Below, piece by piece: positions 1 through 64,000 of a stretch of 64,000 nt of DNA. The position numbers were made by a program, and so were the translations under genes. The notes under the pieces were generated by a model, which searched no databases, was not told the DNA's origin, and saw nothing but the letters and a program-made list of their open reading frames with translations. The DNA comes from a virus. The stretch lies in the IMG/VR virus record IMGVR_UViG_3300017792_000017, positions 80,969 to 144,968 of that record. One strand, given 5' to 3'. The stretch's first letter is position 1. The number at the start of each line of letters is the position of its first letter.

Positions 1-13
1 CAGTCTTAAAGAA

Positions 14-211
14 ATGTTCAACGGTAACATTCCGTTCTACATGACTCGGTGGTTCACGATACTGATTCAAGTCCCGTATCTGATCATTCTGTGGTTGATC
101 GCACGTGAAGTGCAACCTGATCCTATTTGGATGACAGCGTTCCTTATGGGACTGTTGGGGAATTACTACATCGTCTTCAGAAAGACCTCTAAGGTCTGGA
201 AGCACATGTAA
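14..211 (+). CDS. small membrane protein (hypothetical, possibly 5'-truncated)
   Basis: Two hydrophobic segments; followed by a terminator hairpin. Confidence 0.5.
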   Translation: MFNGNIPFYMTRWFTILIQVPYLIILWLIAREVQPDPIWMTAFLMGLLGNYYIVFRKTSKVWKHM

Positions 212-216
212 AGAAG

Positions 217-246
217 AAAGGCCCCGATTTCTCAGGGCCTTTTTTT
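217..246. terminator. bidirectional intrinsic terminator
   Basis: AAAGGCCC-loop-GGGCCTTTTTTT between convergent genes. Confidence 0.75.
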
Positions 247-922
247 ATCCGTTGAAGCTTACTGGAACTGGTCGGTCGAATTGAATCGAGACGTTTTCAG
301 CAATTACAGGCTGTGCGCTTGCAACTGCGAAACTGTAGTTTTGGAACATACAGTATTCGAGGTACAGACCGGCAAGAGCTTGGCCGAAACCATCTGAACC
401 ACCGCCACGAGTCTTGAATACCATCAGAAGACCAAACGGTACTGCGAACGTTTCTGAGTCAAGGTTCATCTGAATGTATGTGTTCGGGGAATCAGCACCT
501 GCTGAACCGAAACCACCATTGTTCATTGCAGGGCGATAAGCTTGTTGTGAAAGAGCGAACAGAACGTTGCCTTGGTCAGCGAGAAACTTGCTAAGTGAAA
601 TAGCATGTTGTGTCTTACCACGTGTGAAGAATGAACGATTTGAACCTACTTCGAATAGACGTGCTAGACCTGCGTCTGCGCTCATCTGAATGTTATCGGT
701 TAGACCGATAGGCACTAGATCACCAACGCCACCTGAGAGGCCTGTGAAACGTGCTGGACCAGCGAAAAGAGCTGTGGTGTCCGGTGAAGCTGAAAATTGT
801 GAAAAGCGTTCGTAGCCATCCTGGTTAAGCTTCGAGATATACTCGTTCTTCCAGTCCCACCCTAATCCAAACCCCGCTTCTTGTACGGTCGTTAGGCGGT
901 CATTAGTAGCATCTGCTGCCAT
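245..922 (-). CDS. putative tail tube protein
   Basis: Lies downstream of the sheath gene; 225 aa; beta-rich with a tube-like ending (FEVGS...VIAENVSIQFDR). Confidence 0.6.
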   Translation of the reverse strand: MAADATNDRLTTVQEAGFGLGWDWKNEYISKLNQDGYERFSQFSASPDTTALFAGPARFTGLSGGVGDLVPIGLTDNIQMSADAGLARLFEVGSNRSFFTRGKTQHAISLSKFLADQGNVLFALSQQAYRPAMNNGGFGSAGADSPNTYIQMNLDSETFAVPFGLLMVFKTRGGGSDGFGQALAGLYLEYCMFQNYSFAVASAQPVIAENVSIQFDRPVPVSFNG

Positions 923-926
923 ATTT

Positions 927-1685
927 TTAATCCTGAGTTAAGTGAAGTTTTGCCTGAATCTCAGGCTTACGTAAGTCTTTGATCGAGTTCCCCTCGAATC
1001 CTATTTTAGTCAAAAGTTCTTCGTACAAAGGAGGAGTAGGAGCTTGGAAAATTCTAGAAATTGCAGATTTGGAATGACCATATTTATCTGATAGAGCCAT
1101 CAAATTAGTACCATCAATGTAGTCTGAAATCAAAGTGCTTAATTCCACTTCAGACTTTACTACCATGCAATTTTTATTGTATTTTAAGCCGTTTTCTTTA
1201 ATAGTCGTTTTTTGTAATTCCGATTTAGTAATGGACTGTAGATGGGCTTTGTACCATTCTTTATACCCGGGTCTATTCCAAAGAGCTTTTTTCTCTTCCA
1301 CAAATTTTCCCTTTAAGGCATTTGAAATTTTACTACGTACTTCTTGCGGAATTACAGTCATGCCATTCGCCGTAGGGGAAATGTTATACCCAACAGTATC
1401 ATCACATACTTTCAAAGAGTCCATATAAAACTGTTCCCTTTCGAATCTATTTTCAAGGTTCGTTACTTCTAGTATCTCAAAATGAAATACTTCCAATCCG
1501 TGTTTTAAAACCGCAGATTGTAGATGTGCATTAACGTGTTTACCATTTTTAAGAAGTCTTACATGTTTGTTAAGTCTTTCTTTAAAACACTGACTGGATC
1601 CAATATAAATTTTACCGTTTACAGTATTAGTTATTTTGTAGACGCCTGCTGCGTTCAAATCTTGTTCGTTGCAAAGTAGTTTCAT
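927..1685 (-). CDS. GIY-YIG homing endonuclease (free-standing)
   Basis: GVYKITNTVNGKIYIGSS motif, REQFYMD, GYNI; AT-rich; inserted between sheath and tube. Confidence 0.9.
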   Translation of the reverse strand: MKLLCNEQDLNAAGVYKITNTVNGKIYIGSSQCFKERLNKHVRLLKNGKHVNAHLQSAVLKHGLEVFHFEILEVTNLENRFEREQFYMDSLKVCDDTVGYNISPTANGMTVIPQEVRSKISNALKGKFVEEKKALWNRPGYKEWYKAHLQSITKSELQKTTIKENGLKYNKNCMVVKSEVELSTLISDYIDGTNLMALSDKYGHSKSAISRIFQAPTPPLYEELLTKIGFEGNSIKDLRKPEIQAKLHLTQD

Positions 1686-1732
1686 ACTACTATATTACTA
1701 AAATTCCAATCCCAACTCAAGTACCCACAAAC

Positions 1733-1765
1733 AAAAAAGCCCAGATTTCTCCGGGCTTTTTTTAG
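1733..1765. terminator. bidirectional intrinsic terminator
   Basis: AAAAAAGCCC-loop-GGGCTTTTTTTAG. Confidence 0.8.
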
Positions 1766-1779
1766 CTTAATCAACTCGA

Positions 1780-4416
1780 TTAGATAATCAAGAAGAGATT
1801 AATGTAGTTCATTGGATAAACTACGCTGATATTCAGATTGATAATGACCTGATCCTTATTGTTAGGATCTTGAGCCAGACTTGCAATCTTGTAACTTAGC
1901 AGCGGTGAACCGATCTTCGGAAGTTTTTGACCCTTGACCAGTTCTGAAACAGAAATGATCGTTTGACGAAGAGTGTTAAGGCTATCAGGAGTAACGTTCC
2001 ACTTACCAATGAAGCTCTTAAGCTGATCGTGGTATAGGTACGATAAAAAGTCCCAATTCTTAACAACTAATAGTTCACGGAATTCAAGTACTGACACATC
2101 TGTCGTCAGTTCGTGACGAACGAAAGGAATTGAACCTTGCGTTTCTTGTACGAACAGGAATGTACCTGCAGCGGCCATTGTGTTCATCTGTGCTCTCGTA
2201 AAGAAAAAGTTTGAGAACTTCAGATCTGCAACGCCTGCAACACCAACGTTGGTGAAACCTTGTTGTACTGGGAAACCCGCAACCATACCCCCAAGGGCGG
2301 CACATAGGTAGTAGCCAGGCAGATACTTAACAACGCCATCTACGGTAATACCAACTGTATCCGGCTGAACGTGGATCACACGCTTGTCGGTGAAGGTTGT
2401 GCTAGCAGCAGCTACAGCAGTTGCCTTTTGAGCCTTGCTCAGCGTACGACCAACGTAGTAGCTAACAGCAGTTGCAGTACCAGTAGCAGCTACGACTACT
2501 TGTTGGTTATTCAGTACTTGTTGTACTTGTAGTGAACCAACTTGGGTAGGAGTGCCAGTAGCAGCAGTAACAATAACTGAGTCACCAGGAACAACGCCGT
2601 CTGACATGAATGTAGCATTTGAGGCTGTCAGTACGTAGTTACCGTTGATAACAGTAATGGTGTTGTTTCCACCGTTTGCATTAACGAAGCCACTTGAGTA
2701 CGGACCAATGTTTTGGCTCGTAGGAATTGCTGTGTTAACCAGAGCGATACGCCATGCAGCTTCCTGAGGAGTTGACATTTGATCAACGTGAGCTTGGAAT
2801 GCTGAAAGAATATCTACTTCTTGTGTAAGCGGAACTAGTGCGTAAAGACGATGGCCTTCAGCAAGTTCAAGAGCGGTTTCATAACCAATAAGGTCATCGC
2901 TCGGTACTGCGATTACATTGATCTGAGTCGTAGTATTTGCCATGCAAATTACTGAAGCCAGACCAAGCGGGTTTTGATCAGAAGTATCACCAAGGATACC
3001 TTCGATGTCACCAGTTGTCGTAAGAACTTGGATAGCGCCTGAAAGATCTGTACGAAGAGCACGGTAAGCAAAGTGAACTTCACCGCTAACAACACGACCG
3101 TAAATTACGAACGGATTAGGTTCGATTGAGATCTGGCCAGTTGTAGGAGCGTTTGAAGCATCGTAGTTTGATGTACTTGTGCTTGGGTTTACAGCAGGAA
3201 GAAGCTGGTTGTTATAAATCTTGCGAGTCTTAACAGTGAACAGAGCCTTCTTGATTACTACTGCGCCTGCGCCAACTGCTGTACCTACAGCGGGGCTGAT
3301 GGTAAGAACGTTGGTAGCTACGTTTGATACGTTTGCAACTAGGTCTGCACCGTTAGCACCTGCGCCACGGATAAGGATCGTATCACCGATTGCGATACCA
3401 GTTGCGCTTGCTACTGTGACGCTTGTTGCGCCTTGAGTAAGAGCACCAGGAACAGTTGTTTGAACGCTAAGGTCAGCCGGTAGAACGTCTGTAGTGTTCA
3501 GGGTAATCAGAGTTGAAGTCGGATTAACAACAGCGGTTACGGTCGTGCTGAATACCTTCGCTACTGAACTTGTGTTCGTGTAAGCGATATCGATAGCATC
3601 ACCTGGTTCAACTAGAAGAGTTGAAGTTGTTTGGTTAACGTTTGAAAGCGTAGCCTTAGTGATTGCTGCACCAGTTGTAGCAGTACCAGCTTGGGCTGAG
3701 ATTGTGAACGTTGTACCTGAAATGTTGCTGATCGTAGCAACTAGAGCAGCACCTGCTGCGCCTGCACCAGCGATAGAGATAACATCGCCAACTACGAAAC
3801 GAGTAGCGTTAGTAACTGCGGTTACGCTTGCTGAGCCAGCTGAAGTTGTACCTGTGCCGGTAGGCGTAGAGATATCAAGTTGATTTGCGCCTGAATATCC
3901 CAGGAAGCCACTTACAAGGGTTTCGATCTTTGCGTTGTTCAGATATACCTGAACTGAGTCTGGCTCAACTACTTGGCCAGGTTGAGTTGAAGGAAGACCA
4001 AAGGTATTTACAACACCTGAGTTGCTGATAACAGCAGTCTTCGTTACTGTTACGTTGCTTACAGTTGTACCTGCAGCAGTATCTGTCGTGGCAGTAAGGC
4101 CAGACACTGAAAGTACAGTTGCGCTAAGTGTACTACCTGTTGTAGAAGCACCAGGGATAAGTAGAACGTCACCAATAGCGAAAGGAACAGGAGTAGTAAA
4201 AGTAACTACTGCTGAACCAAGGGTCATGCTACCGATTGCGTTTACTGCTGGAACTGCTGCAGTTTGGATAAGGGATGCATTTGAACCTGCTACGTAGCTC
4301 ACTACGTTGTATGCGGGTCCAATTAGGCATACTTCCAGATCAGGAGTAACGTTAGCAACGCCGCCAGAGCTTTGGAGCTGTTGATAAACTAGTACTGATG
4401 GAACGACATATGACAT
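1780..4416 (-). CDS. tail sheath protein with inserted repeated beta domains
   Basis: N-terminal YVVPSVLVYQ; sheath-like C-terminus (RHELTTD, FRELLVVKNWD, VVYPMNYINL); position next to the tube gene. Confidence 0.85.
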   Translation of the reverse strand: MSYVVPSVLVYQQLQSSGGVANVTPDLEVCLIGPAYNVVSYVAGSNASLIQTAAVPAVNAIGSMTLGSAVVTFTTPVPFAIGDVLLIPGASTTGSTLSATVLSVSGLTATTDTAAGTTVSNVTVTKTAVISNSGVVNTFGLPSTQPGQVVEPDSVQVYLNNAKIETLVSGFLGYSGANQLDISTPTGTGTTSAGSASVTAVTNATRFVVGDVISIAGAGAAGAALVATISNISGTTFTISAQAGTATTGAAITKATLSNVNQTTSTLLVEPGDAIDIAYTNTSSVAKVFSTTVTAVVNPTSTLITLNTTDVLPADLSVQTTVPGALTQGATSVTVASATGIAIGDTILIRGAGANGADLVANVSNVATNVLTISPAVGTAVGAGAVVIKKALFTVKTRKIYNNQLLPAVNPSTSTSNYDASNAPTTGQISIEPNPFVIYGRVVSGEVHFAYRALRTDLSGAIQVLTTTGDIEGILGDTSDQNPLGLASVICMANTTTQINVIAVPSDDLIGYETALELAEGHRLYALVPLTQEVDILSAFQAHVDQMSTPQEAAWRIALVNTAIPTSQNIGPYSSGFVNANGGNNTITVINGNYVLTASNATFMSDGVVPGDSVIVTAATGTPTQVGSLQVQQVLNNQQVVVAATGTATAVSYYVGRTLSKAQKATAVAAASTTFTDKRVIHVQPDTVGITVDGVVKYLPGYYLCAALGGMVAGFPVQQGFTNVGVAGVADLKFSNFFFTRAQMNTMAAAGTFLFVQETQGSIPFVRHELTTDVSVLEFRELLVVKNWDFLSYLYHDQLKSFIGKWNVTPDSLNTLRQTIISVSELVKGQKLPKIGSPLLSYKIASLAQDPNNKDQVIINLNISVVYPMNYINLFLII

Positions 4417-4491
4417 ATTTATTTCCTAAAAGGATTTTTTGATACTCGCAGTCACTTGACTACGAGCCGAATTCTTGACACATTATGCTGA

Positions 4492-4498
4492 TATTTTA
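4492..4498 (-). promoter_or_regulatory. late promoter TAAAATA (sheath)
   Basis: Motif recurs upstream of more than 12 structural genes. Confidence 0.65.
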
Positions 4499-4504
4499 GC
4501 AGAA

Positions 4505-5092
4505 TTATTCAGGCTGAAGATTCAAAATGAAGTTCTTGATCTTGATACTGTCGTTCTTAACTGACCAGCGTTCTTCACGCATCCAAGGCACTGCAATTGT
4601 AACTCTGAATTTCTCTTTGCCTTCTGAACTTCCATCGAGGTCACAATTACTAACCGTCATAGGAGAAGCGAAGTCTTTGAAGCCTTGGGTACTACACAGA
4701 TAAGGTCGTGTCCACAGCAAGAAGTGCTGCACCATATCCGTAATAATTTCACAACTACCAAGCTGAGTTGCTTCAATTATGATTTCAGCTTGACCGCTAT
4801 AGAGAATGAAGTTCTCAATATCGTGTAAGCCCATAGTTTGATTCATCGTCTTTGCAGAAGACATATTATCGGTAAGCGAGAACTTACCAACATTATATGC
4901 ACCACGATCAACCAATACTCGGGGACGTTCATTAAATGGAATCTTATGAAGGTTATTCATATAGTCCAGTTCAATCGTCCTCTTCTTTTCGTCTGCGTCC
5001 CAGAAAAACGTTGACTGTTCTGTGTACTGGGAGAAGTAATAGCGAAGAGGTTGCAGGATCAATTCGCTTAAATTAACTGGGCTAAAAATCAT
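4505..5092 (-). CDS. putative tail completion/terminator protein
   Basis: Position between neck genes and sheath; size. Confidence 0.4.
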   Translation of the reverse strand: MIFSPVNLSELILQPLRYYFSQYTEQSTFFWDADEKKRTIELDYMNNLHKIPFNERPRVLVDRGAYNVGKFSLTDNMSSAKTMNQTMGLHDIENFILYSGQAEIIIEATQLGSCEIITDMVQHFLLWTRPYLCSTQGFKDFASPMTVSNCDLDGSSEGKEKFRVTIAVPWMREERWSVKNDSIKIKNFILNLQPE

Positions 5093-5976
5093 GGTAAGTA
5101 CGAATCCAAGTATTGTGACGGAAAGTCTGGAAGATCTCTGGTCACTAGCTGGAACTCGACAGCTCCCTTGCTTAGCTGAGTAAGGGTCAGCATTTGTCTT
5201 ACAACGTTACCCTGTAACTCTGTAGTAGCGATTCTAGTAACTTCATATCCACTCCAATCTCCGCTACGAATTATAACATCACCAAGACGAATATCTGGCA
5301 TGGAAATTGTCCACGCTCCAATTACATTCTCTTCGTCTTGTCCAAGGTAGTTTTTGGTGAGGTTGTTTGGGGTTGGATCGTACTGCAAGAAGATCTTTGC
5401 AGGAGTGAAGTATCCGCCCTCAAAACTAGTACCGATGCAATTAGGGCAATTATCGCGGGTCGTATGCTCATGCACAGGATCCCAGCAAGTCGTACAACGT
5501 TTACCATAGTTTTTGCGCCTAAATAGATAAGAACTAATTCCACCGAACCTTGACAGAAGCCAATACTCACGTCGTTGGATTTCCATGCTGCGGATAGTTA
5601 CCCAGCTTCTTTGGAACGTTTTCCAGGTAGCGGGGTCGGATCTAAGGGCGATACTACCCTTGTCGAGAAGAAGTACTTCAACGACGTAGTATCCATGATT
5701 AAATTTGGACTCTTCTCTGAGGGTGGTGTCGATGAAGTGGTTTCCGACGATTGGGGTTGCGTTGATTTTGACAAAATCTGAATCCTCTATTTGAGAGAAG
5801 TATACATCAAATACACAGTTACCCCAGGAAGCCGGTATGGACCATTCTACAGTCGCCTGCTTGTACCACTGTGGGTAGACCTTGACTTGGATAGCCGAAG
5901 CCCTCCTAGCCGTTGTAAGAGGCAACTGAGCGGTTTGGATTAAGAACCCTGGGGTGACTGAGAAGTTGAATGCCAT
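5089..5976 (-). CDS. putative head-closure/neck protein with Zn-binding CxxC pairs
   Basis: CTTC and CPNCIGTSFEGGY; position in the neck module. Confidence 0.5.
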   Translation of the reverse strand: MAFNFSVTPGFLIQTAQLPLTTARRASAIQVKVYPQWYKQATVEWSIPASWGNCVFDVYFSQIEDSDFVKINATPIVGNHFIDTTLREESKFNHGYYVVEVLLLDKGSIALRSDPATWKTFQRSWVTIRSMEIQRREYWLLSRFGGISSYLFRRKNYGKRCTTCWDPVHEHTTRDNCPNCIGTSFEGGYFTPAKIFLQYDPTPNNLTKNYLGQDEENVIGAWTISMPDIRLGDVIIRSGDWSGYEVTRIATTELQGNVVRQMLTLTQLSKGAVEFQLVTRDLPDFPSQYLDSYLP

Positions 5977-5978
5977 GT

Positions 5979-6242
5979 TTAGGGCGTATTGTTTTTAAAG
6001 TACTCAGCTACTTTACGCGGAGTAGTGAGTTTGTGATGATCACCGGGGTTGATTTTGCCGAATCTACTTTCTATAGCTGCGACCAACTTTTTACCAGCTA
6101 TTGTTGTAGCAGCCTTATTTTCACGGTTCTTAGGGAAGAAGGCATGGTCTGGTTTCATACTTGAATCAAAATGTTTATGAGTTAAATCCATAATGATTTC
6201 AAGATTACCATCGCTAGCGATTTTTTCAAGATATTTGTTCAT
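5979..6242 (-). CDS. NKYLEKIA-tagged basic protein with degenerate acyl-carrier-protein-like fold
   Basis: MNKYLEKIAS start; LVAAIESRFG-I...KLTT...VAEYF resembles ACP helices II-IV. Confidence 0.55.
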   Translation of the reverse strand: MNKYLEKIASDGNLEIIMDLTHKHFDSSMKPDHAFFPKNRENKAATTIAGKKLVAAIESRFGKINPGDHHKLTTPRKVAEYFKNNTP

Positions 6243-6300
6243 GACATTATTTTAAAAGCAAAAGCCTCCCGAAGGAGGCCTTGTTTGGAACTGTGTTTGA

Positions 6301-6744
6301 TTACCAAGTTGGCATGAGTGAGAGGTCGCTTCGTACTTCTCCCCAACCACTTTCCATGTTCAACTGAATCTTTAGCTTTGTAGCTGCTTCGGTGAACTGT
6401 TGCTGAAACCCTGCTGCTAAACTTTGATACAACTGCGAACGTTCTTCGATTGGAATCTGAAGACCGCCGTCGCTGTAGTTCATAGTATTACGAGCTAAAA
6501 GCAACGCTTTACCGAGGTATGCATGCCAAAGAGTTCCCCACAGAAGAACTGATTTAGATGGGAAGTTTTGAATGCCTACTGCACCAATTGGCGGAATCGT
6601 ATTAAACGAATCCACTGCTAGTGTCATAGAGAGTGAAATAAACGTGTCAGTCATTTCCTCACCTTCGATAAGGTAATTGTTGACAGCATAGTCTGACGTA
6701 TACTCTCTTACTTCTTGCGGGGTGAGGATTTGATTAACGGACAT
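6301..6744 (-). CDS. putative head-tail adaptor
   Basis: Helical, 147 aa; RNTMNYSDGG; located in the head-neck module. Confidence 0.5.
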   Translation of the reverse strand: MSVNQILTPQEVREYTSDYAVNNYLIEGEEMTDTFISLSMTLAVDSFNTIPPIGAVGIQNFPSKSVLLWGTLWHAYLGKALLLARNTMNYSDGGLQIPIEERSQLYQSLAAGFQQQFTEAATKLKIQLNMESGWGEVRSDLSLMPTW

Positions 6745-6748
6745 TTAT

Positions 6749-7195
6749 TTACTCTGCTGCAGCCTTACGACCACGCTTAGCCTTCTCTGTTTCTGCTACG
6801 CCATTTGCTTCTTCAGCAGTTTGACCGATCTGTGAAGCTGCTGCTTCTGATACCTTTTCTACTACATCGGTATTCTTGCCAATTGACTCTGAAGTTGCTG
6901 TACTCTTCTTTTCTGGAGTCTTTGAAGCCTTCAGTTCTTCAGCCGTCATACCTTGATAACCTTCGTGCTCTACAACCAGTTCAGGCGCCTTTACTAGATC
7001 GCTGACATCAGGCTCTTCTGAGTGAACTTCTGCCCAACCACGATTTACTGCATCGAGAACATCTTGGTGTTCTAGATCTGATTCAAGAATCTTAACGAAC
7101 GAGCCTTGCTTGATAGAGATATACCCTGCTTTCAGTACAAGACCGGTCGGAAGCTTATTGACCAGATAAAAATTCTTAAAAACTACTTTAGACAT
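6749..7195 (-). CDS. hypothetical virion-module protein
   Basis: ORF in the late operon; acidic, low-complexity C-terminus. Confidence 0.6.
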   Translation of the reverse strand: MSKVVFKNFYLVNKLPTGLVLKAGYISIKQGSFVKILESDLEHQDVLDAVNRGWAEVHSEEPDVSDLVKAPELVVEHEGYQGMTAEELKASKTPEKKSTATSESIGKNTDVVEKVSEAAASQIGQTAEEANGVAETEKAKRGRKAAAE

Positions 7196-7215
7196 TTGCT
7201 AATCCTTTCTTAGAT

Positions 7216-7533
7216 TCAAGTATTGTATTTCTGTCCGTACAGTTTGTCAATTTTTTCCATGATCTTACGATCTTGGTGCTGGAAGTACTTGTGTACTCCA
7301 AACATGCCTGTACCTACAGCTGCTGCTCCACCAACTCCGACCTTTACTCTTGTCTGGAATGTACGGCCAGCTTCTACTTGTGCTTTGCGTTTAGCACGAA
7401 GAGCTGTAAGTCCCGTATCCTCAGCCTCGCGCATTACACGAGCCTTAGTAGCCCATTCCTTTGCGCTCTTCCCCGACACTTGATCGATCATTTTGAGGGT
7501 CTTGGATAGGTATCTGTTAAAACTACCTGCCAT
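7216..7533 (-). CDS. basic protein with Gly-rich hydrophobic segment; tag-like N-terminus (NRYLSK)
   Basis: RBS AAGGA; TAAAATA at 7561-7567. Confidence 0.6.
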   Translation of the reverse strand: MAGSFNRYLSKTLKMIDQVSGKSAKEWATKARVMREAEDTGLTALRAKRKAQVEAGRTFQTRVKVGVGGAAAVGTGMFGVHKYFQHQDRKIMEKIDKLYGQKYNT

Positions 7534-7601
7534 GTTGGTTTCCTTTTAATTTACAAAGAGTATTTTAACAGAGATAGAGAAGTAATACATCAAGCTTCAG
7601 A

Positions 7602-7618
7602 TTGGTATAAGGAGAGTA
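7602..7618 (+). promoter_or_regulatory. early promoter TTGGTATAAG-N5-TR
   Basis: One of 13 copies of the motif. Confidence 0.75.
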
Positions 7619-7716
7619 ATAACAATAGAGGTTTATCGTGTTACTAGAAGAAGAAACTATGACCGAAGCAATTCTGGAGTTCTTGCGGATTTCCGAGCTA
7701 TACCTCTTTGGAGGAT

Positions 7717-7983
7717 ATGATGAAAATAAGTGAGATGACCGATATCGTCAAGAGAGCACCGCTCCCAATACGGATGATGATAGACAGGTGGGGTGAAAAA
7801 GACCCGCTCATCAAAAAGCACGTAGTAGGATTGGACTATGCACTGACTAGCGGAATGAGTGATACTACAATACGCATTCTGATAGAAGACTTCCTCGACT
7901 ATGTCGAAAGAAAGTACTTCATTGACAGAGATAAGACAAGAGCGAAGATCGTGATGTTCCTTGCTGACCACCGTAAAAAATAA
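7717..7983 (+). CDS. hypothetical early protein
   Basis: GGAGG RBS upstream of ATG 7717. Confidence 0.6.
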   Translation: MMKISEMTDIVKRAPLPIRMMIDRWGEKDPLIKKHVVGLDYALTSGMSDTTIRILIEDFLDYVERKYFIDRDKTRAKIVMFLADHRKK

Positions 7984-7995
7984 GGAGAAAATAGT

Positions 7996-8082
7996 ATGGC
8001 TGAAAAGAAACGCTCAGTGGCATTTCCGATCCTGGCTCTGCTGGCGATCATCGCTCTGCTATCACCGAGAGCTAAGAAGTAG
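7996..8082 (+). CDS. 28-aa hydrophobic peptide MAEKKRSVAFPILALLAIIALLSPRAKK
   Basis: Strong RBS TAAGGAG; below the ORF-track cutoff. Confidence 0.6.
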   Translation: MAEKKRSVAFPILALLAIIALLSPRAKK

Positions 8083-8098
8083 TCTTCGGAGAAACAAA

Positions 8099-8236
8099 AT
8101 GGATCAGGCCGATCAAGACGAAATACGGAGAATCGTATTTGGTGAAAATGAGGTACTGTATTCAAAGATCATAGCAGTGGCGGTGGTATCTGTAATTACA
8201 GCAGTGCTGGCCCTCATAGCTCTGAGGCAGCGCTAA
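8099..8236 (+). CDS. 45-aa membrane peptide with C-terminal TM segment
   Basis: GGAG RBS; IIAVAVVSVITAVLALIAL. Confidence 0.55.
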   Translation: MDQADQDEIRRIVFGENEVLYSKIIAVAVVSVITAVLALIALRQR

Positions 8237-8285
8237 AAAACGATGCACAGCCCAGCTAGTAACTGGGCTCTACCAAGGGGATTTC

Positions 8286-8609
8286 ATGGCACCGCTGCTG
8301 TACACTATGTACGCTGTATCTGTTCTACTGACTGCGTACGTTCTTATAAAAGTAGCTCCGTGGAAGAAACTCTCGTTAGAAAAAATTATACCGAGAGTTG
8401 TATTCGTGGTACTCGTATCATTAATACCAGTAATAAATGTGTGTTTCATAAGTTTCATCCCGTTAGTCAGGGAAGTAGATCGTGCAGTGAAGCGAGAGAA
8501 CTTCAAAACGGAAGACGAAGAGCTTGAATTCGTTAGAATCTACATTACGACGAAAGTCTCTAAACGGGTATTGGCTTTCTGCAGAAGAGTAGGTCTCAAA
8601 AGAGACTAG
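8286..8609 (+). CDS. two-TM membrane protein
   Basis: RBS AAGGGG; two hydrophobic segments. Confidence 0.6.
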   Translation: MAPLLYTMYAVSVLLTAYVLIKVAPWKKLSLEKIIPRVVFVVLVSLIPVINVCFISFIPLVREVDRAVKRENFKTEDEELEFVRIYITTKVSKRVLAFCRRVGLKRD

Positions 8610-8661
8610 AGCGTAATCCCGGTCAGTACGACGGGCTTTTTTTAAATTCCCTAAGCGTGAA

Positions 8662-8678
8662 GTGGTATAAGAATATTA
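8662..8678 (+). promoter_or_regulatory. early promoter (GTGGTATAAG-N5-TA)
   Basis: Motif copy upstream of the gene at 8716. Confidence 0.7.
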
Positions 8679-8715
8679 GAAGTAAACATTATAATTTTAC
8701 TAAGGAGTTTGACCA

Positions 8716-9075
8716 ATGAAGACGCTCAACGGCATTACCTACGTCCAGCTTAAGACACTCACGACTGCAGAACTCAATGCACTTTGCGCGGCGTATGCTG
8801 CAAGCCAAGTTTTCATAGCTATGGAGTCTAGTGGCTTTGCTGACGAAGGTGAAAGAGATTTTGCAGACAAGTTCATGCAAATTTTCACTCGTCGTGCAGA
8901 AGAGATGTTCAATGAAAAAGTCACCGACAAAATATATTCGATGATGAGAATTCTCTACGACACGGAAGAGAAGTTCGACATGGCATCTGAAATGACAACT
9001 GAAATGGGTAACATCGCAATGATGACTCAGAAGATGATGAAGCAGATTCATCAAGATGTTCTAGCGATGCGCTAA
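8716..9075 (+). CDS. hypothetical early protein
   Basis: RBS TAAGGAG, own promoter and terminator. Confidence 0.7.
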   Translation: MKTLNGITYVQLKTLTTAELNALCAAYAASQVFIAMESSGFADEGERDFADKFMQIFTRRAEEMFNEKVTDKIYSMMRILYDTEEKFDMASEMTTEMGNIAMMTQKMMKQIHQDVLAMR

Positions 9076-9077
9076 AG

Positions 9078-9111
9078 AAAAAAGCCCAGCTAACAACTGG
9101 GCTTTTTTTAG
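9078..9111. terminator. bidirectional terminator
   Basis: AAAAAAGCCCAG-loop-CTGGGCTTTTTTTAG. Confidence 0.8.
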
Positions 9112-9201
9112 ACTTTCAGAAATAAGAAAAGCCAGGATTTTACCCCGGCTTGTCTTTAGATGGGATCACCTCCTCTCGGAAGTTCTAACCACGCTGAGTG
9201 A

Positions 9202-10095
9202 TTAGAAGTTTAGAACAACTGCACCATTTACGTTACCGATACCAGCACCTACAGCTTCGTAAGTATGGAACTCGATAATGTCTGCTTCGGTCTTCAGGAA
9301 GACTGTCGGAGCTTGAAGCTCATAGAACTGACCAAGGTAGTTCTGAGGAGCAAAAACGATTGCTTGGTTCGTCGGGAGGATGTTAGCCTTGTTCGTGGTG
9401 ATGATCTTGTAACCGAAGAAGTTATCAAGAGTCGCTTCGCCTTGGAACAGTGCTGATGCTGCCGGTGAGCCTACGTCTGTTGCTGCAAAAGTCAGCAGAT
9501 CAGCGTACATTGATTGTGTCATAAGGATACAACCAACAGGTAGCTTGTTCAGAAGCATGAACTTGATACCAGCCATCAGGTTAGCCTTTGTAAAGCCACC
9601 AGCGATGGTGTGAACGTTGCTGTTTGCTGTAGCAATAGCGTTGATGTTTTGATAGAAGTTTACGTCTTCTTGTTCTTGAATATCCTTAACGCTGTTTTCT
9701 TGAAGGATAGTACGAATGTCGGTACGGTATGTAGCGAGTTCGAACTTGCTCTTACGGAAGTCAGCTGATTGGATCTTCTGGAATGTAACTGGGTAACGTT
9801 GTGTCTTCCAGTAACGGATTTCCGGACGGCCAAGGAACGGAGCAGTAGCAGCTACTGAATCAGGTTCCTTTTCAACGATAACCGTTGGTTCTTCAGTCAG
9901 TTGGCGATCAAGCTCTGAAGCTGTGATTTGAACTGGCGTAAGAATCTTACGGGTAAAGCCGTCTTCACGAAGCTTCTGACGTACGAAAGCTGACATTGCA
10001 GCTGAAGCTTCTTTGGTGTGACCTTGGTCAATCTTGTCTAGGAAAGATTGATTCAGGAATTGTACGTTTACTGTTTCTGTGTTATATGCGCTCAT
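9202..10095 (-). CDS. major capsid protein (HK97-type fold, putative)
   Basis: Follows protease, scaffold and decoration genes; strongly biased codon use; capsid-like C-terminus (YEAVGAGIGNVNGAVVLNF); KEA site at residues 28-30. Confidence 0.75.
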   Translation of the reverse strand: MSAYNTETVNVQFLNQSFLDKIDQGHTKEASAAMSAFVRQKLREDGFTRKILTPVQITASELDRQLTEEPTVIVEKEPDSVAATAPFLGRPEIRYWKTQRYPVTFQKIQSADFRKSKFELATYRTDIRTILQENSVKDIQEQEDVNFYQNINAIATANSNVHTIAGGFTKANLMAGIKFMLLNKLPVGCILMTQSMYADLLTFAATDVGSPAASALFQGEATLDNFFGYKIITTNKANILPTNQAIVFAPQNYLGQFYELQAPTVFLKTEADIIEFHTYEAVGAGIGNVNGAVVLNF

Positions 10096-10107
10096 TTTAT
10101 TGTCCTG

Positions 10108-10530
10108 TTACGATACTTTGATTGTAATATGAGCAGTTTGCGTTGAGCTTGCTGCAACAACGTCAAGTACGAAACCGAGAATAGGGTCTGTACCAGCTAG
10201 ACCCAGAGCGATTTGACCGCTTTTAACAGTAACAGGTGAACCAGGCTGATATGAGCCTGCTGCGAAGTTTGAGATGCTTGCAATGAAGTTACCCCAAAGA
10301 ACAACTGCCTTACCTGAGTAAGCTGATGAGCTACTATCGCCGTTACCAACAATTACTAGGCCGACTGAATTACTTGCTGCCGCTGCTGACTTGTCGATGG
10401 TGTTGTCTGATTGCTTGGCAACCCAGTCGCCGTTTTGCAGAGTAACACCTGACTTGATCGGCTCGACACGCTCTAGAGAACCATCATACGGCCAGCCACG
10501 GATGATCTCTGCGTTACGTTCCATTAACAT
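10108..10530 (-). CDS. putative head decoration protein
   Basis: 140 aa, beta-rich, immediately upstream of the MCP gene. Confidence 0.6.
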   Translation of the reverse strand: MLMERNAEIIRGWPYDGSLERVEPIKSGVTLQNGDWVAKQSDNTIDKSAAAASNSVGLVIVGNGDSSSSAYSGKAVVLWGNFIASISNFAAGSYQPGSPVTVKSGQIALGLAGTDPILGFVLDVVAASSTQTAHITIKVS

Positions 10531-10672
10531 ATTTATTTCCTTGTATATGTTTCTATTTTTAAATAAACCGAGTAAAGACTATATCTACTCGGCTCAAAAT
10601 TCTTTCACAACATTTCTATTTTAATGTGGAAAAATAGTAGTGTGGGAAATCGATTATTTTTAGCTAAAAAAT

Positions 10673-11272
10673 TTAGCTCAGCATGAATTCAAGAAGGGGA
10701 TCAGTCTTAGGACGAGCAAAGCCTACGCCATTACCCATTCCCCACGGTTCATCCATTGCAGATGCAACCTTCTGAAGAACTTCAGGAGAGACTCGTTGGA
10801 GTTGTTCCAGATCTTCTTGTGTGAACTGAGCGGCAGAAGCCAGCTTAGTGATTTGCTCAGGCATCTCTACAGGCACTTCTAGAGCCCTATCGAGTGCAAC
10901 TTGATGTTCGGTAGCCTGCTTCTCAATCTCAGCCTTCAGGCCTTCGATTTGGGCTTCTAGAGCATCAACGTATTCAGCTGTCTTGTGCAGAAGTTCAACC
11001 GTTGGATTTTCATCTACTTCAAGAACGAAGTTTGAAAGTTCAGCAACGTTAATGTTTGCTGCTTTAACAAGCTTTACAGCTTCTTCATGATCAACGCCCT
11101 TCATAGCTAGAGCTGACGTAGCCTCTTTTTCCATGATATGTTGAGCTACTTGATAACGAGCATCTGCATCGCTAAAACCAGCTTGCTTAAGATGTTCGAT
11201 AGCAACAGCTTCGGGAGTTGCAAGACGAACTGTTTCAGCGTGGTCTTTGAGGATTGTTGATAGTTTAGTCAT
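10673..11272 (-). CDS. scaffold/core-like protein rich in KxA sites
   Basis: Likely start MTKLS at 11272; acidic and helical; about 7 KxA motifs. Confidence 0.6.
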   Translation of the reverse strand: MTKLSTILKDHAETVRLATPEAVAIEHLKQAGFSDADARYQVAQHIMEKEATSALAMKGVDHEEAVKLVKAANINVAELSNFVLEVDENPTVELLHKTAEYVDALEAQIEGLKAEIEKQATEHQVALDRALEVPVEMPEQITKLASAAQFTQEDLEQLQRVSPEVLQKVASAMDEPWGMGNGVGFARPKTDPLLEFMLS

Positions 11273-11693
11273 TTGTCTTTTTGCTATGGAGCGGGCTAAA
11301 ACCTGCATTAGCCATGCGCTTATTGTGATCGATATGCCCAGAAATTTTACCAGCTAAAGTAACACCTAGAGAACCGGCGATGAGACCTGCGTTAAATTTT
11401 CCAAGTTTTTTTCCAGCAAGTAAAGCTTCTCTAGAAAAACCTTCTGGCACTCCAGTTGAGAGCATTTTTCTATGAGCAGCCTCTACTAGAGAAGTGCCAG
11501 CTTTAGCACCTGCGAATCCTGCAGCTGCCATCGAGCCTAAAGCTATGCCGGGATGTACGCCTTTGGCTTCATGGTATTTCTTAAAGTCAGATTTATCCAA
11601 ATTCACGCTTTTGATATTGAAAAACTTCTTATCATCTGAGTGAGGCTTAACCTGATAACTTTCAGCAACTTTCTCTAAGTACTTATTGGACAT
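11265..11693 (-). CDS. NKYLEKVA-tagged internal head protein with Gly/Ala hydrophobic segments
   Basis: MSNKYLEKVAES start. Confidence 0.6.
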   Translation of the reverse strand: MSNKYLEKVAESYQVKPHSDDKKFFNIKSVNLDKSDFKKYHEAKGVHPGIALGSMAAAGFAGAKAGTSLVEAAHRKMLSTGVPEGFSREALLAGKKLGKFNAGLIAGSLGVTLAGKISGHIDHNKRMANAGFSPLHSKKTND

Positions 11694-12108
11694 GTTTGTT
11701 AATCTGTTTATTTAGTTTAACACCAGCATAGTCTGCTGCTAAACCAGCTGCTCCACTTAACGCCATAATTTTAGCGTTGTGAAGTTTGGCACCTTGCCCG
11801 AATACCTTAGGCATAGAGTTCATCAGCTTATGAGCACCAAAGCCTGTAGCTGTGCCCAAACCAGCGATTACGCCAGTGTTGACCAGCTCTTGTTTATGTG
11901 TTAAATCCTGCGCAGCTTTATACAACGCTCTGGTAAAGAGAGTCTTAGCTCCCCGTATCAGTTTTGAACCAGGTGCCGTAATAGGCGCTGGTTCTTTTAC
12001 TTTCCCTAGGCTTACATCTTTCTTGACAATCATACCAGCCGATTTGATGCGACCTTGAGTGTCCATGTCAAAATTAAGACTAGCGATTTTTTCAAGATAT
12101 TTGTTCAT
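11683..12108 (-). CDS. NKYLEKIA-tagged internal head protein
   Basis: MNKYLEKIAS start; Gly-rich segments. Confidence 0.6.
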   Translation of the reverse strand: MNKYLEKIASLNFDMDTQGRIKSAGMIVKKDVSLGKVKEPAPITAPGSKLIRGAKTLFTRALYKAAQDLTHKQELVNTGVIAGLGTATGFGAHKLMNSMPKVFGQGAKLHNAKIMALSGAAGLAADYAGVKLNKQINKHVQ

Positions 12109-12177
12109 AGTTACCTAATAAAAAACCCCTCTACATCGAGGATACAGAGGGGTTCTTACTTTATAAAATCAAGCTAG

Positions 12178-12735
12178 TTAGTCTGCTTTAGATTTATGTT
12201 TCTTGTCTGCTAGAGCACCTTTGATTGCCGAGTAGGCTTTTCCGCCAAGGTATCCACCGCCGACAGATCCTGCAACAAGTCCTGGAAGTCCAGCTGCATG
12301 AACACCTGCTACAGCACCTGCAGTACCGGTTACGAATCCTGACAAGGTACCACCTACTTTATCACCTTTTTTGGATCCAGCATAACCACTTAGTGCACTA
12401 AGAAGAGCTTCTTTTTCTAACTCAGAAGCCTTCTTTTCTACTAGATCAACTGCATTTTCAAAATCCAGACCTGAGTCTACCAGAAGACTTACTGCAGCTT
12501 GTTTTTCTTGGTTTTTGTTCTTTTGTACTGCGGCGCCAACACCTAGACCTAAGACTCCTGCGCCAGTGGCCGCTGCTGCGACCCTAGCCTTATTCAGTGT
12601 GCGTGGAGCACCCATAACATTCTTGGGACCCCCACCTGAGCCTGGAATACGTGTGACTTTTTGAGCTAACGAAGTGCCTGGAACTTTACCCGCTAGTTGC
12701 AGGACACCCGCTTCTTTCGTTAGCCCAGCTTTTTT
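12178..12735 (-). CDS. -1 frameshift extension of the scaffold protein (glycine-zipper tail)
   Basis: Frame is open from the slippery site A AAA AAG (12735-12729) through the 12615 ORF; carries a third scaffold repeat. Confidence 0.65.
   Translation of the reverse strand, partial: KKAGLTKEAGVLQLAGKVPGTSLAQKVTRIPGSGGGPKNVMGAPRTLNKARVAAAATGAGVLGLGVGAAVQKNKNQEKQAAVSLLVDSGLDFENAVDLVEKKASELEKEALLSALSGYAGSKKGDKVGGTLSGFVTGTAGAVAGVHAAGLPGLVAGSVGGGYLGGKAYSAIKGALADKKHKSKAD
12662..12735 (-). promoter_or_regulatory. programmed -1 ribosomal frameshift signal (slippery heptamer + stem-loop)
   Basis: A AAA AAG followed by the stem TGGGCTAACGAA/TTCGTTAGCTCA with further internal pairing. Confidence 0.7.
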
Positions 12736-13583
12736 ACCAAGTTTACTGCGGTGTCAAAATCGAAGCCAGCTTCGATGAAGTGTGACAGTGCAGCTTGCTT
12801 AACTTGTGAAGCTTCTTCACGTTCGATTTCTTCAGCAGCTTCCTTGACCATGTTTACTGCATCGTCAAATTCAAAGCCTTGTTCTACGAGTGATGAAACT
12901 GCAGCAGCCTTTTCTTGACCAGCCGTTACCCAACCACCAGTTTGAACTTGGTTAGGAGCTTGTGCACCGATTTGTGCGCCTTCATCCTTAGCAACGCCAG
13001 GAGCAGGATTTTGATCAACTGGAGCAGCGCCACGAGCCATTGCGTCAGCAACGATTGCGTCGAAGATTTGGTTGATTGTACCACCATTACCCTTGCCGTC
13101 TGTGCCGGGTTGGTTCTGGATGATAGCATCTTGTTCAGCTACTTGAGCTGCAAGATCTTGTTGTGTCTTGTTCGGTACAGCATTACCAATACCGTTAACG
13201 GTATTTTGGTCACCTACTGAAGCCAGCTTTTCAAGAAGAGCTTCGGCTAGTGCCTTGCCTGCGTCAGCAGCTTGTTTGTTCATAGTATCCTCTGGTTTAA
13301 CTTGATCAAGTTTAATGGATGCAACTTTTTGCATTACTTCTTTTGCTAAGTCAGCGCCTTTAGCCGCAGCTTCTTTGACACGTTCATCAGCATCGTTCTT
13401 CTCTTTGGCGTCCTTGACTTCTTCCTTAGCTTCCTTTACATCTTTGTCAGCTTTGTCGATAGCCTTTTCTGCCTTATCTTCATCTTTCTTTTCTTCTTTC
13501 TCTGTATCTTCACTAGCTACTTTATGGAGGCCAGCTTCTTTTTGCAGATCATTAAGAAGACCGTCTAGAGTGAAACTCATCAT
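12720..13583 (-). CDS. prohead scaffolding protein
   Basis: Directly downstream of the protease; acidic and helical; 9 or more KxA sites; C-terminal helical repeats. Confidence 0.7.
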   Translation of the reverse strand: MMSFTLDGLLNDLQKEAGLHKVASEDTEKEEKKDEDKAEKAIDKADKDVKEAKEEVKDAKEKNDADERVKEAAAKGADLAKEVMQKVASIKLDQVKPEDTMNKQAADAGKALAEALLEKLASVGDQNTVNGIGNAVPNKTQQDLAAQVAEQDAIIQNQPGTDGKGNGGTINQIFDAIVADAMARGAAPVDQNPAPGVAKDEGAQIGAQAPNQVQTGGWVTAGQEKAAAVSSLVEQGFEFDDAVNMVKEAAEEIEREEASQVKQAALSHFIEAGFDFDTAVNLVKKLG

Positions 13584-13641
13584 GACTAATATCCTTTTTT
13601 AATAGGGCTACGTTGAATTGTAGCCTTTCGAAAATCTTAGG

Positions 13642-15156
13642 TCAATTCTTTTTCTTCTGAACCAACTTAACCATCGCTGTTTTGGCGAGTTTGTAAGTCA
13701 GCTTATAGTCAGAAGCAGATTTAACTAAAACTATTTTAACACCATCTGAAGCCTTGTTCAATTCTTGCTCTTTCATTTTCCGCTCTATTGCTTGGGTAAT
13801 GTACCACTTAGCAGCTAGAGCAGCTCCGCCGATAGCAGCAATGGCAGTAAGCATCTTCATCAAACTTGACTTATTCCCTTCTTCTGACTTGAGATTCTGT
13901 TCACGGAACTTTTCGTAAATCGTAGGTTCGATGTGAGGACCGTTGCCGACAAAGCCAACATTAGTACCCTGTACATAACCGTAAGTCGAAGCCTGTTTGT
14001 TCAGCGATACACGTTCCTCAACATACTGTGGAAGATACGAGGCATCCTGCATATGAGGAAGCATAGCATGAACGATACCGATGTTGGGTTCTGTAATTTC
14101 ACCGAAATCACGGTCGAATTCGGGAATAGCAGTAAGACCAACCTTATCAAAATATGCAGCAGCCATTGGGCCAATGCCGCGCCCTTCTTCACCCATCAAT
14201 TTTCTAGCAATCAGTTCAGCGAGAAAACCAATCGAAGGGCTAATGCCAAGATGAGCAAAGGTACTAAAAGTCTCATTAAGCTTATAATTTCGAAGAACAT
14301 CGATAACCGATCCTTGCGGATCACTAACTCGTGATACAAGATTATCAAGATTAGAATCGATAGATACAACATCGCCATCAATCTCCTTCGTTAATTCTGA
14401 AAGCTTTTTAAGAGTAGCACTCTTCTGTAACGGAAGGTCATTTAGACCAGCCATTAGCGCCTCATCCACTGAACCAATCACTTCGCTTTCAGATGCTACT
14501 TTCTGTAGAACTGCGCTAGTTACGTCTGCTGGACGAAATACAATAGAGATGTCGAAGAATCGCAATGGAGCCAAGTTAAGCGCCATTACCTTACGACCAT
14601 CAGGGAAAACCTTACCCAACTGTTCGCTTAGATGCTCACAATACTCTTCACGGGTACGAGCTTTGTTACCACAAATTGAACAAACATCGAAAGGTGTACG
14701 GCAAGCCATTGAAGTCTTTGGCCAGTCACCGCTTTCGATACGATCAACGATGTCTGGAGCCTTGTCGTTCCAAAGCTCAGCGATAAGCTCAACGCGGTGC
14801 ATTCTGTCGTTGTAGACAGAGTACACAACTTGACCAATAGCGATTTCGGGATTTTTGTTTACGTGGTTTCTGAAAATATGGGCAGGAGCAGTCTCAAAGG
14901 TATTGTGGTAATCAATGAGGTTACTTTCTGGGAAGTAGTCAGCATTACGGTTTGCACCATAAAACTCTCCAGCACCCATAGCTAGAATGTGAAGATACGT
15001 CTTGCCCTGAATGGGCGTTAGTTTAGAAGCGAATTCTTGAATGCGAGAATCCGTAGCCTGCTTAATAAGACTGCCTGTAAGATCTTTGGGATCGAGAATA
15101 GTTACCTGTGGTTCTTCACGGTAAAAAGAAGACGTATCGATTAGTTTAGTTAGCAT
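13642..15156 (-). CDS. prohead maturation protease with Zn ribbon
   Basis: FRNHVN...AIGQV, TSMACRTPFDVCSICGN, CEHL, FFDISIVFRPAD: HK97/herpes-type protease layout. Confidence 0.7.
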   Translation of the reverse strand: MLTKLIDTSSFYREEPQVTILDPKDLTGSLIKQATDSRIQEFASKLTPIQGKTYLHILAMGAGEFYGANRNADYFPESNLIDYHNTFETAPAHIFRNHVNKNPEIAIGQVVYSVYNDRMHRVELIAELWNDKAPDIVDRIESGDWPKTSMACRTPFDVCSICGNKARTREEYCEHLSEQLGKVFPDGRKVMALNLAPLRFFDISIVFRPADVTSAVLQKVASESEVIGSVDEALMAGLNDLPLQKSATLKKLSELTKEIDGDVVSIDSNLDNLVSRVSDPQGSVIDVLRNYKLNETFSTFAHLGISPSIGFLAELIARKLMGEEGRGIGPMAAAYFDKVGLTAIPEFDRDFGEITEPNIGIVHAMLPHMQDASYLPQYVEERVSLNKQASTYGYVQGTNVGFVGNGPHIEPTIYEKFREQNLKSEEGNKSSLMKMLTAIAAIGGAALAAKWYITQAIERKMKEQELNKASDGVKIVLVKSASDYKLTYKLAKTAMVKLVQKKKN

Positions 15157-15179
15157 AGTTCTATTTTACAGGCGAATCT

Positions 15180-15989
15180 TTATTTTGACTCTTTCTTCGG
15201 ATGCCACTTGTCCATAATTTTCTTGGCAAGATATGCACCGGCTACTGGGATTGCAGCCCCAACAGCATAAGAGCCCATTTGCGAAGGTAGAAGCTTGCGT
15301 ACATACTTATTAGCAGCGGCAGCTCCCTTGTGGGCTTTAATTCCTTTGTATGCATGGTAATTAGCAGCAGCTTCTTCTCTTAAAGTTAGTGCGCCAGGAA
15401 TAGCTGCAACGGCTGGAGCGTAATCACGAGTCTTGTCATTTGAAAGAGCTGCAATGGTAGCAACACTACTTACTCCGGGCATTTTGGCAATTGGAGCCAA
15501 CGCTTTAAGCTTTCCGTAACTTTGGAAGTCTTTGGCGTGGCCAAGTTCATGCATTAGAACGTCAGCGTTCTTAACAGTCTTTCCACCATTTCTTAATCCT
15601 ACTACAAAGTCTTTTTGAGCACCTACCCCTCTGGTACGTAGAAACGCAGGTCCAGGAGCGTCATTACTAGCTAAGTGTTTATAAATCTTTCCCAAAGGAT
15701 TCTTTGAAAAAGTCATTTTATCTACATTGTGCTTTCTAGTATTGAAAGTAGTGGTTTTATGTAAACCATTATCTTTCATAAACTTTCTAAGGGTGTGGTG
15801 ATCTGCTCCAGAATCGCTGTGAGAAGCTGATATTGCAGATACAACTTTTCTAGATACTGCATGCTGTAGGGCACCACCGGCTACTCCCGCAGAAAAGCCT
15901 CCAAGCAAGGAGGCTCCTACTGCTGAAACAACTTTAGACTTATCTTTGTTCTTGTCTGATGCTATTTTTTCTAAATACTTATTTTGCAT
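15180..15989 (-). CDS. NKYLEKIA-tagged zinc metallopeptidase (zincin)
   Basis: MQNKYLEKIAS; HELGH with downstream EEAAAN; hydrophobic segments. Confidence 0.65.
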   Translation of the reverse strand: MQNKYLEKIASDKNKDKSKVVSAVGASLLGGFSAGVAGGALQHAVSRKVVSAISASHSDSGADHHTLRKFMKDNGLHKTTTFNTRKHNVDKMTFSKNPLGKIYKHLASNDAPGPAFLRTRGVGAQKDFVVGLRNGGKTVKNADVLMHELGHAKDFQSYGKLKALAPIAKMPGVSSVATIAALSNDKTRDYAPAVAAIPGALTLREEAAANYHAYKGIKAHKGAAAANKYVRKLLPSQMGSYAVGAAIPVAGAYLAKKIMDKWHPKKESK

Positions 15990-16293
15990 TTTGGTCAGGG
16001 ACTAATTTCAGATTTACGGTTACCTTAGGCTTTTTCCTAAGAGCCTCTGAAATACCCTTAAGCTCGTTCAGCGATTGCGCCTCAAGTACGCCACGTTTTT
16101 TATTGTCAAGCTTATTCTCTAGGCTATTACTATAATTAGCAGCGCCTAGAGAGAGACCGGCAGCAGACATACCCAGACCAACTTTAGAAGTTGTTGAGCT
16201 TCGTTTCCAGCCCTTCGCAAAACTTTTGCCGAAACCAGTTATGGATTCAGCTACAGCTTTTGCGGATGCGATTTTCTCTAGGTACTTATTCAT
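15979..16293 (-). CDS. NKYLEKIA-tagged basic internal protein
   Basis: MNKYLEKIAS start; VGLGMSAAGLSLGAA segment. Confidence 0.6.
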   Translation of the reverse strand: MNKYLEKIASAKAVAESITGFGKSFAKGWKRSSTTSKVGLGMSAAGLSLGAANYSNSLENKLDNKKRGVLEAQSLNELKGISEALRKKPKVTVNLKLVPDQNAK

Positions 16294-16295
16294 AT

Positions 16296-16844
16296 TTATA
16301 GGAACGACTTAGGTGAGAACGAACTGTTATCTTTCCAACGACCTTCTAGATCTGTAAGACTCTTGATAGTCATAATATCAATGCCGTCACCATGAACTGC
16401 GTTGGTAAGAACAGATTGTAGCAGATTAGGATCAGTTGCAACCATAGGTGCAAACTTATAGATTGTATCTGCGTAATGCTCTACCTTAGAACGCTCAGCG
16501 GTCTGAAGGATATGAGAGTTTGAAATAGCTTGTAGAAGAGCCTTCTTAAAGCGATTATAGCGAAATTGATCTACTACGCTCTTCGCTGCACCTGAAAACA
16601 TCCAAAGACCTGTACCTACTGCAAGTCCACCTGCTGATTTACCAGCTTGTTCCAGAAAGCCCTTTGCAACGCTTTCGCCTGGACCCATAACACGGGATTG
16701 AGCAGCATTAGCTTGTTTTTCAACTTCTTCAGCAGCTTCTTTTTCAAGCATTACATGCGTAACAAAACCGGCTAGAAATTCATCAGCCAGTTTTTCGTCT
16801 CCAGCAAACTTCTCAAGACCCATTTGCTTAACTTCATTTAACAT
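16296..16844 (-). CDS. putative processed internal head protein
   Basis: LEKFA, LEKEA and VEKQA sites followed by a Gly-rich segment. Confidence 0.55.
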   Translation of the reverse strand: MLNEVKQMGLEKFAGDEKLADEFLAGFVTHVMLEKEAAEEVEKQANAAQSRVMGPGESVAKGFLEQAGKSAGGLAVGTGLWMFSGAAKSVVDQFRYNRFKKALLQAISNSHILQTAERSKVEHYADTIYKFAPMVATDPNLLQSVLTNAVHGDGIDIMTIKSLTDLEGRWKDNSSFSPKSFL

Positions 16845-16872
16845 TTTATGTTGTTCCTTTATTCAATCTTTA

Positions 16873-17955
16873 TTAATCACGCTGGAGAGCGCTCCAGACA
16901 TCGTTACTTCTACCGGTTGTCTTGTCTACACCTGGATCATAGAAAGCTGCATCAGCTATAGGACCAGCAGCATTAAACAAAGACTTACCAGCGCTTACTG
17001 TAGTCTTACCGATAGCCTTTGCTGTATTTTTTATGGTGGGTTTACCAAGTGCTGAAAGATTGTCTTTAACAGACTTATTAACAGCTCCGCCTACTGCCTT
17101 TGCTACTCTCATCGGAGAAGATGCTACAGTACCGATTATCTTACCTGCTGCGTATGCCGGGTTAGCTTTTTGAGCAGTAACCTTAGCAGAAGCTGCAGCT
17201 CCGTTCATGGCCCTAGTGAACATGTTTGATTTTACACCTTGCGCAGCATCAGCAGCGCGTTTCTGAAGACCAGAACGCTCACGTTGTTCACGAACAAGTT
17301 CACGAGCTTGTTTGTACAGATCTGCAAAAGCATTTACTTCTTTAAGCTGAGCTGATTTAAATAGACCTAGCTCACCAATATCACGATACGCTTTAACTTC
17401 GCCAGAAACGAGGACAGAAAGCTCTGAGAACGTTTGTTCTTCTGTGACACATGCCAGCTTATCCATCCATGCATCATCCTTGCTAAGAGCCTTTGCGGCC
17501 TTCACAAGCGTATCTGCTAAAACGATAGCATCAATCTCTAGGCGATCAAGAGCTTCTTTGTTAGCTGCTGCTGACTTTATAAGATATGTGAGCTTCTCTG
17601 CTTCTACTAATTCTAGTTCGTGGCTTGAAGCTTCTTTCTCAAGATTTGCTTGAAGCTCTTCTGCTTTTACTTGTGCTACTTTTTCTTGAAAACCTTCAGG
17701 AATCGTAGCTGCTGACATTACTTCAGCAAACTTAGCTAGGGGGAATTCTACTGTGCGGTCTTCTGCATGTTGAAGAACCTTCAAATAAGCAATGTTATTC
17801 GTTGATTCAACAGCACGCTTCACTTGTTCTACATTCAGTTCGTAAGCGGCTGCTTGTTTAGCAAGGCCCTTGCTCAGAGGAACTTTATTGTTCAGGAAAT
17901 CTTCAACTGCTTGAACTGAGATATCCCGAATAAGTTCAGGGGTTACGTTTGCCAT
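16873..17955 (-). CDS. putative inner-head/core protein rich in KxA sites
   Basis: About 11 KxA motifs; TAAAATA at 17978-17984; likely start MANVT. Confidence 0.55.
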   Translation of the reverse strand: MANVTPELIRDISVQAVEDFLNNKVPLSKGLAKQAAAYELNVEQVKRAVESTNNIAYLKVLQHAEDRTVEFPLAKFAEVMSAATIPEGFQEKVAQVKAEELQANLEKEASSHELELVEAEKLTYLIKSAAANKEALDRLEIDAIVLADTLVKAAKALSKDDAWMDKLACVTEEQTFSELSVLVSGEVKAYRDIGELGLFKSAQLKEVNAFADLYKQARELVREQRERSGLQKRAADAAQGVKSNMFTRAMNGAAASAKVTAQKANPAYAAGKIIGTVASSPMRVAKAVGGAVNKSVKDNLSALGKPTIKNTAKAIGKTTVSAGKSLFNAAGPIADAAFYDPGVDKTTGRSNDVWSALQRD

Positions 17956-18100
17956 TCTTGGCTCCATTCTGTGACTTTATTTTAACCTTGGCTGACAAGG
18001 ATATAAAAGGCTTCTTGGGATGCTTAATAGCCTTTTGACCTTTACGCATCGTAAGCTGACCCTTCTTTTTAGACGCTATTTTTTCTAGGTATATGTTCAT
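17936..18100 (-). CDS. 54-aa highly basic tagged protein (MNIYLEKIASKKKG...)
   Basis: Translated by hand; missed by the ORF track; carries the tag. Confidence 0.65.
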   Translation of the reverse strand: MNIYLEKIASKKKGQLTMRKGQKAIKHPKKPFISLSAKVKIKSQNGAKNGKRNP

Positions 18101-18102
18101 AA

Positions 18103-18792
18103 TTAGTCGTTACTATCTGAGTCAACCTTATATAGGTCGCCATTCAATTCAGCCATACTGAAACCTTCCAAGCTATCAAACCCTTCAAAGTCAGGTACAA
18201 CCTCACGAATAGCGATCTCAAGGTCTTTCTTAGCAGCGCCAGCATCGGTAGTCCAAATCTTCAACAGACGCGCAATGTCCATTGATAGCTTCGTCCACTT
18301 AGTTGCTTCACGGCTTGACTCTGATGCATTCTGGCTGAACATGGCTTCACGGCTCTTATAGACACATGTCGTAAAGAGATCGACTAGACCTTCAACCGGA
18401 GAAATTGTTACTTGTTTGCCCATTCTCCAAGAGATGAAAGGCAAACCTTGACTAAGTGCCCATGTTTTCAGGGCAGCTTCTGTTTTGTCACGCACATCCA
18501 AGAGTTCCATCTTGCTTAGTTTATCCAGTTCCATAACATCATAAAAAATGTCGTTGTACATCTGGATAACATCCGCTGGAATTTCAAGGATGTGGGAAAT
18601 AGCGTTTACGTCGTTGCTACAAAGCAAACTAGCTTCGACGTAACCTTTTTTGAGTTTCGATTCTTTTAAAGGTATGGCTTTCAGATAGGCGGTACGTTCA
18701 GGGCAATCCACTTCAGATAATAGGATATCTACTAGTGGATCAACGCCCCGAACATTGTTACGGATGTGTAATTCTCTCTGATTAACGCGCAT
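18103..18792 (-). CDS. hypothetical late protein
   Basis: 229-aa ORF in the late operon. Confidence 0.6.
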   Translation of the reverse strand: MRVNQRELHIRNNVRGVDPLVDILLSEVDCPERTAYLKAIPLKESKLKKGYVEASLLCSNDVNAISHILEIPADVIQMYNDIFYDVMELDKLSKMELLDVRDKTEAALKTWALSQGLPFISWRMGKQVTISPVEGLVDLFTTCVYKSREAMFSQNASESSREATKWTKLSMDIARLLKIWTTDAGAAKKDLEIAIREVVPDFEGFDSLEGFSMAELNGDLYKVDSDSND

Positions 18793-18802
18793 ATCTTCAT
18801 GT

Positions 18803-20770
18803 TTACTCTTTTACCGACATTTGTTTGCCGGGTGCTTCCGTATCAATAGAATCACTGACAGCAGCCATTTCTTTCAGCTTAATGAAATTGTCACCAAGCA
18901 GACGGTACACAGTCTTAAGCGAAGCTAGGAAAGCGTATACTTGATCGGCATCATTTGCTTCAGCAAGGCGGCTAATGTGAACACGAGCCATGAACAGAGT
19001 ACGACCAAGCTTATCAATTGCTTCTTCAATGTCTGGCAGATATTCATTGATCAGCTCAAACATATCAGGAGCTTGAAGAAGTTCAGAAATAATCGTCGCT
19101 TCCGTTACCTGTGCATCACCAGCCTTAAGAGATTCTTGAACGTTAGGAATCATGTTTCCGTTTGGCTTGTAAGCCCCGTTCATCGTAACTTCATCTGGTT
19201 CAATGCCAGTTAGGTCTTCTTCACCATAACTAGGAATCTTGCCATCGTCTGAATCTGTTGTGAAGCCAGCGCGCTTAGTCATGTAGACCTTTGCAAACTT
19301 AACTTCCTTAGCCTGTTTTACAAATGATGCTGCATGTTCAGGATCAATACCTTCACCTACGACTAGACGCTTCATTACGTCAGCTTCGGCACCAGCAGTC
19401 TTACCATTGATAGCAAATTCAATACCATCGTAGCCAATATTCATTTCTTCACCAAGCCACTGAATATCAGTCAGCTTACGCTTGTGTGATGCTGCATTGA
19501 CGTTTACTTCTAGCTCACCGGTAATGTCTCTACGCAGTTTGAGAATAACTGAATTATGCGGAATATAGATCTCATGCTTTGAGCCCTTTCCACAAATACT
19601 GATTTCACCTGCAAGATTACGATAACCATATACTGTTACTGCACCATATCCTGTTTGATATGATGAGCCAGTTGCTTCTACTCCGAGGCTGCTAAGAGCT
19701 ACACGGTTAATAGAAATCGGACCCAGGAATCTACCTGAGTTAAGCACGATTACGATTTTATCACCAGATTCTACATCTTTCAACATTACTGGTGGATTAT
19801 ATTGGAAAAGAGTCTTTAGGACTTCTTTTCTGTCAAGGTTGTCGCCTACCGTAATAAAGCTACCTGAAAGCGCATAGTCGCCTGATGTAAAAATTGCAAG
19901 AGATGAAGTAGGATCCTCATAGCTACGACCGTAGCTCGTGCTCACACCTCTTGGGCTAGAACCCACAGTATACATTTTCGGAACGTACGCATCACGAGAC
20001 GAGCCATTAGTAAGCATAATTTCAAAATCTTTATCTCCGTCAAGATTTGTGATGTTACGGAAGGTCCCTGAAGAATTGAAATCATGCACACATACAGCTA
20101 CTCGTGAGGAAGGTTGCTCGCCTGAAATATGATACCCGTCGTTCAGGATTGAGGAGATCTGATCTGGGGTCATGCTTGGGTTTGCATCTGTGACTACTGA
20201 GATTGGAGCCTCATTAGTAGCAGCAGCCATACTTTGCGGCTTTTTCTTTAGAACGTCAAAGATTGCCTTCAGTCCATACATCTGATCGAGCGAGTCGTAA
20301 ACCGACTTTTCAGCTGCGATCTTTTCCATAGTAACCTGCTTTAGATAGTCAGGCATACTGGCTAGAAAGTCGGTAAGACGACTTGTACTAGCATAAACAT
20401 GTTTACCAGTGCGCGGAGGATTAATCATGTCCGCAACACTAGGATTACCAACGACAGTCTTCGGAATCTCCGTAGGCTTGCCTTGTTCGAGTTGGCTTGA
20501 AGCGACAACCATCGTCACTGTCTTCTTGGTCAGAGGGAAGAATTTCTTGTCTGTATCAAAGAAGATTGAATCAATCGGATATACGTTATCGTTTTTAGCT
20601 ACGACTGGGATGAAGAAGATTTCACTTCCGACTCTCAATACGAAGACACCGACTTGAATGCCAGTGTCGTCTTGAAGTTCCTCAGAAACGTCTTTAAACG
20701 TGATAATGTAATTTCCTAGCTCCGGAACAGTTTGAAGCAGTTTTGCAAGAGCGATGTCGGAGAAATCCAT
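18803..20770 (-). CDS. large virion structural protein with KxA sites
   Basis: 655 aa; late promoter at 20810-20816. Confidence 0.55.
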   Translation of the reverse strand: MDFSDIALAKLLQTVPELGNYIITFKDVSEELQDDTGIQVGVFVLRVGSEIFFIPVVAKNDNVYPIDSIFFDTDKKFFPLTKKTVTMVVASSQLEQGKPTEIPKTVVGNPSVADMINPPRTGKHVYASTSRLTDFLASMPDYLKQVTMEKIAAEKSVYDSLDQMYGLKAIFDVLKKKPQSMAAATNEAPISVVTDANPSMTPDQISSILNDGYHISGEQPSSRVAVCVHDFNSSGTFRNITNLDGDKDFEIMLTNGSSRDAYVPKMYTVGSSPRGVSTSYGRSYEDPTSSLAIFTSGDYALSGSFITVGDNLDRKEVLKTLFQYNPPVMLKDVESGDKIVIVLNSGRFLGPISINRVALSSLGVEATGSSYQTGYGAVTVYGYRNLAGEISICGKGSKHEIYIPHNSVILKLRRDITGELEVNVNAASHKRKLTDIQWLGEEMNIGYDGIEFAINGKTAGAEADVMKRLVVGEGIDPEHAASFVKQAKEVKFAKVYMTKRAGFTTDSDDGKIPSYGEEDLTGIEPDEVTMNGAYKPNGNMIPNVQESLKAGDAQVTEATIISELLQAPDMFELINEYLPDIEEAIDKLGRTLFMARVHISRLAEANDADQVYAFLASLKTVYRLLGDNFIKLKEMAAVSDSIDTEAPGKQMSVKE

Positions 20771-20849
20771 TTATAACAGTCCTTTGAAATATAAGCTCAA
20801 TTATGCAGATATTTTAGCAGAATAACCTGCATTTAGTCTACGTTTGATT

Positions 20850-21632
20850 TTAGCACCCATCTGGATGCTTATTATCGCCTGAGGCAACGGTGATTGCGGG
20901 TCCTGCTGCAGCGCCTTCTGCACTCTTATTAGCTACTGCTACTCCACCCGGCCCATTGGCTTTTGTAAAGTTAGCTCCGTAGTATATAGTAGATACGTAT
21001 GCTTCGGAAGAACTACCGTTACCCTTGTCGTTAGAAGCCAATCCGATATATCCTCGGAATGTTGCTTGCATACGACTGTCATAAGTAAACTGACCAATTG
21101 TAAACTTATTGCCTGCTTGCTTCACAAGTTTGTACTTCTGTTCAAGAACAACTAAACCAGCAAGGATTTGATCCTCAACTGTACTTTGACCGTTTAGTTT
21201 TGCCGCTAGACTTTCTCCAGGATTTACACAAAGTCTTGAAACTAAGTCTGGTCTCGCTATTTCAACTAGGCACTTACCTAGCTTCTGAGATCCGCCTTTG
21301 ACGTGGTTCCAACCCATACTTTGCATAACGCCCCAAGCTCGTAAGCCTTGATCGATATTTACCGATTGCTGGCTAATACCCTTTCCAATCACAGATTGTA
21401 CAGCACTAGCATTGATATAATCCCTTGCCCCAGATGAGTTTACAGGGTTAAGAGATGGACCTTGAGCATTGACATTGAAATGGCTCTCAGTTTGTATTTG
21501 AGCCATTATCAATTTTACAACGTCTGTTTCTTTACCCAAGGTATTAGCAAAGAACTGTTGAAGTAAATTGCTAATCGTAGTGCTACAAATCTGTTTAATC
21601 GAGGTATCGATAACTGATCCTGTAGCTGCCAT
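20850..21632 (-). CDS. virion-associated lysozyme/lytic transglycosylase-like protein
   Basis: AQIQTESHFN catalytic Glu motif; AWGVMQ. Confidence 0.6.
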   Translation of the reverse strand: MAATGSVIDTSIKQICSTTISNLLQQFFANTLGKETDVVKLIMAQIQTESHFNVNAQGPSLNPVNSSGARDYINASAVQSVIGKGISQQSVNIDQGLRAWGVMQSMGWNHVKGGSQKLGKCLVEIARPDLVSRLCVNPGESLAAKLNGQSTVEDQILAGLVVLEQKYKLVKQAGNKFTIGQFTYDSRMQATFRGYIGLASNDKGNGSSSEAYVSTIYYGANFTKANGPGGVAVANKSAEGAAAGPAITVASGDNKHPDGC

Positions 21633-23458
21633 TAGTATTGGCCTCCTGGACCTTCACCAAACTCACTGCCGAGAATGTACGGAGTGATAGGCTCTGTGCT
21701 ATGTACATCTGATTCCGCACCAACTGCAGCGCTTTCACGAAGCGTATTCTTAAGACCTGAGAATGAGAGCTTTGAAACCCAGTTATCATCAAGAAGCTTA
21801 GCTGTCTTAAGACCAGGTACAATCGGAGTAACTGTCAGGCCAGTATTGGCTACATGAACAGTTTTAACGCCGTGGCTCTTGAGATCATCGATATGATTGC
21901 CATCTAACAATGTACCGGCTGTAAGCTCGTGAACACCCTTTGCAAGAAGCTTTCCTTCAGCCTTATCGAGAGATACTTCGCCAGCGGTATTAGTAAGATA
22001 TTTCTGAACTGTGTTTACGTCAATCTTCTGGCCTGGGAGAAAGCCTGTCTCACCTGGATCTTGCACTTCTACGTGCTTGATAAGATTCTTTGCAATCAAT
22101 TCGAAGTGACGAGGATCAAGATCTGAACCATAGATACCACGTAGTTCGTGAGCCATGTGAATACGACCAGCTCCGAGACCCTTTAGGCCTACCAGTTTAC
22201 GAGGGTTAACAACACCAGTTGAAAGAGCATCACCCTTTAGAACATTATCACCTACAGCTACTTTCAAACCCTGTACTCGTGGTACGAAGTGCATCTGCTC
22301 ATTAACGAATACTTGATGGTCACCAAGAGGCGTTTGCTTAATTGCTGAAACTACACCATTGATATTCGTGATCGTTGCTTCATCCTTGAAGTTCTCGGCA
22401 GGGTTACGGAGCAAGTTTGAAGCTTGTTCATATGAGTTACCTTTACGAGCGCCAACAGACGCCTTGTGCTTTGTTGAAAGCATCGACTGCGTCAGAACTT
22501 CTGAAACTGATTGGGCCGCAATGACCCCGACATTTTCACCAATTTCTGGAAGCTTACCGTTAGCCATTAGGCCATAGCACTTTTTGCAAATGCCTTGATG
22601 AGCTTCGCATGTAAGTGAGCTACGGGCCTTGATACCTTTTTTGCCAGAATTAACAAGTTCTTTGTAGTAGTGTTCGTCAATCAGAGTATTAGTGCCAGCT
22701 TCGTAACGGCCAATAGCGCCTTTCTTATCTGTGATAGAAAGCAGAATACCATTAGTTGTTCCACAGTCATCTACAGTGATTACTTCATGAAAAGTAGTCG
22801 GAGAAAGTTCTTTGAATAGAGCGCCAGGAAGAGCAGTTGAAAGCTGTGATAGTACAGTAGAACCACGGCCCATGTACGACATGCTCAGCATTTCTGCGGG
22901 AGACATCCCTTTTGCAAATGATGACTTAATTACATATGGAACAAGTTCACCCTTCAAATTAATTGACATAAGTGGTGTGGAAGTACCGGTAGCCAACTGA
23001 GTTGGATTACCACGAGCGCCAGTACGTGCCATTTTCGCAGCAGTAGATCCCTTTGATAGAAGATAGTCAAGATTCTGCTTCTCAATCTTAGTATTGTATG
23101 CACCGGTCAATGCGCCAAGCTCATCGTTCTCTTTAGTCTTAGGAAGCTTCTTAGCGAAAATCTGATGAACCTTTGTTTCGAATTCATCGATAATAGCCTG
23201 ACGTTCATCACTTTCATTAATATAGTCCGTGAGCGGAGTTGTAGCACCGATGGCCGTAGCTTTATCGAAGAACTTTTTACCAAGATCATTTATAGTCTCG
23301 TGACTATTTGTACCACCGTACTTTAAAAGTACATTTACGAGATCGCTAATACCCTTCTTATCCAAGGGACGATATACGTCGTAATTATCCCTAGCCTCTT
23401 GAGTAGGCAATTCGGACTTTAGCTTCAGTGCACCGGCTGTTGTGAATCGTTCTGTCAT
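21632..23458 (-). CDS. RNA polymerase beta-prime, C-terminal part
   Basis: TGARGN, DDCGT, RSSLTC...GICKKCYG, GENVGVIAAQSVSE, HFELI. Confidence 0.9.
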   Translation of the reverse strand: MTERFTTAGALKLKSELPTQEARDNYDVYRPLDKKGISDLVNVLLKYGGTNSHETINDLGKKFFDKATAIGATTPLTDYINESDERQAIIDEFETKVHQIFAKKLPKTKENDELGALTGAYNTKIEKQNLDYLLSKGSTAAKMARTGARGNPTQLATGTSTPLMSINLKGELVPYVIKSSFAKGMSPAEMLSMSYMGRGSTVLSQLSTALPGALFKELSPTTFHEVITVDDCGTTNGILLSITDKKGAIGRYEAGTNTLIDEHYYKELVNSGKKGIKARSSLTCEAHQGICKKCYGLMANGKLPEIGENVGVIAAQSVSEVLTQSMLSTKHKASVGARKGNSYEQASNLLRNPAENFKDEATITNINGVVSAIKQTPLGDHQVFVNEQMHFVPRVQGLKVAVGDNVLKGDALSTGVVNPRKLVGLKGLGAGRIHMAHELRGIYGSDLDPRHFELIAKNLIKHVEVQDPGETGFLPGQKIDVNTVQKYLTNTAGEVSLDKAEGKLLAKGVHELTAGTLLDGNHIDDLKSHGVKTVHVANTGLTVTPIVPGLKTAKLLDDNWVSKLSFSGLKNTLRESAAVGAESDVHSTEPITPYILGSEFGEGPGGQY

Positions 23459-23483
23459 TTTAGTAAGTGGGTAAAATTATTCC

Positions 23484-23993
23484 CTATTTTAACGGTTCGG
23501 GTTCCGACATGTCTGGCCACCAACGGTTTCCTTTGGACAGGTTTTTAAAAGCTGGAAGCAATCTTAGATTAGCTACACAATGTAGGCCACAAACTGCGTC
23601 AGATTTAATGGGTACAATATGATCTACGTGCCATTCTTCCCCAGATAGCTTTGACCATGCAGAAGCTCTTCTATAAAAATCTTCGATAACTCTATGGTTG
23701 ACCCATTTAGGAGTCGCCTTCATTTTTTCAGCATGCCTTCTTGCATTTGCGGCCGCATACTTTGGAAGATTTGCTTTTTGATATGCAAGAGATTTTTGAT
23801 TGTATTTAAGTCTTTTTTCTTCGGAGAGATTTTTGTTATATTCGGCATCATACTCAGCTTTACGATTTTTAACAGAGTCCCTATATGTTTTCTCGCAGGC
23901 TTTACATTCTGAACGTAGTCCATTCTTGCCTAACTTACTCGGTCTGAAATTCTCTAAACCAAGTTCTACTTTACACTTTGTACACGTCTTCAT
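23484..23993 (-). CDS. HNH homing endonuclease
   Basis: CTKC/CKAC Zn finger; HVDHIVP...CGLH..NL...N..K.N. Confidence 0.9.
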   Translation of the reverse strand: MKTCTKCKVELGLENFRPSKLGKNGLRSECKACEKTYRDSVKNRKAEYDAEYNKNLSEEKRLKYNQKSLAYQKANLPKYAAANARRHAEKMKATPKWVNHRVIEDFYRRASAWSKLSGEEWHVDHIVPIKSDAVCGLHCVANLRLLPAFKNLSKGNRWWPDMSEPEPLK

Positions 23994-24017
23994 AATCTTT
24001 ACATATTACCTTTCCTT

Positions 24018-24034
24018 TTGGTATAAGTAAAGTA
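24018..24034 (+). promoter_or_regulatory. early promoter
   Basis: TTGGTATAAG-TAAAG-TA. Confidence 0.7.
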
Positions 24035-24189
24035 TGGAACATAGTTCTTACTTTAGGGAGTCGAGCGTGTACAAAGTTGAGTACGAGTTTGGAACCTGGT
24101 TTGTGTACAAACTCGGTAAGCGTCTTCCTAAACCTTTCGTTTCTTTTGAAGCCGCAGAGGCTCATGCAGAGGAGTTGAAAAATGGCTGA
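24034..24189 (+). CDS. small early protein (start ATG 24034 or GTG 24067)
   Basis: Open frame overlapping the next start; AGGGAG before the GTG. Confidence 0.5.
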   Translation: MEHSSYFRESSVYKVEYEFGTWFVYKLGKRLPKPFVSFEAAEAHAEELKNG

Positions 24190-24409
24190 AGAAATTACGC
24201 ACAACAGATGTAGACTTATCAGTGCAACTCCTGAACTTGTTTTTGTAGTGTGTCCTAAGGGGAGACATTACGCAACTGCCAAGGGGGAGGGTGCAATTTC
24301 TGACGCTAAGATCCTTACCAGTATGTATTGGGATGAAGTTGAGATGTTCGGATCAGCGATATATCCGGAAGATTTGGATAATCTTAGAAAACTGAGGGAA
24401 TCATGCTAG
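24182..24409 (+). CDS. hypothetical early protein
   Basis: GAGGAG RBS; translationally coupled. Confidence 0.6.
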   Translation: MAEEITHNRCRLISATPELVFVVCPKGRHYATAKGEGAISDAKILTSMYWDEVEMFGSAIYPEDLDNLRKLRESC

Positions 24410-24675
24410 CAGCATATAGAGTTGAAATGCTGGAGTCAGAGGCAGGATGGGGCACACGGCCTGACGGTTATATTTATGGTGCCACAAAAGAAGCTGTAGA
24501 GACGGCCCTTAAAAAAGTAGCGGCAGCTGCTAGTTACGAGGAATATTCCCGCCCCAATAGTGACATCGTACTAGTAGAGGTCAATGAAGATCTTTACGAC
24601 AAGCTCCACTGCTCTGATGGTCCGACTCTCTGGACGCCAGTAGGTAAGCACGCTGGCGATCTCACCCGCAAGTAA
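24403..24675 (+). CDS. hypothetical protein, paralog of 24698..25060
   Basis: Shared YRV-M-E...GW...DGYIY motif. Confidence 0.65.
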   Translation: MLAAYRVEMLESEAGWGTRPDGYIYGATKEAVETALKKVAAAASYEEYSRPNSDIVLVEVNEDLYDKLHCSDGPTLWTPVGKHAGDLTRK

Positions 24676-24697
24676 CTCAACCACATAGGGACAAGCT

Positions 24698-25060
24698 ATG
24701 TTTGCAGTTTACCGAGTTTGCATGAAAGAGTACATTCCCGGAATGGGATGGGTTGACGACGGTTACATTTACTCTGCTCAACAGTTTAGCGTTGAAGCTG
24801 AGCGTGAGCGTCGTCGTCTGAGTTGCTATCAGGAGTCTGGCAACGTCCACGGAAGCAAAGCTGAAATCGTGGTTGTTCACGAGACTTTTCTCCGTGACCT
24901 GAAGACCACTCCGGTCCTCTCTACCGTCAAGGGAAAGCACCCTGCAGATCAAGGTCTTCTCGAAGACTACAAAGTGCGTATGGCTAAGGCTGACACTCTT
25001 GGCTTTGATCCGGTTGCTCAACTTGCAAGAAATACCAGTGCCCTTTCAGCGGCTCTGTAG
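24698..25060 (+). CDS. hypothetical protein, paralog of 24403..24675
   Basis: Shared YRV-M-E...GW..DGYIY motif. Confidence 0.65.
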   Translation: MFAVYRVCMKEYIPGMGWVDDGYIYSAQQFSVEAERERRRLSCYQESGNVHGSKAEIVVVHETFLRDLKTTPVLSTVKGKHPADQGLLEDYKVRMAKADTLGFDPVAQLARNTSALSAAL

Positions 25061-25400
25061 CCTCAACTAGTTTGTAGTTCTTCTCCCATACCGGGCTGAG
25101 CGGGGTCAAATAGATACGATCCCCCAGCCCATACTTTTTCAGTAAATTTGGTAGGTACTGGTATAAGGGTTGGAAAAGCCTTCTACCTTTATTTTTACTC
25201 TTCGCAAGTGTCTTTGCTGTTCCGCCGAACTCACCAACAGCGTTTAAAACAAGGTAGCCTTTATAAATAGCAATGTCGATTGGGAGTCCAGCTATCCATG
25301 CTGTTCCCGGAAGCATCGTTGCATCTTTGAATTCGATTGAGACACCGGCTAGCTTTGCCCAGTCTTTTAAGAATTCATTGTCTTTAATGAGTAATGTCAT
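24984..25400 (-). CDS. hypothetical protein
   Basis: 138-aa ORF filling the gap between plus-strand genes. Confidence 0.45.
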   Translation of the reverse strand: MTLLIKDNEFLKDWAKLAGVSIEFKDATMLPGTAWIAGLPIDIAIYKGYLVLNAVGEFGGTAKTLAKSKNKGRRLFQPLYQYLPNLLKKYGLGDRIYLTPLSPVWEKNYKLVEATEPLKGHWYFLQVEQPDQSQECQP

Positions 25401-26528
25401 ATGGTTAATATTTCACAAACTGCAACTCCAGCTGACTACTGGACCCCACTCCCTAAAACCAATGATCAGCGGAGTCTCATACGTCGCCATGTAAATCAAG
25501 CAGTAAGAGACGCTGGTTCAGAAATTGGTATCGGTATAAATTTGCGTGAACTAAAAGAGTTTTACGTTCCCACCAGATCAGAAGTTTCAACTCAGCCTCT
25601 TTCCTATACTTTAGATGGTTACAGTTATAGACGAGCATCTAACGAACGTGTTATTACCGCAATTATAACAAGGCTCGGCCTGAGTTCAACTCCTGAACAA
25701 GTGCGACGTACTGATAAATGCACTTCATTTATGAATGAAGGTATTGAAATCAAATTATATCACTTCGGAGATGCGAAGGATACGGCACGAGGACACATCA
25801 GCGTAGATATTAATCTTCAGAGCATTCTTTTCGGTTACGATGGTCTTTACGATTTAATCAATATTGTACTCAAGAGTTCTGGGTTCAAGATTGGAAGCGA
25901 GTCTCTGTATCTGGAATATGAAGAAAACATCCCAGGACGAGGTCCGGTAAGCTTCAATGTAGCGCATAGTGCTGATCTTGTTTTTAAGGCACTCGGGATG
26001 AGTGGAAGAGCATTTTCGGATATGCTATATTCACGATATCGAGATGCTGGAGAAATTACAAGCTGGCTTCTGACTGGCAAGTACATTAGCTTCAACAATT
26101 TCTTTCTCGATGAAAATAAACGGTACGTAGGCCCAGGCGATTACTTCGGTTGTGATCTTTTTAGACAAGCAGTTGCATATCTTCAGGTTTCTGACTGGAA
26201 TACACTCCACAATCCTAAAGTACTTCCAGAAACTGCCAGAAAGCACATGCTTAAAAATTGGGAGGGTTGGAACCGTGCTACATACAAAGATTACAACGTT
26301 GCGATAGAAGGCGCTTCTAAGTATAAGCTGATCAATGAAAAGTACAACGACAGCATCATCCAAGAAGTAACTGGCTGGACTCCTGAAGACGTAATGTTCA
26401 AGACGTTTAAACCAGCGTTCGAACAAGAGATTTACGCTAAGCAAGATTTAGAGTTCTTCCTTCTTAGTTCATCTGTAGAAACTATCAAGGCTCGAATCGC
26501 TGAATCCCATCAGAGACTCACGGCTTAA
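25401..26528 (+). CDS. hypothetical protein, possibly a degenerate Pol-beta-family nucleotidyltransferase
   Basis: SVDINL...YDGLYDLI...GFKIG..SL pattern; catalytic DxD not clearly seen. Confidence 0.35.
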   Translation: MVNISQTATPADYWTPLPKTNDQRSLIRRHVNQAVRDAGSEIGIGINLRELKEFYVPTRSEVSTQPLSYTLDGYSYRRASNERVITAIITRLGLSSTPEQVRRTDKCTSFMNEGIEIKLYHFGDAKDTARGHISVDINLQSILFGYDGLYDLINIVLKSSGFKIGSESLYLEYEENIPGRGPVSFNVAHSADLVFKALGMSGRAFSDMLYSRYRDAGEITSWLLTGKYISFNNFFLDENKRYVGPGDYFGCDLFRQAVAYLQVSDWNTLHNPKVLPETARKHMLKNWEGWNRATYKDYNVAIEGASKYKLINEKYNDSIIQEVTGWTPEDVMFKTFKPAFEQEIYAKQDLEFFLLSSSVETIKARIAESHQRLTA

Positions 26529-26532
26529 GTTT

Positions 26533-26576
26533 TAAAATAGCTTAGACATGTTATAATGTGTCTGGGCTTTTTTTAG
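26533..26576 (+). promoter_or_regulatory. late promoter TAAAATA overlapping a terminator whose loop holds TGTTATAAT
   Basis: TAAAATA 26533-26539; hairpin GCTTAGACAT/GTGTCTGGGC then T7AG. Confidence 0.55.
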
Positions 26577-26600
26577 CCTTTCAAAGGGCGTCTTACAAGA

Positions 26601-28532
26601 ATGTTACAACCAAACGACGAATTTCTATTTACCCGGCAACGACACGAAGCTGATGTCATGGGCCTTCATTATGACCTCAGGCTTGTCCACAAGGACAAGG
26701 CATATTCTTTTGCAACGCTTAAAGATATGCCAAAGCCAGGCGAAATCATTGGCGTCTTTGAACAGCCTGTACATGATCGTGCTTACGCATTGAGCAAGAA
26801 GGTAGTAATCCCCAAAGGCCAATACGGTGCTGGAACTACGTATTTAGATTGGGTTCGTAAAGCTGTTGTAGCTCCACATAGTACAGAGACTATGCTTGTA
26901 ATCTTCACCAAAGATGGTGAGAAGTTTTTGCTGAAGAAATCACCGACTAAAGAAAACGAAAAATCTTGGATTCTCAGAAACATTACTGGTATGGGTAAGA
27001 GTACGAGCCCATATTTAACTCGCAAATCTTCTATTGAGAAACGAGCTTGGGCGCTTGACGACTATGCTGGTGGTAACGTATACCTAGAAAAAATTGCCAA
27101 GAAGAAGGAACAGAAAGATGATCTACGTCCCCACCAAACTGATGCCCTTGATCATTTGGATAAAGAGCATGGCGTCGTCCTTCATCACAGCCTTGGCAGC
27201 GGCAAGACTAAGACGTTCCTTAAGGCAGTACAACGCTATCAAGAAAAGTACCCGAAGAAGCGGGCGTTGGTCATTGCTCCTGCCAGTCTCGTCACGAACG
27301 TTGATAAGGAACTCAAGAAACACAATATCAAACTGGACAGAGATCGACTGGATGTAATGTCCTATGAGAAAGCTGTTATTGATGCTCACAAATTACGTAA
27401 AAATGATTACTCTATCGCAGTTGCAGACGAAGCTCACAGGCTCCGTAATACGAACACTAAACGTACTAGAGAACTCCGAGATATTATCAGCGGTGCTGAT
27501 CGTCGTTTACTTGCTACTGCTACTGGCAATTACAATAAACTCTCTGATATATCCGCTCTTGTAAACATTGCGGCCAATGATAACGTTCTTCCTGAAGAAT
27601 CAAAGAAAATGGATGATCGTTACACGAAGGAAGAAATTATTAAGCCGGGCTTCAAAGATAGACTTCTAGGAGCCAAGCCTGAAGCAGTGCGTAGACTTGA
27701 TCGTAGAAAAGAACTTAAAGAGATTCTCAATCAGTACGTAAGCTTCTACGATAGTAAGGATGATCCAGAAGCAGCAAAGCATTTCCCCAAGAAGACAGAG
27801 AAAATCGTTGAGGTTGAAATGTCCAAGGATCAGCAGAAGTATTACAAGTTTGCTGAAGGCAAGATTCCGTTCTTGCTGAGAATGAAGATTCGTCACAACC
27901 TTCCACTGGATAAGAAAGAAAAGGCTAACCTCAATGCTTTCTCAACAGGTGTAAGACAGGTTTCTAATGGCTACAGGCATTTGACAAGCGACGGTAAGGC
28001 TGAGTACTCACCTAAGATCCTCAAGGCTGTAGAGAGCCTGCAGAAGGGTATGTCAGAGGATAAAAACTTCAAAGCCCTTGTGTACTCAAACTATCTTGAT
28101 GCTGGACTTAAAGACTACTCCAGAAAGCTTCAAGAGATGAAGATTGACCATGCTGTTTATGATGGTTCTCTGTCAAGAGCAGAGAAGGATCAGCTAGTCA
28201 AGGATTACAACTCTGGTAGGAAGAAGATTCTACTGATTTCATCTTCAGGTTCAGAAGGTCTTGACTCAAAGGGTACAAAGCGTGTACAGGTTCTAGAGCC
28301 TCACTTCAACCCCAGTAAAATTAACCAAGTAGTAGGTCGTGCAGTTAGATTTGGTTCGCATGCACACTTGCCAGAAGAAGAACGTAAAGTACTAGTTGAG
28401 CATTTCCACAGCGTACATCCTAAGCCGCTATGGGGCAAGACGCCATACTCTATTGATAAGTACTTATCAGAGAATTCAGATACGAAAGAAGAACTGTTTG
28501 ACGAAGTTAAGAGCTTGATGAAAAATGACTAA
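26601..28532 (+). CDS. LigD-type 3'-phosphoesterase domain fused to an NPH-I/VETF-like SNF2 helicase
   Basis: HYDLRL, H..Y, IPKGQYGAG (PE domain); HSLGSGKT, DEAH, ATAT, SGSEGLD, QVVGRAVRFGSH (SF2); linker NVYLEKIA. Confidence 0.85.
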   Translation: MLQPNDEFLFTRQRHEADVMGLHYDLRLVHKDKAYSFATLKDMPKPGEIIGVFEQPVHDRAYALSKKVVIPKGQYGAGTTYLDWVRKAVVAPHSTETMLVIFTKDGEKFLLKKSPTKENEKSWILRNITGMGKSTSPYLTRKSSIEKRAWALDDYAGGNVYLEKIAKKKEQKDDLRPHQTDALDHLDKEHGVVLHHSLGSGKTKTFLKAVQRYQEKYPKKRALVIAPASLVTNVDKELKKHNIKLDRDRLDVMSYEKAVIDAHKLRKNDYSIAVADEAHRLRNTNTKRTRELRDIISGADRRLLATATGNYNKLSDISALVNIAANDNVLPEESKKMDDRYTKEEIIKPGFKDRLLGAKPEAVRRLDRRKELKEILNQYVSFYDSKDDPEAAKHFPKKTEKIVEVEMSKDQQKYYKFAEGKIPFLLRMKIRHNLPLDKKEKANLNAFSTGVRQVSNGYRHLTSDGKAEYSPKILKAVESLQKGMSEDKNFKALVYSNYLDAGLKDYSRKLQEMKIDHAVYDGSLSRAEKDQLVKDYNSGRKKILLISSSGSEGLDSKGTKRVQVLEPHFNPSKINQVVGRAVRFGSHAHLPEEERKVLVEHFHSVHPKPLWGKTPYSIDKYLSENSDTKEELFDEVKSLMKND

Positions 28533-29889
28533 CAAATATCTAGAAAAGATAGCGACAGACCTTAAAGAACCTGCTAGTCCAGAGAGTCTTGGCTTTGACT
28601 TGTCTAAAGGCGATGAAAAAGAACTGTACAAATGGATGACGGCTGTCACTCTTTTTTCTAGACCCATTCAACGCTCAGTAGCAGGTATGGCTGCAAAACA
28701 CATGGCTTCACAGGGTTTTCACTCACCTGAAGCCGTGGAATCTGCTGGATGGGAAACTCTTCAAGATAATCTAGTACAAGGTCACTACGGTCGTTTTGAC
28801 GAATCTACAGCTACGACGATGCTTGCTCAAGCAAGGCATTTGAAAGAGAAATATGGTACAATTAGTAATCTGATCGACAAGCGGACTCCTGAAGAAATCA
28901 GGGCAGAGATTCAATCATTTCGCGGGATCGGTCCTCTTGGGAGCCAGCTATTCGTGGAAGGTATTAATCCGTATCTCGAACATATTCAAAAACAAGCTTC
29001 AATCGATACCTACGTTCGTCACAAATACGTAGAGGGAGATTGGACTCAGCTTGAACATCCAGTAGCTTCAAAGAAGTGGGATGGTGCTCACTTCGTACTT
29101 ACCGTACAACCTGATGGTTCTTTGACTTATCATTCCCGTAGACCTAGCGTAAAAGGTGGATTTCCTGAGCGTTCAGCACAGCTTCCTCATCTAGCTAAAC
29201 CGATGCCAGAATTTGCTGGAAATCAGTTTGCAGTAGAGCTTGTACATACAGGTCTTGCAAAGTCTGAAACCGAGTCTCACCCTACTGTTTCCGGTATTCT
29301 GAATTCTCTTCCTCCACGTTCAATCGCAACTCAGGCAGAGAAAGGTCCAGTTCGTGCAGTACTTATCGATGTTAAAAATCCAGACTTGCCAACGTATAAA
29401 GACAAAGTCGAATACATTCAAAAGTTCGAACAAGCTTATGGTGAGCCAGATCTTCTGTTCTCTCCTCATCTAGAGCACGGCGTTGAAAACATCAACAAGT
29501 ATCTAGACAGAATTAAAGAACAAAAGGGAGAAGGCTTAATCGTTGCAGACTACGCTAAGCCAGAGACAGAATCAGTACGGTACAAAGTCAAGAACTACGT
29601 AACGTACAACTTGAAGGTAATTGGCCAGCAACAAGAAATCGACATCAAAGGCAACCCTAAAGACAGTATGGGTGCGTTGATTCTTGCAGATGCTTCAGGA
29701 AGAATGGTTGGTAAGGTTGGAACGGGCTTTGATAGAGATACTCGTATCAATACTTGGAAGACTCCCGAACTGTTCAATGAGAAGCTTATTCAAGTTAAGG
29801 CATATCCCCCTAGCGTTCCAGGCGGTCAAATCAGATTCCCAGTTTACAACGGCTTCGCTGACGGCGATATTGACCGTGTAAATCTCTAA
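28525..29889 (+). CDS. HhH-GPD-like domain fused to ATP-dependent DNA ligase; tagged N-terminus
   Basis: MTNKYLEKIA; FRGIGP HhH motif; KWDG, EGLIV, YKVK, VGTGF, RFPVY. Confidence 0.85.
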   Translation: MTNKYLEKIATDLKEPASPESLGFDLSKGDEKELYKWMTAVTLFSRPIQRSVAGMAAKHMASQGFHSPEAVESAGWETLQDNLVQGHYGRFDESTATTMLAQARHLKEKYGTISNLIDKRTPEEIRAEIQSFRGIGPLGSQLFVEGINPYLEHIQKQASIDTYVRHKYVEGDWTQLEHPVASKKWDGAHFVLTVQPDGSLTYHSRRPSVKGGFPERSAQLPHLAKPMPEFAGNQFAVELVHTGLAKSETESHPTVSGILNSLPPRSIATQAEKGPVRAVLIDVKNPDLPTYKDKVEYIQKFEQAYGEPDLLFSPHLEHGVENINKYLDRIKEQKGEGLIVADYAKPETESVRYKVKNYVTYNLKVIGQQQEIDIKGNPKDSMGALILADASGRMVGKVGTGFDRDTRINTWKTPELFNEKLIQVKAYPPSVPGGQIRFPVYNGFADGDIDRVNL

Positions 29890-29910
29890 AATCCACAATG
29901 GTCCTTCAAA

Positions 29911-29927
29911 TTGGTATAAGAGTTATG
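29911..29927 (+). promoter_or_regulatory. early promoter
   Basis: TTGGTATAAG-AGTTA-TG; hairpin GTAGAG/CTCTAC starts at the predicted +1. Confidence 0.75.
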
Positions 29928-29980
29928 TAGAGGAAATTCATCTCTACTAAAAACAATTCTACTCTGTAAGGACCAGTACC

Positions 29981-30628
29981 ATGAATCAGCTTTTTGCAGC
30001 CCCTAAACAGTCTACAGCAAGTTATGACAGTCAGGGGTGGCTCATTGAGCCCAAGAACTTTTCCCATGCTGTTTATTTGGTCATCGAAGCAGAGCCTAAT
30101 CTCAAGCAGTCAGAGATTCGCAATGTTCTGAAGGCTCTTGGTAACTCGGTAAACAATTTGCATCAAGCCATCAACGACCTTTTCAAGGGCGGGTACATTG
30201 CGTACTCGAACATCAAGGGTGCAATGCATGACCCGGATGATCGTTTGAAATTCCGCTGGCGTGTTACCGACAAGGTGTACAAGCCGAAAGCCATCATGAA
30301 GAAGATCAAGCCCCTTCCCGTCACGGAAAACGCACCCTCACTTCCCAAGATCGATGAGCACAAGCCAACGAAACGGACCCCGGAGCTTCATATCGTACAA
30401 GGCATTGCAACGGTTGATGCAGATCATCCACAGTTCGGAGAGATTGCAAAAACCATTCTCGACGCTACCCAGCAGCATCAGACTCCGGTCAAGGTCGAAG
30501 CACCGAAGGTAGAAGAGAAGCGTCTGATCACTGGGATTTTCATCGACATCGATGAGAAGGGAATTGTACTGACACCTGAGCAGTTCATGAAACTGTTCAA
30601 AGAAATGAAGACGCTCATCGAAGGATAA
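29981..30628 (+). CDS. winged-helix DNA-binding early protein (putative)
   Basis: PNLKQSEIRNVL...LHQAINDLFKGGYI wHTH pattern; RBS TAAGGA. Confidence 0.55.
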   Translation: MNQLFAAPKQSTASYDSQGWLIEPKNFSHAVYLVIEAEPNLKQSEIRNVLKALGNSVNNLHQAINDLFKGGYIAYSNIKGAMHDPDDRLKFRWRVTDKVYKPKAIMKKIKPLPVTENAPSLPKIDEHKPTKRTPELHIVQGIATVDADHPQFGEIAKTILDATQQHQTPVKVEAPKVEEKRLITGIFIDIDEKGIVLTPEQFMKLFKEMKTLIEG

Positions 30629-30683
30629 GGCACAGCGTAAGGACTAACTGCGCTTGCCCCCAGCGAGCGTGGTTGGGAGGTTG

Positions 30684-30728
30684 AGGAGAACACCAGACAA
30701 CCCTGCGGGTGTCTCTCCTCTTTTTTTG
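30684..30728 (+). terminator. intrinsic terminator
   Basis: GAGGAGA.CACC/GGTGTCTCTCCTC followed by T8. Confidence 0.7.
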
Positions 30729-30729
30729 C

Positions 30730-31899
30730 TTAACCGTGGCTGGTAATTTTAAGCGGAGTGTTTTCGTTGATTTCGCCACTCTTCAGAGCTTCGAGAGCAT
30801 CTGCCTCTGTTGCGAATTCACGAGGAGCTTGAGTCGTATCTGGCTCCGTGATTGCCATAGATCCAATAACTGCTTCGTGACCAGGAGCTACCATTGAAGC
30901 GCCTTGACCTTTACGATAGTCGTAAATGTGTTGTTGAGGCAGAAGCTTTTGTTTAGCTTCTTCAACTGCTTCAGGAGTCATCGGTACGTGTAAAGTCAAA
31001 GCGTCGCCATCGAAGTCACCTGCATACATAGGAAGGTGAAGTGGGTTAATACCAAGCGTCTTACCTTCAATTGGTACAGGGAAGTGAGCCGTAATGTTTG
31101 TTCTCATAAGAGTCGGAGCACGGTTAAGAATTACCGGAACCTGCTTAATCATCTTATTGAAACTATTCGTTGCAGCAACGTCACGCTTTTCTACAGCCTT
31201 TCTAGCAGCAATCCAATCATAACCATTACGAACCAAGTCACGAATAATGTGGAACTCATACATGGTCCACAGCATATCTTTTGGTGCGGCTACTTCATTA
31301 AAGCCAAGATTAGGCTCTGCATAAATCGTTGCTCGACCTGAGAAGTCTTGTTTCTTCTTTAGGAGCTTATTATGGAAGAAACCGCCCTTCGGACCAGTGT
31401 CTCCAGAAATTTGTTGAATATAACCTTTAAGCTCTTTACCACGAGCGCTTCCTGAAACAGCATCGCCAAGACCAAAAATAGCCTTGACTCCGTTATACGC
31501 ATCTTTACGTTCATTTACTAGTTGATCGTGAGTCAGGTCATCCTTAATGTCCTTCAACGAATTGTTGATGGTCATGTGGTCACGATAAAGCGTATTTACG
31601 TCAGCAAACTCAATACGGTTTCCACCCATAGGAATACTAGGTCGAACAAGAGGAGGAGTGACTGGAATATTGTGAAGCACATATGCCGTCTCTGGTCTCA
31701 AATCGACTTTTTTTAGCCCGGCTAAGTACTTGATTTTCTTTATAATTGCATCTCTCTTAGACGGAGATTTAGTTTCCTTAATCTCAGCCTTGAGTGCGTT
31801 AAGTTGCACATCTACATCGATGGTTGATAGCATCTGATGGAATGCATCGCCTGAAACCGCTAGGGTATCTGGATCTACTGGGTCGTTTGGTTTGCTCAT
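30730..31899 (-). CDS. RNA polymerase beta-prime, catalytic middle part
   Basis: PVTPPLVRP, DFSGRATI, LNRAPTL, YAGDFDGDAL (NADFDGD-like). Confidence 0.92.
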   Translation of the reverse strand: MSKPNDPVDPDTLAVSGDAFHQMLSTIDVDVQLNALKAEIKETKSPSKRDAIIKKIKYLAGLKKVDLRPETAYVLHNIPVTPPLVRPSIPMGGNRIEFADVNTLYRDHMTINNSLKDIKDDLTHDQLVNERKDAYNGVKAIFGLGDAVSGSARGKELKGYIQQISGDTGPKGGFFHNKLLKKKQDFSGRATIYAEPNLGFNEVAAPKDMLWTMYEFHIIRDLVRNGYDWIAARKAVEKRDVAATNSFNKMIKQVPVILNRAPTLMRTNITAHFPVPIEGKTLGINPLHLPMYAGDFDGDALTLHVPMTPEAVEEAKQKLLPQQHIYDYRKGQGASMVAPGHEAVIGSMAITEPDTTQAPREFATEADALEALKSGEINENTPLKITSHG

Positions 31900-31917
31900 G
31901 ATTCCAATTTTAAGATG

Positions 31918-32547
31918 TTAGCGGTTCGTCATTACTGTTCTTCTTGCTCTAGCAGGGCCGGTATATGCTGCATTCAAGTATTTTGCCGCGCCTATCCATA
32001 CGTTTCCGCCTCCTCCAGAATCAGCTTGAGTAAGAGTTATATCAAGCTTAAGAGTTTGCTTTGGAGAATTTGCACTGTATGTAATGGTAGAAAACCAATA
32101 TCCAGTGTTTTGTGTCAATGCTTGGTTTTGAGTAAGCACTGGAGCACTCCCGTCAGAAAGAGTAGCTACCAATCTCGAAGCGCCACTTGAAACTCCCCAA
32201 TATATAACCGCTGTTCTGGGAGTAGTATCTGCAGGAAATGAAATACTAAACCCCTGACCAGGAATAGAGTTGCTAGCAGGAGCTACATAAGCACCTTCCC
32301 GTCTAGTGGTTCCAGATGCTAAAGGAGTTCCGCCTGTCCAAGTATATCCTAAGCCGAAGTTGAAGCCAGCAAATGAAGCGTTTGTACCTAGGATAGTAGG
32401 TAGACTTATCGTTGAACCAGCGCCGCTTTTGCGATTAGGTGCAGTGGCTGATTGTGGAAATTCTATCCAGTCTGTCTGATTGGGAGTCGTAAGATTGTAT
32501 ACTTCAGTTCCCGTAGCTGTTGTAACTGAACCGCTTAAAGTACCCAT
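31918..32547 (-). CDS. fibre/receptor-binding-like beta protein
   Basis: Ser/Thr/Gly-rich beta composition; in the fibre cluster. Confidence 0.45.
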   Translation of the reverse strand: MGTLSGSVTTATGTEVYNLTTPNQTDWIEFPQSATAPNRKSGAGSTISLPTILGTNASFAGFNFGLGYTWTGGTPLASGTTRREGAYVAPASNSIPGQGFSISFPADTTPRTAVIYWGVSSGASRLVATLSDGSAPVLTQNQALTQNTGYWFSTITYSANSPKQTLKLDITLTQADSGGGGNVWIGAAKYLNAAYTGPARARRTVMTNR

Positions 32548-33080
32548 TATAATAGAGTTCCTACTAGATTAAAACGAATGTTTGCAAGAGTAGCATCCGC
32601 AGTTGCAGGTCCTACGATTTCGAAAATATCGTCTATTGCAAAGTTTACGCCGGAAGCAAAAGTAAGGGTTGCTACTATTCCGCTTGCTGCGAATACGGCA
32701 GTTCCTATTGAAGTTCCATTCTTAGTAAAGGTTATAGTTGTGGAAGCAGTTGCTGCAACTTTGGAATCAACTTTACTTCCAGTTAATCCTGAGGGTAAAG
32801 AAAATGCACGACGTATATTTATTGAAGTTAAGGTTTCTGCATTAGCCATACTCCCCTGCACAAACATAATAACGTCGAAAGGTATGCTCCCTCCCCCACC
32901 AGAAACATTGATAGTGACATCTCCTGTTCCGGCATCAGCTCCCGTTGAACTAAACGTAACGCCAGTACCAGCAATCACCTTAGTTATAAGTGCGCTTCCT
33001 GCTGTAGTAGTATTTAGATCTGTCCTTAAGATAGATCCATCTGCGCCTTGTGCTCCAAGATTAAGCTGTGTACGTGCCAT
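32547..33080 (-). CDS. fibre-like virion protein
   Basis: VIAGTGVTFSSTG.GTGDVTIN fibre repeat. Confidence 0.55.
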   Translation of the reverse strand: MARTQLNLGAQGADGSILRTDLNTTTAGSALITKVIAGTGVTFSSTGADAGTGDVTINVSGGGGSIPFDVIMFVQGSMANAETLTSINIRRAFSLPSGLTGSKVDSKVAATASTTITFTKNGTSIGTAVFAASGIVATLTFASGVNFAIDDIFEIVGPATADATLANIRFNLVGTLL

Positions 33081-33320
33081 TTATTTTCTCGTTTTACGTT
33101 CTGGCTGAATCATTTCTTTCAGCTCTGTATTAGACTGTTCTAATTTTAGAATTCTTTCTTTTAGATGGCTGATTAATTCTGCATCCTGTAGAACTCTTTG
33201 TGTAAGACGTTCCTTCTGAATTTCTAACATCCATACGTTAGAATATAAAACGCCCAGCTCGTTTTGCATCTTTCCGAGCCAGGCGTCTTGTTCTGGTGCC
33301 ATTCGAGTGTTATTCGTCAT
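33081..33320 (-). CDS. coiled-coil protein (fibre chaperone-like)
   Basis: Heptad pattern. Confidence 0.45.
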   Translation of the reverse strand: MTNNTRMAPEQDAWLGKMQNELGVLYSNVWMLEIQKERLTQRVLQDAELISHLKERILKLEQSNTELKEMIQPERKTRK

Positions 33321-34414
33321 TTCCAGTAATATGCTCTTAGCTTGTCTCCGGTTAACGGAGCGAACAGCATAGTGATAGCTGTTCCGCTAATAGTATAATC
33401 GTTTCCTGCACCCGGTTCAAGTAGCATACCGTTTAAGAACAGTTCAAGCGAATTAACTTGTGGAGCATTTGCAAGTGCAAACGATGTGTTTGAGCCGTTA
33501 ATAGAACCAGTAGGTGTTTCATTGTTTACTTGGTTACCATATTTCAAGAAGCCAGTACCAGCAACGTTATTTACTGTCATTGCACCAGCAGTAGAAATGG
33601 TTACATCACCAGAAGCACTAACCCAAGCAGGTTGATTGGAACCGTTGGATACAATAAGTTGACCAGAAGTACTTGAAGCAGTAATTCCTACTCCGCCTGC
33701 AGCAACTGTTAATAGTCCACCGCTTGCAGCAACAACTTGAACATTGTTAGAGCCGTCGAAGCCAAGACCGTTACCGTTCTTAATAGCGAAGGTAACACCA
33801 GTTAAACTAAGACCTTGACCATTGCTATATGAAGTGCCTGAGGTGTCTTGTGACCAAGCTGTTGACGTTGTGTCAACTGTAATGTTTATTGCCGTGGTAC
33901 AGAACCACTTAGAGTTCTTATATGTTGTGCCTTCTGGCTCAACTAGAACGTAAGCGCCTTCTTTCTGTGAACTTGCTGCAGCCCAGTCAGCAGGCCGAGT
34001 CCATGCACCTACAGCTACAACCCAAAGACCATTCTGTGAACCAGTAGTCTGTGCAGTTGCAAGAACACGGTCACCTGCTACAAGAGAAACTCCGTCAATA
34101 GTCTGAGTTCCACTTAACGTAATATTTGAAGCGGCAAGTGCTCTAGCTGCGTTCTTAAAGCTTAGACCGTTAGCTAAAGCGTCAACGTATGATTTGCTAG
34201 CTACGTCTGATCCGTTCGTTGGAATACCTACGTTGGTAATCGAAAAACCGCCCATATTAAGAGAAGCGGCCATAGCAACAGTGCCTGTCGAACGAATAAA
34301 TGAGGCACCGTCTTGGAGTTGAGATGTTGGAAGATTGAGGCCGGATACAAGCGCTGAAGCTGGAATAGATCCAGCCATTATCTGTGAACCGCCCCGGATT
34401 AATGTTTGAGCCAT
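33317..34414 (-). CDS. fibre protein (head or tail fibre)
   Basis: DVASKSYVD, LSGTQTIDGV..VAGDRVL, QNGLWV motifs typical of phage fibres. Confidence 0.7.
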   Translation of the reverse strand: MAQTLIRGGSQIMAGSIPASALVSGLNLPTSQLQDGASFIRSTGTVAMAASLNMGGFSITNVGIPTNGSDVASKSYVDALANGLSFKNAARALAASNITLSGTQTIDGVSLVAGDRVLATAQTTGSQNGLWVVAVGAWTRPADWAAASSQKEGAYVLVEPEGTTYKNSKWFCTTAINITVDTTSTAWSQDTSGTSYSNGQGLSLTGVTFAIKNGNGLGFDGSNNVQVVAASGGLLTVAAGGVGITASSTSGQLIVSNGSNQPAWVSASGDVTISTAGAMTVNNVAGTGFLKYGNQVNNETPTGSINGSNTSFALANAPQVNSLELFLNGMLLEPGAGNDYTISGTAITMLFAPLTGDKLRAYYWK

Positions 34415-34487
34415 TTGTGGCTCTCCTTTTTAAAAGAGGCCCGATAGTAGCTGGACCTTAGCTTACAAACTGTATTTTAACTTTTGC

Positions 34488-34856
34488 TTATTTTATATAA
34501 GTCAGCATAATAAGGTCCCCGGCATACAGATCTAAATCTTCTGGTAGTATAAGGACGTTACTAACTACTTCATAACAAGTTCTGGATTGGAGAAATCCAT
34601 TTATAAACAACATTGTTCCTAGCGTAGGAACATCTGGTAAAGATAAATTTTGTGCACCATCAAAAGCCAGAGTAAACTCGGCTTGTTCTAGGGTAAACGA
34701 TGATGGTGAACTGTCTCTTTCTTGTGTTGGAGGAGCTACAACTCCCACCGGAGTAGTGGGAGGAGTAGTTACTATCTGATCAATATCATAGTCATCATCC
34801 ACAATATCTGTAAGATCAGATAGCCCCCTTATAAACCTATTGGGATTCGTGATCAT
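34488..34856 (-). CDS. virion protein with a small beta domain like the fibre C-terminus
   Basis: LFINGFLQ...GDLIMLTY parallels LFLNGMLL...GDKLRAYY of 33317..34414. Confidence 0.5.
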   Translation of the reverse strand: MITNPNRFIRGLSDLTDIVDDDYDIDQIVTTPPTTPVGVVAPPTQERDSSPSSFTLEQAEFTLAFDGAQNLSLPDVPTLGTMLFINGFLQSRTCYEVVSNVLILPEDLDLYAGDLIMLTYIK

Positions 34857-37800
34857 TATGCCCTTCCGCTTCGCTACTTATGTTAGCACTATTCACTTTT
34901 ATAGTTTTAATGTGCTGACCGTTAGACGTATTGTGCAGGGCAAATGAACCATCATCCAACTTCTTGATACCTATTGAGCCTTGGATAATACCATCATATT
35001 CGCTTGACTTTAGACCTAGCAGACTCTTGATAGGACGTTCAAACACTGGGTTTGGAAGAGCTTCAGCTAGTTCGTAGTGAGTCCAGTTCTTACCCTTCAA
35101 TCCACCAGTTGTACCTGGGTCATAAAGACCACCTTTTTCAGGCTCAAGGTTCTTGGCACTTAGAAGTTCAGGTGACTTAATTACACCATTTGACATTCCG
35201 ATAATATCTTGATCGGTAAGCGGTGACGCTGTAAGCTTTCCGTTATCAATACTTGTCTTAATACCTGCACCTTTAAGATAATCGAGAAACTTCTCGGTAG
35301 CAAAGGTCATACGTGGCTTTGGAAGAGCCTGACCGAACTTAAATTTCGTCCAGTATTCTGAGTTTTCCTGAGACTTAAGCGTTGCAATTTCTTTAAGGTT
35401 CTTACGAGCATTAGAGCCAAGAAGACCAAGCATTTCCATGTAGCCAACTGATTTAGAACCTTCTTCACCGCCCTTGGTAGGTTGCAGTACGTTATCGTAG
35501 CCACCCGTATTCCGAGCAGACCAGTTTTGGTCAGTAGTTTTGTACAACTTCAGAAAGTACTGAGGGCCTGTAAGAATCTTGCCAAGGTCTTTACCAGTCT
35601 TCGGATCAACCATCATGTCAGTATCACTTACGCCTGCTGCATCTAGTTCTCTCTTTAGATCAGAAACGTTACTGTTCTTGCTGAAGTTGTGAACCATGTA
35701 TGTCTTGCCAGTAACTTTAGCAAGTTTACCAGCAGCAGTTTCCATTAGCTGTCCAAGGTTAATACGAGAAGTAACAGAAGCAGGGTTCAAAAGAATATCA
35801 ACTGGTTGACCAGATTCTTTCTTATAAGGCATTTCATTGTCATTAAGAATCTTTGAAACGATACCTTTATTACCGTGCAGGCCTGTCAGCTTATCTCCAA
35901 TTTCAAGAGGTTTTACTGAACGCACTAGAAGACGAATATTCTTACCTTCTGTGTGTGCATCAACTACTGTGCCGTTCTCTTCGTGGGTCCATAGTTCTGA
36001 AGCAATACGGAATGGATTAACGAGTGACTTGTGAAGCCGAGCCAACATTCTGTCTTCAGAAGTAGGTTCACGTTTTTCAAGTACAGCATATACCGGATCG
36101 CCATGATTAAGAACTGCACCAACCTTAGCAAAACCACGTTCATCCAATTTTTCAAGCTGTTCTTTCGTGAACTTGCCAGAAAAGTGTCTTACCAGCAGAG
36201 TCTTGCTCATAGTAGAGATTGGCTGTACAGAGTAGTCAACCTTATAAGCGTGATGGCTGCTAAGACTATCGGCACATGAACGGCTAATAACCAAGCCGTC
36301 TTCGTGGTTGTAGCCTTTATATGGCATGTACGCTACTTCAAGGTTCTTACCAAGAGCCAACTCTCCGTCAACCGTATAGTTGTTATCAGAGATAGGCTGG
36401 CCTTCCTTCACTTTGTCACCGACCTTAACGAGAGGTTTTTCATCATCAAGGAAACCCTTCATGTTGAATGGAAGATTCTTAACGAGGTCTACTTTGTGAG
36501 TCCTACCATCATCGTCTTTAATATGAATCTGTGACTTAGTGATGTGCGAAATGCTTCCTGCAACAGGAGAAACAGTGCTAATAACGTTGCCGATAGCTTT
36601 TGAAAAACTTACGCCTTGACCATTTACTGTCTGTACAAGTGGCTTTTCACGTTCTACAAGTGACAGTGCCTGAGGAATAGCTTTACCGGCCATCGTTAGA
36701 CGACCTGGGTGATTACTGTTCAGGAACGGCACGAGGTTAGTCGTAATAGTGTACATGTCAGTTGTATCTGCCAGCCAGTAATCAACTTGGCTTACTGGAA
36801 CTTCTTTAAGTGCACCACGAACCTGAGCTTGCACAGTCTTCTTCCCTTCTTGATGTGGGAAACCAATTGTGCTTGTCATCATTTCTTGGACTGACAAATA
36901 GTGTTGCTTGCCCTGTTTATCAAGAACTCGTGAATAGAGATTACCACTATCATCACGACGAGCAGAAATAGTGAAACGTTGGTCAATACCAGCGTGACCA
37001 GATTCAGGAGTACGACTCGGATCGATAATGCCAAGGTGTGACGGATCGATGTCTCGTGCTGACATAGGTACGCCACGGTCTGAAGCAATACCGCCTTCAC
37101 CTGCACCTAATACAGTGACCTTTCCAACGCTTTCCAGACTCTCTAGCGGGTTCGTTTCCGAAGGGGTAGATACCAGGTTAGAGTCGATGATGTAGCCCGT
37201 CATAACCTTGTTAAAGGGCTTGCTGACCACTACGTCACGTACAGACGGATTCTTAGTCTTGTCTAGTCCAGCTAACAGCTTACGACGAATGCTTGGAAGC
37301 ATTTCGTGCTTGCTGAAACGAGTACGGATGAAATCAGGCAGATTCTGAACACGCTTAAATTGCAGAGAATCTCGATTATCTTCCTCACGGTCACCTGAGT
37401 GAACCTGTACAAGATTACGCATTGCACGGAGAATGGTTTCTGAATTTACAGCACCAAGTGACTTACCAAGCGTAACCAGAGTTGTCTGAGGAGAAAGTGA
37501 TGATGCCTCCATTGATTCACGGAGTTGCATGATCTTTTCTTCAAGACTTGCAGTAGGCTTTTGCTTACCAGTAGATACAAGTTTGGCGTATAGATCGTTA
37601 ATGATCTTTTGTTCTTTACCTGCTGAAGAAGCTAGATTAGCTTCCCAAACCTGAGTAGGTACGTATTGACTTACTTCTTTTGGGCCAATGCCAAAAACTC
37701 TTGAAACCAGAGGTCCAAGAGGAATACTTGAAGACGAGCTTGCAGGATGAACTGAAAACTGGAATGTCTGTGGATCAAGCGTAATTGAGAAGCTTCGACC

Positions 37801-38238
37801 AGAACCAGTGTTGAAGTGGGATTCTAGTTCACCAGTTTCCTTACTACGAGTGTAAACACCAGGATTAAGCTGGAGCTGGTTAGCAACTGAGTAGTTATTA
37901 CCCTTGTAAAGCATTGTGTGCTTTGGAGTAATGTGGAATGCATCCATCAGTGAGAAGTTCTTATTCTCATCAATAACTTTACCAGTAACTTTGTCAATAA
38001 GCTTAATGTGGCCCTTGATTGGATATGCAAGAGACTTTGACTTAAGAATTGCATCCTTTTCGTCAAGGTGAGTGAATTCCTTAGGCTCTGTACGAAGATC
38101 CTCAAGAGTAAGAATGTAGTTCTTACCCTCGATAGGGAATTGAGAAGCGATGCCCTGCATTAAGGAAGCGTCAACTCTTGTGCGCATTTCCTTAGGTGAT
38201 GAAAAGATAAGTTGTAAATTATCGGCTGGTGTCGGCAT
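34837..38238 (-). CDS. RNA polymerase beta subunit fused to the beta-prime N-terminal segment
   Basis: RTPESGHAG, GELALGKN, GYNHEDG, GDKLTGLHGNKGIVS, SRINLGQ; then PEKGGLYD and HYELA (beta-prime N-terminus). Confidence 0.93.
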   Translation of the reverse strand: MPTPADNLQLIFSSPKEMRTRVDASLMQGIASQFPIEGKNYILTLEDLRTEPKEFTHLDEKDAILKSKSLAYPIKGHIKLIDKVTGKVIDENKNFSLMDAFHITPKHTMLYKGNNYSVANQLQLNPGVYTRSKETGELESHFNTGSGRSFSITLDPQTFQFSVHPASSSSSIPLGPLVSRVFGIGPKEVSQYVPTQVWEANLASSAGKEQKIINDLYAKLVSTGKQKPTASLEEKIMQLRESMEASSLSPQTTLVTLGKSLGAVNSETILRAMRNLVQVHSGDREEDNRDSLQFKRVQNLPDFIRTRFSKHEMLPSIRRKLLAGLDKTKNPSVRDVVVSKPFNKVMTGYIIDSNLVSTPSETNPLESLESVGKVTVLGAGEGGIASDRGVPMSARDIDPSHLGIIDPSRTPESGHAGIDQRFTISARRDDSGNLYSRVLDKQGKQHYLSVQEMMTSTIGFPHQEGKKTVQAQVRGALKEVPVSQVDYWLADTTDMYTITTNLVPFLNSNHPGRLTMAGKAIPQALSLVEREKPLVQTVNGQGVSFSKAIGNVISTVSPVAGSISHITKSQIHIKDDDGRTHKVDLVKNLPFNMKGFLDDEKPLVKVGDKVKEGQPISDNNYTVDGELALGKNLEVAYMPYKGYNHEDGLVISRSCADSLSSHHAYKVDYSVQPISTMSKTLLVRHFSGKFTKEQLEKLDERGFAKVGAVLNHGDPVYAVLEKREPTSEDRMLARLHKSLVNPFRIASELWTHEENGTVVDAHTEGKNIRLLVRSVKPLEIGDKLTGLHGNKGIVSKILNDNEMPYKKESGQPVDILLNPASVTSRINLGQLMETAAGKLAKVTGKTYMVHNFSKNSNVSDLKRELDAAGVSDTDMMVDPKTGKDLGKILTGPQYFLKLYKTTDQNWSARNTGGYDNVLQPTKGGEEGSKSVGYMEMLGLLGSNARKNLKEIATLKSQENSEYWTKFKFGQALPKPRMTFATEKFLDYLKGAGIKTSIDNGKLTASPLTDQDIIGMSNGVIKSPELLSAKNLEPEKGGLYDPGTTGGLKGKNWTHYELAEALPNPVFERPIKSLLGLKSSEYDGIIQGSIGIKKLDDGSFALHNTSNGQHIKTIKVNSANISSEAEGHNDHESQ

Positions 38239-38515
38239 CTCGTGTCTCTAATTCCAGGTAGCTTACTACCATATAGTATTTATCCATGAAGGTGAATTTA
38301 TCCTTCGTCAGGATAATAACCCCTTGTCCCTTAACTGCTTTTGTTTCAATGATTTCAAGCTCTGCTCTTGAGCCTGGGTCCATAATATCTATTTGAGCGT
38401 ATCTAACTCTGTAGTTATTAAAATCACCTTCATCAACCTGTTTCGGGCCGAAGCCCGGAAACGTAATTGGTTCAGAAGGACTGAGTCCATTTGTAACGCC
38501 GTCTTTTGAAGCCAT
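38219..38515 (-). CDS. hypothetical protein coupled to the RNAP beta gene
   Basis: RBS AAGGA; overlaps the beta start. Confidence 0.6.
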   Translation of the reverse strand: MASKDGVTNGLSPSEPITFPGFGPKQVDEGDFNNYRVRYAQIDIMDPGSRAELEIIETKAVKGQGVIILTKDKFTFMDKYYMVVSYLELETRDADTSR

Positions 38516-38528
38516 TTATTATCCTTTC

Positions 38529-40427
38529 TTACTGTTGTTCAGCAGGGCCGCTAGAAGTATCGTTTTGCTTCTCTTCTCCAGATCCATTTTGATGTTCTGG
38601 ACTACCGGCCCCATTTGTTGGTTCGTCAGCAGCCTTTTCTTCTCCGCCTGGCCCGGCCGGTGCTTGCTGACCCGGTTGTCCTGGAATCGGTTTACCATCC
38701 GGTCCAACCTGTTGCATAGCCATTTGGGCCTGCTGATTTTCTGCGTACTCTTCAAGAAGTTTAGCGACGAGCATGAACATCGCATAATCTTCTAATTTTA
38801 GACGGTTAAGTATAGCACGTTTCGTACCATCGTCAGCAGTATAAAGCTGTTCAGCAATTTGCTGAGCCTTAGCTAGAGCTGTTTTATAGTCGTTGTTACG
38901 GTCAAACGAATCCCCAGTTTCACGAGCAGCCAAGTACGTGCTTTGATCAACTTCGAGCTTCGTCTTAACTTCGCTAACAGCACGAGAAATAGCATCTTCA
39001 CGCATCTTGTCAAGCTCTTCGCCAAAGTTCATACCGAAGGATTCGTACAGGCTTGACAGTGAACCATTGTTTGACTGAACTGCTTGGATAAGCATTTGTT
39101 GTAGATTCAGGTCGTCAGTTAGCTTGAACGGTGCAAGATCAACATCACAAGTCTCAAGGTTCAGGTACTTTGATACACGAGCCATGATCCAAGTAATAAG
39201 ATCGGCAATCTGACCGGTATAGCAAAGCATAGTATTTTCTAACAGACGAAGTCCAGTCGTTGAACTAGTCCAGTTAGTCGTACCTGCAAGCAACTCTCTC
39301 GAAACGCCAAGAGCCAGAAGAATTGAATCTTCAGCTTGTTGGATTTCAGAAGCTACGAGAAGACTCTTGCCTTCACCGCTAATAGCTTGGTAACCGATAG
39401 GTACTGGCGCAACTACAACGTGGTTATTGTCTTGCTTATGCTTGACCAAATTAGCCTGCATACGTTCTACGAAGTTACGTAGACTGATCTGTGACACAGG
39501 ATCGCTGTTAGCTGTCTGAGCTTGCGGGAAAATCACACGAAGCGGAGACATAAAGTCAGTAGCTACAGACTCGTTTGCTTTACGAAGCGTTGCCTGATAG
39601 AAAACAAGGTAGAATAGTGAAATAAGCGGAGGTACGGCAACGCCATTAATCTGTTGGCCTGCGGATAGATTCTGCAAGTGGAACAGATTATTCTTATCGA
39701 ACTTGAAGTCTTGGTTATTCTTTACAGCTTCAATAAATCCCCACGGAACACTGTTCACGAATAGCTTATCCCCTTCACGAACTTTACGTTTAACGTCGTT
39801 TGGAATCTTGTAGAAGTATTCGTATTCGCCAGTGATAGGGTTGAAGTTAACGTTGATATTGATCGGATCCCATTGAATCAGATTCATATCTTCCACGTTC
39901 ATTGACTTAGCGTCTCTACGTGTAAACGTAACGCCTTTGGCATCACAGTGAGGGCAGTTACCTACGAATTCGTAGTTTTTGAACTGTGTGAACTCTGCAG
40001 CTTTAGCAGAGGTATTACCATTACAAAGTGGGCAGTGCAGCGTACGGTGAATAGGAAAATAGATAGAGATAAATACGTTACCTACTGTGTAATACTCGAA
40101 GCCAATATTGTGAAGCGCTGATTTAAGCTTGAAACTCTTGAATACTTCTTCGTACTTGCGTTTCGTAGCATCTGATTTTGTACGTACTACAAATTCAGTA
40201 ATAGGATACGTTGCAAATTTACGGATGACCTCAGTCGTCACCGGTGATTGAACGGTGATGTACTTAGCCCATCTGATTACATCGTGAAGATTTCTCGGTA
40301 AGAATTGATTCGAGACCGAGAACCAAGGACTCCCTGCAGTTGCAAAATTGCCTGCTCCCGGCAGCTGACCGGAAGTTCCTGGAATAGGAGGAGGTTGGTA
40401 TGGTACGTAAAAGCCGTTATTTGACAT
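38529..40427 (-). CDS. portal protein (putative) with Zn-ribbon insertion
   Basis: 632 aa; portal-like layout (NLFHL, ILLALGVSRELL, acidic tail); CPLC/CPHC; late promoter at 40454. Confidence 0.65.
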   Translation of the reverse strand: MSNNGFYVPYQPPPIPGTSGQLPGAGNFATAGSPWFSVSNQFLPRNLHDVIRWAKYITVQSPVTTEVIRKFATYPITEFVVRTKSDATKRKYEEVFKSFKLKSALHNIGFEYYTVGNVFISIYFPIHRTLHCPLCNGNTSAKAAEFTQFKNYEFVGNCPHCDAKGVTFTRRDAKSMNVEDMNLIQWDPININVNFNPITGEYEYFYKIPNDVKRKVREGDKLFVNSVPWGFIEAVKNNQDFKFDKNNLFHLQNLSAGQQINGVAVPPLISLFYLVFYQATLRKANESVATDFMSPLRVIFPQAQTANSDPVSQISLRNFVERMQANLVKHKQDNNHVVVAPVPIGYQAISGEGKSLLVASEIQQAEDSILLALGVSRELLAGTTNWTSSTTGLRLLENTMLCYTGQIADLITWIMARVSKYLNLETCDVDLAPFKLTDDLNLQQMLIQAVQSNNGSLSSLYESFGMNFGEELDKMREDAISRAVSEVKTKLEVDQSTYLAARETGDSFDRNNDYKTALAKAQQIAEQLYTADDGTKRAILNRLKLEDYAMFMLVAKLLEEYAENQQAQMAMQQVGPDGKPIPGQPGQQAPAGPGGEEKAADEPTNGAGSPEHQNGSGEEKQNDTSSGPAEQQ

Positions 40428-40514
40428 GTCTTGGCCAGATTAATAGATAACCGTATTTTAAACTGACCCCTGATCCAAGTCAAATGGTAAAAATTCAATT
40501 TTCCGGGGTCACTC

Positions 40515-40605
40515 TTGGTATAAGTAAAGTACCGGGAAACAGTATCGTTTTGATTAGTCGAACGATATTCAATTTTCAGGGTCGCAGCTTGGTATAAGTG
40601 CTGTG
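40515..40605 (+). promoter_or_regulatory. tandem early promoters (40515 and 40589)
   Basis: Two TTGGTATAAG-N5-TR copies, both preceded by ATTTTC.GGGTC. Confidence 0.75.
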
Positions 40606-40657
40606 TAATAATATTGTAGTTTCCTCCCGAAATCAAAATCCTTTAAGGAGCAACATC

Positions 40658-41032
40658 ATGACGACGCAAAAACCGGAAGCAGGCAAGAACGAAGCAGGCA
40701 AGAACGAAGAAACGCTGTCGAACGACGAGCTTCGCCAGGCTCGTGAACGCTCGGAAGAGCTGGAAGCAGAGAACCGCCGTCTCAAGTCGGAAGCGCTCCG
40801 TGCCAAGAAGGCAGCCGGTCGCTACGAAGATGCTGCGGCGATCATCGAAGGCGAAAGCCGCGTCGGTGCATTCTTCCGCCACATGAACCGCTCGGTTCTG
40901 GCAGCAGGAAGCATCGTCGTCGGAGCTGCTCTCGGCGTCGGTGGTACGGTGCTGGTGCAAAGCCGCATGAACCGCACGGTCGTCGGTACCACGGGTTCGG
41001 ACAATCCCGAATTCCACGTCACGGCAGAGTAA
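40658..41032 (+). CDS. early coiled-coil protein with C-terminal Gly-rich TM segment
   Basis: TAAGGAG RBS; EAGKN duplicated; GC-rich codons. Confidence 0.7.
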   Translation: MTTQKPEAGKNEAGKNEETLSNDELRQARERSEELEAENRRLKSEALRAKKAAGRYEDAAAIIEGESRVGAFFRHMNRSVLAAGSIVVGAALGVGGTVLVQSRMNRTVVGTTGSDNPEFHVTAE

Positions 41033-41129
41033 GCTGTGCAGGGGCACTGGAGAAATCCAGTCCCCACTCTTCACCTAGAAAACCGGGACCTCGCCCGGTT
41101 TTTTTAGTTTCCTGAAATAGGGTCAATTA

Positions 41130-41146
41130 TTGGTATAAGTATATTG
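41130..41146 (+). promoter_or_regulatory. early promoter
   Basis: TTGGTATAAG-TATAT-TG. Confidence 0.75.
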
Positions 41147-41249
41147 TAGTAAAAAGTATCACCACTAAAAACGAATAAAACTTTACTTTTAAAGGCTAGG
41201 AGCCAACGTCAACTATCTGCTTGATGCCTCACTTAATTAGGAGTTAGTC

Positions 41250-41414
41250 ATGTCCCAATACAAGCCCCGAACCACAGATAAAGAGGCACAGTCATCGAGA
41301 ATCATCGGCGGCGTCTTCAAGGAAATCGTTCATTCTGCGGGCGTAGTCGTCGGCGGTCTTTTGATCTCTGTGTTACTTGTCTCCCAGGAAGGGCGTACCT
41401 TGAGACACCACTAA
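41250..41414 (+). CDS. 54-aa single-TM early protein
   Basis: AGGAG RBS; AGVVVGGLLISVLLV; missed by the ORF track. Confidence 0.6.
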   Translation: MSQYKPRTTDKEAQSSRIIGGVFKEIVHSAGVVVGGLLISVLLVSQEGRTLRHH

Positions 41415-41524
41415 TAATTTCAGTCAGACCAAAAAAGGAACAGGAGTTAAAAACAAACCTTCTGTTTTGAAGTTTTACAACGGGCGTTGTTAGTATTAAG
41501 TGCTGTTTAATTTTGGAGTTTCAA

Positions 41525-41746
41525 ATGGCATACGAAAAGAGACCATACGATCCGGACCTGGATCTGGATAACGGGGAACTGGACGCTGAGAAGATTGCGG
41601 GAGGTTTTCTCAAGGGCATTCTCAAGGTTGCAGGCTTTGCGCTGATGGCGGTCATTGCCGGATACAGTGCTGGCGTTGCCCAAGAGAACTACCGTGCATC
41701 GCGTGAGCGGTCCAGTGGCGGCAGTTCGGCTAGTGCACATAGGTAG
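41525..41746 (+). CDS. single-TM early protein
   Basis: GGAG RBS; hydrophobic segment. Confidence 0.6.
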   Translation: MAYEKRPYDPDLDLDNGELDAEKIAGGFLKGILKVAGFALMAVIAGYSAGVAQENYRASRERSSGGSSASAHR

Positions 41747-41763
41747 AAGATACCCTGACATAT

Positions 41764-42453
41764 ATGAAGAACAGGAACTCGAAGACTAACAAAACGAGGC
41801 CGACTATGTCAGGGGTTACAAATCAATCTCATGATTGGCAAGATCAGCTTCTGGAAGTGGGAAGCATCCTTGGCAATAGGGATCGAGATGCAATCGGAGG
41901 GTACGTCTCCAATCGTTACGTACGCGGTAAGGTCAAAAAACTCCAAGAATCTGATCCATTCGAAGGAGTAGTTTTCTCTGGTGTAAACGGTAGTGAAAAA
42001 GCGTTAACCAATGTAGATAACCTAGACGATGTCATACACGAGGCGGGGAATCACCCGGGAGACATCGGTAGTGAAGAAGTTATAGGTTCAGAAGTTGGCC
42101 AGCTTCAGGTTATTTACAGCGAAGAAAATGGTGAAGAGGCGTCTATGAGTTTAAAGAGAGAAGACCCATTTCTGCCGGTCGGCAGTAATGCACAAGAAAC
42201 CAATGATAACCCAAAGGGATATGGCAGCGGCAAACGCAAGGCCGCACATGGCGATGACGATCATAGGGAAGAGGACACGAGGACCGATGAAGAAAAAGCC
42301 GACGATGACCGCAAGCATAGAAACAACGAGCGCGTCAAAAAAGGCATCATCTGGGGTCTCTTGGGTGCAGCTACTCTCGCAGTACTTGGCGGGGGCATTG
42401 CGGTTGGTTCCAGCTTGCTTGGAAACAACAAATCCAATATCATGAACCTCTAA
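41764..42453 (+). CDS. acidic disordered protein with C-terminal TM anchor
   Basis: IIWGLLGAATLAVLGGGIAVG. Confidence 0.6.
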   Translation: MKNRNSKTNKTRPTMSGVTNQSHDWQDQLLEVGSILGNRDRDAIGGYVSNRYVRGKVKKLQESDPFEGVVFSGVNGSEKALTNVDNLDDVIHEAGNHPGDIGSEEVIGSEVGQLQVIYSEENGEEASMSLKREDPFLPVGSNAQETNDNPKGYGSGKRKAAHGDDDHREEDTRTDEEKADDDRKHRNNERVKKGIIWGLLGAATLAVLGGGIAVGSSLLGNNKSNIMNL

Positions 42454-42523
42454 CGCAATTTAATACGAAGGCCCGTAGAAACTGCGGGTCTTCCTTAAAC
42501 TAAGGATATTACAGGACACAATA

Positions 42524-42871
42524 ATGGCATTAGCAGATTTCAGTTTTAAAAATCCACAGATCCTAAATTACTTCAAAGGATCGAATTCATATATTCCCAC
42601 TTCGGAGCTTATTTTTATCCATTCACATCCACTCGTCAAACCTAATTTTTTAGATGAGATGGAAGCAATGATCCTTCGAACAAGTCAACTCATTGATCAA
42701 AAAAGTATTAGGGGCGCAGTGATCGAGAAGCTTGCTAACCTCGCAATGAAATTCGGGGCAGAACTCCCGAACATTAATCAAGAGAACGCCCCGACTATTC
42801 TCTCTCACTTGAGAGAAATCTATAAGCTATGTGATGGTTTATTGAAAAACAACAATATCATGAATACGTAA
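42524..42871 (+). CDS. hypothetical protein
   Basis: AGGA RBS. Confidence 0.55.
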   Translation: MALADFSFKNPQILNYFKGSNSYIPTSELIFIHSHPLVKPNFLDEMEAMILRTSQLIDQKSIRGAVIEKLANLAMKFGAELPNINQENAPTILSHLREIYKLCDGLLKNNNIMNT

Positions 42872-44026
42872 GTTACCAGTGTTGGTATCAGCAGCGTTTG
42901 AGCCAAGTCTATTCAGAGTAACGAATAGCTTCTCTTTGTTGATTACCCACTGGTTATTTACGAAACCTGAAAATGCGGTTGACGGAATAATAGCCGTTGC
43001 AGTTGCATACGTTTGAACTGCGTTTGCAGAAACGTTCATAGCTACTGTTTCAACGCCCGTTGTAGTAAGACCTGAAGTAGTACTGTCACCTACGCCAGTT
43101 GCAAGGTATGAGAGTTGCAGGGCGAAGTTATTGCCAGCAGCGTCTCCTGAGAAAGCAATACGAAGCTTAATAGGAACATACGGATTTGTGTTCTGGCTAC
43201 GAAGTGGAACTGGAACAGCTACACCTTGAGTAGCAGCATTTGCAAAGGTCCAAGCAGGAATACCTGCAACAGTAGTTTGCGTAGCTGAGTTTGACAGAAG
43301 TGCAGCCGCGTCAACTGAAAGATTAATACCTTTAAGGAACGGTGCTGCAGAATTTGCAAATACAGTAGGGTTGGTAATACCGAACGTAGTTACGAACGTA
43401 TACAGGGGAAACCATCCTGCGTCGATAGCCGGTTCAACCTGGGTGCCAGTAGGTGCTTGCGTACCTGCTTTAAGCTGAAGCTTAAGTTCTTTATTCAGAA
43501 GCAAGCAAGGCAAGAACGAATTAGTAGAATCCAGAAACGAAGCTGGAAGACCTGAAGAGGCCATGTTTACAGAAGACAAATCAGAAAACTGAGCTTCTAC
43601 AACATAAGAAATAGATGTGCCTGCGTTCGTAGGTGAAACGAGGTTAAAGCTAACAGGGGCGAATAGAAGTGCCTGCTTAACAATGGTTTGAGCAATGGCG
43701 TCATTCGTTGCCTGAGCTTGGTAAACAGAGCCCGGATTGATCGTAATGATGTTTGAGCCAGGAAAGCTAACTGATAGCCCTGACATAACCATTGAGTTGT
43801 TGGCATTAGAGAACAACTCTTGAAACACAGACGCTAGAGAAAGCTCGTTAATAAGAACAGCACGTCTAGCAGAGTCGCCACCGCCAGAACCGATAGTGGC
43901 AATATTCTGAGCTAGGTCAGTTAGCGGTCTGTTATCAACTGCATAGTGATATGGGTCGAATTGGGTGAAGTAACGCACTGTTGTTAGTGAGTTGCTGTCC
44001 TGAGCGACGAAACCTGGTGTAGACAT
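42839..44026 (-). CDS. virion structural protein (baseplate/fibre-attachment-like)
   Basis: DPYHYAVDNRPL N-terminus; late promoter at 44070-44076. Confidence 0.5.
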   Translation of the reverse strand: MSTPGFVAQDSNSLTTVRYFTQFDPYHYAVDNRPLTDLAQNIATIGSGGGDSARRAVLINELSLASVFQELFSNANNSMVMSGLSVSFPGSNIITINPGSVYQAQATNDAIAQTIVKQALLFAPVSFNLVSPTNAGTSISYVVEAQFSDLSSVNMASSGLPASFLDSTNSFLPCLLLNKELKLQLKAGTQAPTGTQVEPAIDAGWFPLYTFVTTFGITNPTVFANSAAPFLKGINLSVDAAALLSNSATQTTVAGIPAWTFANAATQGVAVPVPLRSQNTNPYVPIKLRIAFSGDAAGNNFALQLSYLATGVGDSTTSGLTTTGVETVAMNVSANAVQTYATATAIIPSTAFSGFVNNQWVINKEKLFVTLNRLGSNAADTNTGNLRIHDIVVFQ

Positions 44027-44101
44027 ATTTGTTGAATTCCGATTGAGTTATGGTACAATATCTATGGCTTATTTTACAGCATTTATTTTTAGGCTTCAAC
44101 T

Positions 44102-44566
44102 ATGAAACTCACAGAAAACGGCATTGTCTACGAATATCATGGAGACACAATCACAAGGCGTTGGCCTTGGAGAAACCGTCACGGATCAAAGTATTACAGT
44201 GACCAATATTCTCTGTACTTCAATAGTTTTAACACTTACTGGAAACATGTTGGCACAGCTCAAGCTGCTCTTATCCAGTCAGAAAGCAAGCTAGAAGGCT
44301 TTTCATACGGCGAAGTTCTAGGTCAGTGGGTTAGAACTCGTTATCCTCATGAGAGCATTGTTGTCCTCAAGGATTTAAATGCTCAAGAGCGTGGACTATC
44401 TTTCTGGGCAAAGATTCCCAAAGAGAAGATCGAACACATTCAGAAGGACATTATAGTACTTCGTTGTGGCAGCAAAGAAAAGGCTTGTGAGATCGTAGAT
44501 TCTATTGAACCCAACTTTGCAGATGCCTTTGCGTTTGCTGGCGGTATTTTAATCAATTACAACTGA
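44102..44566 (+). CDS. hypothetical protein
   Basis: ORF coupled to the next gene. Confidence 0.6.
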   Translation: MKLTENGIVYEYHGDTITRRWPWRNRHGSKYYSDQYSLYFNSFNTYWKHVGTAQAALIQSESKLEGFSYGEVLGQWVRTRYPHESIVVLKDLNAQERGLSFWAKIPKEKIEHIQKDIIVLRCGSKEKACEIVDSIEPNFADAFAFAGGILINYN

Positions 44567-44838
44567 TGAAAGGATATGCATTTTTAGACGTAGATGGTCG
44601 TCTACAGTATCGTATTAAAGAATATATTGATATAGACAATCCATTTTTTTGGCAACAAAACAGATACGACATTCTTCGAAAGTGGCAGTTCGATACCGCA
44701 GACTTTAACTCAATGCTCTTTATGTTTAAACAAATTAGAGACTTGAAGTTAGATGTAAATATGGTAAAGGAATTTTGCACGATGATTGACTTTGATATTG
44801 AGACATTAAAGATTGCTAGTAAGATTCAACCAAAATAA
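44566..44838 (+). CDS. hypothetical protein
   Basis: TGATG coupling. Confidence 0.6.
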   Translation: MKGYAFLDVDGRLQYRIKEYIDIDNPFFWQQNRYDILRKWQFDTADFNSMLFMFKQIRDLKLDVNMVKEFCTMIDFDIETLKIASKIQPK

Positions 44839-46615
44839 AACAAGGGTATTGTTCATTAATGAAGATATCAAAGAATACAAGAAGTTAATGGAATTTCCGG
44901 CCTTTCTACGTGATGGGCCGTATTTCTTTGTACCCGCCACATGGGCCGTTGCTCGTAACGTATATATGCGTATGAGAAACGACTTCAAAACAATGAAATT
45001 CAAAGTCGATTTAGACGTTCACGAATTTCTAACCTCAACCCCCAAACTTAAAGAAATCCCTGAATCGTTCAAGTTCTTCACTGAACCTATGGACTTTCAG
45101 AGAATTGCTCTGCGCTACATTTACACAGTAGGAAGCGGGGGTATTCTTTTAGATCCAGGTATGGGTAAGTCTAAGGTAACACTGGACTACATTGCCTTAA
45201 TGGGTTTTAAGAGAGTAATTATCGTTTGCCCGAAGCCTTTGCTTTTCGTCTGGGAAGACGAAATCAAGTTTCACCGTCCTGACCTTACTTTCTACACAGT
45301 TAAGACAACGAACTGGGAAAAGGAAAAAGAAGGGATTCTTAACAACCGAGTGACAATCATCAACTATAACAAGGCTGTAACGTTCGAACACAACCTTAAG
45401 GAAGTTGGATATGAGTACATTCACTTGGACGAGTTCTTAATCAAAGATCCAAAGACGACGAGAACAAAAGCTTTAACAGAGATTTCAAAAGTAATCCAGT
45501 ATAGAACTGGTGGTTCTGGAACGCTTATTAACAACAGTATTATGGATGTGTTTTGTCCGGTACGGTATTTGCAACCAGCATTGGTTGGTTGGAACTATCG
45601 TAACTTTCTTGATCGCCATGCTGTTAAAGTGGCTGTCAAAAAAGGAGAACAAGGCTCAGTCCAAGCTATTGTTGCGTTTAAAGGCATGGATATTGCCAGG
45701 TCTATTCTTGAGTCATGCTCTATCGTAATGACGAAAGAAGAATGGCTTAAGGGAAAGATTCCGGAGAAGGTATTCCACGATGTTTATGTGACGCCATCTG
45801 CTCAGCAAAAGGAAGTGTATAACTCCTTGATGAAGAATTACATTGCTGAGTTTAGAGGAAACTTCATTGAAATCGATAATCCTCTGGTTATGCTCAGTAA
45901 GTTGTATCAGATCTCAAACGGGTTTCTGTACAAGACTGATAAGCCTGAAGTAGATATTAAGAAGACCGATGCCTTTGCAGCTAATGACTTAGACGACCTT
46001 CTGCAAGACGGAAGTGAACGCAAGCGTAAACCAAAGCGTGAAACTCTGTTCTTCGATGAGCAACCTAAGGTTGAAGCGTTGCGTGATATTTGTGTAAACA
46101 AGATTCCGATTAAGAAAGCGATTATCTGGTTCAACATGTCAGCAGAGCTTGAACTTATTGAAGCTATGATGCAGAAAGAAGGTAAAACCTATTCTGTAAT
46201 CAAAGGTGGAGAATCGAATATCGGGAAGAAGGTTCGTGAGTATAATGCCAATCCAGCAATTCAGTATTTGATCTGTCAAGCTAAGGCAGTTAACTACGGT
46301 ATTACTGTTCTTGGAACTACGATTGAGAAACTAGAAGACTCAGATAGTGAATACGAGGTAATGCCAAACATTAGCCCAGAAGTTCACACTGAAATCTTTT
46401 ACAGTATGAACTTTAGCTTGGAAGTATATCTACAACAACAAGACCGTATTCACCGTATCGGTCAAAAACACGTTTGTGACTATTACCGTATATTCGCAAA
46501 TACATCAATCGAACATCAAATCAGGAAAGCAGCAGTTGATAAGATGAGCATTCGGGAAGAACTTCTCGTTGACATAGCTCACAAACTTAGAGAATCAGAT
46601 GCTAATTTGGTATAA
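44813..46615 (+). CDS. SNF2-family helicase
   Basis: DPGMGKS, HLDE, GSGT, QQQDRIHRIGQ. Confidence 0.85.
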   Translation: MLVRFNQNKTRVLFINEDIKEYKKLMEFPAFLRDGPYFFVPATWAVARNVYMRMRNDFKTMKFKVDLDVHEFLTSTPKLKEIPESFKFFTEPMDFQRIALRYIYTVGSGGILLDPGMGKSKVTLDYIALMGFKRVIIVCPKPLLFVWEDEIKFHRPDLTFYTVKTTNWEKEKEGILNNRVTIINYNKAVTFEHNLKEVGYEYIHLDEFLIKDPKTTRTKALTEISKVIQYRTGGSGTLINNSIMDVFCPVRYLQPALVGWNYRNFLDRHAVKVAVKKGEQGSVQAIVAFKGMDIARSILESCSIVMTKEEWLKGKIPEKVFHDVYVTPSAQQKEVYNSLMKNYIAEFRGNFIEIDNPLVMLSKLYQISNGFLYKTDKPEVDIKKTDAFAANDLDDLLQDGSERKRKPKRETLFFDEQPKVEALRDICVNKIPIKKAIIWFNMSAELELIEAMMQKEGKTYSVIKGGESNIGKKVREYNANPAIQYLICQAKAVNYGITVLGTTIEKLEDSDSEYEVMPNISPEVHTEIFYSMNFSLEVYLQQQDRIHRIGQKHVCDYYRIFANTSIEHQIRKAAVDKMSIREELLVDIAHKLRESDANLV

Positions 46616-46623
46616 GGTTATTG
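46607..46623 (+). promoter_or_regulatory. early promoter
   Basis: TTGGTATAAG-GTTAT-TG; variant TTGGCATAAG-N5-TG at 46796. Confidence 0.7.
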
Positions 46624-46934
46624 GGTAAACCTGTAACTTTTTACCGGATTTCATCATGTGGACCTGTATTCCCTGTCTCAAGCAGGCCAGTAAGAAAGTT
46701 CCCAAGAACTTGCTTATTCGGACCTGCAATGTTTGCCATACGCCAGCAGTTGAATGCGCTATTGAGCAGACGAAAGTCAATATTGAAGCACCGAATTGGC
46801 ATAAGGGTTCTGAGGGCAAACATAGTCTTTCCGCTCCCGAACCTTTCCAGATTCCGGAGAACGGCTTGTACCTCTGGCTTAGACCACAACATTAACCCCG
46901 TAGTAAAGACCTGACCAAGAAGGGTAAAAATAAG

Positions 46935-47552
46935 ATGACCGCAGAAACTCAGCATTTTCTGAATCAAAACGCCGTTGAATCGCAAGTCAGCATTGCGCTC
47001 AACCGCTGGATGCAAAAGCATCCTGACCACACGTCGGAACAACGTGCTGCTATAACGGACAACCTCCGCGACAAGATCACGAACTCCCGGCTGAAGGGAA
47101 AGTTCCAGAACTCGAAGGTCAACCGTGCAGTTCGCAAAGCTGCAATCGCAGAAGAAGTTACGAAGCACGGTCTGGAGTTCTCGACGGTTCAAGAAACCGT
47201 GTTCGTAGAACGCAAGCCGCAAGATCCGACGACGGCTCGGAATGGCTTCGAGATGTTCCTGGAAGATCTTCTCTGCGCGACGATTCCGGAGATCGCAACT
47301 CGCACGGTGACGTTCGTGTTCAAGCGTACCAAGATCGGCAAGGCCTTCAAGATCGACTACGCCGTAGCACTGCAGAATCCGGCTGACACTGCGGATTACC
47401 TCGTGGCGAAGGAGTACGCAGTAGCTCGTCTCCTGAACGGTCAAGTCCTTACGGTCTACGCAACTGACGCCGACAAGCTGTCGTATTCGGACATGGCTCG
47501 GGGCCTGGTCAATCACAACGCTCACGAAGTGTATTCAGCAGCATATCTGTAA
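46935..47552 (+). CDS. hypothetical early protein
   Basis: GC-rich codon bias; AAGGG RBS. Confidence 0.7.
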   Translation: MTAETQHFLNQNAVESQVSIALNRWMQKHPDHTSEQRAAITDNLRDKITNSRLKGKFQNSKVNRAVRKAAIAEEVTKHGLEFSTVQETVFVERKPQDPTTARNGFEMFLEDLLCATIPEIATRTVTFVFKRTKIGKAFKIDYAVALQNPADTADYLVAKEYAVARLLNGQVLTVYATDADKLSYSDMARGLVNHNAHEVYSAAYL

Positions 47553-47688
47553 AACCGTATTCCCGGGGGCCGTGATAAACACACGGCAGTGAATACTCAA
47601 AGTAGATGGCCAACCTACAAAGAGTGTAGTCTCCTATTGGCAAACAACCGCAGTACAAAAACTCAACCAATCTGTTAGGAGTAACACC

Positions 47689-48228
47689 ATGAAACGCAAC
47701 TTCATCGCTGCAGCAATCCTCTCCCTCGCATCCATCGCTGCATTCGCTGGTAACGGCAATGGCAACGGCAACAACGGCGGCGCAGTCTCGGGCGGCGTGG
47801 CCGGACAAGCAGAAATCGGCGGCCAGATCACGGTCGGTCAGGTCAACGCAGGTCTGTCGGCTTCGAGCCAAACCAGCGGCAATGCAGTGTCGTCCACGAA
47901 GGTCTTCGGTCCGAATGCGTACAGCACGCAATCGACCATCTCGACCGGCGCTGGCACGACGACGGCAAGCGTGGACGTCAAGCCCAACAGCGTGACGGCA
48001 AACACCTCGCAAGGCGCAGTCTCGAACGTCGTGTCGAACTCGAACCAGTCGTCGCAGCTGCCGACGCTGGACGACAAGGGTCTGCTCATCAACGGCACCG
48101 CTGGCGTCGCTCAAGTCCAGAACACCGCCGCTGCTGCTGCAACGCAAACCATCGTCGGCGTGACCGGCATGGCTGGCATCGAAGGCTCGGCAGGTCTGTC
48201 GGCAATCGGACACGTCGCTGGCTTCTAA
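47689..48228 (+). CDS. secreted low-complexity G/S/T/N/Q-rich protein
   Basis: Signal peptide MKRNFIAAAILSLASIAAFA; AGGAG RBS. Confidence 0.7.
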   Translation: MKRNFIAAAILSLASIAAFAGNGNGNGNNGGAVSGGVAGQAEIGGQITVGQVNAGLSASSQTSGNAVSSTKVFGPNAYSTQSTISTGAGTTTASVDVKPNSVTANTSQGAVSNVVSNSNQSSQLPTLDDKGLLINGTAGVAQVQNTAAAAATQTIVGVTGMAGIEGSAGLSAIGHVAGF

Positions 48229-48330
48229 GCGACGAGTAGTAGAAGCACCGTAGTAAAAGGCCACAGGTAGGGGCGTACTGATGGGGTACGCTCCGCCTAC
48301 ATAACGATACTAAATTCTGGGGTAGTTAAC

Positions 48331-49056
48331 ATGAATCGCTTTGCAAAAGTTATCCTGGGCACTGCTCTGGGATTGGTGATAGCTTCGACCGCAATGGCTC
48401 AAAACAAAGTCAACGCGGATGTCAGCAATACAAGCACCACGAATGCCGTCTCGCAAACCGAGGCAAGCAATCAAGGTGTGAGCGCCACTAACAACTTCAA
48501 CACGACTTCGCCGGAACATACCTCCACCGATGTGCATTACTCCGGTGTGACGGGTTCGAACACGGCAGTCGGGCTGGGATCATTCTCCAGCTCATTCTCA
48601 TCGGACTATTGCGGCGGTACGCAACAGGCCGGTATCAGCGTCCCTTACGCAACACTGGCCGCTGGCGGGCCGGTGCTGAAGGAGCCAGGCGTAGCTTGCG
48701 TGAACACTCGTGCAGCAGTGCACACGATGGAGTTCTCGGCAACGTTCGGCAACGCAGCAGCACGTGCATTGGCTCTGGCAGACGATGCCAAGAAGCGCAA
48801 CGATGTGCAGATGGCTGTGGCGTATCAGGACAGCGCTGCGAATTTTGCAGCAATGTCGGGCAAACTTGCCCAAGCTTCGGTAAACATGTTGTGCAATCTG
48901 TCAGACGATGTGCGTCAAGCGTATCGTGATGCAGGAGTTTCGTGCCCGGAGACCAAGCTGGAAAAAGCTGCAGCAGACAAGCAGCAAGCAGTAGCTCACA
49001 ACGAGCCGGTGGATCCGTTGATCCGGCAGCGTATGGGTCTTGCGTCGTTGAAGTGA
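48331..49056 (+). CDS. secreted protein with four Cys
   Basis: Signal peptide ending AMA. Confidence 0.7.
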   Translation: MNRFAKVILGTALGLVIASTAMAQNKVNADVSNTSTTNAVSQTEASNQGVSATNNFNTTSPEHTSTDVHYSGVTGSNTAVGLGSFSSSFSSDYCGGTQQAGISVPYATLAAGGPVLKEPGVACVNTRAAVHTMEFSATFGNAAARALALADDAKKRNDVQMAVAYQDSAANFAAMSGKLAQASVNMLCNLSDDVRQAYRDAGVSCPETKLEKAAADKQQAVAHNEPVDPLIRQRMGLASLK

Positions 49057-49122
49057 ACCTGGACGAGGGCGGGGCTTAGGCTCCGCTCTCACCACGTATA
49101 ACATATAAAAGGAAAACACCAA

Positions 49123-49488
49123 ATGAACTTCGTTCAAGCACTCAAGAAACTGTTTCAAGCTAAGTCGATGCTTACCCAAGTGGAAGTGTCGGCAGAGATC
49201 CAGAAGGTTGAACCTCTTCCTCTTGACATCTACCAGGACTTGCCAGATATCGGTGAGCACCGAGAAGAGATCATGAAAATGATCGCCAAGATGCATCCGG
49301 AAGTGGTTTACGCAGAACAGCATACGATTCGTCACAATCGTCGTGCGGAATACAAATCGATACACTTCTTACGCACTGAAAGCAAGCGTAAGTGGGCGTA
49401 CGATGTCAAGGTTGCAAAAGGCGAATACACTACCGACAAGCTCGTTCGAGTTGCGCCGCAACAACGCCGGACTTTGCAAGCAGTCTGA
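49123..49488 (+). CDS. hypothetical early protein
   Basis: AAGGA RBS; followed by a terminator. Confidence 0.65.
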   Translation: MNFVQALKKLFQAKSMLTQVEVSAEIQKVEPLPLDIYQDLPDIGEHREEIMKMIAKMHPEVVYAEQHTIRHNRRAEYKSIHFLRTESKRKWAYDVKVAKGEYTTDKLVRVAPQQRRTLQAV

Positions 49489-49568
49489 TTGGGGTTAAAC
49501 TCAATCAAAGGGCTACTCGATTCACGTCGAGCAGCCTTTTTTTATTTTTAAATTGGAGGTTTTACCTA

Positions 49569-50231
49569 ATGGCTTATATCCGACGATGGGTAGGAAAGTT
49601 CTTCCCCGCACTTGCAGTAACGGTGCTACTCTCGGCGTGCGGCTCTCAAGAAGTCAAATTTGATAATTCATCAATCAATACGCCTGTTTTAGCAACCACA
49701 CCCACACGGGAATCCACTGTCTTAAATGCTGCGTTACAGCAACAAGATACTTTCTCTTTATATGAGTTCGTAGGTTCAGACGAACCACAAGAGACGAAAG
49801 ATCAGAGAAGTGCAAAACTGATCAAATTTGTTGCAAGTAGATTCAAGAAGCCTGAATGGTTCATTGAAAAGATCGTGGAAACTGCCCTTAAGTATTCTCG
49901 GCCAGATTTTCCAACAGCAGATGATATTCTTGCAATCATCGCTGTAGAGTCTACTTACAACACAAATGCGCAGCACAGAGGATCGTGGGGCCTGATGCAA
50001 ATAGAGGCTAAATCACACCGTGCTAAGACACGTGGTGAAAGTCTCAAAAACATCGACACCAATATCCGTGTTGGGACAGAAGTTCTAAGCGAGTATTACG
50101 AAATCACACACAGTAGGTCAGGAGCAATCCAGGCTTACAACATAGGGATCGGTAATTTCCTGGCTGGTAAGAAAGCCAAAACGTACCTGTCGAAAGTCAA
50201 CAAAGAGAAGGCTATTCTTAAATCCATTTAA
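49569..50231 (+). CDS. lipoprotein lytic transglycosylase (SLT)
   Basis: GGAGG RBS; lipobox LSAC; AIIAVES, WGLMQI, AYNIG. Confidence 0.85.
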   Translation: MAYIRRWVGKFFPALAVTVLLSACGSQEVKFDNSSINTPVLATTPTRESTVLNAALQQQDTFSLYEFVGSDEPQETKDQRSAKLIKFVASRFKKPEWFIEKIVETALKYSRPDFPTADDILAIIAVESTYNTNAQHRGSWGLMQIEAKSHRAKTRGESLKNIDTNIRVGTEVLSEYYEITHSRSGAIQAYNIGIGNFLAGKKAKTYLSKVNKEKAILKSI

Positions 50232-50251
50232 CTCAATTACAATATCGTAAG

Positions 50252-50268
50252 TTGGTATAAGAGAATTG
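50252..50268 (+). promoter_or_regulatory. early promoter
   Basis: TTGGTATAAG-AGAAT-TG. Confidence 0.7.
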
Positions 50269-50303
50269 GGTAAAACAATCTTTTTTGGAAGGACAAGTTC
50301 CAA

Positions 50304-50468
50304 ATGAAAAACATCGATATGCGACATATGTTGTCTGAGCAAAAAGTTGTAGCAGACAAGGAAGATCTGAAGGTTTTCGGTAGCTTGGTGGTACTGGTTG
50401 TTGCAGTCACCATTCTTGCGACTTTGACCATTCAATCCTTCTGCTCAGGAAGCAACGTCTGCATGTAA
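50304..50468 (+). CDS. 54-aa single-TM protein
   Basis: AAGGA RBS; hand-translated. Confidence 0.55.
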   Translation: MKNIDMRHMLSEQKVVADKEDLKVFGSLVVLVVAVTILATLTIQSFCSGSNVCM

Positions 50469-50488
50469 CGCTCCTCTGGAGGTGTGAC

Positions 50489-50635
50489 ATGTTCGTGTTT
50501 CTGTTCAAGGCTTCTGTAGTAATCGTCGTAGCAGCAGTGCTGATAATGATCGTTTTCGCAGTTGTAGTTTCTGGGATCGTCGGCGCTTTCAAAGGTATAT
50601 TCGAAACGACGGAAGAAGGCGAGAAGAAAGAATGA
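50489..50635 (+). CDS. 48-aa single-TM protein
   Basis: GGAGG RBS; hand-translated. Confidence 0.55.
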   Translation: MFVFLFKASVVIVVAAVLIMIVFAVVVSGIVGAFKGIFETTEEGEKKE

Positions 50636-50738
50636 AGAGGCGCTCCGAAGTTTGGAGCGTCTTTTTTTGCCTTTCTAAAGTGAGTAGCTTTTTTTAGCTT
50701 AATAACCAATTAGAGGAGCGAAACTCTGGAACACAAAC

Positions 50739-51065
50739 ATGGACAAAATTAAACGACCGGTTTACAATAAGTTACCTAGTCAGGTAAGGGTACTAGGTAA
50801 GATTTTCAAAATTAGACGTATGGAAGAAGGGGAGTGGGAAGACGCTGACGGGATTATGCAGCTAGACTCTCAAGAAATTCTAGTGAGAGAAAAATCTGCG
50901 TTGGGATACCAGCAAGATACGTTACTTCACGAGACCATTCATGCCATAGATGAAACCCTAGTGACAGGAATGACTGAACAGCAAGTGAGTAATTTGGCTA
51001 GTGTATTACTGGCAGTGCTTAAAGACAATCCAGAATTCACAAAATGGATATTACAAGATGAGTAA
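50739..51065 (+). CDS. HExxH metallopeptidase-like protein
   Basis: TLLHETIHA...EQQV. Confidence 0.65.
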   Translation: MDKIKRPVYNKLPSQVRVLGKIFKIRRMEEGEWEDADGIMQLDSQEILVREKSALGYQQDTLLHETIHAIDETLVTGMTEQQVSNLASVLLAVLKDNPEFTKWILQDE

Positions 51066-51750
51066 CGAACTAACCCATGTGAAGAAGCCATCTATTTGGT
51101 TTATTCACGGCGCTAATGCAACACCTACATCATTCTCAGCCATTCAAACAAAGCTTCACGAGTTTGAAGAAATGGATGGCACAGAATTTGTAAATGTGCG
51201 ATATGATTGTCAAGATCCTATTGCATCAACAGTAGAAATCATTGCTGATTCACTCCCCTCTGACAGGCCTATTTATTTGATTGGGCATAGTCTAGGCGGA
51301 GTTTTAGCAGTAGCAGTATCTCAGAGAGTTAAGCACTTTGAGTTAGGCAAAGACATTAAAGGTGTAATCACAATGGCTTCCCCCATCGGTGGATGTGAAG
51401 GGGCAGATTATCTTCAGTGGCTTTTCCCACACTACCATCTATTTAAAAACATCTCTACCAAGAATAGAGTAGTCAATGATATCAAGGCTGTAGGTGCTGT
51501 TGTTCCTACACTTAATTTCATAACCACATCTGGCAACAATCCGATCTATCCGGAATCCAATGATGGTGTAGTAACTGTCAATTCTCAACGTGCTCTAAGA
51601 CGTGCTAAGAAAATCGAAGTACCCTTCAATCACTTCGAAGTTCTTCTGAGCGATAGCGTTGTGTCACATATCAAAACTGCAATTTTCAATCCAGACCAAG
51701 TCTTCGGTATAGAATTCAGTACTCACACAGTACAAACTTCAGACGATTAA
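51058..51750 (+). CDS. alpha/beta hydrolase
   Basis: FIHG, GHSLGG, NDGVV, NHF. Confidence 0.85.
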   Translation: MSNELTHVKKPSIWFIHGANATPTSFSAIQTKLHEFEEMDGTEFVNVRYDCQDPIASTVEIIADSLPSDRPIYLIGHSLGGVLAVAVSQRVKHFELGKDIKGVITMASPIGGCEGADYLQWLFPHYHLFKNISTKNRVVNDIKAVGAVVPTLNFITTSGNNPIYPESNDGVVTVNSQRALRRAKKIEVPFNHFEVLLSDSVVSHIKTAIFNPDQVFGIEFSTHTVQTSDD

Positions 51751-51765
51751 ACTAACTGTTTTTAT

Positions 51766-51782
51766 TTGGTATAAGCCTCTTA
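51766..51782 (+). promoter_or_regulatory. early promoter
   Basis: TTGGTATAAG-CCTCT-TA. Confidence 0.7.
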
Positions 51783-51809
51783 GTAAAGAATACTTTCTAG
51801 GAGGCTGAA

Positions 51810-52652
51810 TTGAATATCATCGATTTTTCCATTCGGAAAAACACAGAGGCTAACGCTGATTTAGTTATCGGTACGCCTGAATACAACAAAATCAGATACC
51901 CTGCTAATTATAACGGCAGAGGTAAACCTATGTGGATGTACACATTGGAGTATGATTTAAAGTTTAAGAATGAACGTAGATGGAAATATTCTCGCCATCT
52001 AAACGGAGTAGTTACTCATCGCGCCGGTCATATCCTGAACAATGATATTTCTATGTGCATCGGTAACAATCTCAACTTCAAATCGAAGTCAGTAGAATAC
52101 CGTGCTAAGACTGGTGAGGTTTTTTTATACGGTCAATACGTAGGCTCGGTTAATAAGAAGCTTCATCGATTCAATACCTTCACTTTAAAGAATATCAATA
52201 CCAAAGAAGTGAGACACAGACTTACTGCGTTCGGAGTAGATCTTATTTCTAAGAAGGGTAAGACGTATTGGAAGATGGAATTCGGTAAAAATTACTTTGA
52301 GTCTATTTTGAAAGAATACGGTTCGGAAGAAACTTTAAAGTACGAATTTAGAAACATCTTTCCTAAGATGAAAATTCTTAAAATTGAAACCACTGAAATA
52401 GTCAAGTATAAGGCTATCTGTCAAATAGTTCCAGAGCTAACGTATCCGATACAATCATTTCGTAAGACAGGTATTACACCGGAGACAGATTCCAGAACAA
52501 CAGACATCTTCAAGTGGCAAAAAACTGATTTACAATGGGAACAGATGTCTTTAGAATGGGAAGACGAAGTTGTAACGGTTGCTCCGCTGAAAGAAGCTAT
52601 ACCGGTAGGATGGCTTAATCCTAACCCGAGCACAAGACTAGAGATTTGGTAA
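51810..52652 (+). CDS. hypothetical protein
   Basis: AGGAGG RBS with TTG start. Confidence 0.65.
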   Translation: MNIIDFSIRKNTEANADLVIGTPEYNKIRYPANYNGRGKPMWMYTLEYDLKFKNERRWKYSRHLNGVVTHRAGHILNNDISMCIGNNLNFKSKSVEYRAKTGEVFLYGQYVGSVNKKLHRFNTFTLKNINTKEVRHRLTAFGVDLISKKGKTYWKMEFGKNYFESILKEYGSEETLKYEFRNIFPKMKILKIETTEIVKYKAICQIVPELTYPIQSFRKTGITPETDSRTTDIFKWQKTDLQWEQMSLEWEDEVVTVAPLKEAIPVGWLNPNPSTRLEIW

Positions 52653-53164
52653 TGGAAGAAATTGAAAAGCTTAAAGTTGTTGCACTAGATGAGTACCTTG
52701 CAGGAGACAACTACGCTCAAGTAGAGGATCTATTAGCTACATGTGCGTTGAATTTATCAGTATCACTTTCCAGTGTTCTGTTAAAGATATACGAAGTAAG
52801 AGGTACAGGTAAGAACCCAGATCTCGATGCTGTAGCCAAAGAACTTAGATCCGTCATCCAGCACGTTGCTGTCATTGCTCACTGCCTTGATCTATACATT
52901 CCTGAGTACGAGGAACTAGAAGAATTCGTTGAAGACGAGATCATCGATGAAAACAAGATGGATGCTACGATGTGTATTCTTAGCATTCAACACATTTATG
53001 CAAACATGATTTTGGATTATTATGTCGGGGCCTTTGATTCTGACAATCCAGACATGGTTGACATGGACATGATGCAAGTTGGTATCCTTGATATGCTTGC
53101 CAATGTTCTCTGTATCTGCAATCGTTACAAGATGGACTTTATCCAGACAATCGTCTACGGGTAA
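52646..53164 (+). CDS. acidic MazG-like all-alpha protein (degenerate)
   Basis: Two helical motifs, KELRSVIQHVAVIAHCLDL and ILDMLANVLCICNRYKMD. Confidence 0.35.
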   Translation: MVMEEIEKLKVVALDEYLAGDNYAQVEDLLATCALNLSVSLSSVLLKIYEVRGTGKNPDLDAVAKELRSVIQHVAVIAHCLDLYIPEYEELEEFVEDEIIDENKMDATMCILSIQHIYANMILDYYVGAFDSDNPDMVDMDMMQVGILDMLANVLCICNRYKMDFIQTIVYG

Positions 53165-53178
53165 TAATCCCCAGTATT

Positions 53179-53195
53179 TTGGTATAAGAGTATTG
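53179..53195 (+). promoter_or_regulatory. early promoter
   Basis: TTGGTATAAG-AGTAT-TG. Confidence 0.75.
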
Positions 53196-53282
53196 AGGAA
53201 GATCGCATTATTGTCGTCAAGCTGAAGACGTACTTGTCCTACGTCCTCGTCAACGCTCCAATGGTGAAGGCCGATCTTCCTC
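53195..53282 (+). ncRNA. candidate 88-nt rod-shaped structured RNA or leader
   Basis: Ends GAGGAAGATCG/CGATCTTCCTC; internal CATTATTG/CAATGGTG and GACGTA/TACGTC; starts at the predicted +1. Confidence 0.5.
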
Positions 53283-53309
53283 CTTCTCAATTAATTTGGT
53301 GAAACAGCC

Positions 53310-54938
53310 ATGCAGCAAGAGTATAAAAGCGACATCCTTTCTTTTTTCCCTTTGGAAGAAGCGAGGCCTACGCAGAAAGCAGTATTGTTGGAAATCGATA
53401 AAGCGTTTCATGAGGGCAAGAAATTCGTCATTCTAGAAGCACCAGTTGGTTCTGGCAAATCCCCCGTAGCTATGACTTTCGGAAGAAAGTTTCAAGACTC
53501 CCACATTATCACTCCTCAGAAATCCTTGCAGAACCAGTATTACGAAGACTTTTCAGAAGACACAGTTCTGATGAAAGGCCGTAATGCGTATCCGTGTACT
53601 CGCAACAAGAGTCGCAAGATTTACATGAAGGTGATTAATGATATCAAAAAAGGCCAAGTAAAACAGCCAGGTCAAGGCGAAGACAACTGTGCTAACGCAC
53701 CGTGTCGTAATAGTGAAACTGTGTATAAGATGTGTGTGGAAGCGCAAGGGCCTTGCCCGTACACAGCTGCAATCGAAGTAGCACAAGAACACCATACAGT
53801 TATTCACAACGTTCACTCGTTTATCTTCCAAACGAATTTCGGTGAGAAATTTCAGAAGCGACGTTTGCTGGTAATTGATGAAGCACATATGATTGAAAGT
53901 ATCATTCGTGACTTCATTACGAAGAAGGTAACGCTCAAGGGATTGGTTGAAGCAATTGATACTCCTGGAGATCCTTCAATCGATAAGTGGTGTGATTTCT
54001 TTATGACAGACAGGTTTCTGCCAGAAGTAAGCGCATCTGAAAAAGCAATGAAAGAGGTTGATGAGAACTATCTCACCGAGCGTGACAAGTATCTCGAACA
54101 GATTCTGGCATTCAAAGAAAAGGCTGAGTATTACGGTGAAGCATTTACCGTTAAGCGTACTCCGAATTATCTTGGTGATCGTTGTATCAACACTGTGTTT
54201 GAATTCATTCCGCACAGCGTAGGCAGTGCTCCGACTAGGTTGATGTTTGACTATGGCGAACACGTATTGCTGATGTCAGGTACGATCTATGACAAGAATA
54301 TGTATTGCAGAAGCATCGGTATCAAACCTGAAGATGCTTACTTCATCCGTATTCCATCGTCGTTCCCTGTCAAGAGTAGACCGATCATTTTGAAGCCGGA
54401 GTATCAAGTCGATACTTCGTTTGCTAACTGGAATGATAACTTTAAGGAAATGGTTGAGAAGATCAACAAGATCCTGAATATCTTCCATGACGTTAAAGGA
54501 TTAATTCATGTTCCTTCCTATCAGGCTGCTGAAGAAATTGCAAGTTGGCTTCCACCCGGACGCGTTATATGGCATGACAAGTCTAATGTCCAAGAGAAGC
54601 TCTCGGAGTTTTACGCCTCCAAAGAGCCAAAGGTTTTCCTCTCTCCGGTCTGTCAGCAAGGTGTTGACTTCAAGTACGATAGATCGAGGTTCCAGATCGT
54701 ACTTCGCATCCCATACCTCAACACGTCGGATGAGTTCGTCAATTTTAAAGTAAAGAACGATTTCAACTGGTACAATTATCAGGCATTGATTACGTTCGGT
54801 CAGCAGATTGGTCGTGTGAATCGTGCAGAGGATGACTTCGGAGTAACGTTTTTGATGGACTCTAGATTTAATAAGTTCATTGCGAACAATTCCAGCAAAT
54901 TACCGAAGTGGCTTAAAGATGCGTTTGTCTACAAATAA
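53310..54938 (+). CDS. DinG/Rad3-like SF2 helicase
   Basis: EAPVGSGKS, KGRNAYPC, Cys cluster, DEAH, MSGT, QGVDF, QQIGRVNR. Confidence 0.88.
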   Translation: MQQEYKSDILSFFPLEEARPTQKAVLLEIDKAFHEGKKFVILEAPVGSGKSPVAMTFGRKFQDSHIITPQKSLQNQYYEDFSEDTVLMKGRNAYPCTRNKSRKIYMKVINDIKKGQVKQPGQGEDNCANAPCRNSETVYKMCVEAQGPCPYTAAIEVAQEHHTVIHNVHSFIFQTNFGEKFQKRRLLVIDEAHMIESIIRDFITKKVTLKGLVEAIDTPGDPSIDKWCDFFMTDRFLPEVSASEKAMKEVDENYLTERDKYLEQILAFKEKAEYYGEAFTVKRTPNYLGDRCINTVFEFIPHSVGSAPTRLMFDYGEHVLLMSGTIYDKNMYCRSIGIKPEDAYFIRIPSSFPVKSRPIILKPEYQVDTSFANWNDNFKEMVEKINKILNIFHDVKGLIHVPSYQAAEEIASWLPPGRVIWHDKSNVQEKLSEFYASKEPKVFLSPVCQQGVDFKYDRSRFQIVLRIPYLNTSDEFVNFKVKNDFNWYNYQALITFGQQIGRVNRAEDDFGVTFLMDSRFNKFIANNSSKLPKWLKDAFVYK

Positions 54939-54946
54939 GGAAGGGT

Positions 54947-55210
54947 ATGTTTTTCCATATCAATGAAAAAACTCTCAAAGATGTAATCGAGAACCAGAAG
55001 AAGAGAGATGAGCAAGCTTTCGGAAAATCTGGTACAGTAAATCAAGGCCACGAAATTGATGGTCATGTGCTTCAATTTTTTCAAGGCGTTGATGGATCGG
55101 TCATTATCGAATCCACTCCACCGCTTATCAAGGAGATTGAAGGAGACAAAAATGCTCAAGCTGAAGACGTTGATAAGTTAACGCCTTCTGGTTGGGTCCC
55201 TGTTAAATAA
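54947..55210 (+). CDS. hypothetical protein
   Basis: AAGGAAGG RBS. Confidence 0.6.
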   Translation: MFFHINEKTLKDVIENQKKRDEQAFGKSGTVNQGHEIDGHVLQFFQGVDGSVIIESTPPLIKEIEGDKNAQAEDVDKLTPSGWVPVK

Positions 55211-55219
55211 GAGAGCGGT

Positions 55220-55510
55220 ATGAGTGTAATGTTTGTGATTTATCTGATTGCCTTAGGGCTGTGTACGTGGTTTGGTCCAAAGGTTTCAGCTGTGTTGGAT
55301 AGCTACGATGTAGAGGCGGAGATTACCAACAGGGATGCGTTTGTTAGTTTCGTCATTGGACTCATTCCTGTATTCAACATCTTCTTTGTATTCTTCGGAG
55401 CCTGGCTATGGTCTGATATTTCGAAGGTTACAAAAGAAGCTAAAGCCGGTAACAAAGAAGCAGTAAAGCAATTCAATGAAAAACTAAGGAAGTTGTTCCA
55501 TGAGCAATAA
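55220..55510 (+). CDS. two-TM membrane protein
   Basis: Two hydrophobic segments; LIPVFNI. Confidence 0.6.
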   Translation: MSVMFVIYLIALGLCTWFGPKVSAVLDSYDVEAEITNRDAFVSFVIGLIPVFNIFFVFFGAWLWSDISKVTKEAKAGNKEAVKQFNEKLRKLFHEQ

Positions 55511-55952
55511 TCATTCTAAGCATATGGAACATGCAAAGTTTATCGGGGATCTCTATAGCAAAGATCAGTCAACGAAGATCGGAGCATTGATTCTAGGCAA
55601 GAACAACGAGCCTCTATCCTGGGGCTACAACGGATTTCCAAGAGGGTCTAACGATGACGCACCTGAACGTCACGACAGAACAAAAGAGAAGTACAAATGG
55701 GTTGAACATGCAGAACGCAATGCAATCTATAGCGCTGCACGCTCTGGACACGAATTGGCAGGCAGTCGAATATATGTGTCTCGCCTCCCTACCTGTGTGG
55801 ACTGCGCTCGTGCAATTGTACAAGCTGGAATTACAGAGGTTTATCTAGAGGCAGATGCTTTGCTTCAAAACCGCTGGAAGGAAGATTGGGAACTAACCCA
55901 GAAGATGTATGAAGAATGTGGAGTCAAAGTCTTTGTAATCCCTAACACTTGA
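55500..55952 (+). CDS. dCMP deaminase
   Basis: GYNGFPRG, HAERNAI, TCVDCARAIVQAGI. Confidence 0.9.
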   Translation: MSNNHSKHMEHAKFIGDLYSKDQSTKIGALILGKNNEPLSWGYNGFPRGSNDDAPERHDRTKEKYKWVEHAERNAIYSAARSGHELAGSRIYVSRLPTCVDCARAIVQAGITEVYLEADALLQNRWKEDWELTQKMYEECGVKVFVIPNT

Positions 55953-55959
55953 GGTAAAT

Positions 55960-56577
55960 ATGGAACGTCCGATTCACTACGAGATTCACGTAACGGTAAG
56001 AACTCAAGAAGTACAACGGTTTATGGATGTATGTAGTGAAATCAGAGTTAAACCTATCGTTTTAGATTTACAGAAGAAGGGTGGTTCCGGTTCTGTCCAA
56101 GATGTAATGACTTCTTCAAAGATAACCGGAACTGATTTCGATGCTATTCTGGAAAACAGGATGGTATCGGATGCTCTTTCTTCCAGAGGATTTGAAGTTG
56201 TTAGAGAAAAGATCGAAACCGTTCCTTGGCATCCGAAGGCGGTTGTATATGATCCGGATACGGATAAAGATGGCTACTTTGAAGCACACATTCCAATCAT
56301 CGTAGCTTCTGAAGACGAGAAGACTTTTCTCTCCGATACATGTCAGAGTCAAGGTCTACATCTGAGCCGAAATCCGTTTAAGACTTTTGATAACGGTACA
56401 TATGTTCAGTTCATTACGTTGCGTAGAAAAGTTCCTGTTGATAAGTTCAGGCAACTGGTATCAGCGACTGTATTAGGATTTCTACGGAATGGCATTTCCA
56501 TAAGCGGTTCACCTGAAATAGAATTCGCTCTTTACGATTCAAACGTTAATCACGACGCTGATTGGATCAATTCATAA
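55960..56577 (+). CDS. hypothetical protein with duplicated E-x-H motif
   Basis: YEIHV and YFEAHI. Confidence 0.6.
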   Translation: MERPIHYEIHVTVRTQEVQRFMDVCSEIRVKPIVLDLQKKGGSGSVQDVMTSSKITGTDFDAILENRMVSDALSSRGFEVVREKIETVPWHPKAVVYDPDTDKDGYFEAHIPIIVASEDEKTFLSDTCQSQGLHLSRNPFKTFDNGTYVQFITLRRKVPVDKFRQLVSATVLGFLRNGISISGSPEIEFALYDSNVNHDADWINS

Positions 56578-56590
56578 TCAGCGTTAGAAA

Positions 56591-56607
56591 TTGGTATAAG
56601 TATATTG
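56591..56607 (+). promoter_or_regulatory. early promoter
   Basis: TTGGTATAAG-TATAT-TG. Confidence 0.75.
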
Positions 56608-57167
56608 TGGAAGTAAATAACACCCAAAACATTTCGTCTATTCTTTATCCAGACCAAGAGTCAAAAACAAATGAACAACCAAGAAAGCGTGGTAGACCAA
56701 GGAAAGTCGTTTCCCCTGAACCCGCTCAGCAAAAGCTTGAGCCAGAAGGAATCGCAAAACCAGTCCCGTATGTCTGGCCGTTTCCGCGATTTGCATTCTC
56801 ACCGGAAATCACCAGCAAAACTACATCTTTTGACACGGCACGTATCGGCGGTTCTGGATCACACGGAACGGTCAGAGCAGCCAATCCTGACAAGCTGGCT
56901 TCTGCCGACAAGTCTGGAGGAAGTGGAGTCGGATCTCCCGTTCTTGGCAATGAGCCAAAACGGCGTCGAGGACGACCACCAAAAAACGCAGGAATATTGG
57001 TTCAACAGGGGAGCGTGTCGGTAACAGGTAGTACGTCTGAAGCTAATAAAGTTCAGACGTTGACCGAAAACGTTGCGGAAACTTTAGCCATTCAAAGCCC
57101 AATCGGAGATCAGCCTGTCAAAAAACGGCGAGGCAGGCCACCTAAAGTAAAGCCTCTGGATAACTGA
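56607..57167 (+). CDS. triple AT-hook DNA-binding protein (probable leaderless GTG start)
   Basis: RKRGRPRK, RRRGRPPK, RRGRPPK. Confidence 0.7.
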   Translation: MEVNNTQNISSILYPDQESKTNEQPRKRGRPRKVVSPEPAQQKLEPEGIAKPVPYVWPFPRFAFSPEITSKTTSFDTARIGGSGSHGTVRAANPDKLASADKSGGSGVGSPVLGNEPKRRRGRPPKNAGILVQQGSVSVTGSTSEANKVQTLTENVAETLAIQSPIGDQPVKKRRGRPPKVKPLDN

Positions 57168-57247
57168 AAGAGATTTTTTTGATTAATTTGTGGGTAAAGA
57201 AAATGCCTTGGAATTGGGACCACTGGCCCGTGCCGCCGACTAAGTAA

Positions 57248-58030
57248 TTATCTCACGGGCACCAATTTCTCTTTGAGCATATCCATTGCTTCGCGCTTAT
57301 AAGACCTAAGCTGGTCTTTGGAAATGTTCAAAGTTTTTGCCATCTCTGCATGGGTTTTGTCGTCACCGTCTTTTAAGCCGTAAGACATGATGACAATTTC
57401 TTTGTGTGGGCTTGGTAGATCGTCTACCATTTGGTGGATTCGTTCTTTATCAATTCTGCTTTCAACTTCGGTTCCAATGGGATCGATTTCAAACTCAGGA
57501 CTATCCGTACTCATATCTTCTATGTAGTAGGTTAAAAATTTTGTTTCTGAGAGTTCCCTGAGGTCCTTTTCTGAGACCTTGGGGAATTTCTCTTTCAGCA
57601 TTTCAAAAGAGCAGTTATCTGGATTGGCTTCAATAAACTTAGAAATCTGTTGACCGACTTGTTGTTTCCAGATGGGTAGAGAGACTATTCTCATTTTGGA
57701 CATTGTGTACAAAATTCGCTGTGAGACCCACCACCCTGCGTAAGATAGGAATCTAACTTCTGGAGTTGGATTGTATTTCTCGAATCCGACGAGAAGTCCT
57801 TCGTTTGCTGAACCGATCAGTTCTTCGAATAGATAGAGATCACCTCCGCTAAAGTACTTGGCTTGTTTAAAAGCAAAGCGTAAATTGGAGTTGATGATTC
57901 TCTTTTTGATAGCTTCTTTTTTAGCGACTGAGGCAGCAGGGTCTTGGTATTCCAGAAACAGATCGTACTCCTCATTCCTATCTAATAGGGGGTGCGCACA
58001 AATCTGTTCGTAGTATTTTGATAAATCCAT
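57248..58030 (-). CDS. sigma-70-family RNA polymerase sigma factor
   Basis: PLL..EE, SNLRF, ANEGLL...RFLSYAGWW, region 4 HTH. Confidence 0.9.
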   Translation of the reverse strand: MDLSKYYEQICAHPLLDRNEEYDLFLEYQDPAASVAKKEAIKKRIINSNLRFAFKQAKYFSGGDLYLFEELIGSANEGLLVGFEKYNPTPEVRFLSYAGWWVSQRILYTMSKMRIVSLPIWKQQVGQQISKFIEANPDNCSFEMLKEKFPKVSEKDLRELSETKFLTYYIEDMSTDSPEFEIDPIGTEVESRIDKERIHQMVDDLPSPHKEIVIMSYGLKDGDDKTHAEMAKTLNISKDQLRSYKREAMDMLKEKLVPVR

Positions 58031-58112
58031 TATAGTTTCCGGTCATGAGACCTTGAAGTCTCCTTTAACGTAGAGTATCATAAAGAATCTTAATTATGCA
58101 AGAGTAATGTAA

Positions 58113-58721
58113 ATGTCGAAGTTTTTGATAACAATCACCGGTCCTTCTGGTTCCGGAAAATCAGAGCTACTTAACAAGCTCATTGAAACTGGCAAGTTTG
58201 CCAAACTGTTAAGCGTAACTACCAGACCGCCTAGAGCAGGAGAAGTAGATGGAGTTGATTACAGATTTACCAGTGAATCTATTTTCCTTAGACTCATGGG
58301 AGAAGACGAGTTTGTACAAACCGTTCACTTTCAAGGACTGCAGTATTACGGAACACTTAAGAGTGATGCAGCTGAAGCGATCGACTCAGGAACTGTGCCA
58401 GTTGTTATTATCGAGCCAACTGGGATACCTCAGTTTCAGAAATTCGCTGCAGAGAATGGGTATCAGCTACTCACAATCTTTGTCCAAGCAGAGTTTGACG
58501 TTCTTGTACATCGCTACCTCTCTCGGCTTGTTTCAACCGATTTCGCAGATCCAGCAAGAGTTAAGTATCACGCAAAACGTATTGCCGCAATTCACACTGA
58601 GTACACTGACTGGCAGCATGTTGTACGCTTCAATTGTACGTTTATGAATTCAGGTGATAACTTGCAATACATATCAGAAATGGCTAAAATGGTGGAATAC
58701 TATATTGAGAGCCCGAAATGA
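58113..58721 (+). CDS. guanylate kinase-like
   Basis: GPSGSGKS, TTRPPRAGEVDGVDY, YYGT. Confidence 0.88.
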   Translation: MSKFLITITGPSGSGKSELLNKLIETGKFAKLLSVTTRPPRAGEVDGVDYRFTSESIFLRLMGEDEFVQTVHFQGLQYYGTLKSDAAEAIDSGTVPVVIIEPTGIPQFQKFAAENGYQLLTIFVQAEFDVLVHRYLSRLVSTDFADPARVKYHAKRIAAIHTEYTDWQHVVRFNCTFMNSGDNLQYISEMAKMVEYYIESPK

Positions 58722-58903
58722 GCGTTAAAGTAGAGATGGAAGTAAACGAAGAGAAGAAGATGGTCGCACTCTCTTTTCAATGCAATTCCGAAACCGACCA
58801 TGAAATCCTGGATGCTATTCGAGTAGCTATGTTTGGAGACTTCGAAAAGCGCGGAGGCTACGTTAGTTCTAACCAGCTCGTAGTCCAGGTAAAGACCGAG
58901 TAA
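58718..58903 (+). CDS. hypothetical protein
   Basis: ATGA coupling. Confidence 0.55.
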   Translation: MSVKVEMEVNEEKKMVALSFQCNSETDHEILDAIRVAMFGDFEKRGGYVSSNQLVVQVKTE

Positions 58904-58918
58904 ACAAATTGAGAATTT

Positions 58919-58935
58919 TTGGTATAACAGTATTG
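58919..58935 (+). promoter_or_regulatory. early promoter variant TTGGTATAAC-N5-TG
   Basis: Motif copy with a single substitution. Confidence 0.6.
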
Positions 58936-58945
58936 GTACAACATT

Positions 58946-59113
58946 ATGCTTGAAAAACAAGGTAAAGTTGTATTGACCGATGAGGACTTAACCCTGTATA
59001 ATAAGGGTCAAGTATCCGAACGGATTAAAGAAACGTGGGGTCTCTCTTTTAGCGACCTCGAAGAAGTAGTGGCCTCACATAGTTACACAATTATTAAAAC
59101 CAAGGAAGTATAA
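58946..59113 (+). CDS. 55-aa hypothetical protein
   Basis: Hand-translated; fills the gap after the promoter. Confidence 0.5.
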   Translation: MLEKQGKVVLTDEDLTLYNKGQVSERIKETWGLSFSDLEEVVASHSYTIIKTKEV

Positions 59114-59117
59114 GTTA

Positions 59118-59969
59118 ATGAATCTCGATTCACTTAAAGTATTGGCAGCTGCACTACCCGATTCACATAAGCAAAACGCGCTGGATCTGCTGGACCGCAT
59201 GGAAGCTGTAGTAGAAGGAATTGGCGACGAACCTATCAAGTGGCGTGCCGCCCTGTTGAAACTCATTCAAGCAACGTCAGATCGTAGCAAGCTCCCGAAG
59301 GGTGTTGGCGCTGGTGACTTTATGCTTGGTGAAGAAAAGGTCGATCAACCGCTTAAGGTTATTCCGCTGTATATCGGTAACGGTCGTCAGTATTGGAGTC
59401 CGGACAAGGATGAAGCTAAGATGCTTTGTTCCAGCCCTGACGCTAAGGTTGGCTATATCGGCATGGATTGCGCAAAGTGCCCGCATGGTCAATTCAATGA
59501 AGAAACCCGTAAGTCAGATTGCAGCAAGATCAAGCAAATGCTGGTCATTGCAGCAGACTTCAGCGACATCTTCTCTATCAACTTCGCAAAGACAAACTAT
59601 GCGATTGGTACTGAATTTGAATCGCTTCTGAAGAAGGCAGGCGTTGCTCCATATCGTCGTGTTTATCAGCTTAGCTCAAAGACTAACGCAAAGTACAAGA
59701 ACGTTGAGTCATACGTAGTTGAACCGGCACCGGCAGCAGAGAAGAACGTGGCACCTGAACTTGTAGACTTCCTTAAGGAACTCTTTGAAGTAGTCCGTCA
59801 AGATCGTAAGGAATCACTCGATAAGTTCTATGAGTTTATCCAGATTCGCCGTGCATCAGACTCGGCACCTCAGTTGACCAACGATAGCGCAGACGCAACT
59901 CTCGCAATCGAAGGCCCAGCTGCAGAAGAAGGTGGCGACGTAGAACTCGCTAGCAAGTACTCAGTTTAA
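59118..59969 (+). CDS. putative ssDNA-binding/replication protein
   Basis: CSSPD..G...CAKCP...C; acidic tail; next to the nuclease and primase. Confidence 0.5.
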   Translation: MNLDSLKVLAAALPDSHKQNALDLLDRMEAVVEGIGDEPIKWRAALLKLIQATSDRSKLPKGVGAGDFMLGEEKVDQPLKVIPLYIGNGRQYWSPDKDEAKMLCSSPDAKVGYIGMDCAKCPHGQFNEETRKSDCSKIKQMLVIAADFSDIFSINFAKTNYAIGTEFESLLKKAGVAPYRRVYQLSSKTNAKYKNVESYVVEPAPAAEKNVAPELVDFLKELFEVVRQDRKESLDKFYEFIQIRRASDSAPQLTNDSADATLAIEGPAAEEGGDVELASKYSV

Positions 59970-60021
59970 GTAAGCGTAATACAAAGGCTCCTTCGTGGAG
60001 CCTTTTTTGAAGGTAAAGATC

Positions 60022-60579
60022 GTGCAAGAAACCAAGAACAACGTTCCAGTTAAAGAGAACGACGCAGAGGATACGCTTCCTGAGCATATTAAGCTGTGTG
60101 CAGAATTATCCCTAAGCATTTCTCTCGGTGATAACGAGATTAAAGATCGTGTGTTCCATCTGTTAGGTGGTACAGCGGTGTTTGGGGTGTGTATTGGAGA
60201 ATTAGATGATTCGTTCTTAGTAGCTGCTTCTTGCCAGCTAGTAAGTGAAAACGGAAAAGTAGACGGTAAGCCATTCAGTCGATCCAAAATTATCCGACTG
60301 ATGCGAACCAGCGTTACATTCATCACTATTCCTGAAGCAGAGCATCGCTATTATTTCTATAAATGGCTAAAGAAGCAGTTTACGAATTTACCTTCTTTTT
60401 TTAGTCAGGATAGACGTGACATCGTTGAAAACTTCGTGTATGCTTATGAAAACCGCAATACACATAAAGTTGAGCAAAACGATGATCAGATATCTGATGA
60501 ACCCGAACTACAAGAGGATAATACTAAAGGTAGTGACGACAGCTTCTGGTCTCCCTACACTAGTATGGAATTCCATTAA
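60022..60579 (+). CDS. hypothetical protein
   Basis: GTG after AAGGT; upstream GTG 59995 lies in a terminator hairpin. Confidence 0.55.
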   Translation: MQETKNNVPVKENDAEDTLPEHIKLCAELSLSISLGDNEIKDRVFHLLGGTAVFGVCIGELDDSFLVAASCQLVSENGKVDGKPFSRSKIIRLMRTSVTFITIPEAEHRYYFYKWLKKQFTNLPSFFSQDRRDIVENFVYAYENRNTHKVEQNDDQISDEPELQEDNTKGSDDSFWSPYTSMEFH

Positions 60580-60581
60580 TT

Positions 60582-61562
60582 ATGACAGACGTAGTTGAAC
60601 AAGTAGAAAGTACCGGAGAAGTAAATGATGGCTTGAAAGAGATTTCTAAAGAGTTCCTTGAAACCCTCTACAAGCAAAGTAGTTCTCTTGAAGAGGTAGC
60701 ACTTGATGATATTTCGCTTGGACCTTGGTCCCATTCGAAGCTTAAGGTTCTGGAGAAATGCCCTTTACAATTCTATCTGAAGTACATTCTGAAGGTTAAG
60801 TTACCGCCTCAGTTAGCAGCAGCGCAAGATACTTCGCTAGCCGACGTTGGTTCGGCAGCACACAAAATCCTGGAGTTGGTATTCTTCGGTCACACAGTAG
60901 CAAATGCTTATGCAATGGCTAAGACAGAGTTTGTACCAAGCAAGCTTACTGAAGAACTCTGGATCGAACGAATCGAGGGAGTTGAGTATAACATCACTCA
61001 GTTCAAGGATCGTATCGATAATTTTAAGAAGCGTAACAAGGTTAAGAAGGTCTATACCGAGCTTCGACTAGGTGTTACCCGTGACTGGAAAGCCACGAAG
61101 TTCTTTGCAGCAGATGTATGGTTCCGAGGCGTAGTTGACTTCGTAATCATTCTGGAAAATGGCGATGCCATGATCCTGGACTGGAAGTACGGTCCTCCTG
61201 CAGCGGCTGGTATCCGTAACTACAAGCAACAGTTGGATTCGTATAAGCCAATGATTAACTTCGGGCTGACGCCTATCAAGGGTGCTACGTCTGGAGTTGG
61301 CTTCATCCGGGAGGGTGAGATTATCCTAGATGAGTTCTCTAACAAGGAAGACATCGAAGGTAAGATGAAAAACATGATGGAGTTCAATGTACAAGGTGCT
61401 ATTGACTCTGTATCCGAAGATAAACACTTCGCTCATCGTGTAGGAAATCACTGTAAGTACTGTGAGTTTGCTCCTTGGTGCAAGGCCAAGAAAGCTGACG
61501 GTAACCTCAAAGATTTGGAGAAAGCTACTTCCAAGTTTTTCGAGATCAAAAAAGTAGAATAA
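60582..61562 (+). CDS. PD-(D/E)XK nuclease (RecB/AddB/Cas4-like)
   Basis: WSHS...CP, GSAAH, RGVVD, DWKYG, QL..Y, CKYCEF..WC. Confidence 0.85.
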   Translation: MTDVVEQVESTGEVNDGLKEISKEFLETLYKQSSSLEEVALDDISLGPWSHSKLKVLEKCPLQFYLKYILKVKLPPQLAAAQDTSLADVGSAAHKILELVFFGHTVANAYAMAKTEFVPSKLTEELWIERIEGVEYNITQFKDRIDNFKKRNKVKKVYTELRLGVTRDWKATKFFAADVWFRGVVDFVIILENGDAMILDWKYGPPAAAGIRNYKQQLDSYKPMINFGLTPIKGATSGVGFIREGEIILDEFSNKEDIEGKMKNMMEFNVQGAIDSVSEDKHFAHRVGNHCKYCEFAPWCKAKKADGNLKDLEKATSKFFEIKKVE

Positions 61563-61678
61563 AATCAACAGCTTATAAGCTGTGACTAGAAAAGCGGACT
61601 AGAGGTCTGCTTTTTTAGTTTGTAAATCGTAGTTCTTTTGAGTTATCCTATGGGACTTGATTAAGGCGTAGGTAAGAG

Positions 61679-64000
61679 ATGTTTGAAACAATTAAAAAGG
61701 CTGTAAACCTGCTTGAGCAAATCGCAAACGATACTCAGCAGTCAATTGTAGAAAATGGTACAAACACATTTAGATTTGAAGACGATGAAGACGTAGGCTG
61801 TCCATTCTGTGGCCATAAAGGCTGCTTCAAGATGTTCTTTAACGAGGACGAACCAGAGAAGGCAGGTTACCACTGTTTTAGCTGTGAGGCTCATGGAGAC
61901 GTCATTGAGTGGACTGCAAAGCGTAATGATGTAACTCTTCGAGAAGCGTGTCTTAAGCTTTCGAAGGAACATGATATTAAACTGCCTTCGGACTACAATC
62001 CGATTGCAGAGATTTTCCAGTTAGCAGCAACGTATTACGAGAATTGTCTTTGGGAAGAGTGCAACAAGCCATATATGGAGCTTGCGAAGATGACTCCGTC
62101 CGAGTATCAAATGAAGGTACGAGGACATTCTGAAGAAATTCTCAAGCAGGAACATGTAGGTTGGTCCGATGGCGGAGTTGTAGCGTATCTTGAAGCATTA
62201 GGGTATGACACAGAGATTCTTCTAGCTTCAGGACTTAAGAGTGAAAAGACTGGTCGTGATTTCCTCCCTTCGAAGGTATTCATCTATCCTCATTATGTGA
62301 AAGGTAGAGTCTCCCACTTTACCTTCAAAGATCCGCTAAAGAAATTGGCGTATCAACTTCCAAATCGGTTCTGTCTTAACGGGCACCAATTTTGGGGACA
62401 AGATACTGTTGTAGGTAAGGATGTCGTCTACATCGTTGAAGGTGAGAATGATCGTTTGAGTCTGTTGCGTGCAGGTAAAACTGGCGTACTGGCAACTATT
62501 GGTCAGATCTCCGGTAGTCAACTTGACTGGATTCGTGAGAATCTCAGCAAGAAGACAATCGTAACGTTCTTCGATAATGATGAAGCTGGCGATAAGTATC
62601 GAACTAAAGTTGATAAACTTCGTAAAGCGTTGTCTACTGTAATTCAGGTAATTCCTGGAGAACGTGAAGATGACATTGATAAACTGATTTGCAATGGAGC
62701 AGATGTAGATGCGCTTATTGAAGCGAGCAAAGGGCCAGGAACGCAGGTCGTGGCTGTGGAGTCCGGGTCTGGAAAAGTACAGTTCGATGGGGGCTCGTAT
62801 CTTCAGAGAATGGAGTCGGCAGGCGGTGAAGGACATAACGGAGAAGGAGAACGAGATATTTCTGGAGAAGATTCAGGAGATATTGAAATCCTCCCTCCCG
62901 GAAAAGAACTAGCTCAGAACTCAATTGTTCAGAAGAAGGGTTCCTACTGGCGAGTAACGTTTAAGGAAGGTGAACCGCAGTACACGAAAGTAAGTGACTT
63001 CGTAATCGTACTGAAGAACATTTACATTACTGAAGATGGGGATAGACATCGTGAAGTCGTTATCGTCAGAGAAGACGGTCAAAAGAGTATTCCAATTCTA
63101 ATCGACTCGGAAACTAAAGTCTCTCTCAAGCCTTTCAGAACATTGCTTGCAAGAGCGGTTGACGCCGATTTCAAAGGCAATGAACGAGATATGTCTGGAC
63201 TTTGGGAACTCGTCTACTCCCAGTCATCAGAAACACAAGTCCGTGTTACACGAACTGTTGGACGTCATGAAGGAATGCGTGGTTGGATCTTCCGCAATCG
63301 ATTCATTTCTGACACAGGGGCAGTCATTGAGCCTGACAAGGACGGTGTCTTTTGGCTTGCAGGTAAGACAGTCGGTATTAGGCCTGAATCGCTCAACGTT
63401 GCCTCGAATCAAGTTCACACAACTGGGGACAACTCCGGGAAAGTCGATATCCCTTATATCGAGCCTGACATTTCAAGAGCTGAAGCAGATGATCTCATGA
63501 AGGGTATCGTGGAGAATCTAAGTAAGAATCTGAACAATCCAGGTCACGCTTTGATTCTTCTAGGCTGGATGTATGCTTGTATTTACTCAAATACGATTTT
63601 CTCTTTGAACAAGAGTTTTCCGTATCTGTTCCTATGGGGCACGAAGGGTAAAGGTAAGACTTCGATTGCGAAGTGGATTCAAGACTTTTATGATATGCGT
63701 GACTGTGGCTACACTTCAGTTCCGCAGTTGAAGTCAGCAGTAGGTTGGGGTCGTAAGGTTGAGTACTATTCTTCACTTCCAGTCTTCATCGATGAAATTC
63801 GATCAGACCAAGAGACGAAAGAGTATGTGAACTTGTTTCGTACGTACTATGACCGTACTCCAAGAACGATGGGGGTTAAAGATGGTTTTGGTGTCAAGAC
63901 TCAAGAAGTCCGTTCCTGTTTCATGTTCGTCGGTGAAGACTTATTTGAAGATCCTGCAACCAGAGAGCGCTGCATACCTGTTCGTATTCCAGTAAACAAC
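61679..64000 (+). CDS. DNA primase (Zn finger + TOPRIM) fused to a P-loop helicase; runs off the window
   Basis: Hand-translated: CPFC...YHCFSC.AHGDVI, IVEGEND, FDNDEAG, WGTKGKGKT, FIDE; absent from the ORF track. Confidence 0.85.
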   Translation, partial: MFETIKKAVNLLEQIANDTQQSIVENGTNTFRFEDDEDVGCPFCGHKGCFKMFFNEDEPEKAGYHCFSCEAHGDVIEWTAKRNDVTLREACLKLSKEHDIKLPSDYNPIAEIFQLAATYYENCLWEECNKPYMELAKMTPSEYQMKVRGHSEEILKQEHVGWSDGGVVAYLEALGYDTEILLASGLKSEKTGRDFLPSKVFIYPHYVKGRVSHFTFKDPLKKLAYQLPNRFCLNGHQFWGQDTVVGKDVVYIVEGENDRLSLLRAGKTGVLATIGQISGSQLDWIRENLSKKTIVTFFDNDEAGDKYRTKVDKLRKALSTVIQVIPGEREDDIDKLICNGADVDALIEASKGPGTQVVAVESGSGKVQFDGGSYLQRMESAGGEGHNGEGERDISGEDSGDIEILPPGKELAQNSIVQKKGSYWRVTFKEGEPQYTKVSDFVIVLKNIYITEDGDRHREVVIVREDGQKSIPILIDSETKVSLKPFRTLLARAVDADFKGNERDMSGLWELVYSQSSETQVRVTRTVGRHEGMRGWIFRNRFISDTGAVIEPDKDGVFWLAGKTVGIRPESLNVASNQVHTTGDNSGKVDIPYIEPDISRAEADDLMKGIVENLSKNLNNPGHALILLGWMYACIYSNTIFSLNKSFPYLFLWGTKGKGKTSIAKWIQDFYDMRDCGYTSVPQLKSAVGWGRKVEYYSSLPVFIDEIRSDQETKEYVNLFRTYYDRTPRTMGVKDGFGVKTQEVRSCFMFVGEDLFEDPATRERCIPVRIPVNN

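Follow-up and report, generated by a model that had tools for sequence, protein, structure and literature searches.

The window, by which we mean the whole stretch of 64,000 nucleotides that was analysed, carries a set of phage head genes in the order prohead protease, scaffold-like ORF, small head genes, capsid. The protease homologue (15156..13642) and the capsid gene (10095..9202) are named by their PHROG matches. Between them lies the scaffold-like ORF, which occupies positions 12720..13583 on the minus strand and appears in the ORF list as a protein of 287 amino acids. K, E and D abound in its N-terminal part, and the AF2 model of the 287-residue form is all-helical at low confidence (mean pLDDT 58, with 77-82 in the C-terminal repeats). 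Gene position, composition and this low-confidence helical model are the grounds on which we refer to the protein as scaffold-like. Neither the ORF nor the extension described below matches a Pfam or PHROG family at E <= 0.01; a Dynamitin match is at chance level (15.9 bits against a cut-off of 31.8). Mass spectrometry detected a homologue, gp223 of the related Salmonella phage Arash, in virion preparations, a finding that is compatible with a scaffold role without proving it (PMC10585845).

A blastn search of the region against GenBank phages gave no match, and relatives were therefore reached via the protease protein. The matches listed for the scaffold-like ORF include 120 homologous protein clusters, 23 of which are of a short type that ends at the site discussed below. 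One protein cluster, P0052, ends in VKQLS.

A sigma-70-like promoter match (10/12 positions) lies 5' of the scaffold start at 13617..13645 on the minus strand, and a terminator-like hairpin followed by a T run lies after the extension ORF at 12117..12142 on the same strand; both are consensus matches only. The consensus search detected no terminator-like site between the scaffold and extension ORFs. This transcript context, with a terminator only after the extension, was counted in favour of the frameshift reading.

The slip site and its -1 frame

On the minus strand the scaffold-like ORF ends GTA AAA AAG CTG GGC TAA. The heptamer A_AAA_AAG at 12729..12735 is in phase with the zero frame (X_XXY_YYZ), just as the original prediction had it, and overlaps the hexamer GTA AAA (12732..12737), which forms the invariant core of the site in all 13 frameshifting lineages. 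The zero-frame stop TAA (12720..12722) follows two codons past the heptamer, and GGC TAA is likewise invariant in the 13 lineages. The -1 frame begins AGLTKEAGVLQ and is open, as had been claimed, from 12729 to 12178 (minus strand). It comprises 183 codons and a stop, takes in the ORF listed at 12615..12178, and would give, together with the scaffold part, a long isoform of about 468 residues. The extension is delimited by translation, trans-frame alignment and counts of synonymous and nonsynonymous differences by frame. In the whole 144,968-bp genome an in-phase A_AAA_AAG occurs at five sites within ORFs of >= 100 amino acids, of which only this one opens into a long -1 frame (183 codons vs 2 to 56 at the other four). 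The combination of slip site and long -1 frame is beyond chance. Rfam has no family that matches at the slip site.

The comparison set consisted of 13 diverged lineages with DNA, from separate samples, whose scaffold proteins are 64-99% identical. Every one of them has GTA AAA, a stop two or three codons on and an open -1 frame, which in complete contigs runs for 99-271 codons. The original prediction had called for conservation of the heptamer and of a covarying stem in relatives. The GTA AAA core is universal and covariation is found (see below); the canonical heptamer is not universal. A_AAA_AAG is present in 6 of the 13 lineages, being identical in L003/4/5, L008, L028, L036 and L037, and A_AAA_AAA in two. 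In the remaining five A_AAA is followed by a non-slippery third codon (AGA, AGG, ACA or CGT), so that slippage there would rest on A_AAA alone and is expected to be weaker. Among four lineages nucleotide identity peaks exactly at the slip site (0.96 per 45 nt), the highest value in the gene.

Substitutions beyond the site point to the -1 frame. The ratio of synonymous to nonsynonymous differences is 72:47 in that frame vs 7:108 and 12:106 in the others; the same counts over the 13 lineages give 171:269 vs 66:349 and 55:369. By this measure the coding signature downstream of the slip site is in the -1 frame only.

One added A would turn the locus into a single ORF, which raises the question of a homopolymer error in assembly or sequencing, or of a recently broken gene with a decaying 3' part. 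The chance of this is negligible. Thirteen diverged lineages, sampled separately and put together by different assemblers, share the configuration; purifying selection acts on the downstream frame, and nucleotide conservation peaks at the site. Moreover, the A6 site was found in five additional, independent assemblies in viral and metagenome collections, and a search that allowed runs of A5 to A8 returned A6 only in all assemblies recovered. Sequencing error and pseudogene are thus ruled out by the comparative data.

A second alternative holds that there is no frameshift and that the downstream ORF encodes a separate protein, through an internal or non-canonical start or through termination-reinitiation at the scaffold stop. 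The window does have an ATG at 12615, and L032 and L034 have TAATG, in which the scaffold stop overlaps a -1 frame ATG. Gene callers list the ORF separately, and in phage Arash the equivalent downstream Gly-rich protein is a separate gene with its own RBS, so that members of this phage group can do without fusion to the scaffold. Start codons, however, are not conserved. The position of the window ATG is CTT, CTC or CTA in relatives, and the first ATG, GTG or TTG falls, depending on the lineage, at extension codon 2, 8, 31, 32, 37, 39, 53, 62 or 94. The -1 ORF of L036 has none of these triplets in its 99 codons. There is also no Shine-Dalgarno match ahead of 12615, in keeping with the lack of a clear RBS already remarked upon in the original prediction. 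Finally, the stretch between heptamer and any start is under -1 frame coding constraint and is homologous to the in-frame linker of relatives that encode the long form in a single ORF. Separate initiation is accordingly rejected as very improbable.

These single-ORF long forms (L006/7/10, L009, L011-L015) are colinear with the trans-frame product, and the junction VKK-AGL predicted for a slip on the A run matches their conserved [VI]K[EQ]AG. In seven single-ORF relatives the homologous Val/Ile/Thr-Lys codons contain neither the A run nor GTA AAA. In trees the single-ORF forms include all outgroups, which indicates that the split gene is derived.

Downstream RNA structure and the place of the slip

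RNAalifold applied to the 13 sequences predicts a consensus of two helices. The 5' arm of helix 1, GGCUAACGA, lies at 12717..12725 and its 3' arm, UCGUUAGCU, at 12664..12672; in the window the pairing reaches 12727-12716 and 12673-12662, respectively, the arms originally proposed. Helix 2 pairs GUGUC (12703..12707) with GGCAC (12674..12678), all four arms being on the minus strand. Of the stem first described, relatives retain this basal helix and the GTG.C/GGCAC helix; the apical AACT/AGTT pairing is not conserved among them and was dropped.

Helix 1 has 9 pairs, is 100% paired and shows one compensatory pair (C-G to U-A). Helix 2 has 5 pairs, two of which show compensatory changes (U-A to C-G and G-C to A-U). 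Over the 14 pairs 98.9% of cells are paired, vs 25-42% when the partners are slid, and the three compensatory pairs were equalled by 0/500 shuffles. Six of the 14 pairs never vary and are therefore uninformative either way; the 5' arm also falls in overlapping coding sequence, in itself a constraint on change. The 91-nt fold of the window has an MFE of -26.8 kcal/mol (z = -2.5), a stability matched by 1 of 200 shuffles.

Heptamer and stimulatory structure are usually separated by 5-9 nt. Here the conserved helix begins 3 nt past the heptamer, that is 6 nt past the first AAA, or 1 nt past the heptamer if window-specific pairs are counted. In L032 and L034 one codon is inserted and the site A_AAA_AAA lies exactly 6 nt before helix 1. 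No Shine-Dalgarno-like stimulator of the kind known from dnaX is conserved across the lineages 5' of the slip site.

The helices also bear on two other accounts of how the long form could be made. It might be RNA polymerase that slips on the A run, so that the resulting A7 transcripts would carry the long form as one continuous reading frame. Slippage of this kind at A runs is described for Thermus dnaX and for some IS elements (Atkins et al. 2016, PMC5009743). The protein would come out the same (VKK-AGL). However, known runs that support such slippage are about 8-9 bases or longer; the run here is 6, and in five lineages only 4-5. A downstream RNA structure that is conserved and covaries is what ribosomal, not transcriptional, slippage would lead one to expect, and the G_GGA_AAG of a sister clade (see below) is not a homopolymer. 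On these grounds transcriptional slippage was rejected, its likelihood being very small.

The other account moves the -1 shift two codons later, to G_GGC_UAA. Peptidyl-tRNA-Gly would slip with the stop codon in the A site, giving ...VKKLG-LTKEAG. P-site slippage can be favoured by a slowly decoded stop codon, and CTG/CAG GGC TAA is invariant in 13/13 lineages, in which the third codon of the A run is variable. The invariance of GGGCTAA is already accounted for, however, by the stop codon, the Gly-Leu codons of the -1 frame and the helix arm. After such a slip tRNA-Gly(GCC) would face GGG with a mismatch at the wobble position; on the A run, by contrast, tRNA-Lys regains full pairing. The 5' arm of helix 1 contains the later site and would have to melt, which would leave the 5-bp helix 2, 12 nt away, and deprive the conserved, covarying helix 1 of a role. 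The sequence VKKLGL also fits the single-ORF [VI]K[EQ]AG worse than VKK-AGL does, and every frameshifting lineage has the A run, which no in-frame lineage has at the corresponding codons. We regard a slip at the stop codon as improbable, if somewhat less so than the preceding alternatives.

Architecture of the long isoform

The programmed -1 frameshift with its long scaffold isoform, as originally predicted, held in every comparative test that was run, and it is highly probable that ribosomes shift in this manner at the end of the scaffold-like head gene. Most of them would read GTA AAA AAG CTG GGC and then stop, yielding the 287-residue short form. Some would slip back by one base with tRNA-Lys on the A run, probably aided by the two-helix RNA structure, and go on through 183 further codons in the -1 frame. 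The long form of about 468 residues would then retain the ancestral architecture, encoded by one ORF in the outgroup phages. Its predicted layout is two helix-loop-helix repeats, then the VK-AG junction, where an LTKEA site of protease type lies, then a hydrophobic segment rich in Gly and Ala, and then the third repeat; in the window phage an LEKEA site and a Gly-rich basic module would follow.

The LTKEA motif (12709..12723, minus strand, from translation) lies just past the junction and is a candidate site for the prohead protease; single-ORF relatives have LTKIA or IKEAG-type sequence at this position. Extension residues 49-67 (12529..12585, minus strand) make up the Gly/Ala-rich hydrophobic segment, with a Kyte-Doolittle mean of 1.35 over 19 amino acids, and such a segment is found in all long forms. 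Residues 74-104 (12418..12510, minus strand) are a third copy of the scaffold helix-loop-helix repeat. BLASTP aligns them with the last repeat of single-ORF long forms (residues 372-402/405 and 382-412/415; E 2e-6 and 4e-7). The restored KEA site and third repeat that had been noticed in the extension are thus borne out by BLASTP and by the trans-frame alignment.

The remainder, 12181..12420 on the minus strand, is by translation the LEKEA motif followed by a Gly-rich basic tail of GxxxG type, a cargo-like module. The original prediction named it a glycine-zipper tail. Its composition and GxxxG-type runs (hydropathy peaks 1.24-1.35) agree with this name; the Pfam glycine-zipper models do not. 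Against PF13488, PF05433 and PF13441 the window extension has no match even at E <= 5, and the stand-alone homologue of L003 gives E values of 0.058 and 0.3 (13.7 and 11.5 bits vs cut-offs of 24-25). Nor is the tail a constant part of the long form, since it is fused in about half of the frameshifting lineages. Of 10 frameshifting lineages that are complete, 5 have hydrophobic Gly-rich modules fused in this way, vs 0 of 95 in-frame forms.

In some relatives the Gly-rich module is a separate gene tagged with a leader; that of L003 is a stand-alone gene of 85 amino acids (10314..10571). The leader, MNKYLEKIA(S), is about 10 residues long and occurs on four ORFs of the window and in many relatives. 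The module is thus found either behind the leader or fused to the frameshift extension, which suggests that leader and frameshift fusion may be two alternative routes into the head. A short leader shared by neighbouring genes is reminiscent of the capsid-targeting sequence of T4. The leader sequence and the cleavage motif differ from those of T4.

We infer that the slip rate would determine how many scaffold copies are extended; extra modules could in this way enter the prohead in limited number, to be released by the prohead protease. The earlier suggestions that a fixed fraction of the scaffold carries such cargo into the head, and that the cargo is membrane-active, are likewise conjectural.

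Relation to known frameshift systems

Programmed frameshifts are textbook knowledge for the tail chaperones of tailed phages and are known for their capsid proteins. For a scaffold-like gene no description was found in the part of the recoding review covered (PMC5009743), from which the word 'scaffold' is absent, or in full-text literature searches.

The E. coli dnaX gene (tau/gamma) shares with the present site A_AAA_AAG, tRNA-Lys(UUU), a downstream stem-loop and two products in a set ratio. It differs in that the shifted frame stops at once and the slip gives the short product, while here it would give the long one. In dnaX, moreover, a Shine-Dalgarno-like stimulator lies upstream and the spacer is 6 nt; here no such element is seen and the helix starts at 3 nt. 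The OrfAB proteins of the IS3 family (IS911, IS3, IS150) are likewise made at A_AAA_AAG or A_AAA_AAA near the end of ORF A, with a structure and with fusion to a start-poor ORF B. Their context is transposition, the overlap of ORFs A and B is larger, and there is no protease processing.

Nearer in setting is the G/GT frameshift of phage lambda, of a type conserved in tailed phages. It too affects a late structural gene, occurs a few codons before the stop and produces a minor form, extended at the C-terminus, whose ratio to the short form matters, and its heptamer, G_GGA_AAG, is that of the sister clade represented by D69 and L029. Unlike the present case, G/GT belongs to the tail and not to the head, and the proteins are unrelated; strong downstream structure is not known to be needed in lambda. 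Head-gene isoforms produced by a 3' frameshift are described for T7/T3 (10A/10B), Lactobacillus phage A2 and Listeria phages A118, A500 and PSA (PMC5009743). There it is the major capsid protein that is extended, often by an Ig-like domain outside the shell. Here it would be an internal scaffold-like protein, extended by a scaffold repeat and hydrophobic Gly-rich modules.

The functional logic resembles that of retroviral and totiviral Gag-Pol, in which a minority frameshift fusion loads a set number of cargo molecules and a viral protease frees the cargo (PMC5009743). In both cases an assembly protein would act as the cargo vehicle, cleavage and packaging being presumed here. The cargo is not an enzyme of known activity, unlike that of Gag-Pol, and hosts and lineages are unrelated. 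The alpha-carboxysome pair CsoS2A/CsoS2B is a further parallel. This repeat-rich, flexible scaffold of an icosahedral shell is made in short and long forms by a -1 frameshift, with a C-terminal module in the long form only (PMC5009743). There, however, the frameshift leads to the truncated form, the structure is a bacterial organelle, and there is no homology.

A related cassette is found in the sister clade made up of Vibrio phage D69 and contig L029, the protease of which is 67% identical to that of D69. Their homologous gene ends G_GGA_AAG TAA. The spacer is 6 nt in both, the hairpins behind it are strong though not the same (z -2.8 and -3.4), and a Gly-rich ORF is reached in the -1 frame without an intervening stop. 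Judged by these features, the cassette is an independent second case of a putative frameshift at this gene end. This leads to a broader and tentative proposal, in which the scaffold-end frameshift would have evolved as a device for dosing head cargo. It may have arisen at least twice, on the A run and on G_GGA_AAG, turning an ancestral long scaffold into a short majority and a rare long form, and may then have allowed the addition of bulky hydrophobic Gly-rich modules. The rate of slippage could be adjusted by the tRNA-Lys(UUU) that the phage itself encodes.

If confirmed, the frameshift would provide a simple rule by which a phage could fix how many protein copies go into its head, an analogue of Gag-Pol. 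The lineages also offer a natural series of slip sites (AAG, AAA, AGA, AGG, ACA and CGT, with or without a 3-nt shift of the spacer). Together with the single-ORF relatives as controls, the series should help in learning what a bacterial frameshift site needs in order to function. In every relative examined the scaffold-like gene is split or cut short by gene callers, and in D69 167 nt of coding sequence were left unannotated.

Probable slip site and head module

On its minus strand the window holds a phage head module. The ORF list places there a prohead-protease homologue of 504 aa (15156..13642; PHROG 2774 and the 'head maturation protease' PHROG 18299), an acidic scaffold-like ORF of 287 aa (13583..12720), a Gly-rich ORF of 145 aa (12615..12178), several small ORFs and, beyond these, the major capsid protein of 297 aa (10095..9202; PHROG 2522). 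The scaffold ORF ends GTA AAA AAG CTG GGC TAA, with AAAAAAG at 12735-12729 (-) in its X_XXY_YYZ phase; this is the canonical dnaX heptamer. The -1 frame translates as AGLTKEAG... from the G at 12729 and runs for 183 codons without a stop, to 12178. The original prediction of a -1 frameshift here had all its coordinates right, and comparison with relatives shows a recoding layout. Within ORFs of at least 100 aa, the source genome, one contig of 144,968 bp, contains A_AAA_AAG in phase at only five places; a long -1 frame lies downstream of the scaffold site alone. A consensus scan found no terminator between the scaffold and extension ORFs; the likely transcript begins at a promoter-like site (13645-13617, -) and ends at a terminator-like one (12142-12127, -), both consensus matches only.

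The window DNA matches no GenBank phage at the nucleotide level. A search with the protease retrieves 21 uncultured viral contigs and, with about 46% identity, these phages: Salmonella phage Arash and Vibrio phages D69, D148 and D181. With the 287-aa ORF as protein query, 120 clusters were listed: 23 are short forms ending like the window scaffold (VKKLG in 13, VKRLG in 4, VKTLG in 2, KKHLG in 2, KKLQG and VKQLS in 1 each), and another 95, long forms with about 310-500 aa, stop directly after a further repeat. Thirteen short-form lineages, window included, from separate samples and assemblers, made up the DNA comparison set. All 13 share the layout GTA AAA, one or two codons, CTG or CAG, GGC TAA, with the -1 frame open across the site; the extension spans 99-271 codons in the complete contigs. 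A pattern search of the viral collection that allowed A5 to A8 found A6 only. Sequencing or assembly error (a homopolymer error being the alternative raised with the original prediction) and a broken gene are rejected on these grounds. Nucleotide identity among four lineages peaks exactly at the slip site, at 0.96 per 45 nt, the highest value of the gene.

Conservation of the heptamer in relatives, a check proposed with the original prediction, extends to GTA AAA (13/13), the only invariant part, and not to the full A_AAA_AAG, which six of the 13 possess. The third codon is otherwise AAA followed by an extra codon (two lineages), AGA or AGG (two), ACA (two) or CGT (one). In five lineages the slip must depend on tRNA-Lys re-pairing on A_AAA alone and is expected to be weaker. 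A slip anywhere in the A run gives an identical product. Lys(UUU) and Arg(UCU) are the sole tRNAs of the phage genome (outside the window, at C1:3219-3293 and 3829-3904), and the former decodes both codons of the slippery heptamer. At the slip site of two relatives AGA or AGG stands in for AAG. Lambda G/GT frameshifting is altered by the modification state of tRNA-Lys (PMC3296357); any connection with the scaffold slip site is speculation.

The -1 frame and the long product

Codon differences between lineages downstream of the heptamer were scored as synonymous or nonsynonymous in each frame. Their ratio is 72:47 in the -1 frame versus 7:108 and 12:106 in the other two and, with 13 lineages, 171:269 versus 66:349 and 55:369. 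By this measure the -1 frame is coding from the slip site onward. In relatives CTT, CTC or CTA stands at the position of the window ATG at 12615. Depending on the lineage, the extension has its first ATG, GTG or TTG anywhere from codon 2 to codon 94, and in the related contig L036 all 99 codons are devoid of one. Independent initiation, the other alternative raised initially (for 12615), therefore cannot account for the ORF. In the related contigs L032 (3380-3395) and L034 (1332-1347), TAATG at the scaffold stop makes the stop overlap a -1-frame ATG; termination-reinitiation could occur there on top of frameshifting.

The homologous gene is one ORF in the contigs L006/L007/L010, L009, L011, L012, L013 and L014/L015. 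The trans-frame product, built by script, is colinear with these homologues in the order repeat 1, repeat 2, junction, linker, Gly/Ala-rich hydrophobic segment and repeat 3, with which the predicted third scaffold repeat of the extension aligns. A slip in the A run gives the junction VKK-AGL, which matches [VI]K[EQ]AG in the in-frame proteins; their homologous codons (ACA AAG, ATC AAA, GTT AAA, etc.) lack the A run. The single-ORF homologues show that the long form exists as a real protein. In capsid and protease trees every outgroup is single-ORF and the frameshifting lineages share one tight clade with L006/L007, so the split arrangement is derived.

For the window sequence at the site the predicted folding energy is -26.8 kcal/mol (z = -2.5). 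RNAalifold on the 13-lineage alignment yields two helices around a variable apical part, one of 9 bp (GGCUAACGA with UCGUUAGCU) and one of 5 bp (GUGUC with GGCAC). Pairing occupies 98.9% of cells; sliding the partners by one to three columns lowers this to 25-42%. Compensatory double changes stand at three pairs (C-G to U-A, U-A to C-G, G-C to A-U), a count that none of 500 shuffles reaches; a covarying stem in relatives was one of the checks proposed with the original prediction. This support is real but not overwhelming, since six pairs are invariant and the 5' arm lies within doubly coding sequence. Helix 1 starts 3 nt past the heptamer, i.e. 6 nt past the first AAA. L032 and L034, with their extra codon, have A_AAA_AAA exactly 6 nt ahead of helix 1, which suggests that the conserved quantity is the distance from Lys codon to helix. 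Slippage at G_GGC_UAA, a site as invariant across lineages as GTA AAA, is unlikely: the tRNA would re-pair poorly there, nothing would be left for helix 1 to do, and the junction would match the in-frame homologues less well than that of the A-run slip.

Modules, leader and proposed mechanism

LTKEA, directly after the junction, fits a hydrophobic-x-K-x-A motif that recurs through the head module (9202-17967, -): as HTKEA in the capsid N-terminal region (residues 26-30), as LQKEA at the scaffold N-terminus (residues 14-18), in the protease outside its core, at module borders and at the end of the MNKYLEKIA leader of four neighbouring ORFs. The motif is a likely candidate for the prohead-protease cleavage motif. 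LTKEA is followed by a segment rich in Gly/Ala (hydropathy 1.35), then by repeat 3, LEKEA and a Gly-rich basic tail; the restored KEA site of the original prediction is confirmed. The tail (12181-12420, -) reaches none of the Pfam glycine-zipper models, and the glycine zipper first seen in it is compositional only. It is homologous to a stand-alone 85-aa gene of the related contig L003 (10314-10571) that carries a MNKYLEKIA-type leader. L003 and L006 both encode the Gly-rich basic module as an 85-aa gene of its own with the leader, and the window, L008, L028, L031 and L038 have it fused behind LEKxA to the extension; this suggests that the same cargo can take either of two routes. Such modules are appended in five of the 10 complete frameshifting lineages. 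Of the 95 in-frame long forms none has one, and all stop just past repeat 3.

M(x)NKYLEKIA/VA begins four otherwise unrelated window ORFs (11683-12108, 11265-11693, 15180-15989 and 15979-16293, all -), and the same leader is found on many head-module genes of relatives, including L003 5446-5976, 8810-9235 and 9225-9716 besides the 85-aa gene. It looks like a putative capsid-targeting and cleavage leader, resembling that of T4 internal proteins. Within the tagged 269-aa ORF at 15180-15989 (-) lie an HExxH motif, HELGH, and hydrophobic stretches rich in Gly/Ala; the ORF has no Pfam or PHROG match at E <= 0.01 and is possibly a packaged metallopeptidase. ORFs 10673-11308 (-) and 11265-11693 (-) overlap by 44 nt. 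Relatives begin the 3' gene of the pair (199 aa in L003) at a later MTKLSTILK..., so 11308, the start of the longest ORF, is probably incorrect.

In the proposed mechanism, the majority of ribosomes would terminate and make the short form, and a minority would slip and make the long form, which would co-assemble via its scaffold part. The protease would then cleave LTKEA and LEKEA, freeing the modules inside the head. We infer the slip rate, the cleavage at both sites and the role of the modules. The type of mechanism is known, being of the same kind as in dnaX, IS3 and lambda G-GT; for the scaffold-like head-protein context literature searches found no description, and it goes without mention in an excerpt of the large recoding review (PMC5009743).

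A second case in Vibrio phage D69

In D69 (OZ195729) the homologous gene ends GCG GGA AAG TAA, i.e. with G_GGA_AAG in phase (cassette 9212-9697). A 6-nt spacer and a strong hairpin follow (12+4 bp, -32.4 kcal/mol, z = -2.8), and the -1 frame leads without a stop into a Gly-rich ORF. GenBank starts the downstream CDS at 9389, 167 nt past the scaffold stop, leaving these 167 nt of open -1 frame without annotation. The viral contig L029 (cassette 6171-6679), whose protease is 67% identical to that of D69, has the same heptamer and spacer ahead of a different, equally strong hairpin (z = -3.4). D69 and L029 represent a second, independent case of probable frameshifting. Unlike in D69, a hairpin resembling a terminator lies between the two genes in Arash, together with an RBS and an ATG; virion preparations of this phage contained gp222, gp223 and gp224 (PMC10585845). 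As annotated, gp224 and gp225 of Arash overlap by 71 nt in different frames (9760-9830). The true gp225 start may lie further downstream; a gp225.1 is also present in the table of the Arash paper (PMC10585845).

Follow-up and report, generated by a model that had tools for sequence, protein, structure and literature searches.

Why should two overlapping phage genes for DNA-repair enzymes carry, at the start of one and at the domain borders of both, the short peptide with which small head-module proteins of the same phage begin? The genes lie in a window of 64,000 nt (the whole stretch analysed, positions 80,969 to 144,968 of IMGVR_UViG_3300017792_000017) from a phage genome of 145 kb with a coding fraction of 92%. 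Its clade is Arash-like, with a multisubunit virion RNA polymerase, and not of the T4 type. Comparison of the sequences suggests that the repair proteins are probably loaded into the virion and cleaved into separate enzymes inside it. An earlier note on this DNA had described an overlapping gene pair with the tag at starts and junctions, which the ORF coordinates (overlap of 8 nt) and tag positions confirmed:

26533 to 26539, plus strand: TAAAATA, a promoter motif of the structural-gene type, upstream of ORF1
26539 to 26575, plus strand: terminator-like 13-bp hairpin with a run of seven T, beginning at the last base of TAAAATA
26601 to 28532, plus strand: ORF1, 643 aa, with PE domain, junction and SNF2 ATPase
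26601 to 26981, plus strand: LigD-type 3'-phosphoesterase (PE) domain, ORF1 residues 1-127 (Pfam LigD_N, PDB 3p43)
27033 to 27047, plus strand: I-E-K-R-A, first site-like motif of the ORF1 junction, residues 145-149
27075 to 27098, plus strand: internal tag N-V-Y-L-E-K-I-A, ORF1 residues 159-166, 8 residues before the helicase core
27120 to 28355, plus strand: SNF2/SF2 ATPase core, ORF1 residues 174-585 (SNF2-rel_dom, Helicase_C, ResIII)
28525 to 29889, plus strand: ORF2, 454 aa, with tag, helical HhH domain, junction and DNA ligase
28531 to 28554, plus strand: N-terminal tag N-K-Y-L-E-K-I-A, ORF2 residues 3-10, followed by T
28555 to 28965, plus strand: all-alpha domain with HhH motif FRGIGPLG; HHH_5 and fold comparisons weak
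28966 to 28998, plus strand: degenerate junction tag N-P-Y-L-E-H-I-Q-K-Q-A, ORF2 residues 148-158, next residue S159
28999 to 29886, plus strand: ATP-dependent DNA ligase (nucleotidyltransferase and OB), ORF2 residues 159-454

The first domain of ORF1 was compared with the LigD 3'-phosphoesterase family as defined by PF13298 / TIGR02777. With residues 1-160 as query, LigD_N (PF13298) matched residues 13-81 at 32.6 bits against a cut-off of 31.1, and the NCBIfam LigD_PE_dom profile scored under its cut-off for this domain. The archaeal PE structure 3p43 was matched with E 1e-5, and the H..HxDxR and H...Y residues aligned, placing H15, H23-x-D25-x-R27 and H58...Y62 of the catalytic pattern on conserved residues of 3p43. 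We take the roles of these residues (two His and Asp for metal; Arg, His, Tyr) to be those of the Pseudomonas LigD PE. The second domain gave 72 bits with PF00176 and 58 bits with PF00271, carries the SNF2 signature residues (Walker A GSGKT, DEAH and the arginine finger GRxxR, here GRAVR), and matched Sulfolobus SNF2 (1z63), Rad54 and, over part of the sequence, vaccinia NPH-I in the PDB. Profiles proposed in the earlier note as a check on LigD_N and SNF2 matched in both cases, LigD_N above its curated cut-off.

The ligase of ORF2 is supported by its fold and motifs, and all Pfam ligase models stayed under their cut-offs. Foldseek matched the Chlorella virus ligase (2q2t, E 9e-13), Lig E (6gdr) and phage T4 ligase (6dt1), profile matches to 9fzx / 1fvi were obtained, and K184-W-D-G (motif I) as well as E238-L-V, E336-G-L-I-V and K354-V-K356 (motifs III, IV and V) are invariant in alignment A1. 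The domain begins at the same point as stand-alone ligase homologs. The preceding residues 11-147 reached 18 bits with HHH_5, under its cut-off; the best Foldseek matches were NTHL1 and EndoIII (E 0.4-1.5, TM about 0.3, on a model of pLDDT 64), VIA placed unrelated helical folds on top with Z <= 4.5, atlas comparisons gave TM <= 0.37, and language-model neighbours include Ogg-HhH and HhH-GPD clusters. Glycosylases of this kind carry their catalytic Asp some 18-20 residues beyond the hairpin; relatives show P-H-L-D at a distance of about 17 residues from G-I-G, and ORF2 has P-Y-L-E, in a disordered linker. With HHH_5 below its cut-off and Foldseek E at best 0.4, the HhH-GPD glycosylase read from the DNA earlier is not established, and we therefore make no claim of base repair. 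Among the four domains claimed at first, PE, SNF2 and ligase have profile or fold matches, and the HhH-GPD domain is weakly supported. The ORF2 junction tag falls within the low-confidence linker (pLDDT below 50, residues 134-161), and close relatives have the canonical KNKYLQKAAS at its position.

The tag N-K-Y-L-E-K-I-A occurs at seven N-termini, those of ORF2 and of six small basic head-module ORFs, and at the two domain junctions. A search of the 145-kb genome found no further copies, and the chance expectation for the 8-mer, estimated from residue frequencies, is about 0.003. The N-termini of the MNKYLEKIAS type start, besides that of ORF2, at 18100, 16293, 15989, 12108, 11693 and 6242 on the minus strand:

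17936 to 18100, minus strand: tagged, very basic ORF of 54 aa
15979 to 16293, minus strand: tagged ORF of 104 aa
15180 to 15989, minus strand: tagged ORF of 269 aa, containing HELGH
11683 to 12108, minus strand: tagged ORF of 141 aa
11265 to 11693, minus strand: tagged ORF of 142 aa
5979 to 6242, minus strand: tagged ORF of 87 aa, with TAAAATA 5 nt before its ATG

Between tag copies, 100 of 166 pairs of codons for the same amino acid differ, so that selection acts on the peptide and not on the DNA. The small basic tagged proteins are of the glycine-zipper type, and their genes have been inserted among head genes that Salmonella phage Arash also has. In a relative with a 94% identical protease, the ORF that takes the position of the 269-aa ORF has nothing but the tag in common with it. 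Nine related loci each have 5-8 tagged ORFs no more than 10 kb from the gene for the protease, and some of their chains hold several internal tags. The computation supports the view that the tag behaves like a capsid-targeting sequence of the T4 type, with a constant leader, unrelated and swappable cargo, and genes in the head module.

The second half of the tag fits the motif [LMIV]-x-K-x-A-[SGAT], i.e. hydrophobic-x-K-x-A followed by Ser, Ala, Gly or Thr, which recurs in the proteins expected to form and process the prohead:

13642 to 15156, minus strand: prohead protease, 504 aa (phrog_18299, head maturation protease), with 5 site motifs
12720 to 13583, minus strand: acidic scaffold-like protein, 287 aa, with 6 site motifs
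9202 to 10095, minus strand: major capsid protein, with H-T-K-E-A-S at residues 25-30

The motif was derived after inspection of these proteins, a concern that replication in Arash and Vibrio phage D69 lessens but does not remove when the counts are read: the proteome has 47 matches and shuffled versions of it 14.3 +/- 3.8; head-module proteins account for 30 of the 47 in 4,642 aa and all other proteins for 17 in 39,666 aa, a 15-fold enrichment. The residue after the motif Ala is Ser at 14 head-module sites and at one site outside the module. The T4-type site L/I-x-E is not enriched in this phage. In the protease, the K-x-A columns are invariant in alignment A4, with conserved sites just past the catalytic domain; in the scaffold, K-x-A is among the few invariant columns of alignment A3; and the position of the capsid-protein site is kept down to 35% identity. 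Arash (gp220-226) and D69 both lack the tag, and the motif recurs in both: scaffold 6 and 9 times, respectively, protease 3 and 3 times, capsid protein once at residues 25-30, and tail genes not at all. Within ORF1 and ORF2, the motifs are confined to the N-terminus and the junctions. The motif is read here as a putative prohead-protease site. No relative of the protease with a solved structure was detectable, and specificity is consequently not transferable from a known enzyme.

As had been proposed, TAAAATA, the motif of structural genes, precedes the gene pair (26533-26539). It occurs 23 times on the minus and twice on the plus strand of the genome (intergenic, 19 and 1), and the ORF1 copy is the sole intergenic one on the plus strand; 20 of the 25 copies lie within 86 nt upstream of an ORF start. 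The TGGTATAA motif has 33 plus-strand and 0 minus-strand copies, so the promoter motifs are partitioned by strand. Relatives L026 and L027 have kept the TAAAATA block ahead of their PE gene, and their hairpin shows a compensatory stem change. This hairpin may serve to stop read-through from the upstream TGGTATAA-driven genes, and a transcript begun just downstream of TAAAATA would not contain its full 5' arm. The position of this strong hairpin with its T-run, between TAAAATA and ORF1, is a point against the explanation set out next.

We infer binding, cleavage, packaging, injection and a biological role as follows. ORF1 and ORF2 would be made alongside the structural proteins from the TAAAATA-type promoter. 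Within the tag, N-K-Y-L would serve as an address by docking onto a component of the prohead core during assembly, and at L-x-K-x-A the prohead protease of this clade would cut, after the Ala. Tags would carry both proteins into the prohead, together with several small basic glycine-zipper cargo proteins, for trimming there. Cuts in ORF2, most likely after A10 and A158, would release a 16.5-kDa HhH DNA-binding domain and a 33-kDa ligase; those in ORF1, after A149 and/or A166, are less certain, and their products would be a 3'-phosphoesterase of 17-19 kDa and an SNF2 translocase of 55 kDa. Together with the DNA and the virion RNA polymerase, the three enzymes could then reach the host cell as one functional module for 3'-end healing, DNA translocation or remodelling, and nick sealing. 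This whole explanation, i.e. a bipartite tag, loading and trimming of ORF1 and ORF2 as cargo and a three-enzyme module delivered with the DNA, appears to us slightly more probable than its opposite. Genome circularisation and the repair of restriction or CRISPR breaks as roles are speculation. The broader proposal, that a large clade of seemingly uncultured phages with virion RNA polymerases injects a tag-loaded, protease-split set of PE, SNF2 and ligase that mends or seals the incoming genome ahead of all phage gene expression, is tentative and rather doubtful; it includes a protease that, by analogy, would cut after Ala with an A|S specificity like that of herpesvirus assemblin.

The earlier note had staked its reading on conservation of the junction motifs, and these are kept in many relatives. 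Stand-alone homologs of the helicase begin with the tag in 58 of 60 cases, at the same distance from the core as in ORF1, and keep it down to about 50% identity; it is therefore not a relic. Among PE proteins, 62 of 90 carry the tag just after the PE core (median 7 aa past it), 19 of these 62 with the layout of site, spacer and tag seen in ORF1, and most of the remainder have a bare site motif at that place. Fused PE-SNF2 forms occur in independent contigs (45-83% identity), whereas L026 encodes PE and a tagged helicase as separate genes overlapping by 8 nt. All three enzymes are linked by fusions: PE with ligase, SNF2 with ligase (P0178), and PE-SNF2-ligase (P0041, P0046). No description of such a three-enzyme repair module was found in the literature searched. 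P0126 joins a ligase 99% identical to that of ORF2 to a different tagged N-domain.

Virion data are available for Arash, whose gp217 is 42.6% identical to the helicase part of ORF1 and is encoded between the RNA polymerase beta' gene, which it directly follows, and the head genes. It was detected in virions with 38 peptides and 1,148 spectra, as compared to 1,210 for beta' and 1,333 for the capsid protein (PMC10585845). The 'virion' list of 116 proteins includes ribonucleotide reductases, so contamination is possible; and since Arash packs its helicase without a tag, the tag is not needed for packaging in that phage. A spectral count equal to that of beta', a helicase gene that is always inside the RNA polymerase cluster, and the partial match to NPH-I would also suit an SNF2 protein that is a cofactor of the virion RNA polymerase and not a repair enzyme, acting in polymerase recycling or release like bacterial RapA or poxvirus NPH-I, or as a genome-pulling translocase. 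This is compatible with packaging but seems unlikely to us, given that recurrent fusions to a LigD-type phosphoesterase and a DNA ligase tie the helicase to DNA-end chemistry and that a search of the helicase for an RNA-polymerase-binding domain found none.

Delivery of a repair module, as favoured here, has a variant in which the proteins are packaged but remain uncut, motif and tag being docking peptides, comparable to the peptides that load cargo into encapsulins or to scaffold repeats with affinity for the inner capsid or core, and ORF1 and ORF2 acting as intact two-domain enzymes. Multivalent binding explains a scaffold motif repeated 6-9 times equally well, the Arash scaffold gp223 was reported with 100% coverage in virions (PMC10585845), the residues after Ala at the ORF1 junction (W and K) are both rare among head-module sites, and the triple fusions show that the domains can work in one chain. 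Nevertheless, we judge this variant quite improbable: the single capsid-protein site and the post-catalytic protease sites match maturation cleavage in T4, phiKZ and SPN3US (PMC5694885), many PE proteins have double sites on both sides of the tag, which suggests that it is excised, and module swaps fall exactly at the junction.

Finally, enzymes that stay unpackaged and serve in-cell replication or repair (nick sealing, 3'-end cleaning) or late DNA processing, with the tag as a docking motif for another shared hub or a recombination-friendly module boundary, would fit the 94 of 95 stand-alone ligase homologs that are untagged (the ligase thus need not in general be in the virion), the island that in the tag-bearing clade is always among RNA polymerase genes and not in the head operon, and late expression, which also suits a concatemer-maturing enzyme, but this is equally hard to credit in view of the same peptide on small basic proteins of the glycine-zipper type whose genes are inserted among the head genes, the head-specific motif within the tag, its retention on helicases, and an Arash homolog as abundant in virions as beta'.

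If tag-directed loading and cleavage hold true, the cargo-loading principle of T4 extends to an unrelated phage clade with another tag and another protease specificity, and DNA-repair enzymes join the proteins that phages deliver with their DNA. The proposed cleavage rule (K-x-A, then a small residue) is directly testable for a protease family without a solved relative, the tag of 8-10 residues might be tested as a means of directing foreign proteins into such capsids, and the recurrent fusions of PE, SNF2 and ligase define a three-enzyme repair module.

Bacterial LigD, the NHEJ protein with phosphoesterase, polymerase and ligase, has the PE His/Asp/Arg/His/Tyr pattern in common with ORF1 and likewise couples PE to an ATP-dependent ligase, by direct fusion in some of the phage relatives. 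Unlike LigD, the phage system shows neither a polymerase domain nor Ku; its third partner is an SNF2 translocase, tags mark the domain borders, and the ligase is a minimal one resembling those of Chlorella virus and Lig E. Poxvirus virions contain a pre-packaged multisubunit RNA polymerase with the SNF2-family ATPase NPH-I, but these are eukaryotic viruses without loading by tag and cleavage, and NPH-I acts in transcription termination.

Polyvalent proteins, known from phages and conjugative elements (Iyer et al. 2017, PMC5512222), are multi-domain chains whose predicted fate is delivery alongside the DNA and processing into effectors, of which SNF2 is typical; these chains hold 2-15 effector domains, combine SNF2 with adenine methylases, typically include metallopeptidase domains of their own, and are linked to head or DNA-transfer genes. 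A term search of that paper turned up neither LigD phosphoesterase nor DNA ligases among the components, and the three 'ligase' hits seen were to RNA ligases. ORF1 and ORF2 have two domains each (relatives three), with an SNF2 among them but no peptidase, and the proposed processing is by the prohead protease at the tag that both carry. Phage P1 DarB, a methylase fused to a helicase-like ATPase, is described as a proven head protein. The giant phages phiKZ, 201phi2-1 and SPN3US resemble the present phage in that their virions contain an RNA polymerase and numerous internal or ejection proteins. Their T4-like prohead protease makes multiple propeptide cuts and cleaves itself (PMC5694885), whereas the propeptides exceed 100 aa, the motif is S/A/G-x-E, and a short shared leader is not described there.

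The closest parallel is with T4, where cargo is loaded and trimmed via a capsid-targeting leader (PMC9026906). In IPI-III and Alt, as here, a leader of about 10 residues precedes unrelated, fast-swapping, mostly small basic proteins; MKTYQEFIAE of T4 and MNKYLEKIAS are identical at 5 of 10 positions; and the scaffold and capsid-protein N-terminus bear the same motif as the leader. The T4 leader ends in the cutting motif of the protease (gp21), and the present one contains a head-enriched motif at which cleavage would occur after Ala in hydrophobic-x-K-x-A, as compared to Glu in L/I-x-E. Unlike in T4, the tag is also found internally and C-terminal to a domain (PE), and the cargo includes DNA-repair enzymes.

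The two overlapping genes lie in the final 64 kb of a single-contig phage genome, in an island that is always found, in the window and in related loci, between RNA polymerase subunit genes:

26601-28532, plus strand: ORF1, 643 amino acids, LigD-type 3'-phosphoesterase (PE) and SNF2-type ATPase (helicase); 8-nt overlap with ORF2
28525-29889, plus strand: ORF2, 454 amino acids, helical domain with an HhH-like motif and DNA ligase

Both domains that the earlier note had assigned to ORF1 were recovered. Residues 13-81 match the Pfam LigD 3'-phosphoesterase domain narrowly above the cut-off (32.6 versus 31.1 bits), and the archaeal PE structure 3p43 aligns with this part (E 1e-5), the H..HxDxR and H...Y residues being present. 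The ATPase comprises residues 174-585, and its closest solved structures are Sulfolobus SNF2, Rad54 and, in part, vaccinia NPH-I. Of the HhH-GPD and ligase domains proposed for ORF2, the ligase stands. A minimal ATP-dependent DNA ligase occupies residues 159-454; they score under the cut-off of the Pfam models, a structural model based on eight homologs (pLDDT 69) matches the Chlorella virus ligase (E 9e-13) and also the T4 and Lig E ligases, a profile search picks up 9fzx and 1fvi, and ligase motifs I, III, IV and V do not vary across the homolog alignment. Residues 11-147 are all-alpha with an HhH-like FRGIGPLG and gave no convincing match in Foldseek/PDB, VIA wide or atlas searches. Because their resemblance to HhH-GPD glycosylases is weak and inconsistent, the glycosylase identity was not upheld and a role in base repair is not established. 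No isolated phage matched the region in a megablast search. A sequencing frameshift as the origin of the ORF1 fusion is ruled out, since fused forms occur in many independent contigs.

The peptide (M)-N-K-Y-L-E-K-I-A-S, here called the tag, opens six minus-strand ORFs (starts at 18100, 16293, 15989, 12108, 11693 and 6242), and the tag also opens ORF2. As the earlier note had observed, it recurs at the domain junctions, as N159-A166 in ORF1, with the helicase core eight residues on, and in degenerate form as N148-A158 in ORF2. It is absent from the remainder of the 144,968-bp genome, all of which was searched, and a literature search on the tag string gave unrelated matches only. Between tag copies, 100 of 166 codon pairs for the same amino acid use different codons, including TCN/AGY serine switches, which argues that selection acts on the peptide. 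Tagged proteins of the head region are short and rich in basic residues (one of 54 amino acids has 16 K+R versus 1 D+E), have glycine-zipper-like stretches and lack counterparts in Salmonella phage Arash, whereas the surrounding genes, for the capsid protein, protease, scaffold and four others, do have them. In a relative with a 94% identical protease the corresponding position holds a protein with only the tag in common. In each of nine related metagenomic loci, 5-8 tagged ORFs lie no more than 10 kb from the protease gene, and some of the encoded chains have two or three tags inside them. Three such head-module proteins, which also carry glycine-zipper segments (L011:14062-15216, L009:15111-16040 and L012:14005-15231), would by their sequence be small cargo polyproteins built in the same way as ORF1 and ORF2. 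Directly upstream of the protease gene, a tagged 269-residue protein (15180-15989, minus strand) carries the zincin-type metallopeptidase motif H-E-L-G-H, which is absent from the unrelated tagged protein that occupies this position in close relatives. A weaker tag variant is found in a 105-residue ORF (7216-7533, minus strand) which begins MAGSFNRYLSKT and has TAAAATA 27 nt upstream.

The second half of the tag, L-E-K-I-A followed by S, exactly fits a candidate site for the prohead protease. The nearest isolates, Arash and Vibrio phage D69 (protease 46-47% identical), lack the N-K-Y tag, although their head proteins show L/M-x-K-x-A-S/A/G close to the N-terminus. The motif [LMIV]-x-K-x-A-[SGAT] was tested on 200 ORFs of the genome and gave 47 matches versus 14.3 +/- 3.8 in shuffled sequences. 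The head module, i.e. the minus-strand genes including those for protease (13642-15156), scaffold (12720-13583) and capsid protein (9202-10095), accounts for 30 matches in 4,642 residues (6.5 per 1000), as compared to 17 in 39,666 residues outside it (0.43 per 1000), and serine directly follows the motif alanine 14 times in the module and once elsewhere. Six sites fall in the acidic scaffold-like protein and five in the protease, two of them directly after the catalytic domain; residues 25-30 of the capsid protein are H-T-K-E-A-S. Arash gp220-226 contain 5, 2, 3, 6, 1, 4 and 1 motifs and its tail genes 0, and the D69 scaffold has 9. The position of the capsid-protein site is kept down to 35% identity, K-x-A belongs to the small set of columns that never vary in the scaffold alignment, and in the protease alignment it is likewise invariant. 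The head module shows no enrichment of T4-type (L/I-x-E) or phiKZ-type (S/A/G-x-E) motifs. Judged against the sites of T4, phiKZ and SPN3US (PMC5694885), the distribution is that expected of maturation cleavage sites, and the motif, which was defined post hoc, is probably the cleavage site. In Bacillus phage G, which has a distantly related protease, it is present in the protease and at the N-terminus of the portal protein and absent from the capsid protein.

Sequence and profile searches with the protease found no relative in PDB, Pfam or NCBIfam. Adjoining its candidate catalytic S148 is an invariant Cys/His cluster (C151, C158, C161, C172 and H174; gene on the minus strand) which looks like a zinc-ribbon insert; to our knowledge such a cluster is not known from T4 gp21-type proteases. 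A 295-residue protein encoded about 10 kb before the window (genome 70548-71435, minus strand) has seven hydrophobic-x-K-x-A motifs, with F-V-K-Q-A-S close to its N-terminus, and is probably a further head-core or scaffold-like protein encoded outside the head module. Arash gp223 matches both the scaffold ORF and ORF 12178-12615 (12178-13583 together, minus strand).

In ORF2 the site motif occurs at the N-terminus (L-E-K-I-A then T) and the junction (I-Q-K-Q-A then S) only, and in ORF1 at the junction only, twice (I-E-K-R-A then W; L-E-K-I-A then K). The ORF2 junction is a linker with pLDDT below 50, the predicted ligase product begins where stand-alone ligase homologs start, and close relatives have the canonical K-N-K-Y-L-Q-K-A-A-S at this point. 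Predicted cleavage at the ORF1 junction is less certain than in ORF2 because the residues after alanine are unusual. Of the stand-alone helicase homologs, 58 of 60 begin with the tag at an unchanged distance from the core. Among 90 PE-containing proteins 62 have the tag, at a median of 7 residues past the PE core, 19 of these with an extra site between core and tag, the arrangement seen in the window; the majority of the others have the bare motif. Lack of conservation at the junctions had been named beforehand as evidence against the proposal; since the motifs recur in relatives, the proposal is not contradicted on this point. In the related locus L026, PE is a separate 155-residue gene with an 8-nt overlap with the tagged helicase gene. 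Internal translation starts at the junctions are ruled out, no in-frame ATG, GTG or TTG being present there.

The domains are joined in various ways: PE-helicase in the window and many relatives, PE-ligase in P0170, P0207 and others, helicase-ligase in P0178, and all three in P0041 and P0046, where the helicase-ligase joint is L-V-K-E-A. This pattern suggests that PE, helicase and ligase form one functional module. The ligase part of P0126 is 99% identical to that of ORF2, but its N-terminal tagged module is swapped. This second tagged module of about 130 residues has a ...W-P-E-Y-W... signature and R-R-W-x-x-F-K-x-R-H. In P0126 and P0131-P0136 it takes the place of the HhH domain ahead of the ligase; it stands ahead of the helicase in P0047, and in P0131 a GNAT acetyltransferase lies between it and the ligase.

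The genome has two classes of promoter-like motif, partitioned by strand. TGGTATAA, which resembles an extended -10 element, has 33 plus-strand and 0 minus-strand copies genome-wide, 24 of them intergenic; the window holds 14 (1.5 expected), at 24019, 25159, 29912 and 11 other positions. TAAAATA is found nearly exclusively on the minus strand (23 copies versus 2). Coding sequence makes up 92% of the genome, and 20 of the 25 copies are intergenic; 20 of the 25 stand no more than 86 nt upstream of an ORF start, in most cases that of a structural gene. The only intergenic plus-strand copy is at 26533. A TAAAATA motif does precede the gene pair, as had been noted; its designation as late is deduced from the genes it precedes. 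A hairpin with a T7 run (26539-26575) starts at the final base of this copy, and L026 and L027 keep both elements. The hairpin may end early read-through, while transcripts begun past TAAAATA would be without its 5' arm. In four genes TAAAATA stands exactly 5 nt before the ATG, namely those of the protease (15162-15156) and a tagged 87-residue ORF (6248-6242) and two beyond the window (genome 57102 and 51308), which suggests leaderless or near-leaderless late messages.

Arash gp217, 42.6% identical to the helicase part of ORF1, carries no tag, and its gene has the RNA polymerase beta' gene on one side and head genes on the other. In the virion proteome it is represented by 38 unique peptides and by 1,148 spectra, a number comparable to those for beta' (1,210) and the capsid protein (1,333) (PMC10585845). 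Some carry-over is likely because the list comprises 116 proteins (PMC10585845). On balance we lean slightly towards packaging of the ORF1 and ORF2 products into the head and their processing there. As the tag is missing from 94 of 95 stand-alone ligase homologs, a virion location would at best be a derived trait of this sub-lineage. The enzymes might seal nicks or ends of the genome as it enters, act in counter-defence or assist the virion polymerase.

In their behaviour the tag carriers match the internal proteins of T4 (PMC9026906, PMC3012670), and the leaders are alike (MKTYQEFIAE of IPII/IPIII in the T4 record, MNKYLEKIAS here). The system would work like that of the T4 capsid targeting sequence (CTS). 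It would also resemble the "polyvalent proteins", which are predicted to accompany phage DNA; phage P1 DarB is an SNF2-type example proven to be packaged (PMC5512222). It differs from both in phage lineage, tag and putative cleavage chemistry, in placing the tag at internal and C-terminal positions too, and in a cargo of LigD-type PE, SNF2 ATPase and DNA ligase.
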